A stretch of DNA of 64,000 nt from a virus (IMGVR_UViG_3300046171_000208:37694-101693); one strand, 5' to 3'; positions 1 to 64,000 are shown, counted from the stretch's first letter. Numbers and translations are program-made. The notes: generated by a model not told the origin, from the letters alone.

Positions 1-7
1 ATGTATA

Positions 8-373
8 ATGCGGATTGGTTCTTCGAGTGGATATCAAACAGGTGGTTATTTTGATATAGGATATTACACTCAAGCTGGTGGTACACCAACTCGCACAAGA
101 GGACATAATCAAGGTCAATGGTATCCTCTTGATTATAATTTTACTAATAATTCTAATTTATACAGCGGTAAAATAGTGTTAACTCGAACTTTCAATCGTT
201 GGTCTTATCAAACATCCTGTGATGTAAGTTACAATGGTCAGAACACACAGTATGATGTCGGATGGAGAGGTCATAATCGTGATTTTTCATCATCATTAGA
301 TCGTGTAAATATGTATAATGATGGTGGTGGAACTTTCACTTCAGGGTATGTAACTATTTTAACACAATCATGA
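8..373 (+). CDS. C-terminal part of a virion/tail-fibre-associated protein (probably truncated at the window edge)
   Basis: Gly/Ser/Thr/aromatic-rich ORF; stop overlaps the next ATG (ATGA) within the fibre block. Confidence 0.5.
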   Translation: MRIGSSSGYQTGGYFDIGYYTQAGGTPTRTRGHNQGQWYPLDYNFTNNSNLYSGKIVLTRTFNRWSYQTSCDVSYNGQNTQYDVGWRGHNRDFSSSLDRVNMYNDGGGTFTSGYVTILTQS

Positions 374-1566
374 GTACATTAAAAGTAGACGCAATAAGAC
401 ACAATAGTGCAACGAGTGATGCAATCACAACAGTATCAGATGGAACTTGCACTGCAAAATTAACTTCGGTAGGAGGAGGACAACTCTCTCATCGCAACAT
501 CATAATCAACGGAGCCATGAACGTGGCCCAAAGGGGAGTGACATCAACCAATACTGGTTATCAAACTGTTGATAGATTCTCTTGTGGTGCTGGTGGTGTT
601 AATGAGGCTCCTACTTTCGCACAAGTTGATGTTGCAAATGGAACTACTCCATACACTTTAGGTTTTAGAAAATCATTAAAAATAACTAATGGAAATCAAA
701 CATCTCTTGATACTGGTGATGAAATTAATATAGTTTATAATATTGAAGCTCAAGATTTAATTGCAAGTGGTTGGAATTATAAGTCAAGTTCAAGTTTTGC
801 TACTTGGTCTTTTTGGATAAAATCGAGTGTTGCACAAAACTTTCGTGGTTATATAAGAACTTATGATAATACTGCAACAGCTTATGCTTTTGAAACAGGA
901 ACTCTATCAGCTAACACTTGGACAAAAATTGTAAGAACAATTCCTGGTAATTCTGGTTTAGATATTGATAATGATAATGGAACAGGACTTCAAATAAGAC
1001 TTTTAGCGTACATAGGCACTGCTTATACCGACAACTCAACACCTACACATTCATGGGTTACTTATAATAGTTCAGCAAGAACTCCAGACAATACTTCAAC
1101 TTGGTATCAAACAAATGATGCAACATTGGAGATCACAGGTTATCAATTTGAAGTCGGGGACACAGCAACCTCGTTCGAGCACCGTACCTATCAAGATGAA
1201 TTCTTGCGTTGCTGTAGATATTATCAACAATTAACTGGTGATGATAGAGGATATAATGGAGGTGGTAGTACTGGGTCATTTAAAAACTCAGTAATAGGAA
1301 TTTATAATTCAGCAACTGATGTAAGATGCATCTACTATCATATGGTTCCCATGAGAGATTCTCCTACTTTTACTTTGCTTGGTGCAGTGTCTGATTTTGA
1401 TCTTGAACCATTTGATCGTGCACCAAGTAGTATTGCATCAAATAGGATGAGCCCCTTTCAATCAACACTTCTCATAGCTGATAGCACAGGTGCTACTACA
1501 GGTAATGCTTGTCAACTTACAATTGACCAAGCAGCTGGAGGATTAGCATTTTCAGCAGAACTATAA
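370..1566 (+). CDS. tail-fibre-associated structural protein with carbohydrate-binding-like domain
   Basis: MSTLKVDAI start, RNIIINGAMNVAQRG...VDRF and QFEVGDTATSFEHR...CCRYYQ motifs typical of cyanophage fibre-tip proteins. Confidence 0.7.
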   Translation: MSTLKVDAIRHNSATSDAITTVSDGTCTAKLTSVGGGQLSHRNIIINGAMNVAQRGVTSTNTGYQTVDRFSCGAGGVNEAPTFAQVDVANGTTPYTLGFRKSLKITNGNQTSLDTGDEINIVYNIEAQDLIASGWNYKSSSSFATWSFWIKSSVAQNFRGYIRTYDNTATAYAFETGTLSANTWTKIVRTIPGNSGLDIDNDNGTGLQIRLLAYIGTAYTDNSTPTHSWVTYNSSARTPDNTSTWYQTNDATLEITGYQFEVGDTATSFEHRTYQDEFLRCCRYYQQLTGDDRGYNGGGSTGSFKNSVIGIYNSATDVRCIYYHMVPMRDSPTFTLLGAVSDFDLEPFDRAPSSIASNRMSPFQSTLLIADSTGATTGNACQLTIDQAAGGLAFSAEL

Positions 1567-1567
1567 C

Positions 1568-1596
1568 TTGACACTTTGAAAACCTTGATATATAAT
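1568..1596 (+). promoter_or_regulatory. sigma70-type promoter
   Basis: TTGACA-N17-TATAAT perfect consensus upstream of the ORF at 1619. Confidence 0.8.
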
Positions 1597-1618
1597 AAAG
1601 TCAAATATATTTTTAGTA

Positions 1619-1831
1619 ATGGCAACTGATCAACAAAATCATTTAAAGTCTGTAACAGAGCAAGCACAAGGTCTTGTGAATGAAATTAATCAACTCGAAG
1701 GACAAGCAAAATCAAAAAGAGATATGCTTTTAAAACTTCAAGGTATCATTGAATATCTACAACAAACTGGTGTTGAAATGCCTGTAGAAGAGGAACCAGA
1801 GGTTGCTCCTGCAGAACCAGTTGAATCTTGA
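1619..1831 (+). CDS. small coiled-coil hypothetical protein
   Basis: 70-aa ORF with its own promoter. Confidence 0.65.
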   Translation: MATDQQNHLKSVTEQAQGLVNEINQLEGQAKSKRDMLLKLQGIIEYLQQTGVEMPVEEEPEVAPAEPVES

Positions 1832-1832
1832 T

Positions 1833-1840
1833 TATAAATA
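1833..1840 (+). promoter_or_regulatory. T4-type late promoter
   Basis: TATAAATA 22 nt before the ATG at 1863. Confidence 0.8.
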
Positions 1841-1862
1841 AAAAGAAAGAGTTAAAATTTAG

Positions 1863-2264
1863 ATGCCATATATTGGTCGTCCGCAATCATCAGGTGCGTT
1901 TGCTAAACTTGATGATGTAAGTTCACAATTCAATAATAGTAAAACTGTTTTCAATTTAACGATTGGTAATCAAGCATTTTTTCCTGGCAATCCTTATACA
2001 TTATTAGTATCATTAGGTGGTGTTATTCAAGAACCAATAACATCATTCACAATTAATGATGACCAAATAACTTTTGCATCAGCACCACAATCTGGTGCTA
2101 ACTTTTTTTGTGTAGTCTTATCTACAACACTCAATACTGAACCATTAAAAACTCTAACTGTAGGAGCAAGGTCAGGGGCACAAACTCTTGATTTACATGG
2201 AAGAACATTAGCAATAGCAGATCGCTCTGGTACTAAACATACTATCGGTTTCAACCTCACATAA
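1863..2264 (+). CDS. virion structural protein (MPYIG family, baseplate/fibre connector-like)
   Basis: MPYIGR start, LDDVSSQFN, LLVSLGGVIQEP...ITFASAP module; late promoter. Confidence 0.7.
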   Translation: MPYIGRPQSSGAFAKLDDVSSQFNNSKTVFNLTIGNQAFFPGNPYTLLVSLGGVIQEPITSFTINDDQITFASAPQSGANFFCVVLSTTLNTEPLKTLTVGARSGAQTLDLHGRTLAIADRSGTKHTIGFNLT

Positions 2265-2289
2265 ATAAAAAGAAAGCTTTAACGATATA

Positions 2290-5200
2290 ATGGCGAATAG
2301 ATTTCCGTTAATACTGAATACGAGCTCCAATCAAATACAAGAGTTAGCATCTGGAGATACTCTTGACTTGACTGGATCTGGATTGAACTTGACTGGTATT
2401 ACTACATTATCTAGTTCTGCACAATTAAATTTACAAGGTGGTACAAACTTAAATACTGGTACAAGAGGAGATATATTATTTTATAATGCAAGTGGAACAA
2501 TACAAAAATTAAGTTTAGGTGCATCTGGAAAGGTATTAAAATCAAATGGTTCTGATTTAGTATATGGTGATACTGGTTCAATAGCAAATGTATATTATGT
2601 TTCTACAAGTGGTACAGATGCAAGTGGTTTTGGTTCTGCAATAGACAGACCATTTAGATCCATCAAATATGCAGTTGCTAATATTGGCACACCATCAGCA
2701 ACAGCACCTGCGATTATATTTGTAAAAGCAGGTGTATATGAAGAAGCACAATTGCCGATTGTAGTTCCTGCACATACAACTGTTGCAGGTGATAGTTTAA
2801 GAGCAACAATAGTTAAACCAGCATCTGGATTAGATTCAGGTGGTTCGATACAAAATAATCGTTCAACTCTATTCAAAATGAGTAATGCAAGTGTATTGCA
2901 GGATCTCGTGATGGATGGAATGGGTGGTTATACACCAGGAAGTCCAAATTATAAACCAGAAAGTGCAACAGTTGGTGGTGTCTATCTCGCATTAAACAAT
3001 GCAAGTCCAGTCTTAACGAAGTCACCATATATTTACAACGTAACATCATTTGGTAATGGTGCAACTGGTGCTGTATTAGATGGTTCAGTACATGCGAGTG
3101 GTAATCGTAGTATGTTATTCCATACTTATACTGCTGTACATAGTGATGGATTAGGTATTTGGTTGAAAGCAAATGCGAACGCAGAATTAATATCAACATT
3201 TACATATTATTGTACGATTGGTCTTGCTGTTACAGGTGGTTCAAAGATAAGATCTCTTAACTCAAGTAATGCTTATGGAGAGTATGGTGTTTATTCTGCT
3301 GGATTCGATTCAGGAGAAACAGCAAACTCTGGAACAATTAAAGGACAGATGCTTGTTTATACAAACGTCCTTACAACATCGTTTACAGATGGTGAACAAG
3401 TAACTGGTGGAACATCAGGTGCAACTGCTTACGTTGTAAACGTACAGGCAGAACCGAAGAGAATGTATATTGTTCAAAGGTCTGGAACATTCCAGTCAAA
3501 TGAAACAGTTACAGGTGGAAGTTCTGGTGCAACTGCAACGATGACATCAGGAACTGCAACAGTCAATCAGTCAGGAAGAATACTTGTAACAACATTTTCA
3601 ACTGCACCTGATGCTGGTGACTCTCTCCAATTTGCATCCACAGATGGTAATGCATATCAAATTCAATCAGTAAGTTCCGTAACTGCAAATAGTGTTGCAT
3701 ATAAGATATTAGTATTTTCAACATCAAGAGCAACTGCAGTCGCAGCAGATGTTGCAGTACACGCACGAAAGGAATATAGTCTTGCAAGATTAACTGGTCA
3801 CGATTTCCTACAAGTAGGTACTGGTGGAACTGATACAACTAACTGGCCAAATAATCCAACACAATCTCCCGCACAAGCAGATCAAATAGTTACAAACGAA
3901 ACCGATCCTGGTCGTGTTTACTATACTGCAACTGATGATTTAGGTAACTTCTATGTTGGAGATCAATTTAAAGTAGACCAAGCAACAGGTAATGTTACTT
4001 TGGATGCGTCTGCATTTAACTTATCTGGTCTTGAATCATTAAGACTTGGTTCAGTTGGTGGTTTGATTGGTGCTGCTGTTGGTGAGTTCTCAACAGATAT
4101 CACTATGTCACAGAATAGTGATACAAAAGTTTCAACACAGAAAGCAGTTAAGACATATGTTGATACACTAGATGACATCACTCCAACTGGTGGAACATTT
4201 ACACTTGCTGGCATATCCACAGTCACAGGAACTACACAATTTACAAAGCAATTAAACGTATCTGGTGTTTCTACATTCCACGGTAATGTAAATCTATTAG
4301 ATGGAGATCGTCTTCGTGTCGGAAGTTCGGAAGATTTACAAATATATCATGATTCAAATCACTCATACATCGCAGAAAATGGTGGTGGTGACTTAAAGAT
4401 ACAAGCAAGTGCTGGTAGTATATTCATACAAAAATCTACTGGCGAAGAGATGATCAAAGCGACTGTCGATGGTTCAGTCGAATTGTATCATAATGATATT
4501 GTTAGATTAACCACTACATCAACGGGTGTGAGTATCGGTGGTTCTTTAACAGTTCCTGGTAATGTATCAATTGGTGGAACATTAACATATGAAGATGTAA
4601 CAAATATTGATTCTGTAGGAGTTGTAACAGCGAGAAGTGGTGTAATTTCACCTTATGCTGATATTGATGACTTTATAAGTGTAGGTAGTAATATTCATCT
4701 TGGTAATGCAGGAGTATGTACTGCAACAACATTTAGCGGTTCTGGTGCGTCTTTAACTAATTTAAATGGTTCTAATATTGCATCAGGAACTGTTCCTGTT
4801 GCACGTATTGGAACTGGAACCAAGAGCACTTCAACATTCTATCGTGGTGATGGTACGTTTGCTACAGTTACTCCACCTGCAATTACTACAATCAATAGTG
4901 CATCTAATAATCGAATAGTTACATCTGATGGTGGAACAACTGTAACCGCTGAAGCAGATATAACCTATAATGGTACTTCTTTAGGTTTAGCTGCTGGTAA
5001 AGATATTAGACTTACAACTGGAACTTGGACAGGAGAAGTAGCTGGTAAGATACAATATCATTCAAATAAAATGTATTTCCAAGGTGGTACTAGTGGACAT
5101 CAATTAAGAGATCCTTCTGGAGGCACTACATTTGAAATAGGCACTACTGGTACCTGTGCTGGAGTGAATCTTACACTGGGTCAAGATGTCACATTTAACG

Positions 5201-5610
5201 GTGGAGCTGGTGCTGTAACTGTTAATGCTAATAGTGATATTAGACTTTCTAGTGGAAGCTGGACAGGAGAGGCTACAAAAATTCAACATCATGCTGACCA
5301 TTTATACTTACAAGGTGGTTCTGGTACTTATGGAATTATTTTTAGAGATCACGCTGGAACAGATAGGTGGTCAATACTAGATAGTGGTAACTTACACCCT
5401 ATGGCTAACAACAGTTACGATATAGGTTCTTCATCAAACAGAGTAAGAAACATCTATACTATGGATTTACAATTAAGTAATGAAGGTAGTAAAAATGATG
5501 TCGATGGAACTTGGGGAGATTTCACAATTCAAGAAGGTGAAAGTGATTTATTCCTAATAAATAAACGTAATGGTAAAAAGTATAAATTTAATCTAACAGA
5601 GGTTTCATAA
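2290..5610 (+). CDS. long tail fibre/tailspike protein with pectin-lyase-like beta-helix region
   Basis: VYYVSTSGTD...PFRSIKYA, IFVKAGVYEE, GDSLRATIV; fibre modules LTYEDVTNIDSVG and DGSVELYHN; C-terminal DLQLSNEG...GTWGDFTIQEGESDLFLIN motif. Confidence 0.8.
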   Translation: MANRFPLILNTSSNQIQELASGDTLDLTGSGLNLTGITTLSSSAQLNLQGGTNLNTGTRGDILFYNASGTIQKLSLGASGKVLKSNGSDLVYGDTGSIANVYYVSTSGTDASGFGSAIDRPFRSIKYAVANIGTPSATAPAIIFVKAGVYEEAQLPIVVPAHTTVAGDSLRATIVKPASGLDSGGSIQNNRSTLFKMSNASVLQDLVMDGMGGYTPGSPNYKPESATVGGVYLALNNASPVLTKSPYIYNVTSFGNGATGAVLDGSVHASGNRSMLFHTYTAVHSDGLGIWLKANANAELISTFTYYCTIGLAVTGGSKIRSLNSSNAYGEYGVYSAGFDSGETANSGTIKGQMLVYTNVLTTSFTDGEQVTGGTSGATAYVVNVQAEPKRMYIVQRSGTFQSNETVTGGSSGATATMTSGTATVNQSGRILVTTFSTAPDAGDSLQFASTDGNAYQIQSVSSVTANSVAYKILVFSTSRATAVAADVAVHARKEYSLARLTGHDFLQVGTGGTDTTNWPNNPTQSPAQADQIVTNETDPGRVYYTATDDLGNFYVGDQFKVDQATGNVTLDASAFNLSGLESLRLGSVGGLIGAAVGEFSTDITMSQNSDTKVSTQKAVKTYVDTLDDITPTGGTFTLAGISTVTGTTQFTKQLNVSGVSTFHGNVNLLDGDRLRVGSSEDLQIYHDSNHSYIAENGGGDLKIQASAGSIFIQKSTGEEMIKATVDGSVELYHNDIVRLTTTSTGVSIGGSLTVPGNVSIGGTLTYEDVTNIDSVGVVTARSGVISPYADIDDFISVGSNIHLGNAGVCTATTFSGSGASLTNLNGSNIASGTVPVARIGTGTKSTSTFYRGDGTFATVTPPAITTINSASNNRIVTSDGGTTVTAEADITYNGTSLGLAAGKDIRLTTGTWTGEVAGKIQYHSNKMYFQGGTSGHQLRDPSGGTTFEIGTTGTCAGVNLTLGQDVTFNGGAGAVTVNANSDIRLSSGSWTGEATKIQHHADHLYLQGGSGTYGIIFRDHAGTDRWSILDSGNLHPMANNSYDIGSSSNRVRNIYTMDLQLSNEGSKNDVDGTWGDFTIQEGESDLFLINKRNGKKYKFNLTEVS

Positions 5611-6203
5611 TGGGGATAAATTTTTCAAACGGTACAATGGATTATCCGTCGTATGTTTATCATACGGTTTATGTGCAGGATAATACGAGAGAAAGTTTTA
5701 GTAATGGTACCTCTAGTAGAGCGTTAGATCGTTATCAACTAAACAATATAAAAGTTGCCACTACAACTGATATAGTTCATCTTGATTGTAGAATTTATAA
5801 TCAGTTTGACGATCACGATGATGAATTTGGATACTCTTGGGAATACAAGAATAGTGGTGGTGGTTGGACAGAAATTAATCAAAATAAAACTAGAGGTATT
5901 GATATAAACAGTAGAACAGGATTCGCTGGTCACGGTACTCATGACCGTCTTCATTCTAGATACGGTGGACATACATATAGTTGGGGAATAATTTGGAAAC
6001 CAGGAAGCATATCAGGTGTTTCACCTGGTGCAATCGATGTCAGACCCTTCATTAAATGTCATGGTAATACAGGTCACACTATGCGTATAAATCATTTTGA
6101 TGATGGATACAATGGTAATAATAGTGAATGGAATAGAGCATCATCAAGTTGGGCTATGGCAGTAGTTTACAGTACAAACGGAGTTATAGATGACACGAAC
6201 TAG
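5610..6203 (+). CDS. tail-fibre-associated protein
   Basis: MGINFSNGT start, translationally coupled to the fibre gene. Confidence 0.6.
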   Translation: MGINFSNGTMDYPSYVYHTVYVQDNTRESFSNGTSSRALDRYQLNNIKVATTTDIVHLDCRIYNQFDDHDDEFGYSWEYKNSGGGWTEINQNKTRGIDINSRTGFAGHGTHDRLHSRYGGHTYSWGIIWKPGSISGVSPGAIDVRPFIKCHGNTGHTMRINHFDDGYNGNNSEWNRASSSWAMAVVYSTNGVIDDTN

Positions 6204-6546
6204 AATCGACATGATAACTGCCATAAAATTGGTGGTTGATTTAAAAAAAGAGGAATGGAATGGTTTCGCTGTTATAGAACCTGATGATGGATTTTGGTCT
6301 GATTTTACAGATGAACAGTGGAATACTTATGTCACGATACCTGCTAGTTCAACAGTGACTGCTGTTGATGTTAGGGCAAATTTAGATACACATATTTCTA
6401 ATTTAAATCTTAATGTGGTAAGGGAAAATCGTAGATCTGAATATCCTTCAATAGAGGATCAATTAGATGTGATTTATCATAGTGGAATAGATGCGTGGAA
6501 ATCAAAAATTAAAGAAACAAAAGATAAGTATCCAAAATCATCATAA
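6190..6546 (+). CDS. putative tail fibre assembly/chaperone protein
   Basis: C-terminal RRSEYPSIEDQLD...KDKYPK motif common to small proteins after cyanophage fibres. Confidence 0.65.
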   Translation: MTRTRIDMITAIKLVVDLKKEEWNGFAVIEPDDGFWSDFTDEQWNTYVTIPASSTVTAVDVRANLDTHISNLNLNVVRENRRSEYPSIEDQLDVIYHSGIDAWKSKIKETKDKYPKSS

Positions 6547-6552
6547 AAAATA

Positions 6553-9500
6553 ATGCCTTATATTGGTCGAAATCATATAGCGGGTGATCACACAAGCAAT
6601 TTCAAAGTGTTAGATGACATCTCATCTTATACTGCGACTTTTGATGGTTCATCAACTAATGTAGTATCTACTGCAAATGAAACATTAAGAATAGTAGAAC
6701 ATCGTTTCATACAAGGACAGAGAGTAACATATACAAATGGTGGTGGTGGAAATATTGGTGGTTTAACAACAGGTACAGCATACTTCGTTACCCTTGATAC
6801 TCATAATACAATAAAGTTAGCAACAAGTTTAGCAAACGCAAATAGTAATACAAATATAAATTTATCATCTGTTGGTAGTGGTTCATCTCACACATTGACT
6901 GCTGCTTTTGATGGTGTTAATCAAAATTTTAAAGCAACTCATAGTGGTGGTTCTGATGTAAGAATTAATAATTCAACTCAATTACAAATTGCAATCAATA
7001 ATGTAATTCAAAAACCAAATAATAATTCATCATATACTGAAGGTTTTAGAGTTGTTGATCGTGAAAAAATACAATTTAAAACTGCTCCTACATCAAATGA
7101 TGTATTTTGGGGAACTGTAATTTCAAATACGATTGAATCATTTGATATAAGTGATCATACAGTTGATAATTTTACTGGTGATGGTAGTACTACTCAATTT
7201 TCACTTTCAAAAGATGTTCCAAATACTCAAAGTTTACTGGTTACTCTAGATGGTGTCACACAACATTCAAGCGATAAGTCAACAACAAGATCATACAGTT
7301 TAATTACTGATAATACACTTCAATTTACAGCAGCACCAGGTAATGGTGTTGAAATACAAGTTAAACATCTTGGATTTGCTGGAGCCGCAACTGGAGGAGT
7401 TTCTGGTTTTTATGGAAGAACTGGCAATGTTACACTTACTTCTAGTGATCATATTACAACTGGAGACATCACACCTAGAAATATAAATGCATCAGGAATT
7501 GTTACCGCATCTACTTTTAGTGGTGGTTTTTCAGGTAACATAGTAGGAACATCTGCAACATTTACTGGTAATCTATCAGTCGGTGGTGTATTGACATATG
7601 AAGATGTAACTAACGTAGATTCAGTTGGCATTATAACAGCACAAAAAGATATTCACGTTGGTGCTGGTGTTTCTGCTGTTGGTGTAGGAACTTTTGGTAG
7701 TTTAGATATAAGTGGGGATATAGATGTAGATGGTCATACAAATTTAGATAATTTAAGTGTTGCTGGTGTTACCACTATGAGTGGAAATTTAGAACTAAGT
7801 TCTGGTTTTCCAAAAATAACATTTACTGATACTAACAATGATTCCGATTATGAAATAGCTAATGCCAATGGATTATTTCGTATCAGAGATGCTAGTAATT
7901 CAGTTGATAGACTTACTATCGCAGCAAATGGTGATGTTACCATAAATCAAGACCAAAGAGTACAAGAAAATCTTACTGTCGATGGTGATATAGACGTAGA
8001 TGGACATACAAATTTAGATAACGTAAGTGTCGCTGGTATAACCACGATGACTGGTAATTTACATGTCGCTAATAGTCAGCCATCAATTTACCTTAATGAT
8101 CTTGATAGTGAAAATGATTATTCATTAATGAATAATAATGGTACTTTTGTAATAAGAGATAATGATAGAGGTGTCAACGCATATGAATTATTGGCAAATG
8201 GCACTAATAAATTTAATGGACTAGTTAATATTGTAAATGGTTTAAATATTGATACAGATTTAGATGTAGATGGTCATACAAATTTAGATAATGTAAACAT
8301 TGTCGGTGTCACTACTGCTGCTGGTAATGTTCACGTTGGAACTGGTGTCACAATTGAAACAAATGGTCAGGCAACCTTTGTTGGTGTTGTCACCTTCGGT
8401 TCAGGTTCAACTACGATTGATAATAATGTAGTAAATGTTGGAACAGCATTAACAATAGGACATACACAGGGTTTACAGTTTCATACACAAAATTTACACT
8501 CTGCAGGATTTGAAGTAAATCAAATTAATTCTTCAGGAATTATTACAGCATCATCGTTCAGTGGTTCAGTTGCTGCATCTAATTTAACAGGAACAGTTCC
8601 TACTGCTAGATTGGGTTCTGGAACTGCTAATAACACCACATTCTTGAGAGGAGACTCAACATTCCAAACTGTTGTTACAGATTTAGTTAATGATAGTTCA
8701 CCGCAACTAGGAGCTAACTTAGATACTAATACCAAATGTATTGATTTTGGAGATAGTAATACTGGTACAGTTAATCGTTTAAGATTTGGAGCTAGCACAG
8801 ATTTAGAAATATTTCATAATGGTACGAACAATCATATTGACTGTCATACTGCTGGACAAGATCTTTATATAAGACCCACCAAAGATGTTTATATTCAGGA
8901 TTATAGCACTGATGATATTCATATAAAAATGATAAAAGATGGAGCCGTAGAATTATATCACAACAACGTTAAAAAGCTTGAAACAGGAGCAGATAGAGTA
9001 AGTTTCTATGGTCATGTAACTATAGCAGATGGCTCTGCATTGTTTATACAGAATGGTTTTACAAATGCTTCGGTTCAAATGAGAAACTCTGGTGGTTCTA
9101 CTGATGGAAACTTTGAATTTCTTGTAAGAGATGGTGGAGGTTCATTAGTTGAAGCATTAGAAATTACAAAAGATGCTCATATACGAATACCAAATGATAA
9201 TAAAAGATTAAAACTTGGAGCTGGTGATGATTTTGAAATCTTCCATGATGGTACAACGAATAGATTCCAAAGTAATGGATTAAAAAATTTCCAATTTAAT
9301 CCTAAAGATACTGATGTAGGATTAAAAATTATCGGAGATGGAGCCGTTGAACTCTACCATGATGGTACAAAGAAGGCTGAAACGGTTTCGGGTGGGTTTA
9401 CAATTTCAGGAACTTGTACTGCTACTGCATTTAGTGGTGATGGCTCAAATCTAAGTGGAGTTGCTGCATTTCCTGCTGGAACCCGAATGCTATTCCAACA

Positions 9501-9909
9501 ATCATCAGCACCAACTGGATGGACAAAAGTAACTTCTGGAGTTGAAAACAAAGCTCTAAGAATTACCACTGGTACTGTTGGTAGTGGTGGTAGTAATAAT
9601 TTTACAAGTGTTTTAAACAACAATGTTAGTAGTGGTGGTTCTGGATCTGTATCTGCACATACAGTATCAGAAAATGAATTGCCGAATCACAGACATAATG
9701 TTGATACATATAATGAATTTGGTAACAGATATAGCAACTGGACTACTGAAGGTGGATATAGACAGGCACACGCTCACGGTACTAGAAGACCTCCATACAC
9801 ATCTTACAGTGGTGGTGGTAATTCACACAATCACTCATTCTCTTTCTCTGCTGGAACATTTAACTTGAATGTTCAGTATGAAGATGTTATAATAGCAGCA
9901 AAGAATTAA
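6553..9909 (+). CDS. tail fibre protein
   Basis: MPYIGR start, FTGDGSTTQFSL, LTYEDVTNVDSVG, three DVDGHTNLDN repeats, C-terminal collar-like FPAGTRMLFQQSSAPTGWTK and HxH tip motifs. Confidence 0.85.
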   Translation: MPYIGRNHIAGDHTSNFKVLDDISSYTATFDGSSTNVVSTANETLRIVEHRFIQGQRVTYTNGGGGNIGGLTTGTAYFVTLDTHNTIKLATSLANANSNTNINLSSVGSGSSHTLTAAFDGVNQNFKATHSGGSDVRINNSTQLQIAINNVIQKPNNNSSYTEGFRVVDREKIQFKTAPTSNDVFWGTVISNTIESFDISDHTVDNFTGDGSTTQFSLSKDVPNTQSLLVTLDGVTQHSSDKSTTRSYSLITDNTLQFTAAPGNGVEIQVKHLGFAGAATGGVSGFYGRTGNVTLTSSDHITTGDITPRNINASGIVTASTFSGGFSGNIVGTSATFTGNLSVGGVLTYEDVTNVDSVGIITAQKDIHVGAGVSAVGVGTFGSLDISGDIDVDGHTNLDNLSVAGVTTMSGNLELSSGFPKITFTDTNNDSDYEIANANGLFRIRDASNSVDRLTIAANGDVTINQDQRVQENLTVDGDIDVDGHTNLDNVSVAGITTMTGNLHVANSQPSIYLNDLDSENDYSLMNNNGTFVIRDNDRGVNAYELLANGTNKFNGLVNIVNGLNIDTDLDVDGHTNLDNVNIVGVTTAAGNVHVGTGVTIETNGQATFVGVVTFGSGSTTIDNNVVNVGTALTIGHTQGLQFHTQNLHSAGFEVNQINSSGIITASSFSGSVAASNLTGTVPTARLGSGTANNTTFLRGDSTFQTVVTDLVNDSSPQLGANLDTNTKCIDFGDSNTGTVNRLRFGASTDLEIFHNGTNNHIDCHTAGQDLYIRPTKDVYIQDYSTDDIHIKMIKDGAVELYHNNVKKLETGADRVSFYGHVTIADGSALFIQNGFTNASVQMRNSGGSTDGNFEFLVRDGGGSLVEALEITKDAHIRIPNDNKRLKLGAGDDFEIFHDGTTNRFQSNGLKNFQFNPKDTDVGLKIIGDGAVELYHDGTKKAETVSGGFTISGTCTATAFSGDGSNLSGVAAFPAGTRMLFQQSSAPTGWTKVTSGVENKALRITTGTVGSGGSNNFTSVLNNNVSSGGSGSVSAHTVSENELPNHRHNVDTYNEFGNRYSNWTTEGGYRQAHAHGTRRPPYTSYSGGGNSHNHSFSFSAGTFNLNVQYEDVIIAAKN
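7721..8292 (+). repeat. three intragenic repeats with exact 270-bp (90-aa) period
   Basis: TAGA(T/C)GTAGATGG(T/A)CATACAAATTTAGATAA at 7721, 7991 and 8261. Confidence 0.85.
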
Positions 9910-9928
9910 TTATTTTATAAAATTTGGT

Positions 9929-10240
9929 ATGAAACTTGAAGTTGGTAAATTTTGTCCTCTAATTGGAAAAGATTGTATAGGTATGGAATGCTCTTGGTTC
10001 ACTCAAGTTAGAGGTAGACATCCACAAACTGGAGAAGAAATTGATGAATGGGGTTGTGCAGTTACTTGGATGCCCGTTCTTTTGATAGATAATACTCAAC
10101 AACAAAGACAAACAGGTGCTGCTGTTGAATCATTTAGAAATGAAACTGTAAAAAAACTACAAGATTCGGTTACTCAAATGAAAATAAAAAACTCAAGTAA
10201 CACTAATAGTTTTGACATAAATAAATTGAAGGAAGTATAA
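9929..10240 (+). CDS. Cys-rich fibre-associated hypothetical protein
   Basis: CPLIGKDCIGMECSWF...WGCAV...QTGAAVESFRNE. Confidence 0.65.
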   Translation: MKLEVGKFCPLIGKDCIGMECSWFTQVRGRHPQTGEEIDEWGCAVTWMPVLLIDNTQQQRQTGAAVESFRNETVKKLQDSVTQMKIKNSSNTNSFDINKLKEV

Positions 10241-10252
10241 GATAAAAAAAAA

Positions 10253-10711
10253 ATGAACACTTCATTAACTATATTAGTACCAGATAGATTTATTAGCATT
10301 GGAGGAACAGGAATAACTGGAATTACTACAGATTTATCTTGGATACCAAGTGATGTATGGGCGGTTCAGTGGAATGGTTCTACAGGACATATAGAATATA
10401 ATGATGGGAAGAATAATTTAGATATCAATGATATAGGAATATATTCACAAGCTCAGACTTCATATGATAATGAATTAAGTTGTATTGCAAATGATCCAAA
10501 TTCTTATGATAACAATGTAACTTATCAATGGGAAGTTTTGAGAAATGAAAGAGATGATTTATTATTAATGTCGGATTTTAGTCAATTAGAAGATGTTGGA
10601 TTCACAACCAGTAAAAAAGCAGAGTGGATTGCATATAGAAAATCACTTCGTGATATGCCATTGAACACAAGTGATCCAAAAAATCCTACTTGGCCAACAA
10701 AACCTTCATAG
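10253..10711 (+). CDS. tail fibre assembly chaperone
   Basis: LRNERDDLL...SDF...W..YRKSLRDMP...WPTKP motif. Confidence 0.75.
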   Translation: MNTSLTILVPDRFISIGGTGITGITTDLSWIPSDVWAVQWNGSTGHIEYNDGKNNLDINDIGIYSQAQTSYDNELSCIANDPNSYDNNVTYQWEVLRNERDDLLLMSDFSQLEDVGFTTSKKAEWIAYRKSLRDMPLNTSDPKNPTWPTKPS

Positions 10712-10763
10712 TGTGATATAATAAGAAAACATTAAATTTATAAATCATTATTTAACAAGACAT

Positions 10764-11003
10764 ATGAACTTCGCAGTTTATTCAAAAGAGAGTTGCCCAT
10801 ATTGTGATAAAATCAAACAAGTATTAGACTTGACAAAAACCAGTTATGTAGTGTATAATTTAAATGAACACTTTGATCGTAATTCATTTGAGGATGAATT
10901 TGGTCAAGGATCAACCTTTCCACAAGTGGTGGTTGATGGTAAAAAACTAGGAGGTTGTTCTGACACAATCGAATTCTTGCGAGAAAACCAAATCGCAAAA
11001 TAA
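10764..11003 (+). CDS. nrdC: glutaredoxin
   Basis: CPYC active site, TFPQV and LGG motifs. Confidence 0.92.
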   Translation: MNFAVYSKESCPYCDKIKQVLDLTKTSYVVYNLNEHFDRNSFEDEFGQGSTFPQVVVDGKKLGGCSDTIEFLRENQIAK

Positions 11004-11191
11004 CGACATAAATAAATCAACCGACCACATTGATCGTGGTTTTGAGTTGATTCTCTCAGGAGGTAAAAGAAAGAGACCTAAAACATTTCGTCTATTGTTA
11101 GATAAGATGATATCTTTCTTTAACAAGGACATAAACATTCACCTTGACTTTTATGTGAATGTAAAAACCAAAAAATAATCTCAGGAGAATT

Positions 11192-11413
11192 ATGTTAGCA
11201 GTAAGCATTGTGTTCGCAGCATTTCTGTTTATATTGTTTCTAATTGTAGGAGTAATAGGTGGATGGGTTGCAAGGGATTACATGATGAATTATCAAGAGG
11301 TTGAAAAAATTCATCCAGAGATGTATGATAGAAATGGTAATATAGTTCCTGACGAAATAGTAGCATTCAGATTTGAAAATCATGACAACAACGACGAAGA
11401 TGACGACGACTAA
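11192..11413 (+). CDS. small membrane protein (conserved cyanophage hypothetical)
   Basis: N-terminal TM helix, HPEMYDRNGN motif, SD AGGAG. Confidence 0.7.
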   Translation: MLAVSIVFAAFLFILFLIVGVIGGWVARDYMMNYQEVEKIHPEMYDRNGNIVPDEIVAFRFENHDNNDEDDDD

Positions 11414-11978
11414 ACCAAAAGTGGTAAAAGCAAAGACAACAGCAATTCCAAAATTACCTAACATTCCATTTTGTTATGAGGTATTGGAAGCTGCATCAAA
11501 ACAAAGAACTAAAGCAAAGAAAATTGAAGTTCTAAAAACATATGCACACGATTCTATAATGGCAGTATTGATTTGGAATTTTGATGAATCAATAGTATCA
11601 TTACTTCCAGAGGGTGATGTTCCTTATGGTAATACAAGAGAAGATAACAGTGTGACTGGTTCTTTATCTGATAAGATTAATGATGCAGTCGGTATGATGA
11701 GAGAATCAGGTTCAGCATCATTGGGGTCTCAAGACCAAGGGAAGGCATCAATTCGTGGAGAGTATACAAAGTTCTATAACTTCTTAAAAGGAGGTAACAG
11801 TGGACTTTCTGGACTCCGTAGAGAGACAATGTTCATCAATATTCTTGAAGGATTACATCCACTTGAAGCAGAGATACTTGTTTTGGTTAAAGATAAAAAA
11901 TTAACTGATAGATATAAAATTACAAAGGATATTGTATCTGCTGCATATCCACAAATTACTTGGGGAGGACGTTCATGA
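11400..11978 (+). CDS. conserved T4-like cyanophage hypothetical protein
   Basis: LLPEGDVPY and RRETMFINILEGLHPLEAEIL motifs; start probably 11400. Confidence 0.75.
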   Translation: MTTTKPKVVKAKTTAIPKLPNIPFCYEVLEAASKQRTKAKKIEVLKTYAHDSIMAVLIWNFDESIVSLLPEGDVPYGNTREDNSVTGSLSDKINDAVGMMRESGSASLGSQDQGKASIRGEYTKFYNFLKGGNSGLSGLRRETMFINILEGLHPLEAEILVLVKDKKLTDRYKITKDIVSAAYPQITWGGRS

Positions 11979-12343
11979 CTAAACCACTAGGTGAATTATC
12001 ACAATCTGAAAAATCAGAGAAACCAGAAAAGAGAGAAACATATTGGACTTCAACTGAAAAAGAATCTCTTAAAGAATCATATGGTACAGAAATATTAGTT
12101 GAAAATGGTGCTCCTGCTGATGTACGGACAAAAGATGCACCAACTGATGCATCTATCGTAACCTATACTGTTGATGGTAAAGAGCATCAAGATTTAACTA
12201 GAGGTCCCAGAGTCAAGTTGTTTGATATGTATTATGATAAGTTTACGAATCTCAAACGTATTGACTACGGACAGGGAATGATTAAACCATCCTTATGGGG
12301 ATACAGTGGTGAAGCAGCACCCAAAAAGAAAAAACGGAAGTAG
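11975..12343 (+). CDS. conserved cyanophage hypothetical protein
   Basis: FDMYYDKF...IDYGQG..KPSLWG; ATGA overlap with the upstream gene. Confidence 0.7.
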   Translation: MTKPLGELSQSEKSEKPEKRETYWTSTEKESLKESYGTEILVENGAPADVRTKDAPTDASIVTYTVDGKEHQDLTRGPRVKLFDMYYDKFTNLKRIDYGQGMIKPSLWGYSGEAAPKKKKRK

Positions 12344-12352
12344 TTTTCAAAT

Positions 12353-12382
12353 ATGGCGGGAAAAAATCCCGCCATTTTTTTT
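12353..12382 (+). terminator. rho-independent terminator
   Basis: ATGGCGGGA-loop-TCCCGCCAT followed by a T-run. Confidence 0.85.
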
Positions 12383-12468
12383 GTCCTGTAGGGTTTTCAC
12401 GAAACAAAACCAATTATTTAGATTAAAAACAGGTTAAAAATCAGTTAAATGTAAAGAATATATAAAAA

Positions 12469-12484
12469 TGTATCGTAAATTACA
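12469..12484. promoter_or_regulatory. NtcA-box-like site
   Basis: TGTA-TCGTAAAT-TACA matches the cyanobacterial NtcA consensus GTA-N8-TAC. Confidence 0.65.
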
Positions 12485-12491
12485 AAACTAC

Positions 12492-12520
12492 TTGCATATA
12501 TAGAGTGAATGTGTTACTAT
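12492..12520 (+). promoter_or_regulatory. sigma70-type promoter for the riboswitch operon
   Basis: TTGCAT-N17-TACTAT; predicted TSS about 12527, just before the aptamer start CGTTCA. Confidence 0.55.
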
Positions 12521-12528
12521 TAACACAA

Positions 12529-12762
12529 CGTTCATCTTATGGGCATCCTATTATCAGCTTTAACTCTTATTGCTAGTCACGAACCAGTCCATTGGACTAT
12601 TAAGTGTGATAGGTGGATGGAACTCGCTTATGAAATCAAACAAGATCCATATCTTGATGATGCAAGTAAGTTGGGTTTAATCAACCATTTCAAGTATAAA
12701 GTAGAAGAAGCTTGTAATGTCGGGGAGACATAAGACGCAAGTAAGCCGACTCGGAACGGGTT
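12529..12762 (+). ncRNA. glutamine-II (Downstream-peptide) riboswitch aptamer 1, interrupted by an ORF in the P2 loop
   Basis: CGTTCA(12529)-TCTTATG ... CATAAGA-CGC-AAGTAAGCCGACTC-GGAACG-GGTT; same core as aptamer 2; possible pseudoknot AGCC/GGTT. Confidence 0.65.
12539..12733 (+). CDS. 64-aa protein nested in the riboswitch P2 loop
   Basis: Open frame with hydrophobic N-terminus and two Cys; ATG and TAA lie within the complementary heptamers TCTTATG/CATAAGA. Confidence 0.65.
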   Translation: MGILLSALTLIASHEPVHWTIKCDRWMELAYEIKQDPYLDDASKLGLINHFKYKVEEACNVGET

Positions 12763-12825
12763 CGTTCATCTCCTACGGGAGACGCACAAGTTGACTGAAG
12801 GAACGGATATTAAAAACATCCAATT
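12763..12825 (+). ncRNA. glutamine-II (Downstream-peptide) riboswitch aptamer 2
   Basis: CGTTCA-TCTCC-TACG-GGAGA-CGC-ACAAGTTGACTGAA-GGAACG; possible pseudoknot AGTTG/CAATT; directly upstream of SD and a YRG peptide. Confidence 0.85.
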
Positions 12826-12842
12826 ACTTTAGGAGAAAACCA

Positions 12843-12950
12843 ATGGCAAAAGTCACTTATCGTGGTGTTGTTTACGACACCAACAGAAACAAAGCTCAGC
12901 AAACAAAAGAGGTCGAACTCACATATCGTGGCATTGCTCACGCTAAGTAA
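12843..12950 (+). CDS. DUF4278-like small protein (35 aa)
   Basis: MAKVTYRGVVYDTNRNKAQQTKEVELTYRGIAHAK, two TYRG motifs, SD AGGAG at 12831; not in the ORF track. Confidence 0.85.
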   Translation: MAKVTYRGVVYDTNRNKAQQTKEVELTYRGIAHAK

Positions 12951-13042
12951 TGTTAGTTACTGCAGAAATTTTAGCAGCATCTGCTATATTTCTAACTATC
13001 ATTTACGCTGAAGCTAGATTCTTGTATGGATACAAGTTCTAA
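12950..13042 (+). CDS. 30-aa hydrophobic peptide
   Basis: MLVTAEILAASAIFLTIIYAEARFLYGYKF; TAATG coupling to the DUF4278 ORF; followed by a terminator. Confidence 0.6.
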   Translation: MLVTAEILAASAIFLTIIYAEARFLYGYKF

Positions 13043-13049
13043 ATTATAA

Positions 13050-13076
13050 GGAGGGGTTGTTACCCTCCTTTTTTTG
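13050..13076 (+). terminator. rho-independent terminator
   Basis: GGAGGG-loop-CCCTCC + T-run. Confidence 0.8.
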
Positions 13077-13104
13077 TGCTATAATAGTTGAAACAATAAT
13101 AACT

Positions 13105-13269
13105 ATGGACAGAGACAAACTCAAACTAATGGTTCGTAATTTGGAATTATTGGTAGATGACATAAAGGCAGAGGTCTTTTCTGATGTGGAATCTTATGTT
13201 GCTCCACCTCCTTCTATATCTCAAGATTATGATGAAATATTAGAGGACGACGATGGCTACCCCGATTAG
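13105..13269 (+). CDS. conserved cyanophage hypothetical protein
   Basis: MDRDKLKLMVRNLELLVD...DDDGYPD; TGCTATAAT upstream. Confidence 0.7.
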   Translation: MDRDKLKLMVRNLELLVDDIKAEVFSDVESYVAPPPSISQDYDEILEDDDGYPD

Positions 13270-13423
13270 CAGAGTAAAAAGATTAGTTAAAATGCTTGAA
13301 AGATTAAATAAACAACCTTATCTTTATGATGAGGATCAAGTCAAATTAATTAAAGAACAACTAAAGATTGCTAAAAATGAATTAGCAATGATTGAAGAAA
13401 AAACATCAAAAGGATTTAAATGA
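13253..13423 (+). CDS. small hypothetical protein (56 aa)
   Basis: MATPISRVKRLVKMLERL...YLYDEDQ...TSKGFK; fills the gap and overlaps the next ATG. Confidence 0.65.
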   Translation: MATPISRVKRLVKMLERLNKQPYLYDEDQVKLIKEQLKIAKNELAMIEEKTSKGFK

Positions 13424-13956
13424 TTGAAATTTTAGATTGTCCATTTGCCGATGAAATCAAAGGTAATTTAATTAAATGGTTTAAATTAGAAAAACAAAAT
13501 AAAGCATCTGGACTTGTTTTGAAGTCAAAGGAACATACTGAACCAGAGACTCCAGAGATTAAAAGATTATTTGAATGGATAGAGAGTGTAGTTCCTGATG
13601 TTGCTATAAAATTAGCACAAAGTTCAAATTCATTATTTAATGCTGAATATAGAAGGCATACAGCTAATTTTAAAATAGATGCATATTGGGGTCTTTATTA
13701 TAATTCAAATTCATTCGTATATCCTCACTCTCATTTTCCTCACGCACTATCTTTTGGATATTATATAAATGTTCCTGTAGGAAGTTCTCCTTTTACATTA
13801 ATGCAAAATAATAAAGAGGATATGGATTTTTATCCTAAAGAAGGAAATTTATTCATTTTTGATAGTTCTATTCAGCATGTTGTAAATCCATCTCCAGTTG
13901 CAGGTCGAATGATGCTTGCAGGAGATATTGCATACCTATCACGTTTTGGTAATTAA
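13420..13956 (+). CDS. putative 2OG-Fe(II) oxygenase (TIGR02466-like)
   Basis: HSH, YYINVP, PKEGNLFIFDSSIQHVV, R..LAG motifs. Confidence 0.8.
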   Translation: MIEILDCPFADEIKGNLIKWFKLEKQNKASGLVLKSKEHTEPETPEIKRLFEWIESVVPDVAIKLAQSSNSLFNAEYRRHTANFKIDAYWGLYYNSNSFVYPHSHFPHALSFGYYINVPVGSSPFTLMQNNKEDMDFYPKEGNLFIFDSSIQHVVNPSPVAGRMMLAGDIAYLSRFGN

Positions 13957-14598
13957 ATGGAAGTTAAATTAATTAGTGTTTCACCTGATGCCGAAAAACA
14001 TATGGCATATTGTGCTCGTGTGAGCAATCCAAATAATCAGGAAAATGATAATTACGCAGGTCTTTTAAAATACTGCATCAAACATCAGCATTGGTCAATT
14101 TTTGAGCAAGCATTTATGACTCTTGAAATCAATACGACAAGAGGACTTGCTGCACAAATATTAAGGCATCGCTCTTTTACATTTCAAGAGTTTAGTCAAA
14201 GATATGCAGATACAAATTTATTAGATGTAAATATACCTTTACCAGAATTAAGAAGACAGGATACAAAGAATCGTCAGAATAGTATTGATGATATACCAGA
14301 GGAACAAAGTAAAATGTTACTTGGTAGAATACAAAATTATTTTAATGAAGGACTTGATTTATATAATGAACTATTGAGAGAAGGTATTGCAAAAGAATGT
14401 GCAAGATTTGTTCTTCCATTAGCAACACCAACCCGCATTTATATGTCTGGAAGTGTTCGTTCTTGGGTACATTATATTGACCTTCGTTCTGGACACGGAA
14501 CACAAAAAGAACATATGGATATTGCAAATGCCTGTAAGTCAATATTTATTGAACAATTTCCTACTGTATCAGAGGCATTAGAGTGGAGTGAGAGTTAA
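13957..14598 (+). CDS. thyX: FAD-dependent thymidylate synthase
   Basis: HWSIFEQ, QILRHRSFTFQEFSQRY, ECARFVLP, GTQKEH. Confidence 0.97.
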   Translation: MEVKLISVSPDAEKHMAYCARVSNPNNQENDNYAGLLKYCIKHQHWSIFEQAFMTLEINTTRGLAAQILRHRSFTFQEFSQRYADTNLLDVNIPLPELRRQDTKNRQNSIDDIPEEQSKMLLGRIQNYFNEGLDLYNELLREGIAKECARFVLPLATPTRIYMSGSVRSWVHYIDLRSGHGTQKEHMDIANACKSIFIEQFPTVSEALEWSES

Positions 14599-16084
14599 AT
14601 CAATTTGTATAGTTGGTGGTGGTTCATCAGGATGGATGTCTGCTGCACTATTATCAAAAAACTTACCAGAAACGAAAATAATATTAATTGAATCAAACAC
14701 CATCAAACCAATTGGTGTTGGTGAGTCAACTTTGGCTGAATTTAATTATTATTTGAATGCTCTCGGATTGGAAGATAAAGATTGGATGCCATATTGTGAT
14801 GCTACTTATAAAACATCAATAGCATTTAAAAATTTTAGAGATGGAGACGGTGAAAGATTTCATTATCCATTTGGTCATTATGATTTGAGTGGCAAAGAAT
14901 CTTTGGAAATTTTTTACTTACTACAAAAAAAATATGGTGAAGAAATATATTCCCCCGAAGAGTTTGCAAGATTTGTTAATAAAGATGTATATTTGGCAGA
15001 ATTTAATAAAATTTCAAAAACTACACCGAATTCAACATTTGACTTTAAATTTAATATAGCATATCATTTGAATGCCAATAAATTTGGAGAATTTTTAAAG
15101 AATAAATTTGCAATACCAAATGGAGTTACAATAATAAATGCTGATTTAAATACTATCAAACTTGATGATCAAGGATACATTGATTATATAATTGCTGACA
15201 ATAAACTTGTAAAAGCAGATTTGTTTCTAGATTGCACTGGATTTAAATCTTTATTACTTGAAAATTCAGTAAATTCTGAATTTATATCTTTTGAAGATCA
15301 ACTACCTAATAATTCTGCATTAGTTTCGCATATACCATATACTAATAAAGAGACTGAAATGAAGAATTACACCGATTGTGTTGCCATGAATTATGGATGG
15401 TCATGGAATATTCCATTATGGAGTGATATTGGTGTCGGTTATGTTTACTCAGATAAATTTGTTGATGATAAAGAAGTCGAAAGTGAATTCAAAAAATTTT
15501 TAAACATAGATTGTGATTTGAGAAAGATTAATATCAAACATGGTAAACATAAAAAGGCTTGGTTAAAAAATGTGATTGGTATAGGATTATCATATGCTTT
15601 TATCGAACCTTTAGAGTCAACAGGTTTACTAACCACTCATCAAAATTTACTTGTATTATCTAACATCCTTAAAGATAGAAAAGTAATTAATAAATTTGAT
15701 ATTGATTTCTTTAATCAAAAAACCGATAATTACATTGATGTAATGAAAAATTTTGTTGTATTACATTGGATTCTATCATCAAGAGATGATAATGAATATT
15801 GGAATTTTTGTAGAGAAAAAATTGATTATAGAGGAGATATTTTTAACGTGATGGAATCTTTACTTAATAAAAAAACAGATAATGTAGGATTTACTTATAT
15901 TATGGCAGGTATGAACTACAAATTGCAATTTCCAATCATTGATGATTATTCATATTATTATGGTGATAAGTGTAATCATATTCATGATGGATATATGCAA
16001 GAAAAGAAATATATGTTACAATGGATAGAGGATCAACAATCTCACTATCATTTTTTATGTGATAATGTATATGGGTCTAAATAG
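14588..16084 (+). CDS. tryptophan halogenase-family flavin-dependent halogenase
   Basis: IVGGGSSG FAD motif, GVGEST, ATYK catalytic Lys, DCTGF, WSWNIP, FIEPLESTG. Confidence 0.9.
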   Translation: MRVKSICIVGGGSSGWMSAALLSKNLPETKIILIESNTIKPIGVGESTLAEFNYYLNALGLEDKDWMPYCDATYKTSIAFKNFRDGDGERFHYPFGHYDLSGKESLEIFYLLQKKYGEEIYSPEEFARFVNKDVYLAEFNKISKTTPNSTFDFKFNIAYHLNANKFGEFLKNKFAIPNGVTIINADLNTIKLDDQGYIDYIIADNKLVKADLFLDCTGFKSLLLENSVNSEFISFEDQLPNNSALVSHIPYTNKETEMKNYTDCVAMNYGWSWNIPLWSDIGVGYVYSDKFVDDKEVESEFKKFLNIDCDLRKINIKHGKHKKAWLKNVIGIGLSYAFIEPLESTGLLTTHQNLLVLSNILKDRKVINKFDIDFFNQKTDNYIDVMKNFVVLHWILSSRDDNEYWNFCREKIDYRGDIFNVMESLLNKKTDNVGFTYIMAGMNYKLQFPIIDDYSYYYGDKCNHIHDGYMQEKKYMLQWIEDQQSHYHFLCDNVYGSK

Positions 16085-16105
16085 TACACATAACTTTATA
16101 ATTAT

Positions 16106-16354
16106 ATGGCAACATACCCTGTAGTAAATACAAAAACTGGTGAACAGAAAGAAGTGATGATGAGTATCACAAAATGGGATCAGTGGTGTAAAGATAATCC
16201 TGATTGGTTGAGGGATTATTCTGATCCCTCTACTATGCCAGGTGTTGGTGAAGTCGGAGAATGGAAAGATAAGTTAAGAAAGAGTAAACCAGGTTGGAAT
16301 GATGTGCTTAAAAAAGCACAAAAATCACCAGGTTCTAGAGTAAAACCACTTTAA
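16106..16354 (+). CDS. conserved small protein upstream of phoH (FmdB-like annotation in relatives)
   Basis: MATYPVVNTKTGE...PGWNDVL; CTAAATA late promoter upstream. Confidence 0.7.
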   Translation: MATYPVVNTKTGEQKEVMMSITKWDQWCKDNPDWLRDYSDPSTMPGVGEVGEWKDKLRKSKPGWNDVLKKAQKSPGSRVKPL

Positions 16355-16358
16355 TCAA

Positions 16359-17117
16359 ATGCCAAGAAAAAAGAAGACTAATGGGGATCAACCCATAGGT
16401 ATCGGTTTAACTACGAAACAAATGAAACGTAAGAAACCGATTGGAAATAGTTACCTTCTTGATATTGAACCCATCACAGATAATCAAAAAAAACTTTTTG
16501 ATGCATATGCAGAGGATAAACATCTAGTTGCATATGGTACTGCAGGGACAGGTAAAACATTTATTTCATTATATAATGCTCTTGCAGATATTCTTGATGA
16601 AACTACACCATACGAAAGAATATATCTCGTTCGTTCTTTAGTTTCAACTCGTGAGATTGGGTTTTTACCTGGTGACCACGAAGATAAAGCTGATATTTAC
16701 CAGATACCATATAAAAATATGGTTAAGTATATGTTTCAAATGCCAACTGATGCTGACTTTGAAATGTTGTATGGTAATTTAAAAGCACAAGAGAGTATAA
16801 AATTTTGGAGTACTTCTTTTATAAGAGGAACTACATTAGATAATGCGATTGTAATTGTTGATGAATTTCAGAATCTTAATTTTCACGAATTAGATTCAAT
16901 TATGACTCGTATTGGTGAAAATAGTCGCATTATGTTTTGTGGTGATGCTAGTCAATCTGATTTGGTTAAAACAAATGACAGGAATGGCATACACGACTTT
17001 CTTAACATCTTGCGTAAAATGCCATCCTTTGATATAATAGAGTTTGGTATCAATGACATAGTTCGTTCTGGACTTGTCAAAGAATATATTATTGCAAAAC
17101 TTGATATTGGTCTTTAA
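16359..17117 (+). CDS. phoH: PhoH-family ATPase
   Basis: GTAGTGKT, IGFLPG, FIRGTTL, IVDEFQN, GDASQSDL, DIVRSGLVK. Confidence 0.96.
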   Translation: MPRKKKTNGDQPIGIGLTTKQMKRKKPIGNSYLLDIEPITDNQKKLFDAYAEDKHLVAYGTAGTGKTFISLYNALADILDETTPYERIYLVRSLVSTREIGFLPGDHEDKADIYQIPYKNMVKYMFQMPTDADFEMLYGNLKAQESIKFWSTSFIRGTTLDNAIVIVDEFQNLNFHELDSIMTRIGENSRIMFCGDASQSDLVKTNDRNGIHDFLNILRKMPSFDIIEFGINDIVRSGLVKEYIIAKLDIGL

Positions 17118-17800
17118 TGTTTAATCATGTTGATATTGATCTTCCAAAATTAAAAAGGGAAACTATAGATGGTGTTCGTTACTATTCTGTTCCTGACGAA
17201 GATGAATTAATTAAATTAGTTTCAATCACATCTGTTACCAGTCATTTTAATAAAGACATCTTTGTTAAATGGCGAAAAAGAGTAGGTGATGAAGAAGCAA
17301 ACCGTGTTACTAAGGCAGCTACCACCCGTGGTACTGATTTTCACACTCTAACTGAACATCATTTATTGAATGATGAGAAACTTCCAAAAGTTCCTCCGAT
17401 TTCTAATTTTCTGTTCAGTGTGGCGAAACAAAAAATTGGTAATATAAATAATATTTACGCTTTAGAGGGTTCGCTCTACAGTAGGCAACTAGGAATTGCT
17501 GGAACTGTTGATTGTATTGCAGAATACGAGGACGAGTTAGCGATAATAGACTTTAAGACTTCAAAGAAACCAAAACCAAGAGACTGGATAGAACATTACT
17601 TCGTCCAGTGTATGGCATACGGTTGTATGTTGTATGAATTAACGGGTATATCTGTTAAAAAATTAGTAATTATTATGTCCTGTGAAAATGGAGAATGCAT
17701 CGTCTATGAAGAATACAACAAAGCAAAGTACATCAAACTCCTCGGAGAATACATTAACAAATTTGTTCAAGATAAACTGGAAATCTATGGAACCGAATAA
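17117..17800 (+). CDS. PD-(D/E)XK exonuclease (Cas4-like)
   Basis: SITSV, RGTDFH, IAGTVDCIAE, IIDFKTS. Confidence 0.9.
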   Translation: MFNHVDIDLPKLKRETIDGVRYYSVPDEDELIKLVSITSVTSHFNKDIFVKWRKRVGDEEANRVTKAATTRGTDFHTLTEHHLLNDEKLPKVPPISNFLFSVAKQKIGNINNIYALEGSLYSRQLGIAGTVDCIAEYEDELAIIDFKTSKKPKPRDWIEHYFVQCMAYGCMLYELTGISVKKLVIIMSCENGECIVYEEYNKAKYIKLLGEYINKFVQDKLEIYGTE

Positions 17801-18050
17801 AGAACTAGAACAGGCAATCGAGAATAAATTCTTGACCCCATCTAAATTTGCAATCGAAATCGAAAAGATTGTTGCAGCAGAAGAAGACTTCAATTACATT
17901 GATGCAATCTGCTACTATTGCGAAACTAACAATATTGAGGTAGAATCAGTATCGAAGTTAATATCCAAACCTTTAAAAGAAAGATTAAAATGGGATGCAA
18001 CCCGTCTTAACTTTATGAAACCTACATCAAGAGCAAAATTGCCTTTATAA
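17787..18050 (+). CDS. gp33: late promoter transcription coactivator gp33
   Basis: FAIEIEKIV...YIDAI...LISKPLKERL...LNF; synteny with gp59/gp32. Confidence 0.88.
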   Translation: MEPNKELEQAIENKFLTPSKFAIEIEKIVAAEEDFNYIDAICYYCETNNIEVESVSKLISKPLKERLKWDATRLNFMKPTSRAKLPL

Positions 18051-18253
18051 TGAAAAAATCAGAATTGATTCATTGGAGATTGCAAGCGATGCTTCGTGAG
18101 CATTCTTTCCCTGATTTACAATACTTGGGTGTAAGACCTGACAGTATCGGTGTTGACCAACACTGGTATAAAATAGGAGAAGCAGAAGTTCCTGTTGACT
18201 CAATTACAGAATTAGATAGTGAAGAGGAAGAAGATGAAAGTGACTCCATTTGA
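18050..18253 (+). CDS. hypothetical protein
   Basis: 67-aa ORF coupled between gp33 and gp59. Confidence 0.65.
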   Translation: MKKSELIHWRLQAMLREHSFPDLQYLGVRPDSIGVDQHWYKIGEAEVPVDSITELDSEEEEDESDSI

Positions 18254-18830
18254 AACCTACCAATCATATCTATCAATGAAAAGTCATTTTACGAACCGTA
18301 AGTATGACTTTTTTAGGTATGGTGGTAAATCTCGTGCAACTATGACATCCTTTAATAAAAGGAAAGATAAGTATTGGTTTGAGAAAACGTCGAGAAAATA
18401 TTCTGATGACCAGATTGTTGATTTTCTATTAGCAAATTTTGTGACTACAGATAATCCAAAAAACTTATGGATTGGTGAGATTATCAATTCTGGGGAAAGA
18501 ACATATGCAGATTGGACAAGAAGACAACAGAGTATTTCTTATCTGTTTAAAGAAGAATGTTCTAAATTATTGGAAGAATATAAACTTGATGAGTTGTTTG
18601 AGTGTGGAAAAGGACATCCGATTATATTGAAGAGATTTCTAGGTGGTGATATATCATTAGAAACATTTGTTATCTTTGATATTATATTTGCGTTTTCAGA
18701 TAAGTTTGATGAAAAACTACTCGATCCCGTATGGGAAACCGTAAGTTTGAAGATAAGGAAGTATAAACCTTTCCTAAATATTAATGTATTCAACTTTAAA
18801 AAAATACTACGGGAAATCGTAAATGAGTGA
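18234..18830 (+). CDS. gp59: helicase loader gp59
   Basis: YLSMKSHF...YDFFRYGGK...FNKRKDKYWFEK...ISLET. Confidence 0.9.
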   Translation: MKVTPFETYQSYLSMKSHFTNRKYDFFRYGGKSRATMTSFNKRKDKYWFEKTSRKYSDDQIVDFLLANFVTTDNPKNLWIGEIINSGERTYADWTRRQQSISYLFKEECSKLLEEYKLDELFECGKGHPIILKRFLGGDISLETFVIFDIIFAFSDKFDEKLLDPVWETVSLKIRKYKPFLNINVFNFKKILREIVNE

Positions 18831-19155
18831 TTTTTTCGATTCAAACATAGTTCGTGAAGAACTACAAGAGATAAACGAATTGCAGTTATCTATTTACAAG
18901 AATGCAATGAAGTTTGGAACTTTTAGTCGTGAAGATAAAGTTGACCACATAGAAAGACTTACTGAATTATTAGAAAGACAAAAAGTAATGTACACTCGCA
19001 TTAGTCTCTCTGATGACCCAGAAGCAATTGAACTCAAGATTCATTTACAAAAATCAGTTGAACTTATGGGTTTCCCAGAAGGAACTGATATGTTGTTATT
19101 ATTCTCTGGTATGTCAAATACTATCGAGAATCTTAAGAACTCTATTGACAATTGA
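18823..19155 (+). CDS. DUF1825-like conserved protein
   Basis: FFDSNIVREEL...LLERQKVMYTRISLSDDPEA. Confidence 0.75.
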   Translation: MSDFFDSNIVREELQEINELQLSIYKNAMKFGTFSREDKVDHIERLTELLERQKVMYTRISLSDDPEAIELKIHLQKSVELMGFPEGTDMLLLFSGMSNTIENLKNSIDN

Positions 19156-19173
19156 TTCTTAATCTGTTATAAT
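19145..19173 (+). promoter_or_regulatory. sigma70-type promoter for gene 32
   Basis: TTGACA-N17-TATAAT. Confidence 0.85.
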
Positions 19174-19212
19174 CTAATTATCCAAAATATCCAATTTATC
19201 CGAGGTATCTAA

Positions 19213-20100
19213 ATGTCTTTTAAAGACCTTAAAAAGCAGTCTAAACTTGGCTCTTTAACAGCAAAACTAGTTAAAGAAGTTGAGAAGATGAACAACACGG
19301 GCGGTAACGCTGATGACCGAATCTGGAAGCTAGATGTAGACAAAGGAGGTAACGGTTATGCTGTTATCAGATTCCTACCTGCACCCGAAGGTGAAGATTT
19401 ACCATTTGTAAAACTATATTCACACGCATTCCAAGGACCTGGTGGATGGTTCATTGAGAACTCACTCACAACACTTGGACAGAAAGACCCAGTTTCCGAG
19501 TATAACTCATTACTCTGGAACAATGGTACTGATGCTGGAAAAGAAACAGCAAGAAAGCAGAAGCGTAAGTTAACTTATGTCAGCAACATTTATGTTGTAA
19601 AAGACCCTGCAAATCCTGATAACGAAGGTAAAGTATTTCTATACAAGTATGGAAAGAAAATCTTTGACAAGCTTACTGCAGCAATGCAACCAGAGTTTGA
19701 AGATGAGGAAGCAATCGATCCATTCGATTTCTGGCAAGGTGCTAACTTTAAGTTAAAAGCAAAGAATGTCGCAGGTTATAGAAACTACGATAGTTCTGAA
19801 TTTGCAGCACAAAGTCCTCTACTTGATGACGATGATGCAATGGAAACACTCTGGAAAAAACAGTTCTCACTTTCTGAAATTGTTGCACCAGACCAGTTCA
19901 AGGCATATGATGAGTTAAAGACTCGTCTAGATTATGTTCTTGGAAATAAGAAGTCCGCTGCACCACAGTTTGAAGAGGAAGATAATGATCGTGGTCAAGC
20001 AGAAGAGTTAGTAACTGCTGCTGTATCAAAACCAACTCCTGCTGTTGCAGAAGAAGAGGATGATGCACTATCATACTTTGCGAAACTCGCAGAAGAATAA
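19213..20100 (+). CDS. gp32: single-stranded DNA-binding protein gp32
   Basis: DDRIWK, GNGYAVIRFLP, YGKKIFDK, GANFKLK, NYDSSEF, acidic tail. Confidence 0.97.
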   Translation: MSFKDLKKQSKLGSLTAKLVKEVEKMNNTGGNADDRIWKLDVDKGGNGYAVIRFLPAPEGEDLPFVKLYSHAFQGPGGWFIENSLTTLGQKDPVSEYNSLLWNNGTDAGKETARKQKRKLTYVSNIYVVKDPANPDNEGKVFLYKYGKKIFDKLTAAMQPEFEDEEAIDPFDFWQGANFKLKAKNVAGYRNYDSSEFAAQSPLLDDDDAMETLWKKQFSLSEIVAPDQFKAYDELKTRLDYVLGNKKSAAPQFEEEDNDRGQAEELVTAAVSKPTPAVAEEEDDALSYFAKLAEE

Positions 20101-20117
20101 TTACAAAGTAATTGTGT

Positions 20118-20144
20118 AGGGGGTCAAACGACCCCCTTTTTTTT
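20118..20144. terminator. terminator between convergent gp32 and gp53
   Basis: GGGGGTC-AAAC-GACCCCC + T-run. Confidence 0.85.
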
Positions 20145-20868
20145 ATGGATTTACAGTTTCGGTATTATCTGTTGCAACTAAACTTGATGTTATATAATTT
20201 GAACTCTTATCATACCTAAGAATATCTCTTAAATCATTAATAAATGTTTGAACAAATCCATTTTTTAATACATTTATTTTTCTCTTTTCTTCATTTTTCT
20301 TATATTCATATTCTAAATTAGTTACTGCCCTCGCTATTTTATCTGTGGTTACTGTGTATTCAGTTTTATCATCAAGTTGATTGTTTCCCTCTTGTGAAAT
20401 TAAATTGTATCTATTTGTACCAAATTGAGTCGATGATCCATATATTTTAAAATCAACATCAACAATAAGATTAGGTGGTAATATTTGACGATCCTGACTA
20501 TCTCTTATTTCAAAGGTTTCATAATATCTTATAGCACTCATTTTTTCTTCTGAACCATATTTTTCTAAGGCATAGTCATAAACTTGGTAATCTTGTAATG
20601 GCCATTCGTGATTGATGTTAGTTATTCCAGCAACTAAAATTACAATATAATCTAATGAAGAATCACCATATAGAAAGTCTGCAAGTGTATCAGGTCTATC
20701 TCCATCTTTTATAACTAATTTTTGTTGAGCGATTACACCACTTCTTACATAATCCATCAACTTAGCACTACGAAATATATTTTTTATAATAATGTAATCA
20801 CTTGCTGAATTTTTATGTGATAATGGCGATTGATATGCTATATCTGGTAATTCTCTGAATAATCCCAT
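20143..20868 (-). CDS. gp53: baseplate wedge protein gp53
   Basis: FRELPDIAY, KNIFR, DGDRPDTLA..LYGD, EWPL, NEEKRKI. Confidence 0.85.
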   Translation of the reverse strand: MGLFRELPDIAYQSPLSHKNSASDYIIIKNIFRSAKLMDYVRSGVIAQQKLVIKDGDRPDTLADFLYGDSSLDYIVILVAGITNINHEWPLQDYQVYDYALEKYGSEEKMSAIRYYETFEIRDSQDRQILPPNLIVDVDFKIYGSSTQFGTNRYNLISQEGNNQLDDKTEYTVTTDKIARAVTNLEYEYKKNEEKRKINVLKNGFVQTFINDLRDILRYDKSSNYITSSLVATDNTETVNP

Positions 20869-22100
20869 TAGTATCCAACTCCTGGTCCTGCACCTACTTG
20901 CTGATAATCTTCATGATAGATTGGATTGAGCTCTTTAAATGTTAAACTCATTCTGATATTCACTGGTGTTCCATCTTCATATGAAGTATATGTACCTGCA
21001 TTAGTATAATTAACACTCATACCAGTTAACGCACATAATTTGAATGAATGTAGAAATGGATGATCAACATCATCTTTTAAAAATTTAAGTTGAAAAACAT
21101 CTGGTGATTGTATGAATATACCTGCAGCAGTTCCGTTAAATTCTCCTGCTTTTGCTGCCATTGATGCTTTTAAGCGTCTTATAATTTGTTTTACAACATC
21201 GCCTTCTTTGGGACTTCTTGGAGAAAATGTTATACTATATGGAAAAGTTCTTAAATTTACTCCTTTGAAAAGTAGTTCTAAATTATTATTAAGAATTTGA
21301 CCTGTAGAACGTGAGATAACACTTTGTGGACTCACGTTTGAACCTAATGCTCCAATCGCTGCACCAGATAATGCTGCTCTTACTGCACCTTGAGTTTCAG
21401 GTTTCAAACCAGGAATATCAATTCCAGTATTTAATGCAGTAACTGCTGCTTGTGCTGCAGCTACTCCATCTTCGACAAGATTGCCACCCATTGCTTTTTG
21501 TGCAACTGCAAGTGCACCAAGTTCAAGTGCGTTTGCACGATCTTCACCCCAAGTAATTGAATTTGAATCAGTTAAATCTTGAGGGATAGGTAGTTCAATT
21601 AAATATTTCATTAATCTATTTGCATCTTTACTCATTCTTGAGTTAGCATCAGTTACTTTAAAATCTATTCCTGGTCTTTCTGAACCATTCATCAATTTTC
21701 CTTTCTCATTATATACCTTTAGTTTATTCTTATCACCTTCAGGTAGAGCCATCTTTTTTTTATCTTCTGAAGTTATTGCACTAACTTTACCGTTAGCACC
21801 TTTTTCTTTTTTAAACATATTAACTGGTGTTACTGTTGCTCCAGCACCAGATTCTGGTGGTTCAAATTTTAGACATTTTATGACAAGTCTGTCACCAGTT
21901 CTTTGACTTGGACCTGTAGCAAGTGGGTAACTCAATGGTGGTAATTTTTTATTTCTTGCTCTACTTGTAATTTTTCTATCTCGTGTAGCATAAGTAGGTA
22001 ATTGATTGCCAGTTTCCAAAGCCTGTTCAACACCATCCTTATACTCTTGTGAAGCGTAATATGATTCTTGCTGTTTATAATCGGCAGGATAATTAGGCAT
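20868..22100 (-). CDS. gp48: baseplate tail-tube cap gp48
   Basis: LPIPQ, NNNLELLFKGVNLRTF, PRSPKE, CALTGMSVNYT, LTFKEL. Confidence 0.85.
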   Translation of the reverse strand: MPNYPADYKQQESYYASQEYKDGVEQALETGNQLPTYATRDRKITSRARNKKLPPLSYPLATGPSQRTGDRLVIKCLKFEPPESGAGATVTPVNMFKKEKGANGKVSAITSEDKKKMALPEGDKNKLKVYNEKGKLMNGSERPGIDFKVTDANSRMSKDANRLMKYLIELPIPQDLTDSNSITWGEDRANALELGALAVAQKAMGGNLVEDGVAAAQAAVTALNTGIDIPGLKPETQGAVRAALSGAAIGALGSNVSPQSVISRSTGQILNNNLELLFKGVNLRTFPYSITFSPRSPKEGDVVKQIIRRLKASMAAKAGEFNGTAAGIFIQSPDVFQLKFLKDDVDHPFLHSFKLCALTGMSVNYTNAGTYTSYEDGTPVNIRMSLTFKELNPIYHEDYQQVGAGPGVGY

Positions 22101-22111
22101 ATATAATTTTT

Positions 22112-22459
22112 TTAACTATTTAGACGGATTTTGACAAAAGGCAGAGTTCTTAAATCTCTTAACTCCATTTCATCTACTTTATACAGTCCTCCAACAACTT
22201 CTGGGAATGTATATTGTCTCATTTCACCCCAGTGATAATTTAATCCTTTGAAACCCCAAGAGTAAACGTTAGTTACTGCAACGAGTGGATGTTCATCATA
22301 TGCAATGTTGGGTGTCTTTGGTTTATATACAAAAACGTAGTAATTTCCTTCTTCAGGTACATTACTTCCTTCAGTTAAAACACCTAGTATTTCCTGTGTT
22401 AAATCATCAGCACTCTCGGTGCCATACAGGTTTTGCATTATAGGATCTAAACGACTCAT
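22112..22459 (-). CDS. DNA end protector gp2-like protein (short)
   Basis: FVYKPKT..IAYDEHPLV...GFKGLNYH; next to gp4. Confidence 0.6.
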   Translation of the reverse strand: MSRLDPIMQNLYGTESADDLTQEILGVLTEGSNVPEEGNYYVFVYKPKTPNIAYDEHPLVAVTNVYSWGFKGLNYHWGEMRQYTFPEVVGGLYKVDEMELRDLRTLPFVKIRLNS

Positions 22460-22890
22460 ATATCTAACTCTTTTTCTGTAATTACTTTAAACTCCCACAT
22501 TCGGTCAGCACAATACTCTCTTGCTGCTTTCCATTTTGCTTGGTTTCTTGCATATTCAAATGCTTCACGAATATAACCTTTGGTTTGTCTTTTTGGTCTT
22601 TTTGGTTTAGTTGTTTGTTTAAGTGGTTTCACTTCAATCAGATATCTTTTTATTTTACCTGTGTTCTCTTGAACCTTGATATAAAAATCTGGAAAGTACC
22701 TATGTACTCGACTATCGTGAGGTGAGATGTATGGGAGAGCAATCTCTTCACTTCCCCACTCAAGAATTTTAGTGTTTTTATCACAGTACACCATAAACTT
22801 TCTTTCCCAAAGTGACCTGTAAATAATATTAGTCGGATCACCTTTATACTTTCTAGGATATGATGGATAGTATTTTCCCCTATAAGCCAT
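22456..22890 (-). CDS. gp4: head completion protein gp4
   Basis: KYKGDPTNIIYRSLWE, WGSEE, HRYFPDF, EVKP, NQAKW. Confidence 0.92.
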   Translation of the reverse strand: MAYRGKYYPSYPRKYKGDPTNIIYRSLWERKFMVYCDKNTKILEWGSEEIALPYISPHDSRVHRYFPDFYIKVQENTGKIKRYLIEVKPLKQTTKPKRPKRQTKGYIREAFEYARNQAKWKAAREYCADRMWEFKVITEKELDI

Positions 22891-22920
22891 CTAAATAACT
22901 ATACTATAGAAGTATTTAGA
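22890..22920. promoter_or_regulatory. overlapping late promoters for divergent genes
   Basis: CTAAATA on + (22891) and on - (TATTTAG, 22913-22919) in a 30-bp intergenic inverted repeat. Confidence 0.7.
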
Positions 22921-23751
22921 GTGCCAGCACCAAGACCAAGAGGGATATCAGATATAATGCCTAAGTTACAGAATGTAGCTCAGACATCTCAATTTTTAGT
23001 TAAATTTGTTGTACCAAGAGGTGATTGTCGTAGATTTTTAAGACAGAAAGGAATAAATGATCGTTTTATATCAGATAATGTAGGATTACTTTGTAGTGAT
23101 GCAGTTTTGCCTGGAAGTGCAATGGCAACTCTTAATACTGCTGGTGATTATCAAGGTGTTATAGAAAGATTTGCTCATACAAGAAATTTTACACAAATTA
23201 ATTTTGATTTTTATGTTGATAATGAATATAAATCGTTAAAATTTTTAGAGCACTGGATGGAATTTATATCAAGTGGATCAATTGCCGATCCTTCATCTGA
23301 TACCTATCATTTTAAAATGAAATATCCTGATGAATATAAATCAAATGATACGAGGGTAGTTAAGTTTGAAAGAAATCATTCTCAATTTTTAGAATATAGA
23401 TTTATTGGAATGTTTCCACTGTCTCTTAATTCTACACGAGTTTCATATCAAAATTCCACTGTACTAAAAGCAACTGCAACGTTTAGTTTTGACAGATACG
23501 TTTGTGGTGAAACTAGTTCTCTTGCAAGAGCTTTAGGATTAGATTTGAATAATCAAGCTGCGAGAGATAAAAGAGCATCAGCAAGGCAAACTGAAAGAAA
23601 TAATAATAGTTTGAGTAGAATAATGAATGACGATTTAGCACTACTTAATTCTGGAACAGCATATAGAAATCTACCTCCTGAATTAGTTGGTGGAGGAATC
23701 ACAAGAAGATTTGGAACAAATACTACTTTGACACCATTTAGCGAAAGATAG
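22921..23751 (+). CDS. tail-tube-related baseplate protein (gp54/gp19-like)
   Basis: LLCSDAVLPG, FYVD, FLEHWMEFI, YPDEYK, FPLSL; synteny. Confidence 0.7.
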   Translation: MPAPRPRGISDIMPKLQNVAQTSQFLVKFVVPRGDCRRFLRQKGINDRFISDNVGLLCSDAVLPGSAMATLNTAGDYQGVIERFAHTRNFTQINFDFYVDNEYKSLKFLEHWMEFISSGSIADPSSDTYHFKMKYPDEYKSNDTRVVKFERNHSQFLEYRFIGMFPLSLNSTRVSYQNSTVLKATATFSFDRYVCGETSSLARALGLDLNNQAARDKRASARQTERNNNSLSRIMNDDLALLNSGTAYRNLPPELVGGGITRRFGTNTTLTPFSER

Positions 23752-23765
23752 ATTCCAAAAACACC

Positions 23766-23773
23766 TATAAATA
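23766..23773 (+). promoter_or_regulatory. T4-type late promoter
   Basis: TATAAATA upstream of gp26. Confidence 0.8.
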
Positions 23774-23798
23774 ATCATACTGAAGTGTAGTAATTATT

Positions 23799-24518
23799 AT
23801 GCCTTTACCAACCATTTCAACTCCAACGTATGAGTTGACATTACCATCATCTAATAGAAAAATTAAATATCGTCCTTTTTTAGTTAAAGAGGAAAAGATT
23901 TTAATTATAGCGATGGAAACCCAAGATACAAAACAAATTGCAAGAGCAGTAAAAGATGTTCTAGCAAAATGTATATTGACAAAAGGAATCAAAGTTGATA
24001 AACTTGCAACTTTTGATATTGAATATTTGTTTTTAAATATTCGTGGAAAATCTGTGGGAGAACATATTGAAGTGATGGTCACTTGTCCTGACGATGAAAA
24101 GACTCAAGTTCCAATGTCAATCAATATTGATGATATTAAAATTAAAAAAGAGAAAGATCATTCTACTGACATTTCTTTAGATGGTACTTATACTTTAAGA
24201 ATGAAATATCCATCTTTGAGCGAATTTATTAAAAATAATTTCGATTCAATGACTGATATGAAAGTTGAAGATACTTTTGAATTAATTTCATCTTGTATTG
24301 ATCAAGTATATTCAGAGGAAGAAACGTGGTCGCATCAAGAATGTACAAAGAAAGAGTTATCAGATTTTGTTGAATCTCTTAATTCCAATCAATTTAAGTT
24401 GGTTGAAAATTTCTTTACAACTATGCCTAAATTATCTCATACTGTTAAAGTTACTAATCCAAATACAAAAGTTGATAGTGAAATTAAACTAGAGGGGCTG
24501 CAGAGTTTTTTCGGATAA
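23799..24518 (+). CDS. gp26: baseplate hub assembly protein gp26
   Basis: MPLP...YELTLPS...YRPFLVKEEK, FDIEYLFLNIRGKSVGE, FFTTMPKL, LEGLQSFF. Confidence 0.9.
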   Translation: MPLPTISTPTYELTLPSSNRKIKYRPFLVKEEKILIIAMETQDTKQIARAVKDVLAKCILTKGIKVDKLATFDIEYLFLNIRGKSVGEHIEVMVTCPDDEKTQVPMSINIDDIKIKKEKDHSTDISLDGTYTLRMKYPSLSEFIKNNFDSMTDMKVEDTFELISSCIDQVYSEEETWSHQECTKKELSDFVESLNSNQFKLVENFFTTMPKLSHTVKVTNPNTKVDSEIKLEGLQSFFG

Positions 24519-24520
24519 GT

Positions 24521-24700
24521 ATGGCACACGAGGATCTTGTGTCATACTATAAGTTAAATTTTGCTTTGATGCAACACCATAAATATAGTTTAACTGAACT
24601 TGAGAATATGATTCCGTGGGAGAGAGAAATTTATGTTTCACTTTTACAACAGTATATTGAAGAGGAAAATTTAAAAGCACAACAAGAACGTAATGGATGA
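24521..24700 (+). CDS. gp51: baseplate hub assembly catalyst gp51-like (59 aa)
   Basis: MAHEDLVSYYKLNFALMQHHKYSLTELENMIPWEREIY; not in the ORF track. Confidence 0.85.
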   Translation: MAHEDLVSYYKLNFALMQHHKYSLTELENMIPWEREIYVSLLQQYIEEENLKAQQERNG

Positions 24701-26324
24701 GGAACAAGGTTTACAATCACCAATAGCAGGAGGTATTAGAGGCATCAGGAGAAGTGTATCCTCCAGTGTCTTTACAGGTCGTGCTGTTGCACCTCAAGCA
24801 GTTCAACCTGTTTCTCCAATGATTCAGGCACCACCTCAACCACCACAACCAGATCCACAAACAACAAGTTTACTTAGTCAGAACTCATTAACTTTAACAA
24901 GTGTTTCGGGACAATTATCTGCCATATCTGAACAGATATTTTCTTTGAATAGTTCACTATCAGTAATTAAATCAAATTTAGATGTAAGTGATCAAATAGA
25001 TAGACAAAGAGAAGGAGCAAAACAAAAAAGAGATGCGATATTAGCAGAGCAAGGATTAAGGGAAGGAAAAGAATCAGAACTAGAAAGAAAAATACAAACT
25101 GCTTTACTTGCTCCAGTAAGAAGAGTTGCAGGTTTTGCTCAAGGTATATTAAGTAGATTGGGTAATTTTTTATTCATTCTTACTGCAGGTTGGTTAACTG
25201 ACAAAACTTTATCATTTTTAAGACTAACATCCGAAGGAAATGTTGATAAATTAAATGAATTTAAAAGAAAATTCTTAATTGACCTTGCACTTTTAGGAGG
25301 TATAGGTTTAGCACTGACTATAGGAATTGGAAAAATAGTTGCAACAGTAGGTGCAATATCAGGTTTAGCTTTAAAATTTGCATTCTCTGCATTACTAGCA
25401 GCACCATTTCTTGCAGCATTAAAATTTATTAAAAATAATGTTGATAATTTTGTCAAGAATTTTGGATTATATGTGCGAAATCTTCTTACAAAAGGTCCAG
25501 GAAAAGTTGTACAAAAGTTAGGATTACCTTTGTTAGGAGTGGGTGGTGTTGCAGCACTGTTCCCTAAAAAAATTGGAAAATTTTTTAAATCAGTATTTGG
25601 AAAGAAGATAATTGGTGAAGCAGTAGAAGGAGCTGCGAAAACAGGTGCAAAAACGGGAGCAAAAAGTGGTTTAAAAGCTTTAGGACCAATTGGAATAGGT
25701 CTTGAATTAGCATTAGCACCTATCTTCGCATTCTTTGATTATAAAGACAGAAAAGAAAATCTAGGTCAAACAGAGGGACAGGCAAAAACTGGAGCAAGTG
25801 CAACTGCGATTGGTGGTATAGCTGGTACTCTAATTGGATTAACTTTAATACCAGAACCACTAACAAGTGCTACTGGTTTGATAGGTCTTGCATTATTAAG
25901 CATGTTCGGTGGAATGGGTGCTGGAAAATTAGCTGATACAGTAACTGGGGCTAATAAGAATAAGGGGGATTCAGCTCCAGAATATACAGTTGAAGGAAGG
26001 GCAGATGGTGGTCCTGTCGATGCTAAAAAACCATATGTAGTTGGAGAAAAAGGACCTGAACTATTCAGTTCAGAAGTTGCTGGAATGATAACACCAATTA
26101 ACTTTAAAAAAGATTCAAAAGTATCAGACCTTATATCATCGTTTGATCAATCGGCAGAGGTCACAGTTATTCCTTTAAGCACTTCAGAAAAAGGAATACC
26201 AGCAAGTGCAACTATGGCAACTAGTTCAAGCACTCCGAGTGATTCTTTACCAAATATACCATCATCTGATTTTGCAAATAGTTTTATTGGATTTTCTGAA
26301 TCTGTGTATAATGTGGTGGTATAA
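24693..26324 (+). CDS. putative baseplate hub/tape-measure-like protein
   Basis: Helical, Gly/Ala-rich hydrophobic segments; RADGGPV...YVVGEKGPELF motif; follows gp26/gp51. Confidence 0.6.
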   Translation: MDEEQGLQSPIAGGIRGIRRSVSSSVFTGRAVAPQAVQPVSPMIQAPPQPPQPDPQTTSLLSQNSLTLTSVSGQLSAISEQIFSLNSSLSVIKSNLDVSDQIDRQREGAKQKRDAILAEQGLREGKESELERKIQTALLAPVRRVAGFAQGILSRLGNFLFILTAGWLTDKTLSFLRLTSEGNVDKLNEFKRKFLIDLALLGGIGLALTIGIGKIVATVGAISGLALKFAFSALLAAPFLAALKFIKNNVDNFVKNFGLYVRNLLTKGPGKVVQKLGLPLLGVGGVAALFPKKIGKFFKSVFGKKIIGEAVEGAAKTGAKTGAKSGLKALGPIGIGLELALAPIFAFFDYKDRKENLGQTEGQAKTGASATAIGGIAGTLIGLTLIPEPLTSATGLIGLALLSMFGGMGAGKLADTVTGANKNKGDSAPEYTVEGRADGGPVDAKKPYVVGEKGPELFSSEVAGMITPINFKKDSKVSDLISSFDQSAEVTVIPLSTSEKGIPASATMATSSSTPSDSLPNIPSSDFANSFIGFSESVYNVVV

Positions 26325-27718
26325 TGGCAGATATTAAGAGAAGAAGAGATGCAGTTCTCAAATCAAATATTAGTATTAATTCAATAAGAGATTCAGTAGT
26401 TAAATTTACAAAAGGTTTGACTGCTGCAAGACAAACATCATCTGAAATTGTTAAGAGTACAGATAAAAATAACAAATTTAAAAGAACTCTAATAGGTAAT
26501 GATAATACTTATTTTACAAAGAGAAGAGAAAATGCAAGGAGAAGGCAAAGAGAAGATGAATTAGAAGCATCAACTGTTCAAGGAACAACGAAGAGGCAAG
26601 GTAATGTTGTTTCAAGAAGTACAAAAGGTTTTCTTGGTAGAATACTTGATTTCTTTGGTATCGTATTGATAGGATGGTTTGTTAATACGTTACCTCAAAT
26701 TTTAAAATCAATTCAGGGATTGATAAAACGAATACAAGCAGTAATTACAACTCTTACAGATTATTTGAATGGTATAGGAGATTTTTTGGTTGCTATAGGA
26801 ACAGGAATTTCTAATGCAATACAAAGTATAAAATCAGTAGTAGATTTAGTATTATTGAGAAGACAAAATGAAGAAAGTCTTGAAAGTGCTGATAATAATT
26901 TGAATAAAGTAAGAAAAAATATGATGACGACTGCGTTTGCATATAATAATCCTGCTAATGCAGGTCTAAAGGATTTTTCAGGAGATCAATTAATAGAATC
27001 AGAATTAGATGAAAAGAAGGATAAAAAAGAGGACGAGAATCCTAAACAAGAAAAACCAAAAGAAGGAAATGCAGACAATGTTGAGGGTGAAAAAGGTGAT
27101 TTTACTGTTGATAACACACCTAATAGTGGAACTGATAAACAACAGGAAGAAGATCCTAATGATCAGAACTTAATCCAAGGAATAAGTAATGATAAAGATT
27201 TCAAAAATTTAGAATCTAATAAAGCTCAAGACAAAGGAGAAACTATAAGTGACAGAGATGAGGCTAATAGAGCATCTAAAGATGAACAAGAACAGACAAA
27301 AGGAATATTTTCAAAAACAAAAAATTTCATTGCTGGTTTTTTTGGTGGTGATGGACAACAACAGTCAGATAATCAAAAAAGAGAAACAGATAGTAAGAAA
27401 GATAGTAGTTCGTCAGTAAGTGGTGTTGTATCAAAAATAAGACAAATAGCAACTAATGCCAATAAACAAGTAAAAGGTGAAAAGAAAAACTTAAGTATAG
27501 AACCTTCAAAGAGAGAAAGAAATAATATGAATACTAGAAAAAACAAAAATAGAAGTCAAGTTTTGATAATTGAAAAAGGAGTATCAACTAATACTCCATC
27601 TGCTCCTTCTGGTGGTAGCGGTGGTGGATCTAGCTTAAATAGTATTGACGGACTTCAAGATTCCGATGCGATGAAAAAAGGAATTAAAAAACTTCAATCA
27701 GTTATACTTGCAAACTAA
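26324..27718 (+). CDS. virion structural/tape-measure-like protein
   Basis: Coupled to the previous gene; shares the coiled-coil + hydrophobic FFGIVLIGWFV architecture. Confidence 0.55.
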   Translation: MADIKRRRDAVLKSNISINSIRDSVVKFTKGLTAARQTSSEIVKSTDKNNKFKRTLIGNDNTYFTKRRENARRRQREDELEASTVQGTTKRQGNVVSRSTKGFLGRILDFFGIVLIGWFVNTLPQILKSIQGLIKRIQAVITTLTDYLNGIGDFLVAIGTGISNAIQSIKSVVDLVLLRRQNEESLESADNNLNKVRKNMMTTAFAYNNPANAGLKDFSGDQLIESELDEKKDKKEDENPKQEKPKEGNADNVEGEKGDFTVDNTPNSGTDKQQEEDPNDQNLIQGISNDKDFKNLESNKAQDKGETISDRDEANRASKDEQEQTKGIFSKTKNFIAGFFGGDGQQQSDNQKRETDSKKDSSSSVSGVVSKIRQIATNANKQVKGEKKNLSIEPSKRERNNMNTRKNKNRSQVLIIEKGVSTNTPSAPSGGSGGGSSLNSIDGLQDSDAMKKGIKKLQSVILAN

Positions 27719-29052
27719 TGGCAGCAATAGATAAATCAATTTATCAAAAATTTATAGTTGAATCAGCAGATGGATCTAAAAGTGCTGATATATCTGAAGG
27801 TGTCATAGCGTTCACATACTTTGAAAATATTTTTTCTCCATATCTGACAGCAAGAGTTATTGTTACTAATACCAGTGGTTCAATAGAAGGTGATGATGGA
27901 AATTTGCAATCAGTGTATAATGGATTACCTTTGAGAGGGGGTGAAAGAGTATTAATAAAAATAGCAGGAAATTCAAAAACAAATGAGGGTTTAGACTTTT
28001 CAGTATCCCCTGATCAATATTTTTACGTTGCTTCAGTGACAAATGTTTTACTTAACGAAGGTACTGAAAGTTTTACTTTGAATTTGGTTTCAAGAGAGGC
28101 AATAACAAATGAGACAACTAGGGTCGGTAAAAAGTTTCCCACTTCGCAAAAAATATCTGGGTCTGTAGAAGATATACTTAAAAACTATTTGAAAGCTGAT
28201 AAAATCGGTGATATTGAAGAGACTCAAAACACTTATGGTTTTATTGGTAATATGAAAAAACCATTTACAATAATAACTTGGTTAGCATCTAAATCAGTTT
28301 CGGGTTCAGCAAAACCAGGTGAAGATTCTAGTGCTGGATATGTATTTTATGAAACACAATCAGGATTTAACTTTGTATCTCTAGATAAAATTATGGAGTC
28401 AAAACCTTATAATGTTGATTTCATATACTCACCTGGAATAATTTCTACTGATGATCCAAATAAAGATTTCAGAATACTAACATATGCTACTAATAGAAAT
28501 CAAGATTTAATTGGTAAACTTGAAAGAGGTGCTTATAGTAGTGTTCGTTATTATGTTAATCCTGTATCTTTCGCACCATCTATTTCAGTATTTAATTCTG
28601 ATGATTATCAGGGTAAAGCTAATAATTTGGGTGATAAGGAGGTTGCTTTACCAAGAATTGATGATAAAAGTGAAAAAACACTAGGTGACTTGCCAAGTCG
28701 TATATTTGTTGGTATGCTAGATGTTGGTACTCTTGAAAAGGATGCGAGTGATGAGGGATGGAATGATCCTGTTAAAAGAAATGCAGATCCACAGAGAATT
28801 CATTCCCAATCGATGATGAGATATAATCAGATATTTACTCAAGTGGTCGATATTACTATTCCTCTAAACACAAATCTAAATGCTGGTTCTATCATAAGAT
28901 GCGAATTCCCCCAATTATCAAATGTTAAAAGAAAGCAACCTGATCCTGAACTCAGTGGTCTATATATGATAAAAGAACTAGCACATTATTTTGATGGTAA
29001 AGGTTCATATTCAAAATTAAAAATAGTTAGAGATACGTTTGGAAGAAAATGA
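27718..29052 (+). CDS. baseplate hub protein (gp27-like)
   Basis: YFENIFSP, LPLRGGE, VFYETQSGFNF, SGLYMIKELAH, RDTFG; directly before gp5. Confidence 0.65.
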   Translation: MAAIDKSIYQKFIVESADGSKSADISEGVIAFTYFENIFSPYLTARVIVTNTSGSIEGDDGNLQSVYNGLPLRGGERVLIKIAGNSKTNEGLDFSVSPDQYFYVASVTNVLLNEGTESFTLNLVSREAITNETTRVGKKFPTSQKISGSVEDILKNYLKADKIGDIEETQNTYGFIGNMKKPFTIITWLASKSVSGSAKPGEDSSAGYVFYETQSGFNFVSLDKIMESKPYNVDFIYSPGIISTDDPNKDFRILTYATNRNQDLIGKLERGAYSSVRYYVNPVSFAPSISVFNSDDYQGKANNLGDKEVALPRIDDKSEKTLGDLPSRIFVGMLDVGTLEKDASDEGWNDPVKRNADPQRIHSQSMMRYNQIFTQVVDITIPLNTNLNAGSIIRCEFPQLSNVKRKQPDPELSGLYMIKELAHYFDGKGSYSKLKIVRDTFGRK

Positions 29053-31679
29053 TAGAAAATAATTTACTTAAAACAAATTTCTTAGGTAAGGATGGATTCC
29101 GTTGGTGGATAGGTCAAGTTGCACCTGAAGCAGCACAAGGAAATCAAATTAACCAAACTGGTAGTACTTGGGGTTGTAGAGTAAAAGTTCGTATATATGG
29201 ATATCATCCAGCAGATATAACTGAATTAGCAGATGATGATTTACCTTGGGCACAAGTATTGTTATCATCACAAGGGGGTTCTGGAAAAGCAAATCGTTCA
29301 AGGTCAATTCGTATATCACCTGGTGATACTGTTATGGGATTTTTCCTTGATGGTGATGATGCACAACTTCCTGTAATTTTAGGAATTTTTGCGAATACTA
29401 ATAATTATTATGCTAGTGATGAAGATTATAAATCTCCATTTCAACCATTTACAGGATATACAAGTAAGATAAAACCTAATAATGATTTTATTGCTAAAAA
29501 TGAGGGTGGAGATGATTCTAAAAAAAGTCAAAAATCACCAAGATTTTTAACGAAGGAAATTGTAGAAGATTTAAATGACCAATTAGACAAAGGTAAAGCA
29601 CAAATAGAAGAACTTGTAGATTCTGGAGAACTTCAAAACGCAGCATCTGAAGCATCTGCAGAATTAAAACAGGTTCTTGATTCAGGTGCAATTCAAACAG
29701 GATTAAAAAATACAGCAGCAAATGCTAAACCAATAGTTGAAAATTTAAAAAAACAATTTAGTAATATTGATACTCAAGCATTTAAAGCAATGGGTCAAGA
29801 GATAATATTAGGAAGTGGAGTACAAGCTGCTGTTAACAATACAAAGTCTACTAATAAAATAAAAAATACACTCAAAAATACTTTAAGTGAAGTTCAAAAT
29901 TCTATTCCTAAAGATAAGTTTAAAGGACTAGCAGAGGGAGCAGCAGAGATTGTTTCAGCATCAAAACCAATGATTAAAGATATGGTGAATACAACCTTTG
30001 ATGATTTAGCACCACAATTGAATGGTGGGTTACATAAACTTTATAAGAGTAAATTTAATGAGATTATGGGTAAAACAGGTAATTTGGCACTTGCAAAGAA
30101 AGCAGCACAAGCAGCACAAGTAGCAATGGTCGGTCCCGTTGGAGCTCTTCAAAATTTAATGCCTTGTGCTGTAAAAAATATAACAGATAAATTAACTGGT
30201 GATGTAGCAAATTTACTTGCAGAGTTTGTTAACAACGTAGATAATTTTACAGACTGTATCGGTGATCAATTTGTAGGTGCAATATTCAATGACATTATTA
30301 AAGGAATAAACACAGAATTGGGAGATGCAATTAAAGGAGTTGCTGACATATTTCCAAGCGGAGATATAGAAGGATTATTAAGAGGAAAAGCAGAGGGGTT
30401 ACTTGGAATAGCAAGTGTCTTTGATGATTGTGATATTCCAACTGCTGATTTAGGAGGAAAAACTAATAAATGGATACTTGGTGGTGGACCTGGTAATTTA
30501 GATTTAGGAAATATTGCTGGAAAAGTTTTAGCAATTGCAAATGCTGCACAAGAATTAAAAGAAGCAATCGGAAGTCCTGGTGGAGTTTTAGGTAATCTTG
30601 GTATTTTTGATTTTATGAGACCTGATGTAAGCACACCTGGTTTTAGTAGCACATTGAGTGATTGCTATACAGGACCTCCACTTAATTGTTCAGGTATTAA
30701 AGTTAATCTATTTGGTGGAGGTGGTTCAGGAGCACAGGTAAATCCAATTTTAGGTGCAATAGTAAGTGACACATTCGCAGTTCAGACTGCAAGTTTAATT
30801 GGAATGAAAGTTATAAATCCTGGTTCAGGTTACAAATCACCACCATTTGTCGAGATAGAAGATACTTGTCGTAAAGGTTATGGTGCAGTTGCTAGATCGG
30901 TAATAGATTATGATCCATCATCTCCTACTTACGAACAAGTAACTGATGTGTATATTGTTAGTGCTGGTGAAAATTATCCAGTAATTGAACCAGAAGAAGG
31001 AGATGAAGGAGTGTATACAGTCGATCACGTTGTTGTAGTTAAACCAGGTCAAAATTATAAACAAGAAGATACTGTCATAGACGATAAGGGAAACGTATAT
31101 GAAAAATTCCTAGATGAACAAGGTAGAATATTAAATGTTATCCCACCTGACTCATCTACAAATAACTTAGAACCATTTACGACTTTACCAGATTTAGAAG
31201 TTATTTCGTCAACTGGAATAGGAGCATTATTAAAAGCTCAATTATTACCAAGACCAACTTATCAAGGTGAAGTAAGACAAGTAATTGATTGTGTTTCTCC
31301 TCGTAATACTAATATTGTTGGATTTATAAATGGTGAACCATATTATGGACCTTTCCATGTTCATCCAACTACTGGTGCTAAAATGGTTGGTATTGCACAT
31401 ACCACCGCACCTCATGCTATAATATATGATACACCTCAAGAAAGTAGAACATCTAGATCGATAGTAACAACATCTACTTCTTATACAACAGTTTCATCAT
31501 CGGTACAAACAAATGTTTCCAGCACCACAACACAATCTGATACAAGTAGTATCCCTCAAACTGACCCAGTTGACACATCAAGCCAACAAACGTCTGGACA
31601 GAGTTACACTCCTCCTCCTAGTAGTCCTCCTAGTGGTGGCGGGTCTTCGGGATCAGGTGGGGGATACTCAGGTTACTAA
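29049..31679 (+). CDS. gp5: baseplate hub subunit gp5 (N-terminal OB fold; no recognisable lysozyme domain)
   Basis: GFRWWIGQV, RVKVRIYGYH, LPWA, VMGFFLDG...PVILG. Confidence 0.85.
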   Translation: MIENNLLKTNFLGKDGFRWWIGQVAPEAAQGNQINQTGSTWGCRVKVRIYGYHPADITELADDDLPWAQVLLSSQGGSGKANRSRSIRISPGDTVMGFFLDGDDAQLPVILGIFANTNNYYASDEDYKSPFQPFTGYTSKIKPNNDFIAKNEGGDDSKKSQKSPRFLTKEIVEDLNDQLDKGKAQIEELVDSGELQNAASEASAELKQVLDSGAIQTGLKNTAANAKPIVENLKKQFSNIDTQAFKAMGQEIILGSGVQAAVNNTKSTNKIKNTLKNTLSEVQNSIPKDKFKGLAEGAAEIVSASKPMIKDMVNTTFDDLAPQLNGGLHKLYKSKFNEIMGKTGNLALAKKAAQAAQVAMVGPVGALQNLMPCAVKNITDKLTGDVANLLAEFVNNVDNFTDCIGDQFVGAIFNDIIKGINTELGDAIKGVADIFPSGDIEGLLRGKAEGLLGIASVFDDCDIPTADLGGKTNKWILGGGPGNLDLGNIAGKVLAIANAAQELKEAIGSPGGVLGNLGIFDFMRPDVSTPGFSSTLSDCYTGPPLNCSGIKVNLFGGGGSGAQVNPILGAIVSDTFAVQTASLIGMKVINPGSGYKSPPFVEIEDTCRKGYGAVARSVIDYDPSSPTYEQVTDVYIVSAGENYPVIEPEEGDEGVYTVDHVVVVKPGQNYKQEDTVIDDKGNVYEKFLDEQGRILNVIPPDSSTNNLEPFTTLPDLEVISSTGIGALLKAQLLPRPTYQGEVRQVIDCVSPRNTNIVGFINGEPYYGPFHVHPTTGAKMVGIAHTTAPHAIIYDTPQESRTSRSIVTTSTSYTTVSSSVQTNVSSTTTQSDTSSIPQTDPVDTSSQQTSGQSYTPPPSSPPSGGGSSGSGGGYSGY

Positions 31680-31690
31680 TAAATAAAATT

Positions 31691-32299
31691 ATGACAACAC
31701 CAGCAGAAAATCAAAATTGGCAGAAGAGACAGTATGACTCTTTTGGTCCACATTTCAGAATCGAAACAGCAAACCCAGAACTAGGACTTGTGGGAAATGT
31801 TGCATATAATTTATATGGATACTCAGATTCAAAAGATGTAAGTAATCTAGGTATGATGGGCGATGGTCAATTTCAAATTATGGCAGATCAATGTATAACT
31901 ATCGCAGGTGGTGCAAGTGTTGAAGGTGGAGGATTGTGTATTAATATTGTTGGAACAAAAGGTGATGTTGCAATATCAGCAGAGAAAAATGGTGATGTAA
32001 GAATTAAAGGGAGAAATATTTTTCTAGATGCATCAGAAAATATAGAGTTAACCACAGGTGGAAAAATTGAATTAGATTCAGCAGAATTGTTAGCAACAAC
32101 ACAAAATACAACAAGAATTCATGCCAGAAAAACTAAGGTAAGTGGTAGGAATATTGATATTGGTGGTTCAACAGATATAACTTTAATTACACCTAAAGGA
32201 TCAATCAAAGTTAAAAGAATTGTAGCAAGAGAAGTAGATTGGTCAGGAGCAGTCTTTGCTAATACATCTGTTCCAGCTAATGCATTAAAGAGTATATAA
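31691..32299 (+). CDS. gp5 C-terminal beta-helix spike-like protein
   Basis: Short beta-strand periodicity (GDVAISAEKNGDVRIKGRNIFLDASENIEL); follows gp5. Confidence 0.6.
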   Translation: MTTPAENQNWQKRQYDSFGPHFRIETANPELGLVGNVAYNLYGYSDSKDVSNLGMMGDGQFQIMADQCITIAGGASVEGGGLCINIVGTKGDVAISAEKNGDVRIKGRNIFLDASENIELTTGGKIELDSAELLATTQNTTRIHARKTKVSGRNIDIGGSTDITLITPKGSIKVKRIVAREVDWSGAVFANTSVPANALKSI

Positions 32300-32511
32300 T
32301 GGCTGACTTTAAATCGGGTGGAGTTCCAAATCCAGACTATGATTCTGAAGATATAAATTTTGTAAATCAAAAAACAGAATTTACAGAGGATGTTTTTTGT
32401 TATGGTGATGCCTATGCTCAATCATTTAATAATGTAGAGATAAGTGTGGTTGGTTCAACACTCACATTTACTGTCGCTGGTATTGGGAGTACAAGTTTGA
32501 CACTATCATAG
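32299..32511 (+). CDS. hypothetical structural protein
   Basis: Coupled ORF ending in LTFTVAGIGSTSLTL. Confidence 0.6.
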   Translation: MADFKSGGVPNPDYDSEDINFVNQKTEFTEDVFCYGDAYAQSFNNVEISVVGSTLTFTVAGIGSTSLTLS

Positions 32512-32546
32512 TTGACTGATTTTATACATATGCTATAATAAGAATA

Positions 32547-32756
32547 ATGTATTATCAAGGTATGGATGATTTCGTATTCGAGGTTGTAGTAGACATCTGT
32601 TCTAGAACCTTTAAATTAAAAAGCGACAACGGAGATAATAAGATAATAGCTTGTGAAGATAGTGACGAGTTTATGAGAGTTTTAGAAGTTTGTGACAAAA
32701 TGCTTGAACCAGGAATGATTGTTTATGCAGATTTGGCAATAACCTCAGATAAATAA
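32547..32756 (+). CDS. conserved cyanophage hypothetical protein
   Basis: VVVDICSRTFKL.SD.G...C...EFMRVL; TTGACT-N16-TATAAT upstream. Confidence 0.7.
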   Translation: MYYQGMDDFVFEVVVDICSRTFKLKSDNGDNKIIACEDSDEFMRVLEVCDKMLEPGMIVYADLAITSDK

Positions 32757-33053
32757 ATGAAATACAAGATAACCACTCATTTCTGTTGGTTTCGTAATCG
32801 AAGTATAATTGTCAAAATGTATTTCATCAACGGAATGCCTTTCACCTTTGACGAATTACCTGATAGTCATTTAGAAGATCAAGAGTTAATCGAAGAAGCA
32901 GATAAACATCCCACATTTAATGATGATGAGATGTACCAATATTATGGATACCTTGTAGAAGAAGAATTACACCCGTGTTTGTTCCCAATTGATTTAGAGA
33001 ACCCAGAAGAATTGCCAGATGATATCTCAATTCATATAGACACGGAGGAGTAA
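32757..33053 (+). CDS. conserved cyanophage hypothetical protein
   Basis: IVKMYFINGMPFTFDEL...YLVEEELHP. Confidence 0.7.
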   Translation: MKYKITTHFCWFRNRSIIVKMYFINGMPFTFDELPDSHLEDQELIEEADKHPTFNDDEMYQYYGYLVEEELHPCLFPIDLENPEELPDDISIHIDTEE

Positions 33054-33114
33054 CCAGCTAAATAAACCTAGTATGCACGGTCTATTAGATCACATTTTAT
33101 AGTAGTTAAAAAAG

Positions 33115-36100
33115 ATGCCTCTTAATAAGTTAGAGAATTTTATAAAGAATACAGAGGGTCGTGTTCTTTATGTAAATCCAAATGATCTTGATTCCACTGA
33201 TGGTATTGAAAATCAAGGTAATTCATTAACCAAACCCTTCAAAACGATTCAGAGAGCACTGATAGAGGCTGCTAGATTCTCATATCTTCGTGGAAACGAT
33301 AACGATTTAGTAGAAAGAACAACAATATTAATATTTCCAGGCGACCATGTAATTGATAATAGACCAGGATTTGGAATCAGAAACGAGTCAGGTATAGCAA
33401 AAGCAATAAGTCCAAGTGGTTCAGCGACAGGTGCACAAAATACTTTAACACTTACATTAAACTCTAACTTTGATTTAACACAAGAAGATAATATTTTATA
33501 TAAGTTCAATAGTGTGAACGGTGGTATTGTTGTACCTAGAGGTACTTCAATTGTTGGACTCGATTTAAGAAAGACAAGAATTAGACCTTTATATGTTCCA
33601 AACCCAACAGATAGTAATGTAGCATCATCTGCTATATTCAGAATTACTGGTGCTTGTTATTTCTGGCAGTTTACATTCTTTGATGGAGATGAAGCAGGTT
33701 TAGTATATACAGACCCATCAGACTTTAGTGCAAACAACCAATCAAAACCAACATTCTCTCACCACAAGTTAACTGCATTTGAATATGCAGATGGTGTGAA
33801 TACTCTTGATAACTTTAGTGACTTAACTGATTTAGACATATACTATAGTAAGTTAACAAATGCATTTAACAGAGCATCAAATCGTGAGATAGACCAGAAA
33901 TATCCATCAGCACCTGCTGCTTTCTCACCTCAAAGACCAGAATTTGAAATTGTTGGTGCTTTTGCAACTGACCCACTTAATGTTTCAAATATTGAATCTG
34001 GTGATGGAGCAACACCAGGTCAGGTTGTTACAGTCACCACTGCAACTGACCATAATCTTACAGGTGGAACACCAATCAAGATTCGTGGTATTAACGTAGC
34101 AGACTATAATATATCAACAAAAGTATCAAATGTTATTGATGCAACTAGATTCCAATACTCACTACCATTTGTAAGACCAAACTTACCAGCAGGATCTGCT
34201 GGAGGTTTAAGTTCAGCGAACGGGCAAGTACAAGTTGAGACTGATACAGTATCGGGTGCATCTCCATATATCTTTAACTGTTCAATGCGTTCTGTATTTG
34301 GTATGCAGGGTTTACACGCAGATGGAAATAAGGCAACTGGTTTCAAATCAATGGTTACTGCACAGTTTACTGCAGTTTCACTTCAGAAAGATGACAGAGC
34401 ATTTGTCAAGTATGATAAGACTAACAGAAGATATAGTGGTATTGCTTTCTCAAAACAGACAGGAGCATTATTATCATCTGAATCATCATCAACTAACCCA
34501 GAGACAGTATTTCACTTAGATCAAGAAGCAAATTACAGAAAAGAATTTAGAACCACACATATTAAAGTATCTAACGATGCTGTTGTACAGATTGTATCAG
34601 TGTTTGCGATTGGATTCCACGCACACTTTGAGATGATAAACGGTGCTGACGCATCAATCACAAACTCAAACTCAAACTTTGGTACATTTGCACTTCTTGC
34701 TGAAGGATTTAAGAAAGAAGCATTTGCAAAAGACGATAAAGGATTTATCACATCCATTATTACTCCTCGTTCAGTTGTGTCTGCAGATCAGCAGATTGAA
34801 TTTCTTACAGATTGATGTTTCAGAAACAACAGCAACTAAATTATTCTTATTTGCACAACCAACTCTAACACTACCACCAGCACATATTGCTCAAGGTTTC
34901 AGAATTGGTGCAAGGTCTGACGATAAATTATACATTGATAATGGAGGAAGCACATTCTCTGCTACAGTTGTAATGCCAAATGGTGCATCAGGAACTACAA
35001 ATGTTGGTGAGAAGAATTACGAAGCAATACATTCAGATGCAAGTGCATCAACTAAGTCAGTATTTACAATTAACGCAGGTCACGAACTCGCAAACGGTGA
35101 ATCAATCAGAGTTATTGCTGATAATGGTGACTTACCAGAGAATTTAGATCCTCATACAGTATACTTTGCAATCACAAGCACTCAAGATTCTGCTCTTGGT
35201 GCAAATCAAATTCGTATTGCATCATCAAAAACAAACGCTGATTTAGCAGTTCCTGTTTTTGTTGCAACAGTTGCAAGTGTAACTGATAAGTTTAGAATTA
35301 TAAGTAGAGTATCAGATAAGAAACCAAATGATGCTGGACATCCGATTCAATATGATGCGAGTGCAGGTCAATGGTTTGTTCATACTTTAGCTTCAGGTAA
35401 TACTATTCATAATGGTTCATCAATATATGCAAACGCAACAGATGATGACATTACATATGTTCTTAGAAAGGATGATGACAGAAGTTTAGATGAGAAGATA
35501 TACAAATTAAGATATGTTGTTCCAAAAGAATTAACAAATGGTAGAGATCCAACAGATGGATTTGTTCTACAAGATTCAAGTTCAACTAATGTTCTAGCAA
35601 ATACTGACTTTAGTAAGACAACAATTACTGCAAACGATTATGCTTTTGATCGTAATACACGATTCATATCTCAAGCAAGTTTTGATAGCACAGAGAACTT
35701 AATTAAAATTCGTTCAGACAAACCACATAATTTAGGTGTTGGTGATCAAGTTGTTGTTAAAAATGTCCAGAGTACAACAAACTCAACTGCTCTTGAGAAT
35801 AAAGGATACAATGGAACATTCTTGGTTGCTGAAATTACAAATGATAAGGAGTTTAGATATTCTAATGTAGATACTTCAGGTGTAACTCATACAACTGGAA
35901 CATTTACTAACAATACTCAAACTCGTTCAACATTATTACCACGATTTGATCGTAATAATAATAGTGGTAACTTCTTTGTATACAGAACTGAAACTATTAC
36001 ACCTTATATTCAGGGAGTTCAAGATGGTGTGCATCATCTATTCGTATTGAATAGTAACAATGCGATGAATGAACCATCGAATGAATTTGTTGAGAACAAG

Positions 36101-38847
36101 TATAATCAGAATATTGTTAACTTATTCCCAGAATATGATCGTGATAATGTAGATGCTAACCCACCAGCAGCGGTATCTTATGCAAAAAGATTCCCAATTG
36201 GTGAAGTTATAACCAACGATTTAAAGAAAAGTATTACCAGAGAAACAACAAACCAGTTCTTAAAGAATTTTGATGGTTCAATTGGTATTACTTCAGTTGT
36301 TAATAATAGTACAAACTGCTGTTATCAATCTTGATGAAGAACATAGTTTTGATTCACTTAAGTATCACGCTACTTTAAATGGTGGTTCAGGTCATACTGA
36401 CGGAACATATTATAATGTAAGATTATTGAATACTAACGCAACTCCTGCGACTGCACCTTGGGATGGTGCGACTGCAAAGGTTGTTGTATCAAGTAATGCT
36501 GTAACTTCAGTCGAGATTACTGACGGTGGTTCTGCATATACAAATGGTGAAACATTATTCTTTGACGCACAAACTCCTGCTTTAGGTGGTATTGGTGGTT
36601 CACCAAATGCAAATCTTACAATTGCAACTGCTGGTATTTCATCAGCAACTGGTAATTATATTCAAGTCACTGGTATTACAACTGGAACTGATTCTTATCA
36701 TCGTATTTCAAGTATTAACAGCACAAAGCAAATTACTGTTGCTAAATCTGCTGCTGATACTTTACTTGATGGACAACAGATTCATGATATGGGTCCTTGG
36801 GTAGCAGTTGGATCTGCATCCACAACATCAGGAACTACTACATTTACTACTACTGTAGACCACGGACTTGCAGTTGGTAATAAATTTAGGATTCTTAATA
36901 GCAGTGATACAAACCTTGGAGATTTTGTTGTTACATCAGTTGTTGGTATTACACAATTTGCTGCTAAAACAACAACTTCACTTGCAGACGCAAAATACAT
37001 TCTGAAACACGGTTTATCAGATAATGAATCAATTTCAGGAGTTGCTGGAGAGAACATAGATGTAAGAGGATTTAATATATTCGACCACGAAACACTGATT
37101 CTAAATGAAGCAGTCGGAACTGGTGATTCTGCATTTAAAGTTAAACTTCCTGATGGAACAACAACTGCAACATCAATCGTCAATCGTTTCCCACTTGGTT
37201 CATACATTCAGATTGGTGGTGAGATTATGCGTATCGCATCAAGCTCACTTTCTGGTGGAGGTGGAGATGAGATAACTGTTATTCGTGGTTCACTTGGAAC
37301 AAATACAGCAACCCATCTTATTAATTCAAGAATCAAGAAAGTTAAACCACTACCGATTGAACTTCGTAGACCTTCAATATTAAGGTCATCAGGACATACA
37401 TTTGAATACGTTGGTTTTGGTCCAGGTAACTATTCAACTGCATTACCACAGTTACAGAATAGATCACTTACTGAAAGAGAGGAGTTCTTAAATCAAGCAC
37501 AAGAAACATCTTGCGGTAACGTAGTTTACACAGGTATGAATGATAAAGGTGACTTCTATATTGGAAACACCAAGATTGCATCTGCGAGTGGACAACAAAC
37601 TACATTTGATATTCCAGTTGCAACTGTTACTGGTGAAGATCCAAATCGTTTAAGTGCTGTATTTGATGAAGTAGTTGTTAAAGAGAGACTACTTGTTGAA
37701 GGTGGTGCATCGAAACAGATTCTATCACAGTTTGATGGTCCTGTCACATTCAACAGTGACTTAAGACTATCAGATAGTACAAAGCAACTTATTACTGAAG
37801 CAGAAATTCGTGCTCAAGATGCTAAATTTAGAGATACCACTAACTCAACTGCTGTAACTAATGGTTCAGTTGTTATTGATGGTGGTATGGGTATTGCTAA
37901 AGATATTGTTATCGGTGGTAATATAGTTGGTGATACTGCATCAACCCTATCTGGATTTAATAATGTTACCGCAACAAACTTCATTGGTGATGGTGCTCAA
38001 TTAACAAATACTGGTGCTCAATTATCAGCAACATCAGGAACACAAAGGGTTGTTCTCACAAGTCTAACCAGTGGAACTATGACATCTGCTTCAACAGATG
38101 GTGATTTAACATTTAATCCAACTGGTAATGTATTAAGTTGCGTTACCTTTAGTGGTGGATTAGCTGGTAATGCAGATACAGCAACATTAACATCCCACGT
38201 TGTTGGAACTGCTAATAGAGTTTTATTTAACAATAACACTAATACAACCACAACATCTGCTGCATTAACATTTGATGGAACTCAACTTAATGTAACCAAT
38301 AACATAAGGGCAAACAACCTTACACTTGGATTGACTGCTGGTACTACAATCAACACTACAACTGGTGATTTAGTTCTAGATTCATCAAACAACAAAGTTC
38401 ATATGACTGCTAACGCAGAAGTTGATGGAACATTAACTGTTGATAGTAGCACTAACGCATCAAGTAAAGATACAGGTGCATTGATTATTACTGCTGGTGG
38501 ACTTGGAGTTGAAGGTAACATTCACTCTGGTGGAGATATAGTTGCGTTCAGTTCATCTGATATGACACTTAAAGAAGACATATCACCTATTGAAGATGCA
38601 CTTGGATTGATAAACTCATTGAGTGGAAACACATTTGCTTGGAAACCAGAAGCAGGTATCTTTGGTAACTCTGGTATGGATACTGGTATTATTGCTCAAG
38701 AAGTTGAAGCACTTAATCTTACCTGGTCTTTCCAAGAGAAGAGGTGATGGTACACTCGGTGTTCGTTATGATAGATTAATTCCAGTTTTAATTGAAGCAG
38801 TCAAAGAACTTTCTGCTAAAGTTAACTCTCTTGAATCAAATAAATAA
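33115..38847 (+). CDS. giant (about 1900 aa) virion fibre protein with C-terminal peptidase S74 chaperone; shown as four ORFs because of three single-base insertions
   Basis: MPLNKLENF...KPFKTIQRALIE start; frames join at about 34801, 36313 and 38721; C-terminal SSDMTLKEDI...GIIAQEVE...VRYDRLIPVLIEAVKEL. Confidence 0.8.
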
Positions 38848-38862
38848 CTAAAAATATAACTG

Positions 38863-40956
38863 ATGGCAAATATCAAGAAGAATTTTAATTTTCGTAACGG
38901 TGTACAGGTAGATGATGACAACCTGTTGGTAACTGATACTGGTCTGGTGGGTATCGGGACCACCATACCAAATGAGTCTCTTGATGTCAGAGGTAATGTG
39001 ATTGTTACTGGATTTACCAGCACAACCACCGCACAAATTGGTATATTAACAGTAACAACATTTGTACCAAATCAGATTACTGGTGCAGGACTTAGTGTTT
39101 TTAGTGGAATAGTTACAGCACAAGGTGCAGGTATATTAACGTACTTTGGTGATGCTAGAAATCTACAGGGGATGCCAACTTCTCAATGGGAAGATAAGGA
39201 TGTAGGTTTAGGATTCACAAGTATATACAACACAGGAGGCAATGTGGGTGTGGGGACCGAAGATCCCCGTTCGACCTTCCAAGTTGGTAACAATGCTGAT
39301 GCTGGAGAGAAAGGTGTAGGTATCAGTTCAGTCGGAAATATCAATATGACTGGTATTGTTACAGCATCAAGTTTTGTTGGTAATGTAACAGGTGATGTTA
39401 CAGGAAGAATTACTGGTGATGTAGTAGGAAATATCAATTCAGCAGGTGTATCTACAGCAGTTACACTAGATGTAAATGGAGATTTAGATGTAGATGGACA
39501 TGCAAATATTGACAATTTAAGTGTTGCTGGTGTATCAACATTCACAGGACTTATTGATGGTAATGGTGGTGCAAATATTGATAATGTTCAGATTGGAGTT
39601 ACGGGTGATAATGAAATTGATACATCTACTGGTAATCTAACGATTGATTCTGCTGGTGGAACAGTTACAGTTGACGACCAGTTTGCAGTCACAGGTCTTT
39701 CTACATTCACAGGTGCGATTGATGCAAATGGTGGAGCAACTATTGACAATGTGCAAATCGGTGTCACAGGTAATAATGAAATTGATACTTCAACAGGAAA
39801 TCTAACAATTGACTCTGCTGGTGGTACAATCACAGTTGATGATAATTTAGGAGTTACAGGTACATCAACCTTTAGTGATGATGTTGGAGTTGTTGGATTG
39901 ACAACTACTAAAACTTTATTAGTTACAGGTATAACAACATTAACAGGAAATGTTAATGCATCATATGTTGGAGCATCATCAACATCGTTCGCTACAAAAC
40001 TTGGTGTAGGAACAACTGAAGCTCCAGTAAATGATATTCAGGTAAGAAAATCAGGTGATGCAGAAATTCAGGTGACAAGTGAAACTGGATCTGCTGGACT
40101 TACAGTTGGTAGAGAAACAGGTAATGTAGATACAAACAATGCAGAGTTTAGATATGGTGAAGTATCAGCTGGAGTTCCTTATAGTTCTGCACAGTCACTT
40201 GATATACTAAACTATGGTACAGGTAATTTTAATTATCATATAAGTGCAAATAATGCAGGTGCAGTTGATGGTGATTTCCATTGGCATAGAGGTAAGAACT
40301 CTATTCGATTGATGACACTCACTGGTATCGGTGGTTCACTTGGTATTGGTAATACTCAACCCACTAAAGCATTAGATGTAACTGGAGCTGGTAATTTTAG
40401 TGGTGATATATTTGTTGGCAATAATGTTAATGTAACTGGAACTGTTATTGGTAATGTTCAAGGTTCATTGACAGGAAACGTTGCTGGAACTCTTGCTGGT
40501 AATGCAAATGCAACTGTTGGTATATCAACATTAAATAACCTCACTATTGCAGGTGTTGCGACATTTATAAATGCGGTTGAAACAGCACTAATAGGAATTG
40601 GAACAACTGCTCAAAATCATCCAGTTCAAATTAATGATACAGCTGCAAATCGTATTATTGTAACAAATAATGGTCAAATTTCAATCAAGTCTACTGACAT
40701 ATTAGACGATACAGATATTAATGCTGTAAATGCTTCTGTTTGTTTTGGAGGAGTAGGTGTTGGTGCAACTATCTTGAAATCAGCGGTTGACTTTGCTGAT
40801 GCAGGAACAGCAACAACTAGATTTATGTTACCTCCAAAAATTACTACAACTCAAAGAGGTAATCTATCTGGTGTTGTTGCAGGTGCAGTAATATACAACA
40901 CATCTACTAATAAATTACAGGTCTTTAATGGGTCTGCTTGGCAAGATTGTAACTAA
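38863..40956 (+). CDS. tail fibre protein
   Basis: MANIKKNFNFRNGVQV, VGIGTT, DLDVDGHANIDN module, C-terminal GAVIYNTSTNKLQVFNGSAW. Confidence 0.8.
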   Translation: MANIKKNFNFRNGVQVDDDNLLVTDTGLVGIGTTIPNESLDVRGNVIVTGFTSTTTAQIGILTVTTFVPNQITGAGLSVFSGIVTAQGAGILTYFGDARNLQGMPTSQWEDKDVGLGFTSIYNTGGNVGVGTEDPRSTFQVGNNADAGEKGVGISSVGNINMTGIVTASSFVGNVTGDVTGRITGDVVGNINSAGVSTAVTLDVNGDLDVDGHANIDNLSVAGVSTFTGLIDGNGGANIDNVQIGVTGDNEIDTSTGNLTIDSAGGTVTVDDQFAVTGLSTFTGAIDANGGATIDNVQIGVTGNNEIDTSTGNLTIDSAGGTITVDDNLGVTGTSTFSDDVGVVGLTTTKTLLVTGITTLTGNVNASYVGASSTSFATKLGVGTTEAPVNDIQVRKSGDAEIQVTSETGSAGLTVGRETGNVDTNNAEFRYGEVSAGVPYSSAQSLDILNYGTGNFNYHISANNAGAVDGDFHWHRGKNSIRLMTLTGIGGSLGIGNTQPTKALDVTGAGNFSGDIFVGNNVNVTGTVIGNVQGSLTGNVAGTLAGNANATVGISTLNNLTIAGVATFINAVETALIGIGTTAQNHPVQINDTAANRIIVTNNGQISIKSTDILDDTDINAVNASVCFGGVGVGATILKSAVDFADAGTATTRFMLPPKITTTQRGNLSGVVAGAVIYNTSTNKLQVFNGSAWQDCN
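39538..39867 (+). repeat. tandem 165-bp (55-aa) duplication inside the fibre gene
   Basis: TFTG.ID.NGGA.IDNVQIGVTG.NEIDTSTGNLTIDSAGGT.TVDD twice (39538 and 39703). Confidence 0.85.
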
Positions 40957-41957
40957 TGACTATTAAATCTTCTGGAAGTTCACTATCATTTTCTGAAATA
41001 GAAACCGAGTTCGGTGCAAACGGATCTAGATCGTTAGGTGGTTATCGTACTACACAAAGTGTAGGTTCATTATCAAATTTACCTTTAGATGGTGGTATTC
41101 CAACATCAGGACAGATAAAATTTAGTGATTTTTATAGTAAACAATTAAATGTAGTTGTTAATTGTCATAGTGGTAGTAGGGAAGATAGAAAGAGTGCAAA
41201 GAATGATAAGTGGAATAATAATGATGTTACTGTTATTGGTGGATTCCGAAGTAAAAAAGAGAGTGGTAGTAAAATTATAATCAATGTAAATAAAAAATTC
41301 TGTTCAAATAAAGATCAACAGAACAGATGTGCATTAAGAACTGGGAGTTGGGATGGTTCTGCAACAGTTCAAGTTGATATAGGTGGTAGTGCACAAATTC
41401 TTGGTGCTGGAGGAGATGGTGGTAAGGGTGCTGACGGTATTAATAATAATGGTAATGCTGGTGGCGATGGAACAAGTGGATTAGGTATTGAACAGAATAA
41501 TGTAACAGTTAATATTGCAAGTGGTGCAATTCTCCGTGCTGGTTTTGGTGGTGGAGGAGGTGGCGGTGGAGGTCGCCAACAAGATAAAAGAAGAGATAGA
41601 AGAGCTGGCGGTGGAGGCGGTGGCGGTGGCATGGGCTGCCCTGCAGGTAATGGTGGACAAGGTGGATCTACTGGGGGAGGATTTGGATCTGGTAGTGGAC
41701 AACCTGGTGGAGCAGGTACTGAAACCTCTGGTGGAGGTGGCGGTGGCGGTGGTAATAACTCTGGACAAGCAGGTGGTTCATCTGGAGGTTCAGGTGGTCA
41801 AGCATCTGGAAACGCTGGAGCAGGTGGTAATAACAACACATCAGGAGGATCTGGTGGAGGAAATGGGGCTGCCATTAGACGAATTTCAGGTTATAATGTT
41901 ACAATAAATAATAGTGGTTCAATTACAGGTAGCACATCTGCTACTGGTGTAACTTAA
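40956..41957 (+). CDS. glycine-rich fibre-tip/adhesin-like protein
   Basis: MTIKSSGSSLSFSEIETEFG, GQIKFSDFY, GAGGDGG and many poly-Gly tracts; coupled to the fibre gene. Confidence 0.7.
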   Translation: MTIKSSGSSLSFSEIETEFGANGSRSLGGYRTTQSVGSLSNLPLDGGIPTSGQIKFSDFYSKQLNVVVNCHSGSREDRKSAKNDKWNNNDVTVIGGFRSKKESGSKIIINVNKKFCSNKDQQNRCALRTGSWDGSATVQVDIGGSAQILGAGGDGGKGADGINNNGNAGGDGTSGLGIEQNNVTVNIASGAILRAGFGGGGGGGGGRQQDKRRDRRAGGGGGGGGMGCPAGNGGQGGSTGGGFGSGSGQPGGAGTETSGGGGGGGGNNSGQAGGSSGGSGGQASGNAGAGGNNNTSGGSGGGNGAAIRRISGYNVTINNSGSITGSTSATGVT

Positions 41958-41976
41958 ATTTTTTCATTCTTTTATT

Positions 41977-42549
41977 ATGACAACTGAATTTGACTTGATA
42001 AGAAGGTATAGAGGTGCTTTCTCAAAAGATGAATGTGAAAAGTTTATAGAATTTATTGATGAATTTGATAAGCATAATATATTAGTACATGATACAGAAA
42101 ATCTACATCAGGTAAATCATAAGACTGCAAATGTATCTTTTAGTTATGATTTCCCTTCATATAGTCAATTAGCAGATGATATAATACCTAAATTTAAACC
42201 TTGTATTGATGAATATCTAGAAGCAGTAAGTATATTAAAAGATTTTAAATTTTTAATCTATGATTTGAAAGTCAAGAAGATACCAATTTGTGGTGGGTTT
42301 CACTCTTGGCATTTTGAAAATGGTTCAATACCCTATAGTCAAAGAAAATTTGTTCTACAACTTTATTTAAATGATGATTTTGAGGGTGGTGAAACTGAAT
42401 TTTTATACCAGAATCGTAGAGAATTAGCAAAACAAGGTGATGTTTTGATTTTTCCCGCAGGATTCACACATACGCATCGTGGTAATCCACCGATAGGAGG
42501 AACAAAATATTTAATTACATCATGGGCAATGGTGCAAGATAATGACTAG
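41977..42549 (+). CDS. 2OG-Fe(II) oxygenase (prolyl-4-hydroxylase-like)
   Basis: WHFE, LYLNDDFEGGETEF, FPAGFTHTHRG, KY. Confidence 0.9.
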   Translation: MTTEFDLIRRYRGAFSKDECEKFIEFIDEFDKHNILVHDTENLHQVNHKTANVSFSYDFPSYSQLADDIIPKFKPCIDEYLEAVSILKDFKFLIYDLKVKKIPICGGFHSWHFENGSIPYSQRKFVLQLYLNDDFEGGETEFLYQNRRELAKQGDVLIFPAGFTHTHRGNPPIGGTKYLITSWAMVQDND

Positions 42550-43249
42550 ACAAATATTTAATATCTTCCCAACCACAATTTATGTCAGCGAGATTCCTAA
42601 CCATAAAAAATATAAAGATACTTTTTATAAATTATATCCCAAGTATGATTATGAACAAGTAACTTATCAAGATGGTGAAGAGTGGTTTAATACTACAAGT
42701 GAAAATACAGGAAATCCATTTATTCATCTAGATAATGAACTCGAAGAATTGTTTGAAAATATTATATCAGAGACAAAAATTTATGTACACGAAGTTTTAA
42801 AATACAAAGATATTTTTGATTATATAATTACTAAAAGCTGGATTTCTCGTTCAAGAGCATATCACGAAACTATTAAATGGCACACTCATTCAACAAGTCA
42901 TATTTCGTTTTCTTATTATTTAAATACACCACCTAATTCTCACGTTTTAAAATTTGCGAATACAAATAATCTAAATGGATTATTTGATGGATTGAATACA
43001 AGTGATATTAAAGATGGTGTTCGAGAAAGCAATGAACTTAATGCTTCGAGTTTTTATATAAATCCAGAGGAAGGTTCTTTAATTTTATTTCCAAGTGCTA
43101 TGGAACATTGTACTGCAACTCACTCAAATGATTTTGAAGGTGAGAGATTGGCAATAGTTGGTGATATAACACTTGTGTATAAGGAGGATGGTGATAATGA
43201 TTATTCAATGGGTTTTGTAAATCCAAAATATTGGAGGACATACAAATGA
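42542..43249 (+). CDS. 2OG-Fe(II) oxygenase (TIGR02466-like)
   Basis: SWI, HTHSTSHISFSYY, PEEGSLILFPS..EH, RLAI. Confidence 0.85.
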   Translation: MTRQIFNIFPTTIYVSEIPNHKKYKDTFYKLYPKYDYEQVTYQDGEEWFNTTSENTGNPFIHLDNELEELFENIISETKIYVHEVLKYKDIFDYIITKSWISRSRAYHETIKWHTHSTSHISFSYYLNTPPNSHVLKFANTNNLNGLFDGLNTSDIKDGVRESNELNASSFYINPEEGSLILFPSAMEHCTATHSNDFEGERLAIVGDITLVYKEDGDNDYSMGFVNPKYWRTYK

Positions 43250-43590
43250 AGGTGATTGTTAAAATTGAAGAGTACTTACCTGATACTCAACAGATTGTTA
43301 TAAAAATATGCAGATTACACTCACACAAACCTATAGATGATCATAGAACTTTTGCAATCGAAATATATGATTTAGATATGACTGATAATGAATCTTTTAT
43401 TGATAGTTTAGTTTTTAAAGTAAAACATTTACTTCAAGAACAAGAAGAGAATGAACCTATACTAGATGAAAACACACCCATCGAGATTGGTGGTGAACTT
43501 GATATTGAAAATTTATTAGGAAAGAATATTGAGGGTAAAATCTGGTACAGGGGAACTAGATTACTAAAAATGAGGAGAGTGGAATTATGA
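43246..43590 (+). CDS. hypothetical protein
   Basis: Coupled ORF in the oxygenase operon; ATG at 43246 with SD GGAGG. Confidence 0.6.
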   Translation: MKVIVKIEEYLPDTQQIVIKICRLHSHKPIDDHRTFAIEIYDLDMTDNESFIDSLVFKVKHLLQEQEENEPILDENTPIEIGGELDIENLLGKNIEGKIWYRGTRLLKMRRVEL

Positions 43591-44054
43591 GACATTTTTT
43601 TAAAAAGTGTGAAGAATTTACTTTATGTGGTGGTGTAGGGGATGGTGATGGGTTATTTACACATGGTTATCCAGATAACTATGCGATATATCACATAATT
43701 ATTAAAGGAAATGTAAGAATGGCAAGACCATTTGAAACAGAGTATATTTCTCTAGATGCAGATGGAAATAATTTTGTAAATGTTAAAGATTATCTTTTTT
43801 CAAAAAGATATTACACATCATCAACTCCATATCATATGTTTGGATTCAACGCACTTACACCAAGTCAAGATTGGGATGGTAAATTGGTGAAAGAATCTTT
43901 TGATGGTGATAATAAAAGTTGGTTGATTTGTTTTAGTGGTAAACCTATCATCAATGGTGTTATAGTAAAACCACTAGATTATGCTAAACTAGATAACAAA
44001 CACTATGAAGTTACACTCAATGATGCAATCATTGGGGTTTTTACTAAATTATGA
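43587..44054 (+). CDS. hypothetical protein
   Basis: Coupled ORF (ATGA overlaps). Confidence 0.6.
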   Translation: MRHFFKKCEEFTLCGGVGDGDGLFTHGYPDNYAIYHIIIKGNVRMARPFETEYISLDADGNNFVNVKDYLFSKRYYTSSTPYHMFGFNALTPSQDWDGKLVKESFDGDNKSWLICFSGKPIINGVIVKPLDYAKLDNKHYEVTLNDAIIGVFTKL

Positions 44055-44536
44055 TTACAAAGGAACAATTAACAAAACTATATCATTGGGGTAATAGAAC
44101 AACATTTCCATTAAGAAAGGAAGGTATTACTTCAAAATATATGAGATACGATGTTTTTATTTCTTATGTTAAATATGGTAAGAATGAAAAAAGATATAGA
44201 AAGAAATTATTTGATGATAATATTTACGAAATTATAAAAAATGATGAGATTTATGGTGTTGCATATCTAAAATATTCAGCACACGTTGATGCAAAACCAC
44301 ATAAGGATTTTAATTTATGGGGTAAAGATTTCTTAAGAATACAAATACCTCTGAAGATGCCACAGGGAAATAAATGTTACATTGAGTTTATTGAAACAGG
44401 GGAAAGATTTTATTGGCAAAAGGGAAAAGTAGAGATATTTAATGTAGAAAAATTGCATCAAGGTAAGAATGATTCTGATCAAACAATGGAGTTTTTATAT
44501 GTTGACATCAATCCTGATACAGAAGTTGAATTATGA
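44051..44536 (+). CDS. aspartyl/asparaginyl beta-hydroxylase-like 2OG oxygenase
   Basis: PHKD, LRIQIPL, WQKGKVEIF...LHQGKN...FLYVD. Confidence 0.8.
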   Translation: MITKEQLTKLYHWGNRTTFPLRKEGITSKYMRYDVFISYVKYGKNEKRYRKKLFDDNIYEIIKNDEIYGVAYLKYSAHVDAKPHKDFNLWGKDFLRIQIPLKMPQGNKCYIEFIETGERFYWQKGKVEIFNVEKLHQGKNDSDQTMEFLYVDINPDTEVEL

Positions 44537-45102
44537 ATGATAGTGAAATCATTGTGATTGATAATATAATTGACCTAGATTATCAAGAACAAATAAAGGG
44601 TATATTATTAGGAGATATTAATTACAAAGACTATGAGTTTCCGTGGTATTATACGAAAGATGTAACCAAATCAGATTCTCCCAATAGTCAGAAAAGACCC
44701 GCATTTACACACGGATATGTTAAATTATCAGGTCAAGTAATAAGTGAGTTTCACGATATATTTTTAAATCTTATTAAGGTTTGTTGTCATAGATTACAAA
44801 TCACAGAGGTTGATGTAATTCAAGGTCGTTCATTTTTACAATTACCTTTAAGTCAAAAAACAAATGTTGATACACCACATATAGACACAGATGATAAACA
44901 TTTTGTGATGTTGTACTATGTTTTGGATAGTGATGGAGATACAATTATATACAATGAGAAGGTTGAGAGTAAAGAATATACAGTAAATAAAAGTATTACA
45001 CCAAAGCAAGGTCGTGTGGTGTTATTTGATGGTGGTTTATATCATACAGCAGAGCAACCGACAAAGGATACAAGATGTGTTGTGAACTATAATTTAGTGT
45101 GA
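44533..45102 (+). CDS. 2OG-Fe(II) oxygenase
   Basis: PHID, MLYYVLDSDGDT, PKQGRVVLFDG..YH, R.VVNYN. Confidence 0.85.
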   Translation: MNDSEIIVIDNIIDLDYQEQIKGILLGDINYKDYEFPWYYTKDVTKSDSPNSQKRPAFTHGYVKLSGQVISEFHDIFLNLIKVCCHRLQITEVDVIQGRSFLQLPLSQKTNVDTPHIDTDDKHFVMLYYVLDSDGDTIIYNEKVESKEYTVNKSITPKQGRVVLFDGGLYHTAEQPTKDTRCVVNYNLV

Positions 45103-45154
45103 TAATAAAAAAGTTCCTTGCACAAGGGGTATTTTTATGCTATAATAAAGACAA

Positions 45155-45928
45155 ATGAATGAAACAATGAAATTATATAATGATGATATGTTTGATGTGT
45201 TTTCTAATATCAAACCCCAAAGTGTTGATTTATTATTGACAGATTTTCCGTATGGAACATTGAACAAAAAGCGTAATGAGTGGGATAAGATTATTGATTA
45301 TGATAAATTCTGGTATTATGTTGATATTATATGTAAACCTAATTGTGCAATTGTAAGCACAGCAGCTCAACCATTTACATCTGTACTCATATCCACTAAC
45401 TATGCTAATTTTAAATATTGTTTAGTGTGGGAGAAATCAAAGTCAACTGGTTATCTCAATGCGAAGAAACAACCTATGAGGTCACACGAAGACATAGTTG
45501 TATTTTATAAGAAACAACCAACATATAATCCACAAATGACAGTAGGCAAACCTTACGATAAGGGTAAAGCAGTTCGTGATGCAATTCAGTATGGAAAGCA
45601 AACTAAAGCAGTTCACGTTAAAAATACCGAAGGTACAAGATACCCAAGAAGTGTTTTATATTTTAAAACAGCAGAAGATGAGGGTAAACTACATCCAACA
45701 CAAAAACCAATAGCACTATATGAGTATTTGGTAAAAACTTATTCAAATGAGGGAGATACAATTCTTGACCCTTGCATGGGGTCAGGAACTACTGGTATTG
45801 CTTGTCTGAATACCGACAGAGAATTTATTGGTATTGAGAGGGATGAGAATTATTATACCATAGCAGAGAAAAGATTAAAGACAATGACACAAGAGGAATC
45901 CAATCCACTAACAGAGTTGCTATACTAA
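45155..45928 (+). CDS. DNA amino-methyltransferase (N6A/N4C, beta class)
   Basis: TDFPY (variant motif IV), HPTQKP, ILDPCMGSGTTG; promoter TTGCAC-N17-TATAAT at 45118. Confidence 0.9.
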   Translation: MNETMKLYNDDMFDVFSNIKPQSVDLLLTDFPYGTLNKKRNEWDKIIDYDKFWYYVDIICKPNCAIVSTAAQPFTSVLISTNYANFKYCLVWEKSKSTGYLNAKKQPMRSHEDIVVFYKKQPTYNPQMTVGKPYDKGKAVRDAIQYGKQTKAVHVKNTEGTRYPRSVLYFKTAEDEGKLHPTQKPIALYEYLVKTYSNEGDTILDPCMGSGTTGIACLNTDREFIGIERDENYYTIAEKRLKTMTQEESNPLTELLY

Positions 45929-46004
45929 TAATATCTAATGATGAAAAATATTGGAAAAAATATGATTAATTTGCAAATTTTTTGATATATGCTATAATTA
46001 CATT

Positions 46005-46745
46005 ATGAAAAATAATGAGACACCTGTAGGATGGTCAGTATGTATGTCTGATGATTCTTTTTTGGACAACTTATCAGACATACCTAAAAAAATCAACTCA
46101 AGAAAATTTGTGAGTGGAGGAATATTATATTGCCCTGCATTTGGAGGGTTTTATGATAATGTATTTGCTATTAAAATGCCAACTACAGTTATTTTTAGCA
46201 AAGTAAATGGTACGTTGAGTGTGGATTCATCTCCAAATTTAGAACCCAAAGCAAAATATGAGTCATTTTTTAGCATTGAACAAGATGAAAATGGATTTTC
46301 AATTCAAGTAATTTTGAATAATATTTTTGTTAGTGATAAACCATACACCACTATTGAGACATTACCACCAATATTACATAGAGTTAGAAATGATATAATT
46401 TATCTTAATGGTAGATTTGATTGTCACGCTTGGCAAAGACCAGTTCATTTTGGATTTAGAATTACAAAAGAAGTATTCGATGAAATGAAACCAAATGATA
46501 AAATTATTTTTAATCAAGATGAAGTTGTAATGTATGTTAGACTCAATACTCCTGATAATAGTGAAGTAAAACTATATCAATTAAGTCCAGATGATGAAAA
46601 AGATTTAATGAAGTATGTGAACAGAAATGTAAATCTTATAAGTTATGTCAGTTTGATGGACTTCAGAACAATATGGAATAGAGTTAGAAATCGCAGACCA
46701 AACAAATTTTTGAGAGATTTAAATTATGGTAGTAAAAGTAATTGA
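46005..46745 (+). CDS. hypothetical protein
   Basis: 246-aa ORF (CPAF, GRFD..AW.RP) with its own promoter. Confidence 0.65.
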   Translation: MKNNETPVGWSVCMSDDSFLDNLSDIPKKINSRKFVSGGILYCPAFGGFYDNVFAIKMPTTVIFSKVNGTLSVDSSPNLEPKAKYESFFSIEQDENGFSIQVILNNIFVSDKPYTTIETLPPILHRVRNDIIYLNGRFDCHAWQRPVHFGFRITKEVFDEMKPNDKIIFNQDEVVMYVRLNTPDNSEVKLYQLSPDDEKDLMKYVNRNVNLISYVSLMDFRTIWNRVRNRRPNKFLRDLNYGSKSN

Positions 46746-47247
46746 TGATGTAGTCAGTAAAGGTTATCAAAATCTTATCGAGAATACTATTTGCTCCCCT
46801 AATTTTAATTGGAGTTATATTACAGGACTCACTTTTAATGATGATTCTAATACGGGATTTGTTAATAAAATTTTTAGTTCAGAGCATCAATTTAGAACAC
46901 CAGAAACTGATTTATTGATACCACTATTGTATGAAGCAATAGACAAATATGAAAAAGGATTAGTAGTTAAAGACTTATACCGTATTATTGCAAGAATGAA
47001 TTTAAAAGGTCAAAATAAATCTAAACATCTTCCTCATATTGATGTTGAATTTCCTCATTATACAATGGTTTATTACGTTAATAATAGTGATTTGGGAACT
47101 AACATTCATGAAGGAGATAAAATTATTCAAAATGTAGAACATAAAAAAGGGAGAGCAGTTATAATGTCTGGAGATATTTTACACTCATCATCTACCCCAA
47201 AAAAATCTCTTAATAGGGTAGTATTAAATTTTAATTTTATGATATGA
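46726..47247 (+). CDS. 2OG-Fe(II) oxygenase
   Basis: PHID, VYYVNNSD, H, RVVLNFN. Confidence 0.85.
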   Translation: MVVKVIDDVVSKGYQNLIENTICSPNFNWSYITGLTFNDDSNTGFVNKIFSSEHQFRTPETDLLIPLLYEAIDKYEKGLVVKDLYRIIARMNLKGQNKSKHLPHIDVEFPHYTMVYYVNNSDLGTNIHEGDKIIQNVEHKKGRAVIMSGDILHSSSTPKKSLNRVVLNFNFMI

Positions 47248-47843
47248 CCCTACAAGAATTTAATCCAAGTTGGTACTTTCGATCTAGATTGAGTGATGAA
47301 GATATACAAAAAGTAAAAAATATTTTCGTATCATTTATAGATGATGATAATAATTTTCATAATCCACCACAATGGGGAGCAAATGTAAAAAGTTCTTTTT
47401 ATCATCCAAATAACGATAATCCTAAATGGGATTCTTTTTTAGAAATTTTAAAACCATTTACTGATGAATTTATTAGTATAATGAAACCTAAAATGCCAGT
47501 AGAAGTATTTGCACAAGAAGGATGGGTCAATAAGTATTCGTGGCAATATTTTCAAGAATATCATACACATGCATCCCCAGACATTAATTTAAGTATGATA
47601 TATTTTTACAAGGTAAAAAAGGATGATGAGTGTTTTAAATTTGTAACTGATCATTCATTGTATTCATCAAATGGATATAATAAGATGTTTCAAATTCCAA
47701 ATAGACCAGTAACAGTTCCAAAGGTGAATAGCGGTGATGTGATTTATTTTCCATCATTTTACCCTCACTTTGTCACTCCACATTTCTTAAAAGGATTTGA
47801 AAGAGTGACTTTTAGCACTAATTTTTTAATTGTGCCAGTTTAG
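47244..47843 (+). CDS. 2OG-Fe(II) oxygenase (TIGR02466-like)
   Basis: WVNKY, QEYHTH, GDVIYFPSFYPHFV, RVTFS. Confidence 0.85.
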   Translation: MTLQEFNPSWYFRSRLSDEDIQKVKNIFVSFIDDDNNFHNPPQWGANVKSSFYHPNNDNPKWDSFLEILKPFTDEFISIMKPKMPVEVFAQEGWVNKYSWQYFQEYHTHASPDINLSMIYFYKVKKDDECFKFVTDHSLYSSNGYNKMFQIPNRPVTVPKVNSGDVIYFPSFYPHFVTPHFLKGFERVTFSTNFLIVPV

Positions 47844-47887
47844 AAAGTGTCTAATATGATTACAATTGTATTTTCATATGCTATAAT
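47832..47887 (+). promoter_or_regulatory. early promoter element (palindrome + TATAAT)
   Basis: GTGCCA-N10-TGTCTA-N28-TATAAT. Confidence 0.7.
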
Positions 47888-47908
47888 AAAGACATCTAAA
47901 GAACACTA

Positions 47909-49084
47909 ATGCAATTAAGACCTCATCAAGAGCAAGCAATCCAATCAATGTTGGACAATGACAAAGGACAAATCATTGTTCCTACTGGTGGTGGTAAGAC
48001 TATCTGTATGATTATGGATGCTGTCAAGCAGTTGGAAACCTATGGCACGATTGTTGTAGTTGCACCACGCATATTACTTGCAGAGCAACTATCTCACGAA
48101 TTTATGGAAATCATTGATGAGAAGTATAATGATGTAGAAGTAATGCACGTTCATAGTGGTAAAGTCAAAGGTGTATTCAGCAGCACTAATCCATTTCAGA
48201 TACAACAGTTTGTAGAGTCAAACTTGGGTGGTAGAAGAATTATATTTACAACTTATCATTCATTACATAGAGTTGAAGAGTCAGGTATCAATGTTGACAC
48301 TATCTACTTTGATGAAGCACATAATTCAGTTCAGAGAAACTTCTTCCCTGCTACTGATTACTTCTCAATACACGCACAAAGATGTTACTTCTTTACAGCA
48401 ACACCAAAGCATAGTCGTTCTGTAAAACCAGGTATGAATTGGACAGAGGTATATGGTGGTGTTATATGTCAAATACCTGCACCAAAGTTAGTCAAGCAAG
48501 GTTATATTTTACCACCTAAAGTTAAGGTGTATCGTTCAAGAATACTCAAGAAAGATGAGTTAGTTGCAGACAGAGATAATGAGCAAATGATTGGTGCTAT
48601 AGATAATCTTGACAAGGACAAAGTATTAATTTGTGCCAAGTCAACGAGACAAATTGTAAGTCTAATATCACAGACAGATTTTGTACATCAACTTGCAATT
48701 CGTGGTTACTCTTATATGTTTATCACAGCAAAGACAGGTGCTATGATTGATGGAGAGAAGGTCGATAGAGAGACTTTCTTTAATACTCTTAATGAGTGGG
48801 GTAGAAACGGAAAGAAGTTTGTTGTACTTCATCACAGCATACTTTCAGAGGGTATCAATGTCAATGGACTTGAAGCAGTATTGTTTATGCGTTCTATGGA
48901 TTACATAGGTATTAGTCAGACTATTGGTAGGGTTATTCGTAAGGGTAATGCTGACAAAGTATTCGGACTTGTATGTGTACCAGTTTACTCTAATGTTGGT
49001 ATTACTACCGCAAGAAAGGTTGAAGCAGTAGTCGATACTATCTTCAACAAAGGTCAAGCAGCTACAACAGTTATCACAAGATGA
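47909..49084 (+). CDS. superfamily 2 helicase (DEAH, ResIII-like)
   Basis: LRPHQ, PTGGGKT, DEAH, TATP, ILSEGINV, QTIGRVIR. Confidence 0.92.
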   Translation: MQLRPHQEQAIQSMLDNDKGQIIVPTGGGKTICMIMDAVKQLETYGTIVVVAPRILLAEQLSHEFMEIIDEKYNDVEVMHVHSGKVKGVFSSTNPFQIQQFVESNLGGRRIIFTTYHSLHRVEESGINVDTIYFDEAHNSVQRNFFPATDYFSIHAQRCYFFTATPKHSRSVKPGMNWTEVYGGVICQIPAPKLVKQGYILPPKVKVYRSRILKKDELVADRDNEQMIGAIDNLDKDKVLICAKSTRQIVSLISQTDFVHQLAIRGYSYMFITAKTGAMIDGEKVDRETFFNTLNEWGRNGKKFVVLHHSILSEGINVNGLEAVLFMRSMDYIGISQTIGRVIRKGNADKVFGLVCVPVYSNVGITTARKVEAVVDTIFNKGQAATTVITR

Positions 49085-49644
49085 TTAACATACCATTTTC
49101 ATCTGATTTTTTTACACTTTTCCCTGCACCTAACGCAGAGGAATTAATATCCTCTATTGAAGAGATATGTAAAACTAAAAAAGTGGATAATGATTTTCGT
49201 GATTGGGGTAAGACTTGTAGAGTTGATACAATACCATTAATATGGCAAGACTTCCTTGACTTATATCAACCTAGTATTAAAGTTTTTTGTCATTTATTCA
49301 AAAAAGATATAAAATACACAATGTATAACCCTTGGCTTAATTTATATAAAAAGGGTTATTATCAAGAAATTCATGACCACGCAGGTCATGATATATCAAG
49401 TGTTTTCTTTGTAAATACTGGTGTTGATTTTGGTAAATTCTTTTTTTATGATAGACATTCTTGTAATTTTTCAGATAATTATGAGGATTTTATTTCATAC
49501 GAAAATCAGAAAAGACCACCTATAAAAAGAGGAGATATTATGTTTTTCTCTAGTCATCTCTTACATGGAGTGACTTCTCACGAAAATGATGAGATAAGAA
49601 AAACTCTCTCTGTAAATTTTAACATTGATGAGGTAGTAAAATGA
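49081..49644 (+). CDS. 2OG-Fe(II) oxygenase (TIGR02466-like)
   Basis: WLNLY, QEIHDH, GDIMFFSSHLLHGV, RKTLS. Confidence 0.85.
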   Translation: MINIPFSSDFFTLFPAPNAEELISSIEEICKTKKVDNDFRDWGKTCRVDTIPLIWQDFLDLYQPSIKVFCHLFKKDIKYTMYNPWLNLYKKGYYQEIHDHAGHDISSVFFVNTGVDFGKFFFYDRHSCNFSDNYEDFISYENQKRPPIKRGDIMFFSSHLLHGVTSHENDEIRKTLSVNFNIDEVVK

Positions 49645-50078
49645 GTGCAATTATTTTAGTTACAGGTGGATTTGACCCCATACATAGTGGTCACATCGCA
49701 TATTTTAAAGATGCAAAGGAGTTCAATCCTAGTGTGCCATTGTGTGTAGGATTAAATTCTGATGAGTGGTTAATTCGTAAGAAAGGAAAGTATTTCTTAC
49801 CAATGGCAGAGAGAAGATTGATAGTCAAAGAACTCAAACCAGTTGACTTGACGATTACTTATGATGATACAGATAATACATCTTGTATGGCAATCCATAA
49901 GTGTTTACAAATGTATGATAGAGTGATATTCTGTAATGGAGGAGATAGAGTTGACACCAATGTTCCAGAATATCTTAAATTTAAAGATAATGAAAGAGTT
50001 GTCTTTGAGTGGGGTGTCGGTGGCGATAATAAGATGAATAGTAGTAGTTGGATTTTGAATGAATTTTTAAAACGATGA
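49641..50078 (+). CDS. cytidylyltransferase-family protein
   Basis: TGGFDPIHSGH (HxGH), LNSDEWL.RKKG, NGGDR, SSSWIL. Confidence 0.9.
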   Translation: MSAIILVTGGFDPIHSGHIAYFKDAKEFNPSVPLCVGLNSDEWLIRKKGKYFLPMAERRLIVKELKPVDLTITYDDTDNTSCMAIHKCLQMYDRVIFCNGGDRVDTNVPEYLKFKDNERVVFEWGVGGDNKMNSSSWILNEFLKR

Positions 50079-51037
50079 GAGACACAATTTTATTTGGAGA
50101 TTGTCGAGAGACACTCAAAGAGTTTGATGAGAAGGCAAGGATGTGTGTAACATCCCCACCATACTACGGACTTCGGGATTATGGTGGAGAAGATAATCAA
50201 ATTGGTCAGGAACAAACCCCAGAGGAATTTATTGAACAATTAGTATCAGTATTCCGAGAGGTAAAAAATGTTCTTACTGATGACGGAACTTGTTGGGTTA
50301 ATCTTGGGGATAGTTACTATAACTATCGACCTGGTAAAGGTCAAGCACTTGTTAAACAATCAGTATCTAAAACGAAACAAGACCTACCAGATAAATGTGC
50401 AAAGAGAGCAAATAAATTAGAAGGATTGAAAGAAAAAGATTTGATTGGTATTCCGTGGCTGTTCGCATTTGCAATGAGAAATGATGGATGGTATCTACGT
50501 CAGGATATAATATGGCATAAACCAAATCCAATGCCAGAGAGTGTGAGAGACAGGTGTACGAAGTCACACGAATATATATTTTTATTCAGTAAAAACAAAA
50601 AGTATTACTACAATAATGAAGCAATCAAAGAACCCGCAAAAGATTGGGGAACAAGAGATAGAACAAACGGAAAATATCACAACGAAGGAACAGGACTCCA
50701 ACCGCATAGTGGACTTACAAAATCATATCCAACAAAGAATAAACGCTCTGTCTGGTCAGTAACAAACAAACCATATCGTGAAGCACATTTTGCAACATAT
50801 CCACCTGACTTGATTGAACCTTGCATACTGGCAGGGAGTGAGATAGGAGACATTGTACTAGACCCATTTATGGGGTCAGGTACTACAGCAGCAGTCGCAA
50901 AGGCACTTGGTAGAGATTATATTGGATGTGAACTCCACGAAGACTATGGTAACTTAATTCAGAAGAGAGTGCAAGAATATAAACCAGTTCAAGAAGTGGC
51001 ACAAGAACCTTGCATTAACATCTTGGATATTATATAA
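50075..51037 (+). CDS. DNA N4-cytosine/N6-adenine methyltransferase (beta class)
   Basis: VTSPPY, IIWHKPNPMPES, HFATYP, VLDPFMGSGTT. Confidence 0.93.
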   Translation: MRDTILFGDCRETLKEFDEKARMCVTSPPYYGLRDYGGEDNQIGQEQTPEEFIEQLVSVFREVKNVLTDDGTCWVNLGDSYYNYRPGKGQALVKQSVSKTKQDLPDKCAKRANKLEGLKEKDLIGIPWLFAFAMRNDGWYLRQDIIWHKPNPMPESVRDRCTKSHEYIFLFSKNKKYYYNNEAIKEPAKDWGTRDRTNGKYHNEGTGLQPHSGLTKSYPTKNKRSVWSVTNKPYREAHFATYPPDLIEPCILAGSEIGDIVLDPFMGSGTTAAVAKALGRDYIGCELHEDYGNLIQKRVQEYKPVQEVAQEPCINILDII

Positions 51038-51038
51038 T
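50981..51038 (+). promoter_or_regulatory. early promoter element
   Basis: AAACCA-N10-TGGCAC-N30-TATAAT inside the 3' end of the MTase gene. Confidence 0.75.
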
Positions 51039-51063
51039 AGAAGAGTAAACAAAGGAAAAACAA

Positions 51064-51204
51064 ATGCGTTGTAAAGTAGAACTCTATGTAGCAGGTCAAA
51101 CTTTTACTGAAGAAGTAAGAGCAGTTGACTATCAGGAAGCAAGACAAGTAGCACTTGCAAGAAATCCTAACGCTAGGATTATAAGTGTAACAGCAGTATT
51201 TTAA
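51064..51204 (+). CDS. 46-aa conserved cyanophage protein
   Basis: MRCKVELYVAGQTFTEEVRAVDYQEARQVALARNPNARIISVTAVF; SD AGGA. Confidence 0.75.
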   Translation: MRCKVELYVAGQTFTEEVRAVDYQEARQVALARNPNARIISVTAVF

Positions 51205-51467
51205 TGGCAAGAAAAGTTAATTATCAAACTTCTTGCCCTACCACATTCCCCTCTTTGTTAGATGCCAAAGTTGGTCAACCAACTGGTTATGTAACAAAGG
51301 ATGGTTCGTGGGCTGCAGTTCCATCAAATGGTAGAAAATTTGCCATTGTTCATAATGGTATCATTGAACACTTCTCAAAGAATTTTGAATGTGCTATGAT
51401 ATACATACAAAAAGAATTAAAAAAGGAGAAGAGAAATGCACGATCAAAACTCAATCGATCAGAGTGA
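51204..51467 (+). CDS. hypothetical protein
   Basis: GYVTKDGSWAAVP motif; coupled start. Confidence 0.65.
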   Translation: MARKVNYQTSCPTTFPSLLDAKVGQPTGYVTKDGSWAAVPSNGRKFAIVHNGIIEHFSKNFECAMIYIQKELKKEKRNARSKLNRSE

Positions 51468-51740
51468 AACTTCTGCTGAAAAATATCAGCGAGCGTTGGA
51501 TTTATTTACTGAATCAGTCATGAAACCTGATGCTGATTTGCGTGGTTGTGCATATAATCAAGGTTGTTACGATGACCTGATGGAAATAAGAGAACACGTT
51601 TTAGAATACCTTAAAAACTTTAAAAGAAGTCACACATCATACCTATGCAGATGAGAGTGATGAATTAGAGACAGCAAAATTAATTGAAGTAAAAGATAGA
51701 GTTGCAGTTGAGACAAAACCATTTACAAAATGGCGGTAAT
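51436..51740 (+). CDS. hypothetical protein (apparent frameshift at about 51615)
   Basis: RALDLFTESVMKPD..LRGCA; continues as TLKEVTHHTYADESDE after an extra A. Confidence 0.55.
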
Positions 51741-51811
51741 GTGTTCATACTAATACATTAATATTAGGGTAAATCTATTAAAATAAATAATGTGAACTAT
51801 AAAATTACCTT

Positions 51812-52111
51812 ATGTTATCTACCCAATACCGACTAAGATTAGAAGCAATTTGCAAGGATATTGCTTCGGGAACAGAAGTTTCATTAGAAGATATGATATG
51901 GGCAAACAAATTGGGAAAGGCGAATACAAGTGCAAGAGGAATGTTAAACAAAGCAAGGAAAATATCAAGGAATCCGAATGATTCTTTTTTGAATAACTTG
52001 AATATTGGAGACCCCGATTCAAGTAATCACAGAAGGGGTTTCAATAGTCCAGATGAGATTGTTGATTGGTTCAAACCTGACCGTTCAGACGATTGGAGAC
52101 AGAGAGATTAG
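51812..52111 (+). CDS. conserved cyanophage hypothetical protein
   Basis: MLSTQYRLRLEAICK...DPDSSNH...DDWRQRD. Confidence 0.75.
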   Translation: MLSTQYRLRLEAICKDIASGTEVSLEDMIWANKLGKANTSARGMLNKARKISRNPNDSFLNNLNIGDPDSSNHRRGFNSPDEIVDWFKPDRSDDWRQRD

Positions 52112-52263
52112 GAGTAGGTATATGTGCGTAGGCATAAATTTTTGTTAATCGTTTATGTAAATGTGTTGGATTAAACACTAAATAATGGTAGAATTAGGGA
52201 GAACAAGATGCACTAAAACTTTTTGTATTATGGTTCAAATTAGTCCAACTATTATTCGATAAA

Positions 52264-52407
52264 ATGCACAACTTAATTCCACTAAATCAACTCAACGGTT
52301 ATAATGATGATAACGATTTAATCACAGAATACTATGAGTGCTTAATCGAATGTGACGATAAACAATCAGAGTGTAAAAGAATATGTAAGGAGGTTTTAAT
52401 TCGTTAA
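52264..52407 (+). CDS. 47-aa Cys-rich protein resembling picocyanobacterial small proteins
   Basis: MHNLIPLNQL...EYYECLIECDDKQSECKRICKEVL; not in the ORF track. Confidence 0.7.
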   Translation: MHNLIPLNQLNGYNDDNDLITEYYECLIECDDKQSECKRICKEVLIR

Positions 52408-52476
52408 TTGTCGTTTACCGAGTTAGCAAATGTATCAATTCTACCATCCACCTTAAGTAAAATAGAATAAAAAAAC

Positions 52477-52511
52477 AACCCCTTGACTTTTTAAGTCAGG
52501 GGGTTTATAAT
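52477..52511 (+). promoter_or_regulatory. stem-loop overlapping a sigma70 promoter
   Basis: AACCCC-TTGACTT...AAGTCAG-GGGGTT hairpin containing TTGACT-N17-TATAAT. Confidence 0.65.
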
Positions 52512-54165
52512 TGGAGAAACAATTTAATAATGATTAGTCCTTTGAGATATGTTCAAAATGTAAGAACTGTTTATAGCAGATTTTACCAGAAAAATATTAA
52601 GGAAGTCGAAGTGCAGTTTAATGATGAAGAACCTGCTTGGATTCCTTATGATACACTACTATCAATTATGTCAATTATGGGGATAGATGATGAAAGTATT
52701 ATTTAAAATTAGAGAGTTTGCGTGGATGGTCGCAGACGAAATTGCTGATTGGTTATATCCATATCAGAAATAGATTGACACCAGAAGAACAGTTTGAAGT
52801 CAGAGTGAAAGACCCGATGAGTGGGGAACAATATATGATGGAAGAAATTATACAATCTCAAAATGAAAGGATAGAAAGATTACAGGATGAAATGATAAAT
52901 GTTCAGATGAGACTATCAGAACACGATGATAGATTTAAGACAAGAGTTAAGATTAAAAAGGATAGTTCATCTGTATCAGGAGACATCAAGAATATCTTTA
53001 ATTCCTGATATACTAAATAATTCTTAATATAACTTAAAACTTGATGAAGGATAAGAAGGCAGCAAAGATATTGATTAAGAGAGCAAAAGCAAACCCAGAA
53101 TTATATACCGATACGGAAGTGAAATACGCAAGACTAATTAAACGAACTTTAAAACTTTCCAGTAATGAGCAACCAATCTCTGAAAATCAATCAAAATAAA
53201 GACGGAACTTTTACCGTTGAATGGGATAAACAAGACCCCGAATGGAGTTGGATGAACAACTTGACATCCAAAGAAATTCAAGGTATCATGGAGAAAGCAA
53301 TTCACTTGGATAAGAACAAATGATAGACGAATTTCTAGTCCATCACTTAATAATTTAAAGGACTCTATCGAGGATGCACTCACAGTAGAATCCCCACAGG
53401 ATATACTGGATTGTATTATGTTGACATTGAAAAGAAATTCACAATACCATCGTGTATGTGCAAGACATTCAAAGGAAGTCTTGGATTTATTGTATGGTGT
53501 GGACAAGAAAAACAATGTAGTTGAAATCAATGCAGGTGCGTTGGATGATGATTACCTTACAGACCCTAAAAAATGGATAGATTATACTGAATTACCAGAT
53601 AGTGGTAAGGTACAAACTGAACCAGAGAATACAGGTCTTATGGATGAGGATGAGTTGATAGCAAATGGTTATCAACTGACCGATACAGGATGGGTTAAAG
53701 CATAATGGCATTATCCGAAACTGTCAAGTCATCTTTAAGGGATGCACAGGAAGATTTAAAAAATGCTCTTGCGTGTGCAGCCGAGAACAGAGAAACCATT
53801 TATCAGTAAAAATATTGCTGATATGATAGCACAGATTGAAAATGTAATTGATGCAAGTGAAGTAATAGACCAAATAGAACAAAGGAAGGATGGGGATAGT
53901 GGTATGTTTGGTACATTTTTCAATCACGATTTACCATAGTTATGAAGTATCATTTGTATGACGAAAATTATGACCATAAGGGAGATTTCCAGACACTACA
54001 GGAAATGAGAAATTACTTGTGTGAATGGAAATATGACAATAATGATAGAAGTTATATGGATGATACCTTTGATTTTATCAAATCTATCAGATGGCATTGG
54101 GATTTAACCGAACATTAAATTATCATTAAAAACATAAATAGTATTAACACAAACAAAAAAACATT

Positions 54166-54393
54166 ATGAAATCAATAGAAGACCATATCGAGTTCGATAA
54201 AAAGAAAATTGAAGACCCAACAGTATCTTCAGCAGCAAGAAGACACTATAAAGAGGAACTTCAAGAACTACAAGAATATGTCGGACATCACACAGAAGAG
54301 ATAAAAGCTGGCGACCATCACGACCCAAATGCTCTAGAATTATTTTGCGACTTGCACCCTGACGAACCAGAGTGTCTAGTGTATGACGACTAA
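54166..54393 (+). CDS. cp12: CP12 Calvin-cycle inhibitor (auxiliary metabolic gene)
   Basis: C-terminal LELFCDLHPDEPECLVYDD; CATAAATA late promoter upstream. Confidence 0.93.
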   Translation: MKSIEDHIEFDKKKIEDPTVSSAARRHYKEELQELQEYVGHHTEEIKAGDHHDPNALELFCDLHPDEPECLVYDD

Positions 54394-54632
54394 CCAGACA
54401 TTTCAATAGCAAAGTCAAGTGCTTTTTTGGCACTATCGGATAATCTTATTACCTTACTAGATTTAACAACTTGAAATCCGAGTAAATCCCCCTCTGGTTT
54501 TTCGGGTAAACCGAAAGGCAAAACTAGAAATATACCTGCGTTGGCAACACATTTCCAACCAACATCTACAAAACCTAATTCCCTTAATGCACATTCTAGT
54601 TTTAAAGAGTGGCAACCATCAATTAATTTCAT
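54390..54632 (-). CDS. 80-aa hypothetical protein, possibly host-derived
   Basis: MKLIDGCHSLKLECALRELGF...; late promoter CTAAATA on - at 54653-54659. Confidence 0.6.
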   Translation of the reverse strand: MKLIDGCHSLKLECALRELGFVDVGWKCVANAGIFLVLPFGLPEKPEGDLLGFQVVKSSKVIRLSDSAKKALDFAIEMSG

Positions 54633-54696
54633 ACGGATAACCGAACTGTAAATATTTAGTGTGGACATTATACCGAAAGTGTGATATAATATCTGT

Positions 54697-55254
54697 ATGG
54701 CATCAACAGCATTAAAAGCTTTAACAGCAACTACAGGAACTCGAACTGATTGTTGGAACACCCCACCAGAGTTTGTAGGGGATGTACTAGAATTTTTCGA
54801 TAACAAACTAGATTTAGACCCCTGTTGTAATGACATCGAGAATCCCAATGTACCCGCTAAAAAACTTTTCGACGAGAAAATAAATGGTTTAGCACAAAAT
54901 TGGGTTGCCGAGAGTGTGTTTATGAATCATCCATATAGTAATAGTAAAGAGTGGATACCCTATGCAGTATCACAGTATCAACTAGGACACGCAAAAGAGT
55001 TAGTCCTGTTGATTAAGATGGATGTATCGACAAGATGGTGGAAGTCAATATCAACCTATCCATTTCTAGCAATTAATAAAAGATTAAAATTTGGAAGTGG
55101 AAAAGGTGCAGCACCTTTTCAATCTGCAATAGTTTATCTTGGCGATAGACTTGGTAAGTTTAGACGAATATTCGGTAAATATGGAACCCTTTATATGCCA
55201 GTAATTGAAGTGTCACAAGAGAAGTTGAATCCTCTTGTAGAAGTGCTATATTAA
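54697..55254 (+). CDS. phage DNA N6-adenine methyltransferase (lambdoid Dam-like family)
   Basis: WNTPPEF, LDLDPC, VFMNHPY, RLKF, APFQSA. Confidence 0.85.
   Translation: MASTALKALTATTGTRTDCWNTPPEFVGDVLEFFDNKLDLDPCCNDIENPNVPAKKLFDEKINGLAQNWVAESVFMNHPYSNSKEWIPYAVSQYQLGHAKELVLLIKMDVSTRWWKSISTYPFLAINKRLKFGSGKGAAPFQSAIVYLGDRLGKFRRIFGKYGTLYMPVIEVSQEKLNPLVEVLY
55195..55252 (+). promoter_or_regulatory. early promoter element
   Basis: ATGCCA-N10-TGTCAC-N30-TATATT. Confidence 0.75.
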
Positions 55255-55256
55255 TA

Positions 55257-55362
55257 GTGGGGAAACAAAATCGGCATCCAATGGGTTAGGTGCAAGTCCT
55301 AACTATCTCCGAAAGGATAAGGGAAATCATTGAGTGTAAGTCCGTATTTTTGTTTCTCGCAC
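55257..55362 (+). ncRNA. candidate structured RNA / 5' leader
   Basis: Closing stem GTGGGGAAACAAAA/TTTTGTTTCTCGCAC, inner CGG/CCG and CAATG/CATTG, hairpins GTTAGG-TGCAAGT-CCTAAC and TCC-GAAA-GGA. Confidence 0.6.
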
Positions 55363-55382
55363 CTTATTAACAAACAACTCTT

Positions 55383-55826
55383 ATGTCAACCAGAGCAAGA
55401 ATAGGTATTCAATTACCTGATGATTCAATCCTTTCAGTATATCATCACTTTGATGGATACCCAGAGGGATTAGGTGTTAAACTTGTAGAACACTACAACA
55501 CTTATGAGAAAGTTACTGAACTTATAGATGGTGGCAATATGAGTAATTGCTATTCTGATAGTAAGTTTAATGTAGAAACAGGAGAGTTCACACCTATCGC
55601 TGACCCAAAACCTAGTTATTATGGTGGGGATAATGAAGAACCAGTATTAAGTAAGAACTTTGATGAGTTCACACGAATAGATTGTTGGCAAGAGTTTTCT
55701 TATGTGTTTGTCACAGACAGATGGGTAGCATACTCTACCGAACAAAAGTTTAATGAAGATTATAGTAAGATTACCAGAGTAATTGTCAAGGAGGTAGAAA
55801 TCCCAAAAAAGCAGACAGTTGAATAA
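55383..55826 (+). CDS. conserved phage hypothetical protein
   Basis: MSTRARIG...SVYHHFDGYPEGLG. Confidence 0.8.
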   Translation: MSTRARIGIQLPDDSILSVYHHFDGYPEGLGVKLVEHYNTYEKVTELIDGGNMSNCYSDSKFNVETGEFTPIADPKPSYYGGDNEEPVLSKNFDEFTRIDCWQEFSYVFVTDRWVAYSTEQKFNEDYSKITRVIVKEVEIPKKQTVE

Positions 55827-55869
55827 GTGGCACAAGGGGGTGGTCAACCCCCTTTTTTATTGCTATAAT
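55812..55869 (+). promoter_or_regulatory. early promoter element with embedded terminator-like hairpin
   Basis: CAGACA-N10-TGGCAC-[AAGGGGGT...ACCCCCTTTTTT]-TATAAT (N30). Confidence 0.8.
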
Positions 55870-55895
55870 AGATGTATAAACAAAGAAACACCCCT

Positions 55896-56352
55896 ATGGA
55901 AAAAGTAATCGGAGAATCAGTAAGAGAAACAAATCAAGACATTTCTAAACAGATATGTTGATGACTATTGCAAAGCACTTAATGAGAACTACAAACAGGA
56001 CACAATTAGAAGTCTTGAGCATAACTTGAAGCGTGACCCTGATTGCACTTATTCAGCAAATCAACTTGTTAAAATTATGCAAGGTAAAGCAAACCTAGAC
56101 AGATTTAGATATAGTGAAGGTAAGAAGTATTTAAAAGTGACCAGAGAAGAGTATAACGAAAAAACTGGTTATTGGAGAGATACTACAGTTCACGCATTTG
56201 TAGATAAAAAAACTGGGGATGTATTCAAACCTGCATCTTGGAAAGCACCCGCAAAACACGTTAGATTTAGTTTTTGCAACAAAAAAGACTATGTTGTTCT
56301 AACTGACCCTAGATGTGTAGGATGGGCGGGTGGATACTTATACTTAAGGTAA
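55896..56352 (+). CDS. conserved early hypothetical protein (apparent frameshift at about 55937)
   Basis: GKKYLKV, VHAFVDKKTGDVFKPASWKAPAK, WAGGYLY; ATG after the conserved leader. Confidence 0.7.
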
Positions 56353-56583
56353 AATGAAATTATCAATCAGAGAAAAACTAATTTTTATTGTTTCATTTCT
56401 ATGGATGCTACATTGGGGAACTAATATAGCAAACCTAATTATTGACACATTCTTGTTAAAAAATGGTGTCAGATTATTACCATTTGGGTTATAATTTTAC
56501 TATATAATCTCGTATGTGTTAATATAAGGTCAATAGAGAGAGAATAATATTAGTTTAAAAGCAAACTACTATCACTCAAACAA

Positions 56584-57501
56584 ATGCAACTCAAACACAT
56601 TGAACATCCCGAAGATACTATTCTTACTGGAGACTTATCAGCAATTAACTGGTTTACTATACAGGGAAAGGTATCTCTTAAAATAGATGGTTGCCCTGCT
56701 ATTGTATGGGGAACTAATCCCGAAAATGATAAATTTTTCGTAGGAACTAAATCAGTATTCAATAAAGTCAAGAAGATGGTATGTCACTCTCACGAAGAGA
56801 TTGATATATTATATGCAGATAAACCTGACTTGGCAAATAAATTACACTCTTGTTTTGATAATCTAATCAGAACAGATACAATATATCAGGGAGACTTACT
56901 TGGTATCGGTGGCGATGACTATTACCAACCGAATACAATAGGTTATCTATTTCCATTTAAGATAGACCATAATATTATTATTGCACCACACACAGAGTAT
57001 ATCGCTACAGGTAACACTTTAGTTGATACTCACGCAATACCATTAGACCATACACTTGAAACTGACCTTGATAAAGTCTTGTATGTTCAATGTGATGCAA
57101 TCGCTAAATTTCAAGAGTTTGTATATGATAGATGTCAGTTTGCAAAACAAATGGCAACTATGGTGGAATTTGTAGATAATAAAAAAGCACAAGAATTAAA
57201 GAAAACTATTAATCATTGTATTCGTATTGGAACAAGAATGACAGATGATGTGATTGATACTATATCAGATTCACATAATATTGACCCTAACTTGATGAGA
57301 CTTTGGAAGTTAGTCAAGTCAATCAAAATGGATGCACTCAAAAGATGTGAACACAATGCTTGGTGGTCAACATTTAATGACGATGGCGAAATAGATGGCG
57401 AAGGTTATGTAATGTGGAATAGGTGGGGTATATACAAATTAGTTGATAGGGATGAGTTTAGCAGATTAAACTTCCTTACAAGTGGAGCTTGGGACAGTTA
57501 A
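56584..57501 (+). CDS. conserved T4-like protein with ligase-like nucleotidyltransferase motifs
   Basis: HIEHPED, SLKIDGCPAIVWG (KxDG), YQGD, EGYV, KLVDRDEFS. Confidence 0.7.
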   Translation: MQLKHIEHPEDTILTGDLSAINWFTIQGKVSLKIDGCPAIVWGTNPENDKFFVGTKSVFNKVKKMVCHSHEEIDILYADKPDLANKLHSCFDNLIRTDTIYQGDLLGIGGDDYYQPNTIGYLFPFKIDHNIIIAPHTEYIATGNTLVDTHAIPLDHTLETDLDKVLYVQCDAIAKFQEFVYDRCQFAKQMATMVEFVDNKKAQELKKTINHCIRIGTRMTDDVIDTISDSHNIDPNLMRLWKLVKSIKMDALKRCEHNAWWSTFNDDGEIDGEGYVMWNRWGIYKLVDRDEFSRLNFLTSGAWDS

Positions 57502-57548
57502 ATATGTGTCACAACCTACCACGCATAGGTTATAAAATGCCCTATAAT
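57491..57548 (+). promoter_or_regulatory. early promoter element
   Basis: GGGACA-N10-TGTCAC-N30-TATAAT. Confidence 0.8.
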
Positions 57549-57575
57549 AGAGAAGTAATCAAGAAATCCCTTATT

Positions 57576-57863
57576 ATGAACTCAGGAACACCAAGCACAG
57601 CACTCAACGATATGCTTACAGATTTTGTGAAGTATGTTGATAGTTTCTATGGAGTAAATGACCCTTTATATCCTATGATAAATCAGGAGACAAAACAACC
57701 ATTAAACACAGTTGACATCTATAGTGCTACTCAATTCTATCTTTCACAATGTAGTGATGAGAGAGTCACTAATTGCACTTGGGGAGACGGAGACTCTCTT
57801 GACAGAGAAAGAGTCAGAGACATTCTACTTGAAGAGTACAACTACAAGTTTGTAGGAGAGTAA
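57576..57863 (+). CDS. early hypothetical protein
   Basis: FVKYVDSFYG...GDSLDRERVRD; ATG after the element leader. Confidence 0.7.
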   Translation: MNSGTPSTALNDMLTDFVKYVDSFYGVNDPLYPMINQETKQPLNTVDIYSATQFYLSQCSDERVTNCTWGDGDSLDRERVRDILLEEYNYKFVGE

Positions 57864-58086
57864 GATGACAAAAATCAGAGGAGACTTTCCACAGACACCT
57901 CTTAAGTTGACCTTGAGAGAAGAACAGATAAGCACTATTCTCTATTGTTTAGAGGGTTATGTGCAAGGTAACGATGATGACAGAATTGGTAGAAGAGTTA
58001 GACGAAATCTTTGAAGTCTTGGAAACAACTGTTGACAAGTTTTACAACAAGATTGAAAAGGCAAGAGCAAAACAACCAGAGGAGGA

Positions 58087-58344
58087 ATGGTAATGGCAAA
58101 ACACACACTTGAATTAGATGATATGGAATTGACAGCACTCATCATACACCTTGAAGGTCAAAATGAAATAATGTGTGAGTCAAGATTGAACTGTAGTAAC
58201 CCAAGTGAAACACCTGATAGAGAAGAAGTGCTATTGAATATGGTATATGAAAAGGCATTTACAATGGGTTGGGATAAACACATAAACCCAAAGGTCGATT
58301 TTGATTTAATTAAAAACCAAGATAGGATTTACAAGTACAAATGA
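58087..58344 (+). CDS. early hypothetical protein
   Basis: ORF in a tightly coupled run. Confidence 0.55.
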   Translation: MVMAKHTLELDDMELTALIIHLEGQNEIMCESRLNCSNPSETPDREEVLLNMVYEKAFTMGWDKHINPKVDFDLIKNQDRIYKYK

Positions 58345-58577
58345 CATCATCAAGTTATCAGGATTGGACACACGAAGTACTTAACACACACTTGAGAGTT
58401 TCAAGTATCATACCAACACGCACAGTTGACAAGTACACTAGGGCAGGGCGATATGGTAAAACCATAGTTTGCCCAGAGTGTAACAAAGTTGCCACAGTAT
58501 ATCACTTTAGTTGGTCAGCACTCGGTTGTCAAGAGTGTGGTGCTATGGTAGAAAAAAATCAATGGAGATTATTATGA
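58341..58577 (+). CDS. zinc-ribbon protein
   Basis: CPEC...VYHFSWSALGCQEC. Confidence 0.7.
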   Translation: MTSSSYQDWTHEVLNTHLRVSSIIPTRTVDKYTRAGRYGKTIVCPECNKVATVYHFSWSALGCQECGAMVEKNQWRLL

Positions 58578-58739
58578 ATTTAGACAATTACGAACTAACA
58601 ACTATAGATTACGCATTAAAGTATTACCTTAAAGAAAATCCAAATCTTGATGAGGAAGATATTGAGTGGTGTAATTTAGTAAGAGAAAAAGTGGATAGCA
58701 TTATAATATCACAGGCAAAGTATGATATGGAATGTGGTT

Positions 58740-58796
58740 AGGACAGTTAAATTACTGTCACACCACATTGATATATGGTAAAATTTTTGCTATAAT
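58740..58796 (+). promoter_or_regulatory. early promoter element
   Basis: AGGACA-N10-TGTCAC-N29-TATAAT. Confidence 0.8.
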
Positions 58797-58811
58797 AGTA
58801 TTAGTTACAAA

Positions 58812-59312
58812 ATGATTATGACCCCCGAAGAAAAGTATCGTGACCTCTACGAACAAATGTATGACCTATGTGACGAACAGGGTTGGGGAGACCCATTCTC
58901 TTATGCAAGGTCAAGAGAAATCTATATGGCAGGTTTACTTGGTCATAAAGTTGCAGATGATTATTCTGGGGAAGATGCAATAGATGAAGATGGTGGATGT
59001 GAATACAAATCTACCATAGGTAAGAGTGTCAATGGAACTTATAATGGTATAAGTGTTCAAGATGATTGGGATGACCAAGCTAGGTATATCATAGAGGATA
59101 AAATTGGTAAGTATGAAAACCATTATTATGCAAGATTTGATGGTGGTAGAATTGCAGAGGTATGGAAGTTAGATGCTAACAACGTACTAAAGATTTTATT
59201 ACCGAAGATTAAGAAACAGTTTAATGAAGGTACATCACACAAGAAAGACCCTAGAATAGGGGTAAGTATCAGTACAAAACAAATCAAGGAATATGGTACA
59301 AGAATTAGATAG
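58812..59312 (+). CDS. putative PD-(D/E)XK endonuclease
   Basis: RE...DA...EYKS motif; overlaps the downstream MTase. Confidence 0.5.
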   Translation: MIMTPEEKYRDLYEQMYDLCDEQGWGDPFSYARSREIYMAGLLGHKVADDYSGEDAIDEDGGCEYKSTIGKSVNGTYNGISVQDDWDDQARYIIEDKIGKYENHYYARFDGGRIAEVWKLDANNVLKILLPKIKKQFNEGTSHKKDPRIGVSISTKQIKEYGTRIR

Positions 59313-59868
59313 TGGTAAGTTAATGTTCTCAGGTGGTAACAACGATGAGTGTTACACACCTGACTATGGTGTCAAACCTATTCTCAAGTATATTCCAGAG
59401 GGTGCTATAGTCTGGTGTCCTTTTGATACAGAGGAGAGTGAGTTTGTCAAGCAAATATCAAAACAGAATGAAGTTGAATACTCACACATATCAACTGGTC
59501 ATAACTTCTTTGATTATGAACCTGATGAGTGGGATGTAATGGTATCTAATCCACCTTTTACCAATAAGAGAAAGTACTTTGAGAGAGCATTATCACTTGG
59601 CAAACCTTTTGCCTTGATAATGACAAATACTTGGTTGAATGACTCAGCACCAAAACAACTATTCAAGGATAAGGACTTACAGTTGCTTATGTTTGATAAG
59701 AGAATGAAGTTTATTAGTCCAGATGGTAGAGACAATGATAAGATAACATTTAGTAGCAGTTACTATTGTTATAACATACTACCAAAACAAATAGTAATGG
59801 AGGAGTTGGATGTGCCACCTAAAAAAGTGTCCACTAAAGGTAGAAGTCAAGCAGTTTTACCACTATAA
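59293..59868 (+). CDS. putative DNA N6-adenine methyltransferase
   Basis: DECYTP, VWCPFD, SNPPF, RMKF. Confidence 0.75.
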   Translation: MVQELDSGKLMFSGGNNDECYTPDYGVKPILKYIPEGAIVWCPFDTEESEFVKQISKQNEVEYSHISTGHNFFDYEPDEWDVMVSNPPFTNKRKYFERALSLGKPFALIMTNTWLNDSAPKQLFKDKDLQLLMFDKRMKFISPDGRDNDKITFSSSYYCYNILPKQIVMEELDVPPKKVSTKGRSQAVLPL

Positions 59869-59869
59869 T
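59812..59869 (+). promoter_or_regulatory. early promoter element
   Basis: GTGCCA-N10-TGTCCA-N30-TATAAT. Confidence 0.8.
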
Positions 59870-59893
59870 AGTAATATAACAAAGAGAACCCCT

Positions 59894-60145
59894 ATGAAAA
59901 TCTCATCTGACAAACAACTTAAGAGAGACATCAAGTATCTCAAGAAACAACTTGACGATAACAAAGATGCAATTGATGAAATCCTAGAACACATTGAAAA
60001 AGTGGGTATAGGAAGTGCAGAGTATTTTTGCGAGGAGTTCGTATTTATCCCTGACGATGAAACACCAGAACAAGTTGCAAGACTACACGACCCACTATAC
60101 TTTGACATATCTGAATTTAATTACCACAACTGGGAGGGAAACTAA
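59894..60145 (+). CDS. early hypothetical protein
   Basis: ATG after the leader AAAGAGAACCCCT; SAEYFCEEF. Confidence 0.65.
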   Translation: MKISSDKQLKRDIKYLKKQLDDNKDAIDEILEHIEKVGIGSAEYFCEEFVFIPDDETPEQVARLHDPLYFDISEFNYHNWEGN

Positions 60146-60376
60146 TGACCACAAAAACAAGACAAAACATTTGGATTAACAACAAAGAGAGTTTTTCATC
60201 AAAGTTGAAGGAAAAGAACTTCGAGTCAACGAATATGGAGACAGATTACATAGTCTCATAGACTGACTTAGGTTGGGATTACCAAAGAATGAGTTGTAGT
60301 GGTAGAGAAGTCTATGACGAAATACAGCAACTTCTTGGTACGATTACAGAAAACGAAGTTTTTATGGAGATTTAAG

Positions 60377-60805
60377 ATGACACAATTTGAATATTACTCT
60401 CATAATAAAATGAGTCAAGTAAAAAAAGATTTTACACCCGCACTAATCAAAGAACTTAAATCATTCTTGGTTGAGAGAGTGGTTGATAATATGTCAACCG
60501 AAGACTTGGTTCAGTATGTCACAGATGACCTTGACGATATGTATAAGAATATGGCAGATGAGGAATTTCTCAATGACGCAAAAAACTACTGGGATGATGG
60601 ATTTGACGATGTAGTTGAAGAAATCAGAGAGTATGCTGATTGTGATTTCAAAAAGGACAGGAGAGAAGATTTCCTTGATAGTCTATCAGAGGGTAAAGAC
60701 CTTGATGACTATGGTAGCAAAGTTGATGCACTTGTAGATAGTATGGGTGTGACAGATGAAGATGTGTCCACTACACACAGACGCAAGGACTTGGACTTGC
60801 TATAA
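60377..60805 (+). CDS. acidic early hypothetical protein
   Basis: VERVVDNMSTEDL motif; start position approximate. Confidence 0.6.
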   Translation: MTQFEYYSHNKMSQVKKDFTPALIKELKSFLVERVVDNMSTEDLVQYVTDDLDDMYKNMADEEFLNDAKNYWDDGFDDVVEEIREYADCDFKKDRREDFLDSLSEGKDLDDYGSKVDALVDSMGVTDEDVSTTHRRKDLDLL

Positions 60806-60806
60806 T
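60749..60806 (+). promoter_or_regulatory. early promoter element
   Basis: GTGACA-N10-TGTCCA-N30-TATAAT. Confidence 0.8.
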
Positions 60807-60833
60807 AATAGTATAACACAGGAGAAACCCCTT

Positions 60834-61019
60834 ATGTCAAAAGAAATGTTATTCTTATGTGATGTGTACGATGCTTGGTTATCCAAGAACAAACTACCAC
60901 ATAGATGTGCAAGTGAGATACTTTATGGTGCTGACACTAAAGGCAGACTCACAGTAAATCAATCCTACTGGTTAGAGGACTTTATCTCTACTTGGGATGT
61001 TATCTCACAGAATACTTGA
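60834..61019 (+). CDS. early hypothetical protein
   Basis: SD AGGAG; MSKEMLFLCDVY. Confidence 0.65.
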   Translation: MSKEMLFLCDVYDAWLSKNKLPHRCASEILYGADTKGRLTVNQSYWLEDFISTWDVISQNT

Positions 61020-61288
61020 TATGATTGATAAACTTAATGTATCAGTTTCCTTTACAGGCGATGAACTGTATGAAACTATCAAACTTTATGACATATTGAG
61101 AGATATGGACTTTGAGTTATCAGAAACACAAGTCGAAGTGTTTGAGAAACTACAAGACGCAGAAGTCAACGCAGGATTTTTCTAATGGAACTTTTTATTT
61201 TATTGGGTGGTCTTTATGCCTTATATACTGTAGGTATGGCAATCGCCACAGAACTTGACTACAGAGAAGTAAACAGGAGAAGAAAATA

Positions 61289-61489
61289 ATGGCAAAAAGA
61301 CAAAACTACAGAAGACCCTTTCACTACAGTATTGCAGGGATGCTAACTGATGAAGAAGTGCATAAGGTATGGGAGATAGTTGGCAATGCACTTGACCGCA
61401 ATGGTTTTGTAGATGCTGATGGAGAACTATCAATCAGAGTATATGACGAAACTCTTAAGAAAAATGTCAGAATTGTGCCAGAAGTATAA
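61289..61489 (+). CDS. early hypothetical protein
   Basis: SD AGGAG, 66 aa. Confidence 0.55.
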   Translation: MAKRQNYRRPFHYSIAGMLTDEEVHKVWEIVGNALDRNGFVDADGELSIRVYDETLKKNVRIVPEV

Positions 61490-61532
61490 CTGTCACAACA
61501 GTAGTTGCAAACCAACCTATTTCGATTATAAT
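61475..61532 (+). promoter_or_regulatory. early promoter element
   Basis: GTGCCA-N10-TGTCAC-N30-TATAAT. Confidence 0.85.
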
Positions 61533-61557
61533 AGGTATATACAAAGGAAAAACCCCT

Positions 61558-62809
61558 ATGACCGCAAAAATGGAAATCCTACCTGATGACGGAACAGCAA
61601 TACTGTTCACAGTATCAGAAACATTAGGTATGCACTTTTGGATTGATGAAGATGCAGTTTTTATGTCAGCACCATCATACGCTACTGGCGATGGTTGTGA
61701 TATGGACAATGCAATCGCAGTTTCAGATTGGGAATCATTCACAGAGTTGACACCTGATGAGTTATCTCACTTATTCGGATATGTATTCACAATGTGCGTA
61801 CTCAAGAGAGACTATGTAAAAGTTGGTTATTATTCAAAAGCATTTGGAGGAACAAACAATGACTAAAACAAAATTTATCTTTGAAGAGAAGTTCATCTCT
61901 TATGCAAATGTTGAAATCTATGCAGAGAATGAAGAAGATGCAAGACTACAGTTTCAAAATGGAAACTATCAGTACTATGATGTATCTGACTTCACAGAAG
62001 GACACGAACTGATTAGCGTTACTGAAGAAGAACCAGTTAACTACTATCAAGGAGCATAAAAATGAAATCAGAACTTAACAGCAAAGATTATGTTACCTTT
62101 GCAAGAAAATTTGTCAAAGAGACAGTTGATATAATGGACATTGAAGAACTCAAAAGTATTGTATCTGACCACATTCACGAAATGATACAGGAAGGAGAGG
62201 ATACTTATGGTCAGGAAGGTGCATTTGAAGAAATGAAGTCTTGGGATGAAGGTACATTCCTTTCAGTTGCAGAAGACTTTGAATTAGAATTGGAGGGAGT
62301 ATAATGATTACATCATTTTTGACAGGAGTTGCAGTCGCAGTTCCAACAGCACTTATCACAATGAAGTTACTTAACAGTTCACTCTTTATCAGTAATGAAG
62401 AACTGAAGGAAGCAAACTCAAGAATCAGTCTCATCATTAATAACCTTGATGATTTCCGAGAGGAGAGAATGAAGGACAAAATGGAAAGATTAGGCATCAC
62501 AGACAAATTAGACGAAAGACTATCCACTAAAATCAAATGAACTCACTATTTACACCCGACCAAATTCAAGACTTAAGAGAAGAGTTTATTGAATTTGAAA
62601 TCAATGATATGTCAACAGAGGAAATGGCATCATTCATTCGTAATCAAAAGTTAAAGGAATATAACCTTTATGATGAGGATATGTTGAGACAAGAGATTGA
62701 TGAGTATGACGAAAACTTGTATGAGATACTCGCATCTTATGTACTTGATGAACCAGACTCTTATTACAATATGTTAGATTTTATGAATGATAGGATGGAA
62801 TCAGTATAA
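61558..62809 (+). other. run of five small early hypothetical genes (61558-61866, about 61859-62059, 62062-62304, 62304-62540, 62537-62809)
   Basis: Coupled ORFs with SD motifs downstream of an early element. Confidence 0.65.
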
Positions 62810-63335
62810 TGCCACTTATTAATCTATCAAAAGAAGAGTTAAGGAAGATTGAATTTTATCTGATGGGAGACACACATCCACTTGTTGTCAGCATCCTTGA
62901 AAAGATTAAAAATCTGGATGATGTATGTGAATGTGGAGGTCAAACCAATTGATATATAATACATCACAAACAGAGTAGTTACAATGTCAGATGATGAAAT
63001 CAAAACCTTTATAACTACTTTGAAGTCGTTTATGCAACACGCAGACGTAGAGGAAATGAACTACTTACGCAGAGAATCTACACGCAAGTATAAACAACTA
63101 TACTATAAGAGTCAAGCAAAATTGCATAATGTCTCTTATGACTATTACCTATCAGAATTTACTTAAGGAGTTACACAATGAGTCGCAAGTACAGAGTTGA
63201 GCAAAAGTTTACTACAGGATGGGGTTTAGTAAGTGAACATTCATTTAAACTATCCAAAGATGAAGCAAAGAAAACTTTAGAAGAATTAATGAATGAGGGT
63301 GTTAACCCAGATGACTTAAGAGCAATTCCCGATTA

Positions 63336-63653
63336 ATGTACGAACCACAAGTCGATGATTACGTCAAGTGGACTACCAAATTAGGTATGGTTCACGAAGG
63401 ATGGGTTTATTTAAATGTAACCTACACCCCAGAAAGAGGGTTCCGAAAGGCAGAGCATTATATAACCATTGAACTTGGAGTTAAGGATATGCCTTACAAA
63501 CAGGCAAAGACATCATTACATAAGAAGAATCACGTTTTATTACTATGCTATCATTGGAACTGGAATGAATTAGAATATGTCACGAATCGTAGAGATAGTA
63601 TAGATGTTCAGATGTATCACTCGCAAGAAGGTAGATACGCAGACGTTCAATAG
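63336..63653 (+). CDS. conserved cyanophage hypothetical protein
   Basis: MYEPQVDDYVKW...EGWVY...YITIELGV...HVLLLCY. Confidence 0.65.
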   Translation: MYEPQVDDYVKWTTKLGMVHEGWVYLNVTYTPERGFRKAEHYITIELGVKDMPYKQAKTSLHKKNHVLLLCYHWNWNELEYVTNRRDSIDVQMYHSQEGRYADVQ

Positions 63654-64000
63654 TACTCATAGTCTATCCCTCTCGCATACCAGAGAGAATCGCTGAATTT
63701 TATAGAGTGGTCTATCGAGGGGCTAGCGAGGTCAAATTTTATAAGACACTACCAAGATATGATAAATCATACATACCTTTGTATGGTCTGTTCGGAGACT
63801 TGTAAGTAATTTTAAAGAGATAAAACCAGAAGGATATAAGAGTCACGAAGAGTCGTAGAAAGTTGTAAGAATTAAGTGTCGCAAGATGAGAATGAGAGCG
63901 TATATAAGATTGTAGAGGAAATGAGCGTAGTGTGATATAAGTCATACAATATACAGCAAGAATGATACATAATAACAATGTTTTTACCCCTATAATCTGT

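Follow-up and report, generated by a model that had tools for sequence, protein, structure and literature searches.

A conserved small-protein gene in the P2 loop of a putative glutamine-type riboswitch aptamer of cyanophages

Can a metabolite-sensing RNA domain enclose a complete protein gene? Aptamers are treated as compact non-coding domains, yet in the 64,000-nucleotide stretch of viral DNA analysed here (IMGVR_UViG_3300046171_000208:37694-101693; the window, numbered from its first letter) a whole conserved protein gene appears to lie inside one. The family that comes to mind is well described. The glutamine riboswitches RF01739 (glnA RNA, type 1) and RF01704 (Downstream-peptide, type 2) often occur in tandem, upstream of genes for DUF4278/IF17 proteins (PMC2864571, PMC6212724), and glutamine switches on DUF4278 leaders, as in Synechocystis gifB and Prochlorococcus MED4 (PMC6212724). 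The original motif paper describes tandem copies only (PMC2864571), and a 2017 survey, which recorded only two cyanophage glutamine aptamers, concluded that riboswitches are rarely used by phages (PMC5473149).

In the window, the order of elements from 5' to 3' is 5' half, ORF, 3' half, 5' half, 3' half (Table 1). The first 5' half consists of CGTTCA (12529-12534) and TCTTATG (12535-12541), which ends in the ATG of the nested ORF (12539-12541). Its partner consists of CATAAGA (12729-12735), CGC (12736-12738), 14 further nucleotides and GGAACG (12753-12758), which carries the 3' strand of P1. A previous, sequence-only reading had proposed both halves and the 64-codon ORF between them; these coordinates are exact to the base, and TCTTATG and CATAAGA are, as it stated, exact reverse complements. 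It had placed the second, intact aptamer at 12763-12806, of which the start stands and the end moves one base inward to 12805. The DUF4278 gene that it named downstream was recovered as a PF14105 match at 12843-12950 (30.6 bits; cut-off 25.3). The pattern GACGCA-N10-20-GGAACG is found twice in 64 kb, against 0.01 copies expected, and both copies are at this locus; the 5' motif CGTTCATC also has two copies in 64 kb, both here. The arrangement of halves exceeds chance.

Table 1. Features of the nested-gene locus, in window coordinates
Feature	Position	Strand	Remarks
Intrinsic terminator of upstream gene	12353..12385	+	9-bp stem and T run; terminator-like partial matches
NtcA-like box GTA-N8-TAC	12470..12483	+	Upstream of promoter; read from sequence
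Promoter-like TTGCAT-N17-TACTAT	12492..12520	+	Position kept in relatives
Split aptamer 1, 5' half	12529..12541	+	P1 CGUUC, unpaired A, P2 UCUUAUG including nested AUG
Nested 64-aa protein gene, PHROG 6471	12539..12733	+	ATG to TAA
Split aptamer 1, 3' half	12729..12758	+	P2 CAUAAGA including UAA stop, core CGCAAGUAAGCCGACUC, GGAACG
Linker GGUU	12759..12762	+	Between aptamers 1 and 2
Intact aptamer 2, P2 UCUCC-UACG-GGAGA	12763..12805	+	RF01739 match
Expression platform	12806..12842	+	Shine-Dalgarno AGGAGA at 12831-12836
DUF4278 (IF17-like) 35-aa peptide gene	12843..12950	+	PF14105; PHROG 5049
30-aa hydrophobic peptide ORF	12950..13042	+	Start overlaps DUF4278 stop (TAATG)
Intrinsic terminator closing operon	13048..13076	+	Terminator prediction

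Is the interrupted element a glutamine aptamer at all? Aptamer 2 scores 35.5 bits with RF01739 (gathering score 35) and 30.3 bits with RF01704 (gathering score 33), and an Rfam search of 12350-13100 at permissive thresholds returned no partial match to either half of aptamer 1. We built a custom covariance model whose 46 positions span P1, P2 and the core. Training drew on other phages, with 26 plain and 12 nested aptamers, and excluded the window and its near-identical relatives. This model finds exactly two matches in the 64-kb window: 12529-12758, with 53.9 bits (E 7e-13) along the full model (positions 1-46), the ORF being treated as an insert in the P2 loop, and 12763-12805, with 48.2 bits. 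It tolerates long loop insertions because nested examples are part of its training set; its E-values are roughly calibrated, and the 53.9-bit score derives from the two halves alone. The sequence-only reading had proposed that the halves, once rejoined, would score against a covariance model, and this full-length match supports it by proxy. As for the Rfam models, plain, insert-less twins of aptamer 1 reach 28.8-31.2 bits on RF01739 and RF01704, below both gathering scores, with E-values of 1e-4 to 1e-3 that are significant in a local search. The plain aptamer of contig L048 (637-683), which scores 31.2 (RF01739) and 30.7 bits (RF01704), is identical over its last 25 nt to window positions 12734-12758.

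The two helices agree with those of a glutamine aptamer. P1 of the split copy pairs 12529-12533 with 12754-12758 and leaves A12534 unpaired, as in aptamer 2, and P2 is a 7-bp helix, UCUUAUG/CAUAAGA, that closes a loop of 187 nt against the usual ~4. The core of aptamer 1 has CUCGGAACG in place of the GAAGGAACG of the RF01739 consensus and is nearer to CAUGGAACGG, the consensus of type 2; the only type 2 pseudoknot that can be drawn for it runs into the next aptamer. Aptamer 2 contains GAAGGAACG without a clear P3. The class label glutamine-II that the locus had been given is imprecise, since aptamer 2 scores above the gathering score for RF01739 (the glnA type) and below it for RF01704. We consider it probable that the split halves rebuild a glutamine-type aptamer around a protein gene, a judgement that takes in the whole explanation, including the presumed control by glutamine.

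Relatives of the locus show what stands at this place where the gene is missing. Prochlorococcus phage P-TIM68 has the same promoter followed by two ordinary aptamers and no nested gene, and at the same spot it reads CGTTCA-TCCTT-AACA-AAGGA-CGCAAGTAAGCCGACACGGAACG, then the second aptamer. Because a plain aptamer stands behind the same promoter in P-TIM68, the nested gene can be said to occupy the place of the tetraloop; TCCTT-AACA-AAGGA is just where the sequence-only reading put the replaced P2 loop. A protein search with the 64-aa product recovered 47 IMG/VR loci, and all 45 homologues with intact flanks lie between CGTTCA and CGC..GGAACG. The ORF-bearing aptamer may be the first of its array (window), the second (L017, L034), the middle of three (L038) or the only one (L011/L012). 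The last of these, at 691-926, has a clear P3 hairpin (GUGGUAUUACCAC), GAAGGAACG and an ORF of the same subfamily in P2, and since this ORF sits in a single aptamer, nesting is independent of the tandem form.

An independent census, for which IMG/VR was baited with the aptamer-1 core, gave 80 contigs, and at least one nested ORF is present in 64 of them. Arrays of a plain followed by an ORF-bearing aptamer are the most frequent (30 contigs), followed by two ORF-bearing aptamers (20), two plain ones (14) and an ORF-bearing followed by a plain one (10); the other 6 are single, truncated or three-element arrays. A census with the custom model was concordant, with 157 full-length matches. The nested layout is the majority state in the related contigs sampled and is not peculiar to the T4-like cyanophage of the window. 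Phage P-HM2, for example, carries two nested genes, PHM2_179 and PHM2_180. They precede PHM2_181, the gene that aligns with the DUF4278 gene of the window; no paper naming any of these three genes was found in the literature searched.

Across relatives we gathered 171 distinct nested elements, and their geometry is strikingly uniform. The AUG follows CGUUCA by 3-7 nt in all 171 (4 nt in the window), and stops fall within the P2 3' strand or the core, leaving no untranslated stretch in the loop. The 3' core is identical to the core of a plain aptamer in 146 of the 171, and it is unchanged even where it is also translated, as ...GRK* or ...DAKAD*. A search of cellular genome contigs with one peptide pattern, which does not argue that hosts are free of such elements, returned one contig, L174 (PAQA01000006.1), labelled as a Rhodospirillaceae MAG. 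This 16.6-kb contig has a phage-like nested array and then a Shine-Dalgarno sequence and an ATGG start like those of DUF4278 leaders, and is probably a mis-binned cyanophage contig. As a separate observation, a manA RNA (RF01745, 162 bits) lies ~200 nt downstream of the riboswitch operon in Marine virus AG-345-E15 (L004, 1171-1372); the Rfam scan of the window found no manA RNA.

If the two flanks of the ORF form a helix, they should vary together. Because MAFFT gaps the P2 5' strand of nested elements, the P2 register was anchored on CGTTCA and CGC, and duplex energy served as a second measure. Over the 171 elements the gap-free P2 averages 5.9 bp, against 3.84 ± 0.09 bp with shuffled partners, and none of 1000 shuffles reaches it. 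With bulges allowed, the flank duplex averages -10.9 kcal/mol, against -6.8 for all-partner and -7.8 for within-subfamily shuffles (0/200). The paired variants include TCTT/AAGA, TCCT/AGGA, TCCC/GGGA, TCCA/TGGA, TCTCC/GGAGA and TCCTC/GAGGA; the changes on the two sides of the ORFs are clearly compensatory. In a mixed alignment 99.2% of P2 cells are paired, four of the five P2 pairs vary on both sides, and covariation is 0.343 against 0.099 (0/500). The complementarity that had been claimed for the window recurs in homologues, where the two flanks pair and covary. The helix is not equally long throughout: the gap-free P2 is merely 3 bp in 27 of the 171. The nested AUG is fully paired in 92 elements, and at least two of its nucleotides are paired in 137. 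P1 is invariant in 38 of 38 alignment rows and gives no covariation because its strands never vary.

Predicted folds agree with a closed P2. The minimum-free-energy fold of 12529-12758 has P1 and P2 around a rod-like coding region (-61.4 kcal/mol, z -2.7), with P2 pair probabilities of ~0.99. A longer fold, 12524-12870, keeps P2 and replaces P1 of aptamer 1 with the hairpin GAACG-GGUU-CGUUC. P2 pairs have a mean probability of 0.75 over the 171 natural elements, against 0.30 with shuffled inserts (57-element subset), so that, in these predictions, natural inserts favour P2 closure.

The insert itself is a protein gene. In all 171 distinct nested elements the reading frame that begins with the P2 ATG stays open until a stop that lies in the P2 3' strand or the core. 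The subfamily of the window has a median dN/dS of 0.21 and codon-position entropy in the order 3>1>2; dN/dS is 0.60 in nested subfamily 2. These substitution patterns identify the nested ORF as a genuine protein gene under purifying selection. The nested proteins are 49-69 aa long, with a hydrophobic N-terminus and two cysteines ~33 residues apart; the eight subfamilies into which they divide join in a single group at E 1e-3. The window protein belongs to PHROG 6471 (E 6.7e-15) and has the conserved pattern of that family, H-x3-HW-x3-C ... C; H14, W19, C23 and C59 are invariant, and H18 is present in at least 90% of the sequences. AlphaFold2 models it as a helical hairpin (pLDDT 79). A PDB fold search with this model gave no match at E<=0.001, a Pfam search assigned the protein to no family, and a protein atlas search returned viral hypothetical clusters only. 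Near the C-terminus, 12719-12724 is a polymorphic hexamer (NVGET in one form, NSSET in contig L008).

The genomic setting is that of a compact transcription unit. The upstream terminator isolates the operon from read-through, and beyond it the operon would comprise promoter, aptamer 1, aptamer 2, DUF4278 gene, 30-aa hydrophobic peptide gene and terminator. The sequence-only reading requires the 5' half to lie within the transcript. Promoter position, taken as a proxy for the transcription start, is consistent with this: the start is predicted at ~12526-12528, 1-3 nt before CGUUCA and upstream of 12541. In relatives the promoter varies in sequence (TTGACT/TTGCAT and TAGTAT/TAATAT/TACTAT) and is conserved in position. 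A consensus promoter scanner scored TTGCAT-N17-TACTAT below threshold because the first hexamer matches at 3/6 positions, and conservation is for that reason the sole basis of the promoter call. Of 154 distinct upstream regions, ~65 have a GTA-N8-TAC box 58-61 nt upstream of CGTTCA; that of the window is perfect and lies 8 nt upstream of the -35 hexamer. Such an NtcA-type box suggests that transcription of the operon, too, may be under host nitrogen control. At the other end, of 120 distinct tails, 112 have 29-39 nt between aptamer and DUF4278 ATG and the other 8 have 61-62 nt, and the expression platform has the conserved motif ...ACUACUUU(A)GGAG... across these tails. The 30-aa ORF, very hydrophobic (MLVTAEILAASAIFLTIIYAEARFLYGYKF), ends just before the terminator; its product is likely a translationally coupled membrane peptide.

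The nested ORF is present in RNA libraries of four studies, two of which supplied exactly matching RNA-library contigs that begin at 12529 and at 12506. As contigs, these sequences are no proof of transcription and fix neither start site nor strand nor expression level. One run, X20, covers ~12496-12939 only, which is a weak hint at most. Contig ends at 12718 are explained by the polymorphic hexamer at 12719-12724, at which RNA and DNA contigs alike break.

How might such an element work? The nested AUG has no Shine-Dalgarno sequence, lies ~12 nt from the predicted 5' end of the RNA and is part of the closing helix. In the reading that we favour, as somewhat better than an even bet, a tandem glutamine riboswitch forms the leader of a small cyanomyovirus operon, and a gene splits its first aptamer. 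While the RNA is untranslated, the halves would pair across 187 nt through the 7 bp of P2 and the 5 bp of P1; glutamine would stabilise this closed form, bury the nested AUG and turn the nested gene off. A ribosome on the nested ORF would in turn hold aptamer 1 open. Because the AUG lies in the closing helix and the ORF runs into the 3' half, folded sensor and translating ribosome would be mutually exclusive. An objection to this scheme is that transcription reaches the 3' partner ~200 nt later than the 5' half, which would give ribosomes time to load while P2 is still unable to close. The intact aptamer 2 would control the DUF4278 gene, which glutamine would turn on, by analogy with host leaders, so that one ligand would push two products in opposite directions. 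What the analysis shows is the anatomy, the coding status, the conservation, the covariation and the predicted fold; glutamine binding, the direction of control and folding in vivo are the parts of this scheme that we infer.

The downstream sequence offers a candidate platform for the second output. UCUCCUA (12769-12775), from P2 of aptamer 2 (5' strand and loop), is exactly complementary to UAGGAGA (12830-12836, the Shine-Dalgarno region), and the P2 3' strand GGAGA mimics a Shine-Dalgarno sequence. This pair would fit an ON switch built from an anti-Shine-Dalgarno sequence and a Shine-Dalgarno mimic. The hairpin GAACG-GGUU-CGUUC (12753-12768) could couple the two sensors; inter-aptamer linkers are always 3-5 nt, among them GGTT (54), GAT (53) and GAAT (17). 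A fuller version, in which glutamine shuts the nested AUG and frees the Shine-Dalgarno sequence of the DUF4278 gene while nested translation resets the sensor, is tentative, with the chances somewhat against it. If true, the phage could read host nitrogen status through both ribosome traffic and ligand occupancy, and the P2 loop would be a docking site for swapped small Cys...Cys proteins.

Other explanations of the same arrangement deserve weighing. The P2 loop might be no more than a permissive site that tolerates a small gene, with the nested gene borrowing the promoter, any glutamine effect on it being incidental, and the aptamer still serving the DUF4278 gene on untranslated RNAs. That the ORF comes and goes among close relatives (window versus P-TIM68; an RNA-contig relative with a plain P2), that all four combinations of plain and ORF-bearing aptamers are seen in the census and that eight protein subfamilies share one site are what such cargo would produce. 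However, a neutral passenger would be expected to have its own Shine-Dalgarno sequence, a spacer and untranslated loop stretches, whereas the start is tied to CGUUCA, in or abutting P2, and the stop to P2 or the core in 171 of 171 elements; the preference of natural over shuffled inserts for P2 closure also speaks against indifference to the helix. We hold this account to be unlikely, though a serious competitor. A different objection concerns how the two aptamers pair. The outer P1 may join CGUUC of aptamer 1 to GAACG of aptamer 2, with GAACG of aptamer 1 and CGUUC of aptamer 2 forming an inner helix, and the whole may be one composite sensor in which P2 still closes around the gene. GAACG-GGUU-CGUUC is present in both the minimum-free-energy and the centroid folds, and the invariably short linkers suit it; moreover, core 1 resembles the 5' part of the RF01739 consensus and core 2 its 3' part (GAAGGAACG), and Rfam glutamine-II alignments of plain first aptamers reach into the CGUU of the next aptamer. 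A single, non-tandem nested aptamer (L011/L012) and ORF-bearing members of three-aptamer arrays (L038) are hard to accommodate in an interlocked fold. Covariation cannot separate it from side-by-side folds because all P1 strands are identical, and we think the interlocked arrangement a fairly long shot.

The repeated unit could also be read from the outside in, as 3' half, linker and 5' half, making it an intergenic repeat that shuffles small genes, with aptamer 1 no sensor at all. Conserved junctions of 25-40 nt do flank every ORF, and the same ORF subfamily turns up in first-type and second-type aptamers and at differing array positions. Against this, the two strands of P2 covary over every ORF, no 3' half accompanies the first 5' half at the point where the transcript is predicted to start, the cores are identical to plain-aptamer cores even where translated, and a nested aptamer can occur singly, all of which makes a mere cassette boundary improbable. 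Least credible is an intron-like removal of the insert that would restore an ordinary aptamer in the RNA. It would draw on one RNA-library contig that joins 12534 to 12736 with 12 other letters (GCCCAACAGGGC) between them. We rejected this joint as splicing, since GCCCAACAGGGC is the plain P2 hairpin of a related phage; the Rfam scans of the locus found no intron family, and the insert encodes a protein on which purifying selection acts. We regard the chance of such removal as negligible.

The layout offers a naturally occurring case of one RNA on which ligand sensing and translation would physically exclude each other, and it would tie abundant ocean viruses to host nitrogen status through a family of small proteins. 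No account of a riboswitch aptamer that encloses a gene turned up in the literature searched, which took in few subscription journals; absence there is no proof. The nearest relatives are the glutamine riboswitches themselves. The locus shares with them P1 CGUUC/GAACG, the unpaired A, P2, CGC after P2 and the GGAACG end, as well as the tandem arrangement, DUF4278 downstream and a nitrogen-linked promoter context. Unlike in them, P2 closes a loop that is a complete gene, with start and stop in the helix. The core of aptamer 1 also departs from RF01739 and RF01704 in lacking GAAGG, with no P3 hairpin or Downstream-peptide-type pseudoknot evident, and, unlike ordinary glutamine aptamers, the split copy is missed by the Rfam models. 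Model-based scans undercount phage riboswitches.

Leader ORFs under riboswitch control are known from bacteria. In the B12 and Mbox leaders of Mycobacterium tuberculosis the upstream ORF follows the aptamer as part of the expression platform, whereas here the gene is inside the aptamer. Common to both are a small leader ORF and translation tied to the sensor (PMC11260477, PMC12810186). Phages themselves provide two further parallels to this split aptamer. Group I introns of phages, such as T4 td with I-TevI, carry homing-endonuclease ORFs in peripheral loops. These, too, are structured RNAs of T4-type phages with a gene in a hairpin loop, where translation and folding exclude each other; the present RNA differs from them in being a probable ligand sensor and not a ribozyme, in encoding a Cys...Cys protein of 49-69 aa and not a homing endonuclease, and in having the start codon within the closing helix itself. 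The PeSL cassettes of T4-type phages are small genes bracketed by conserved promoter/stem-loop sequences and shuffled between genomes. Small phage genes within conserved brackets are found here as well, but here the brackets belong to a known metabolite aptamer, of which each supplies one half, and their covariation is that of a helix.
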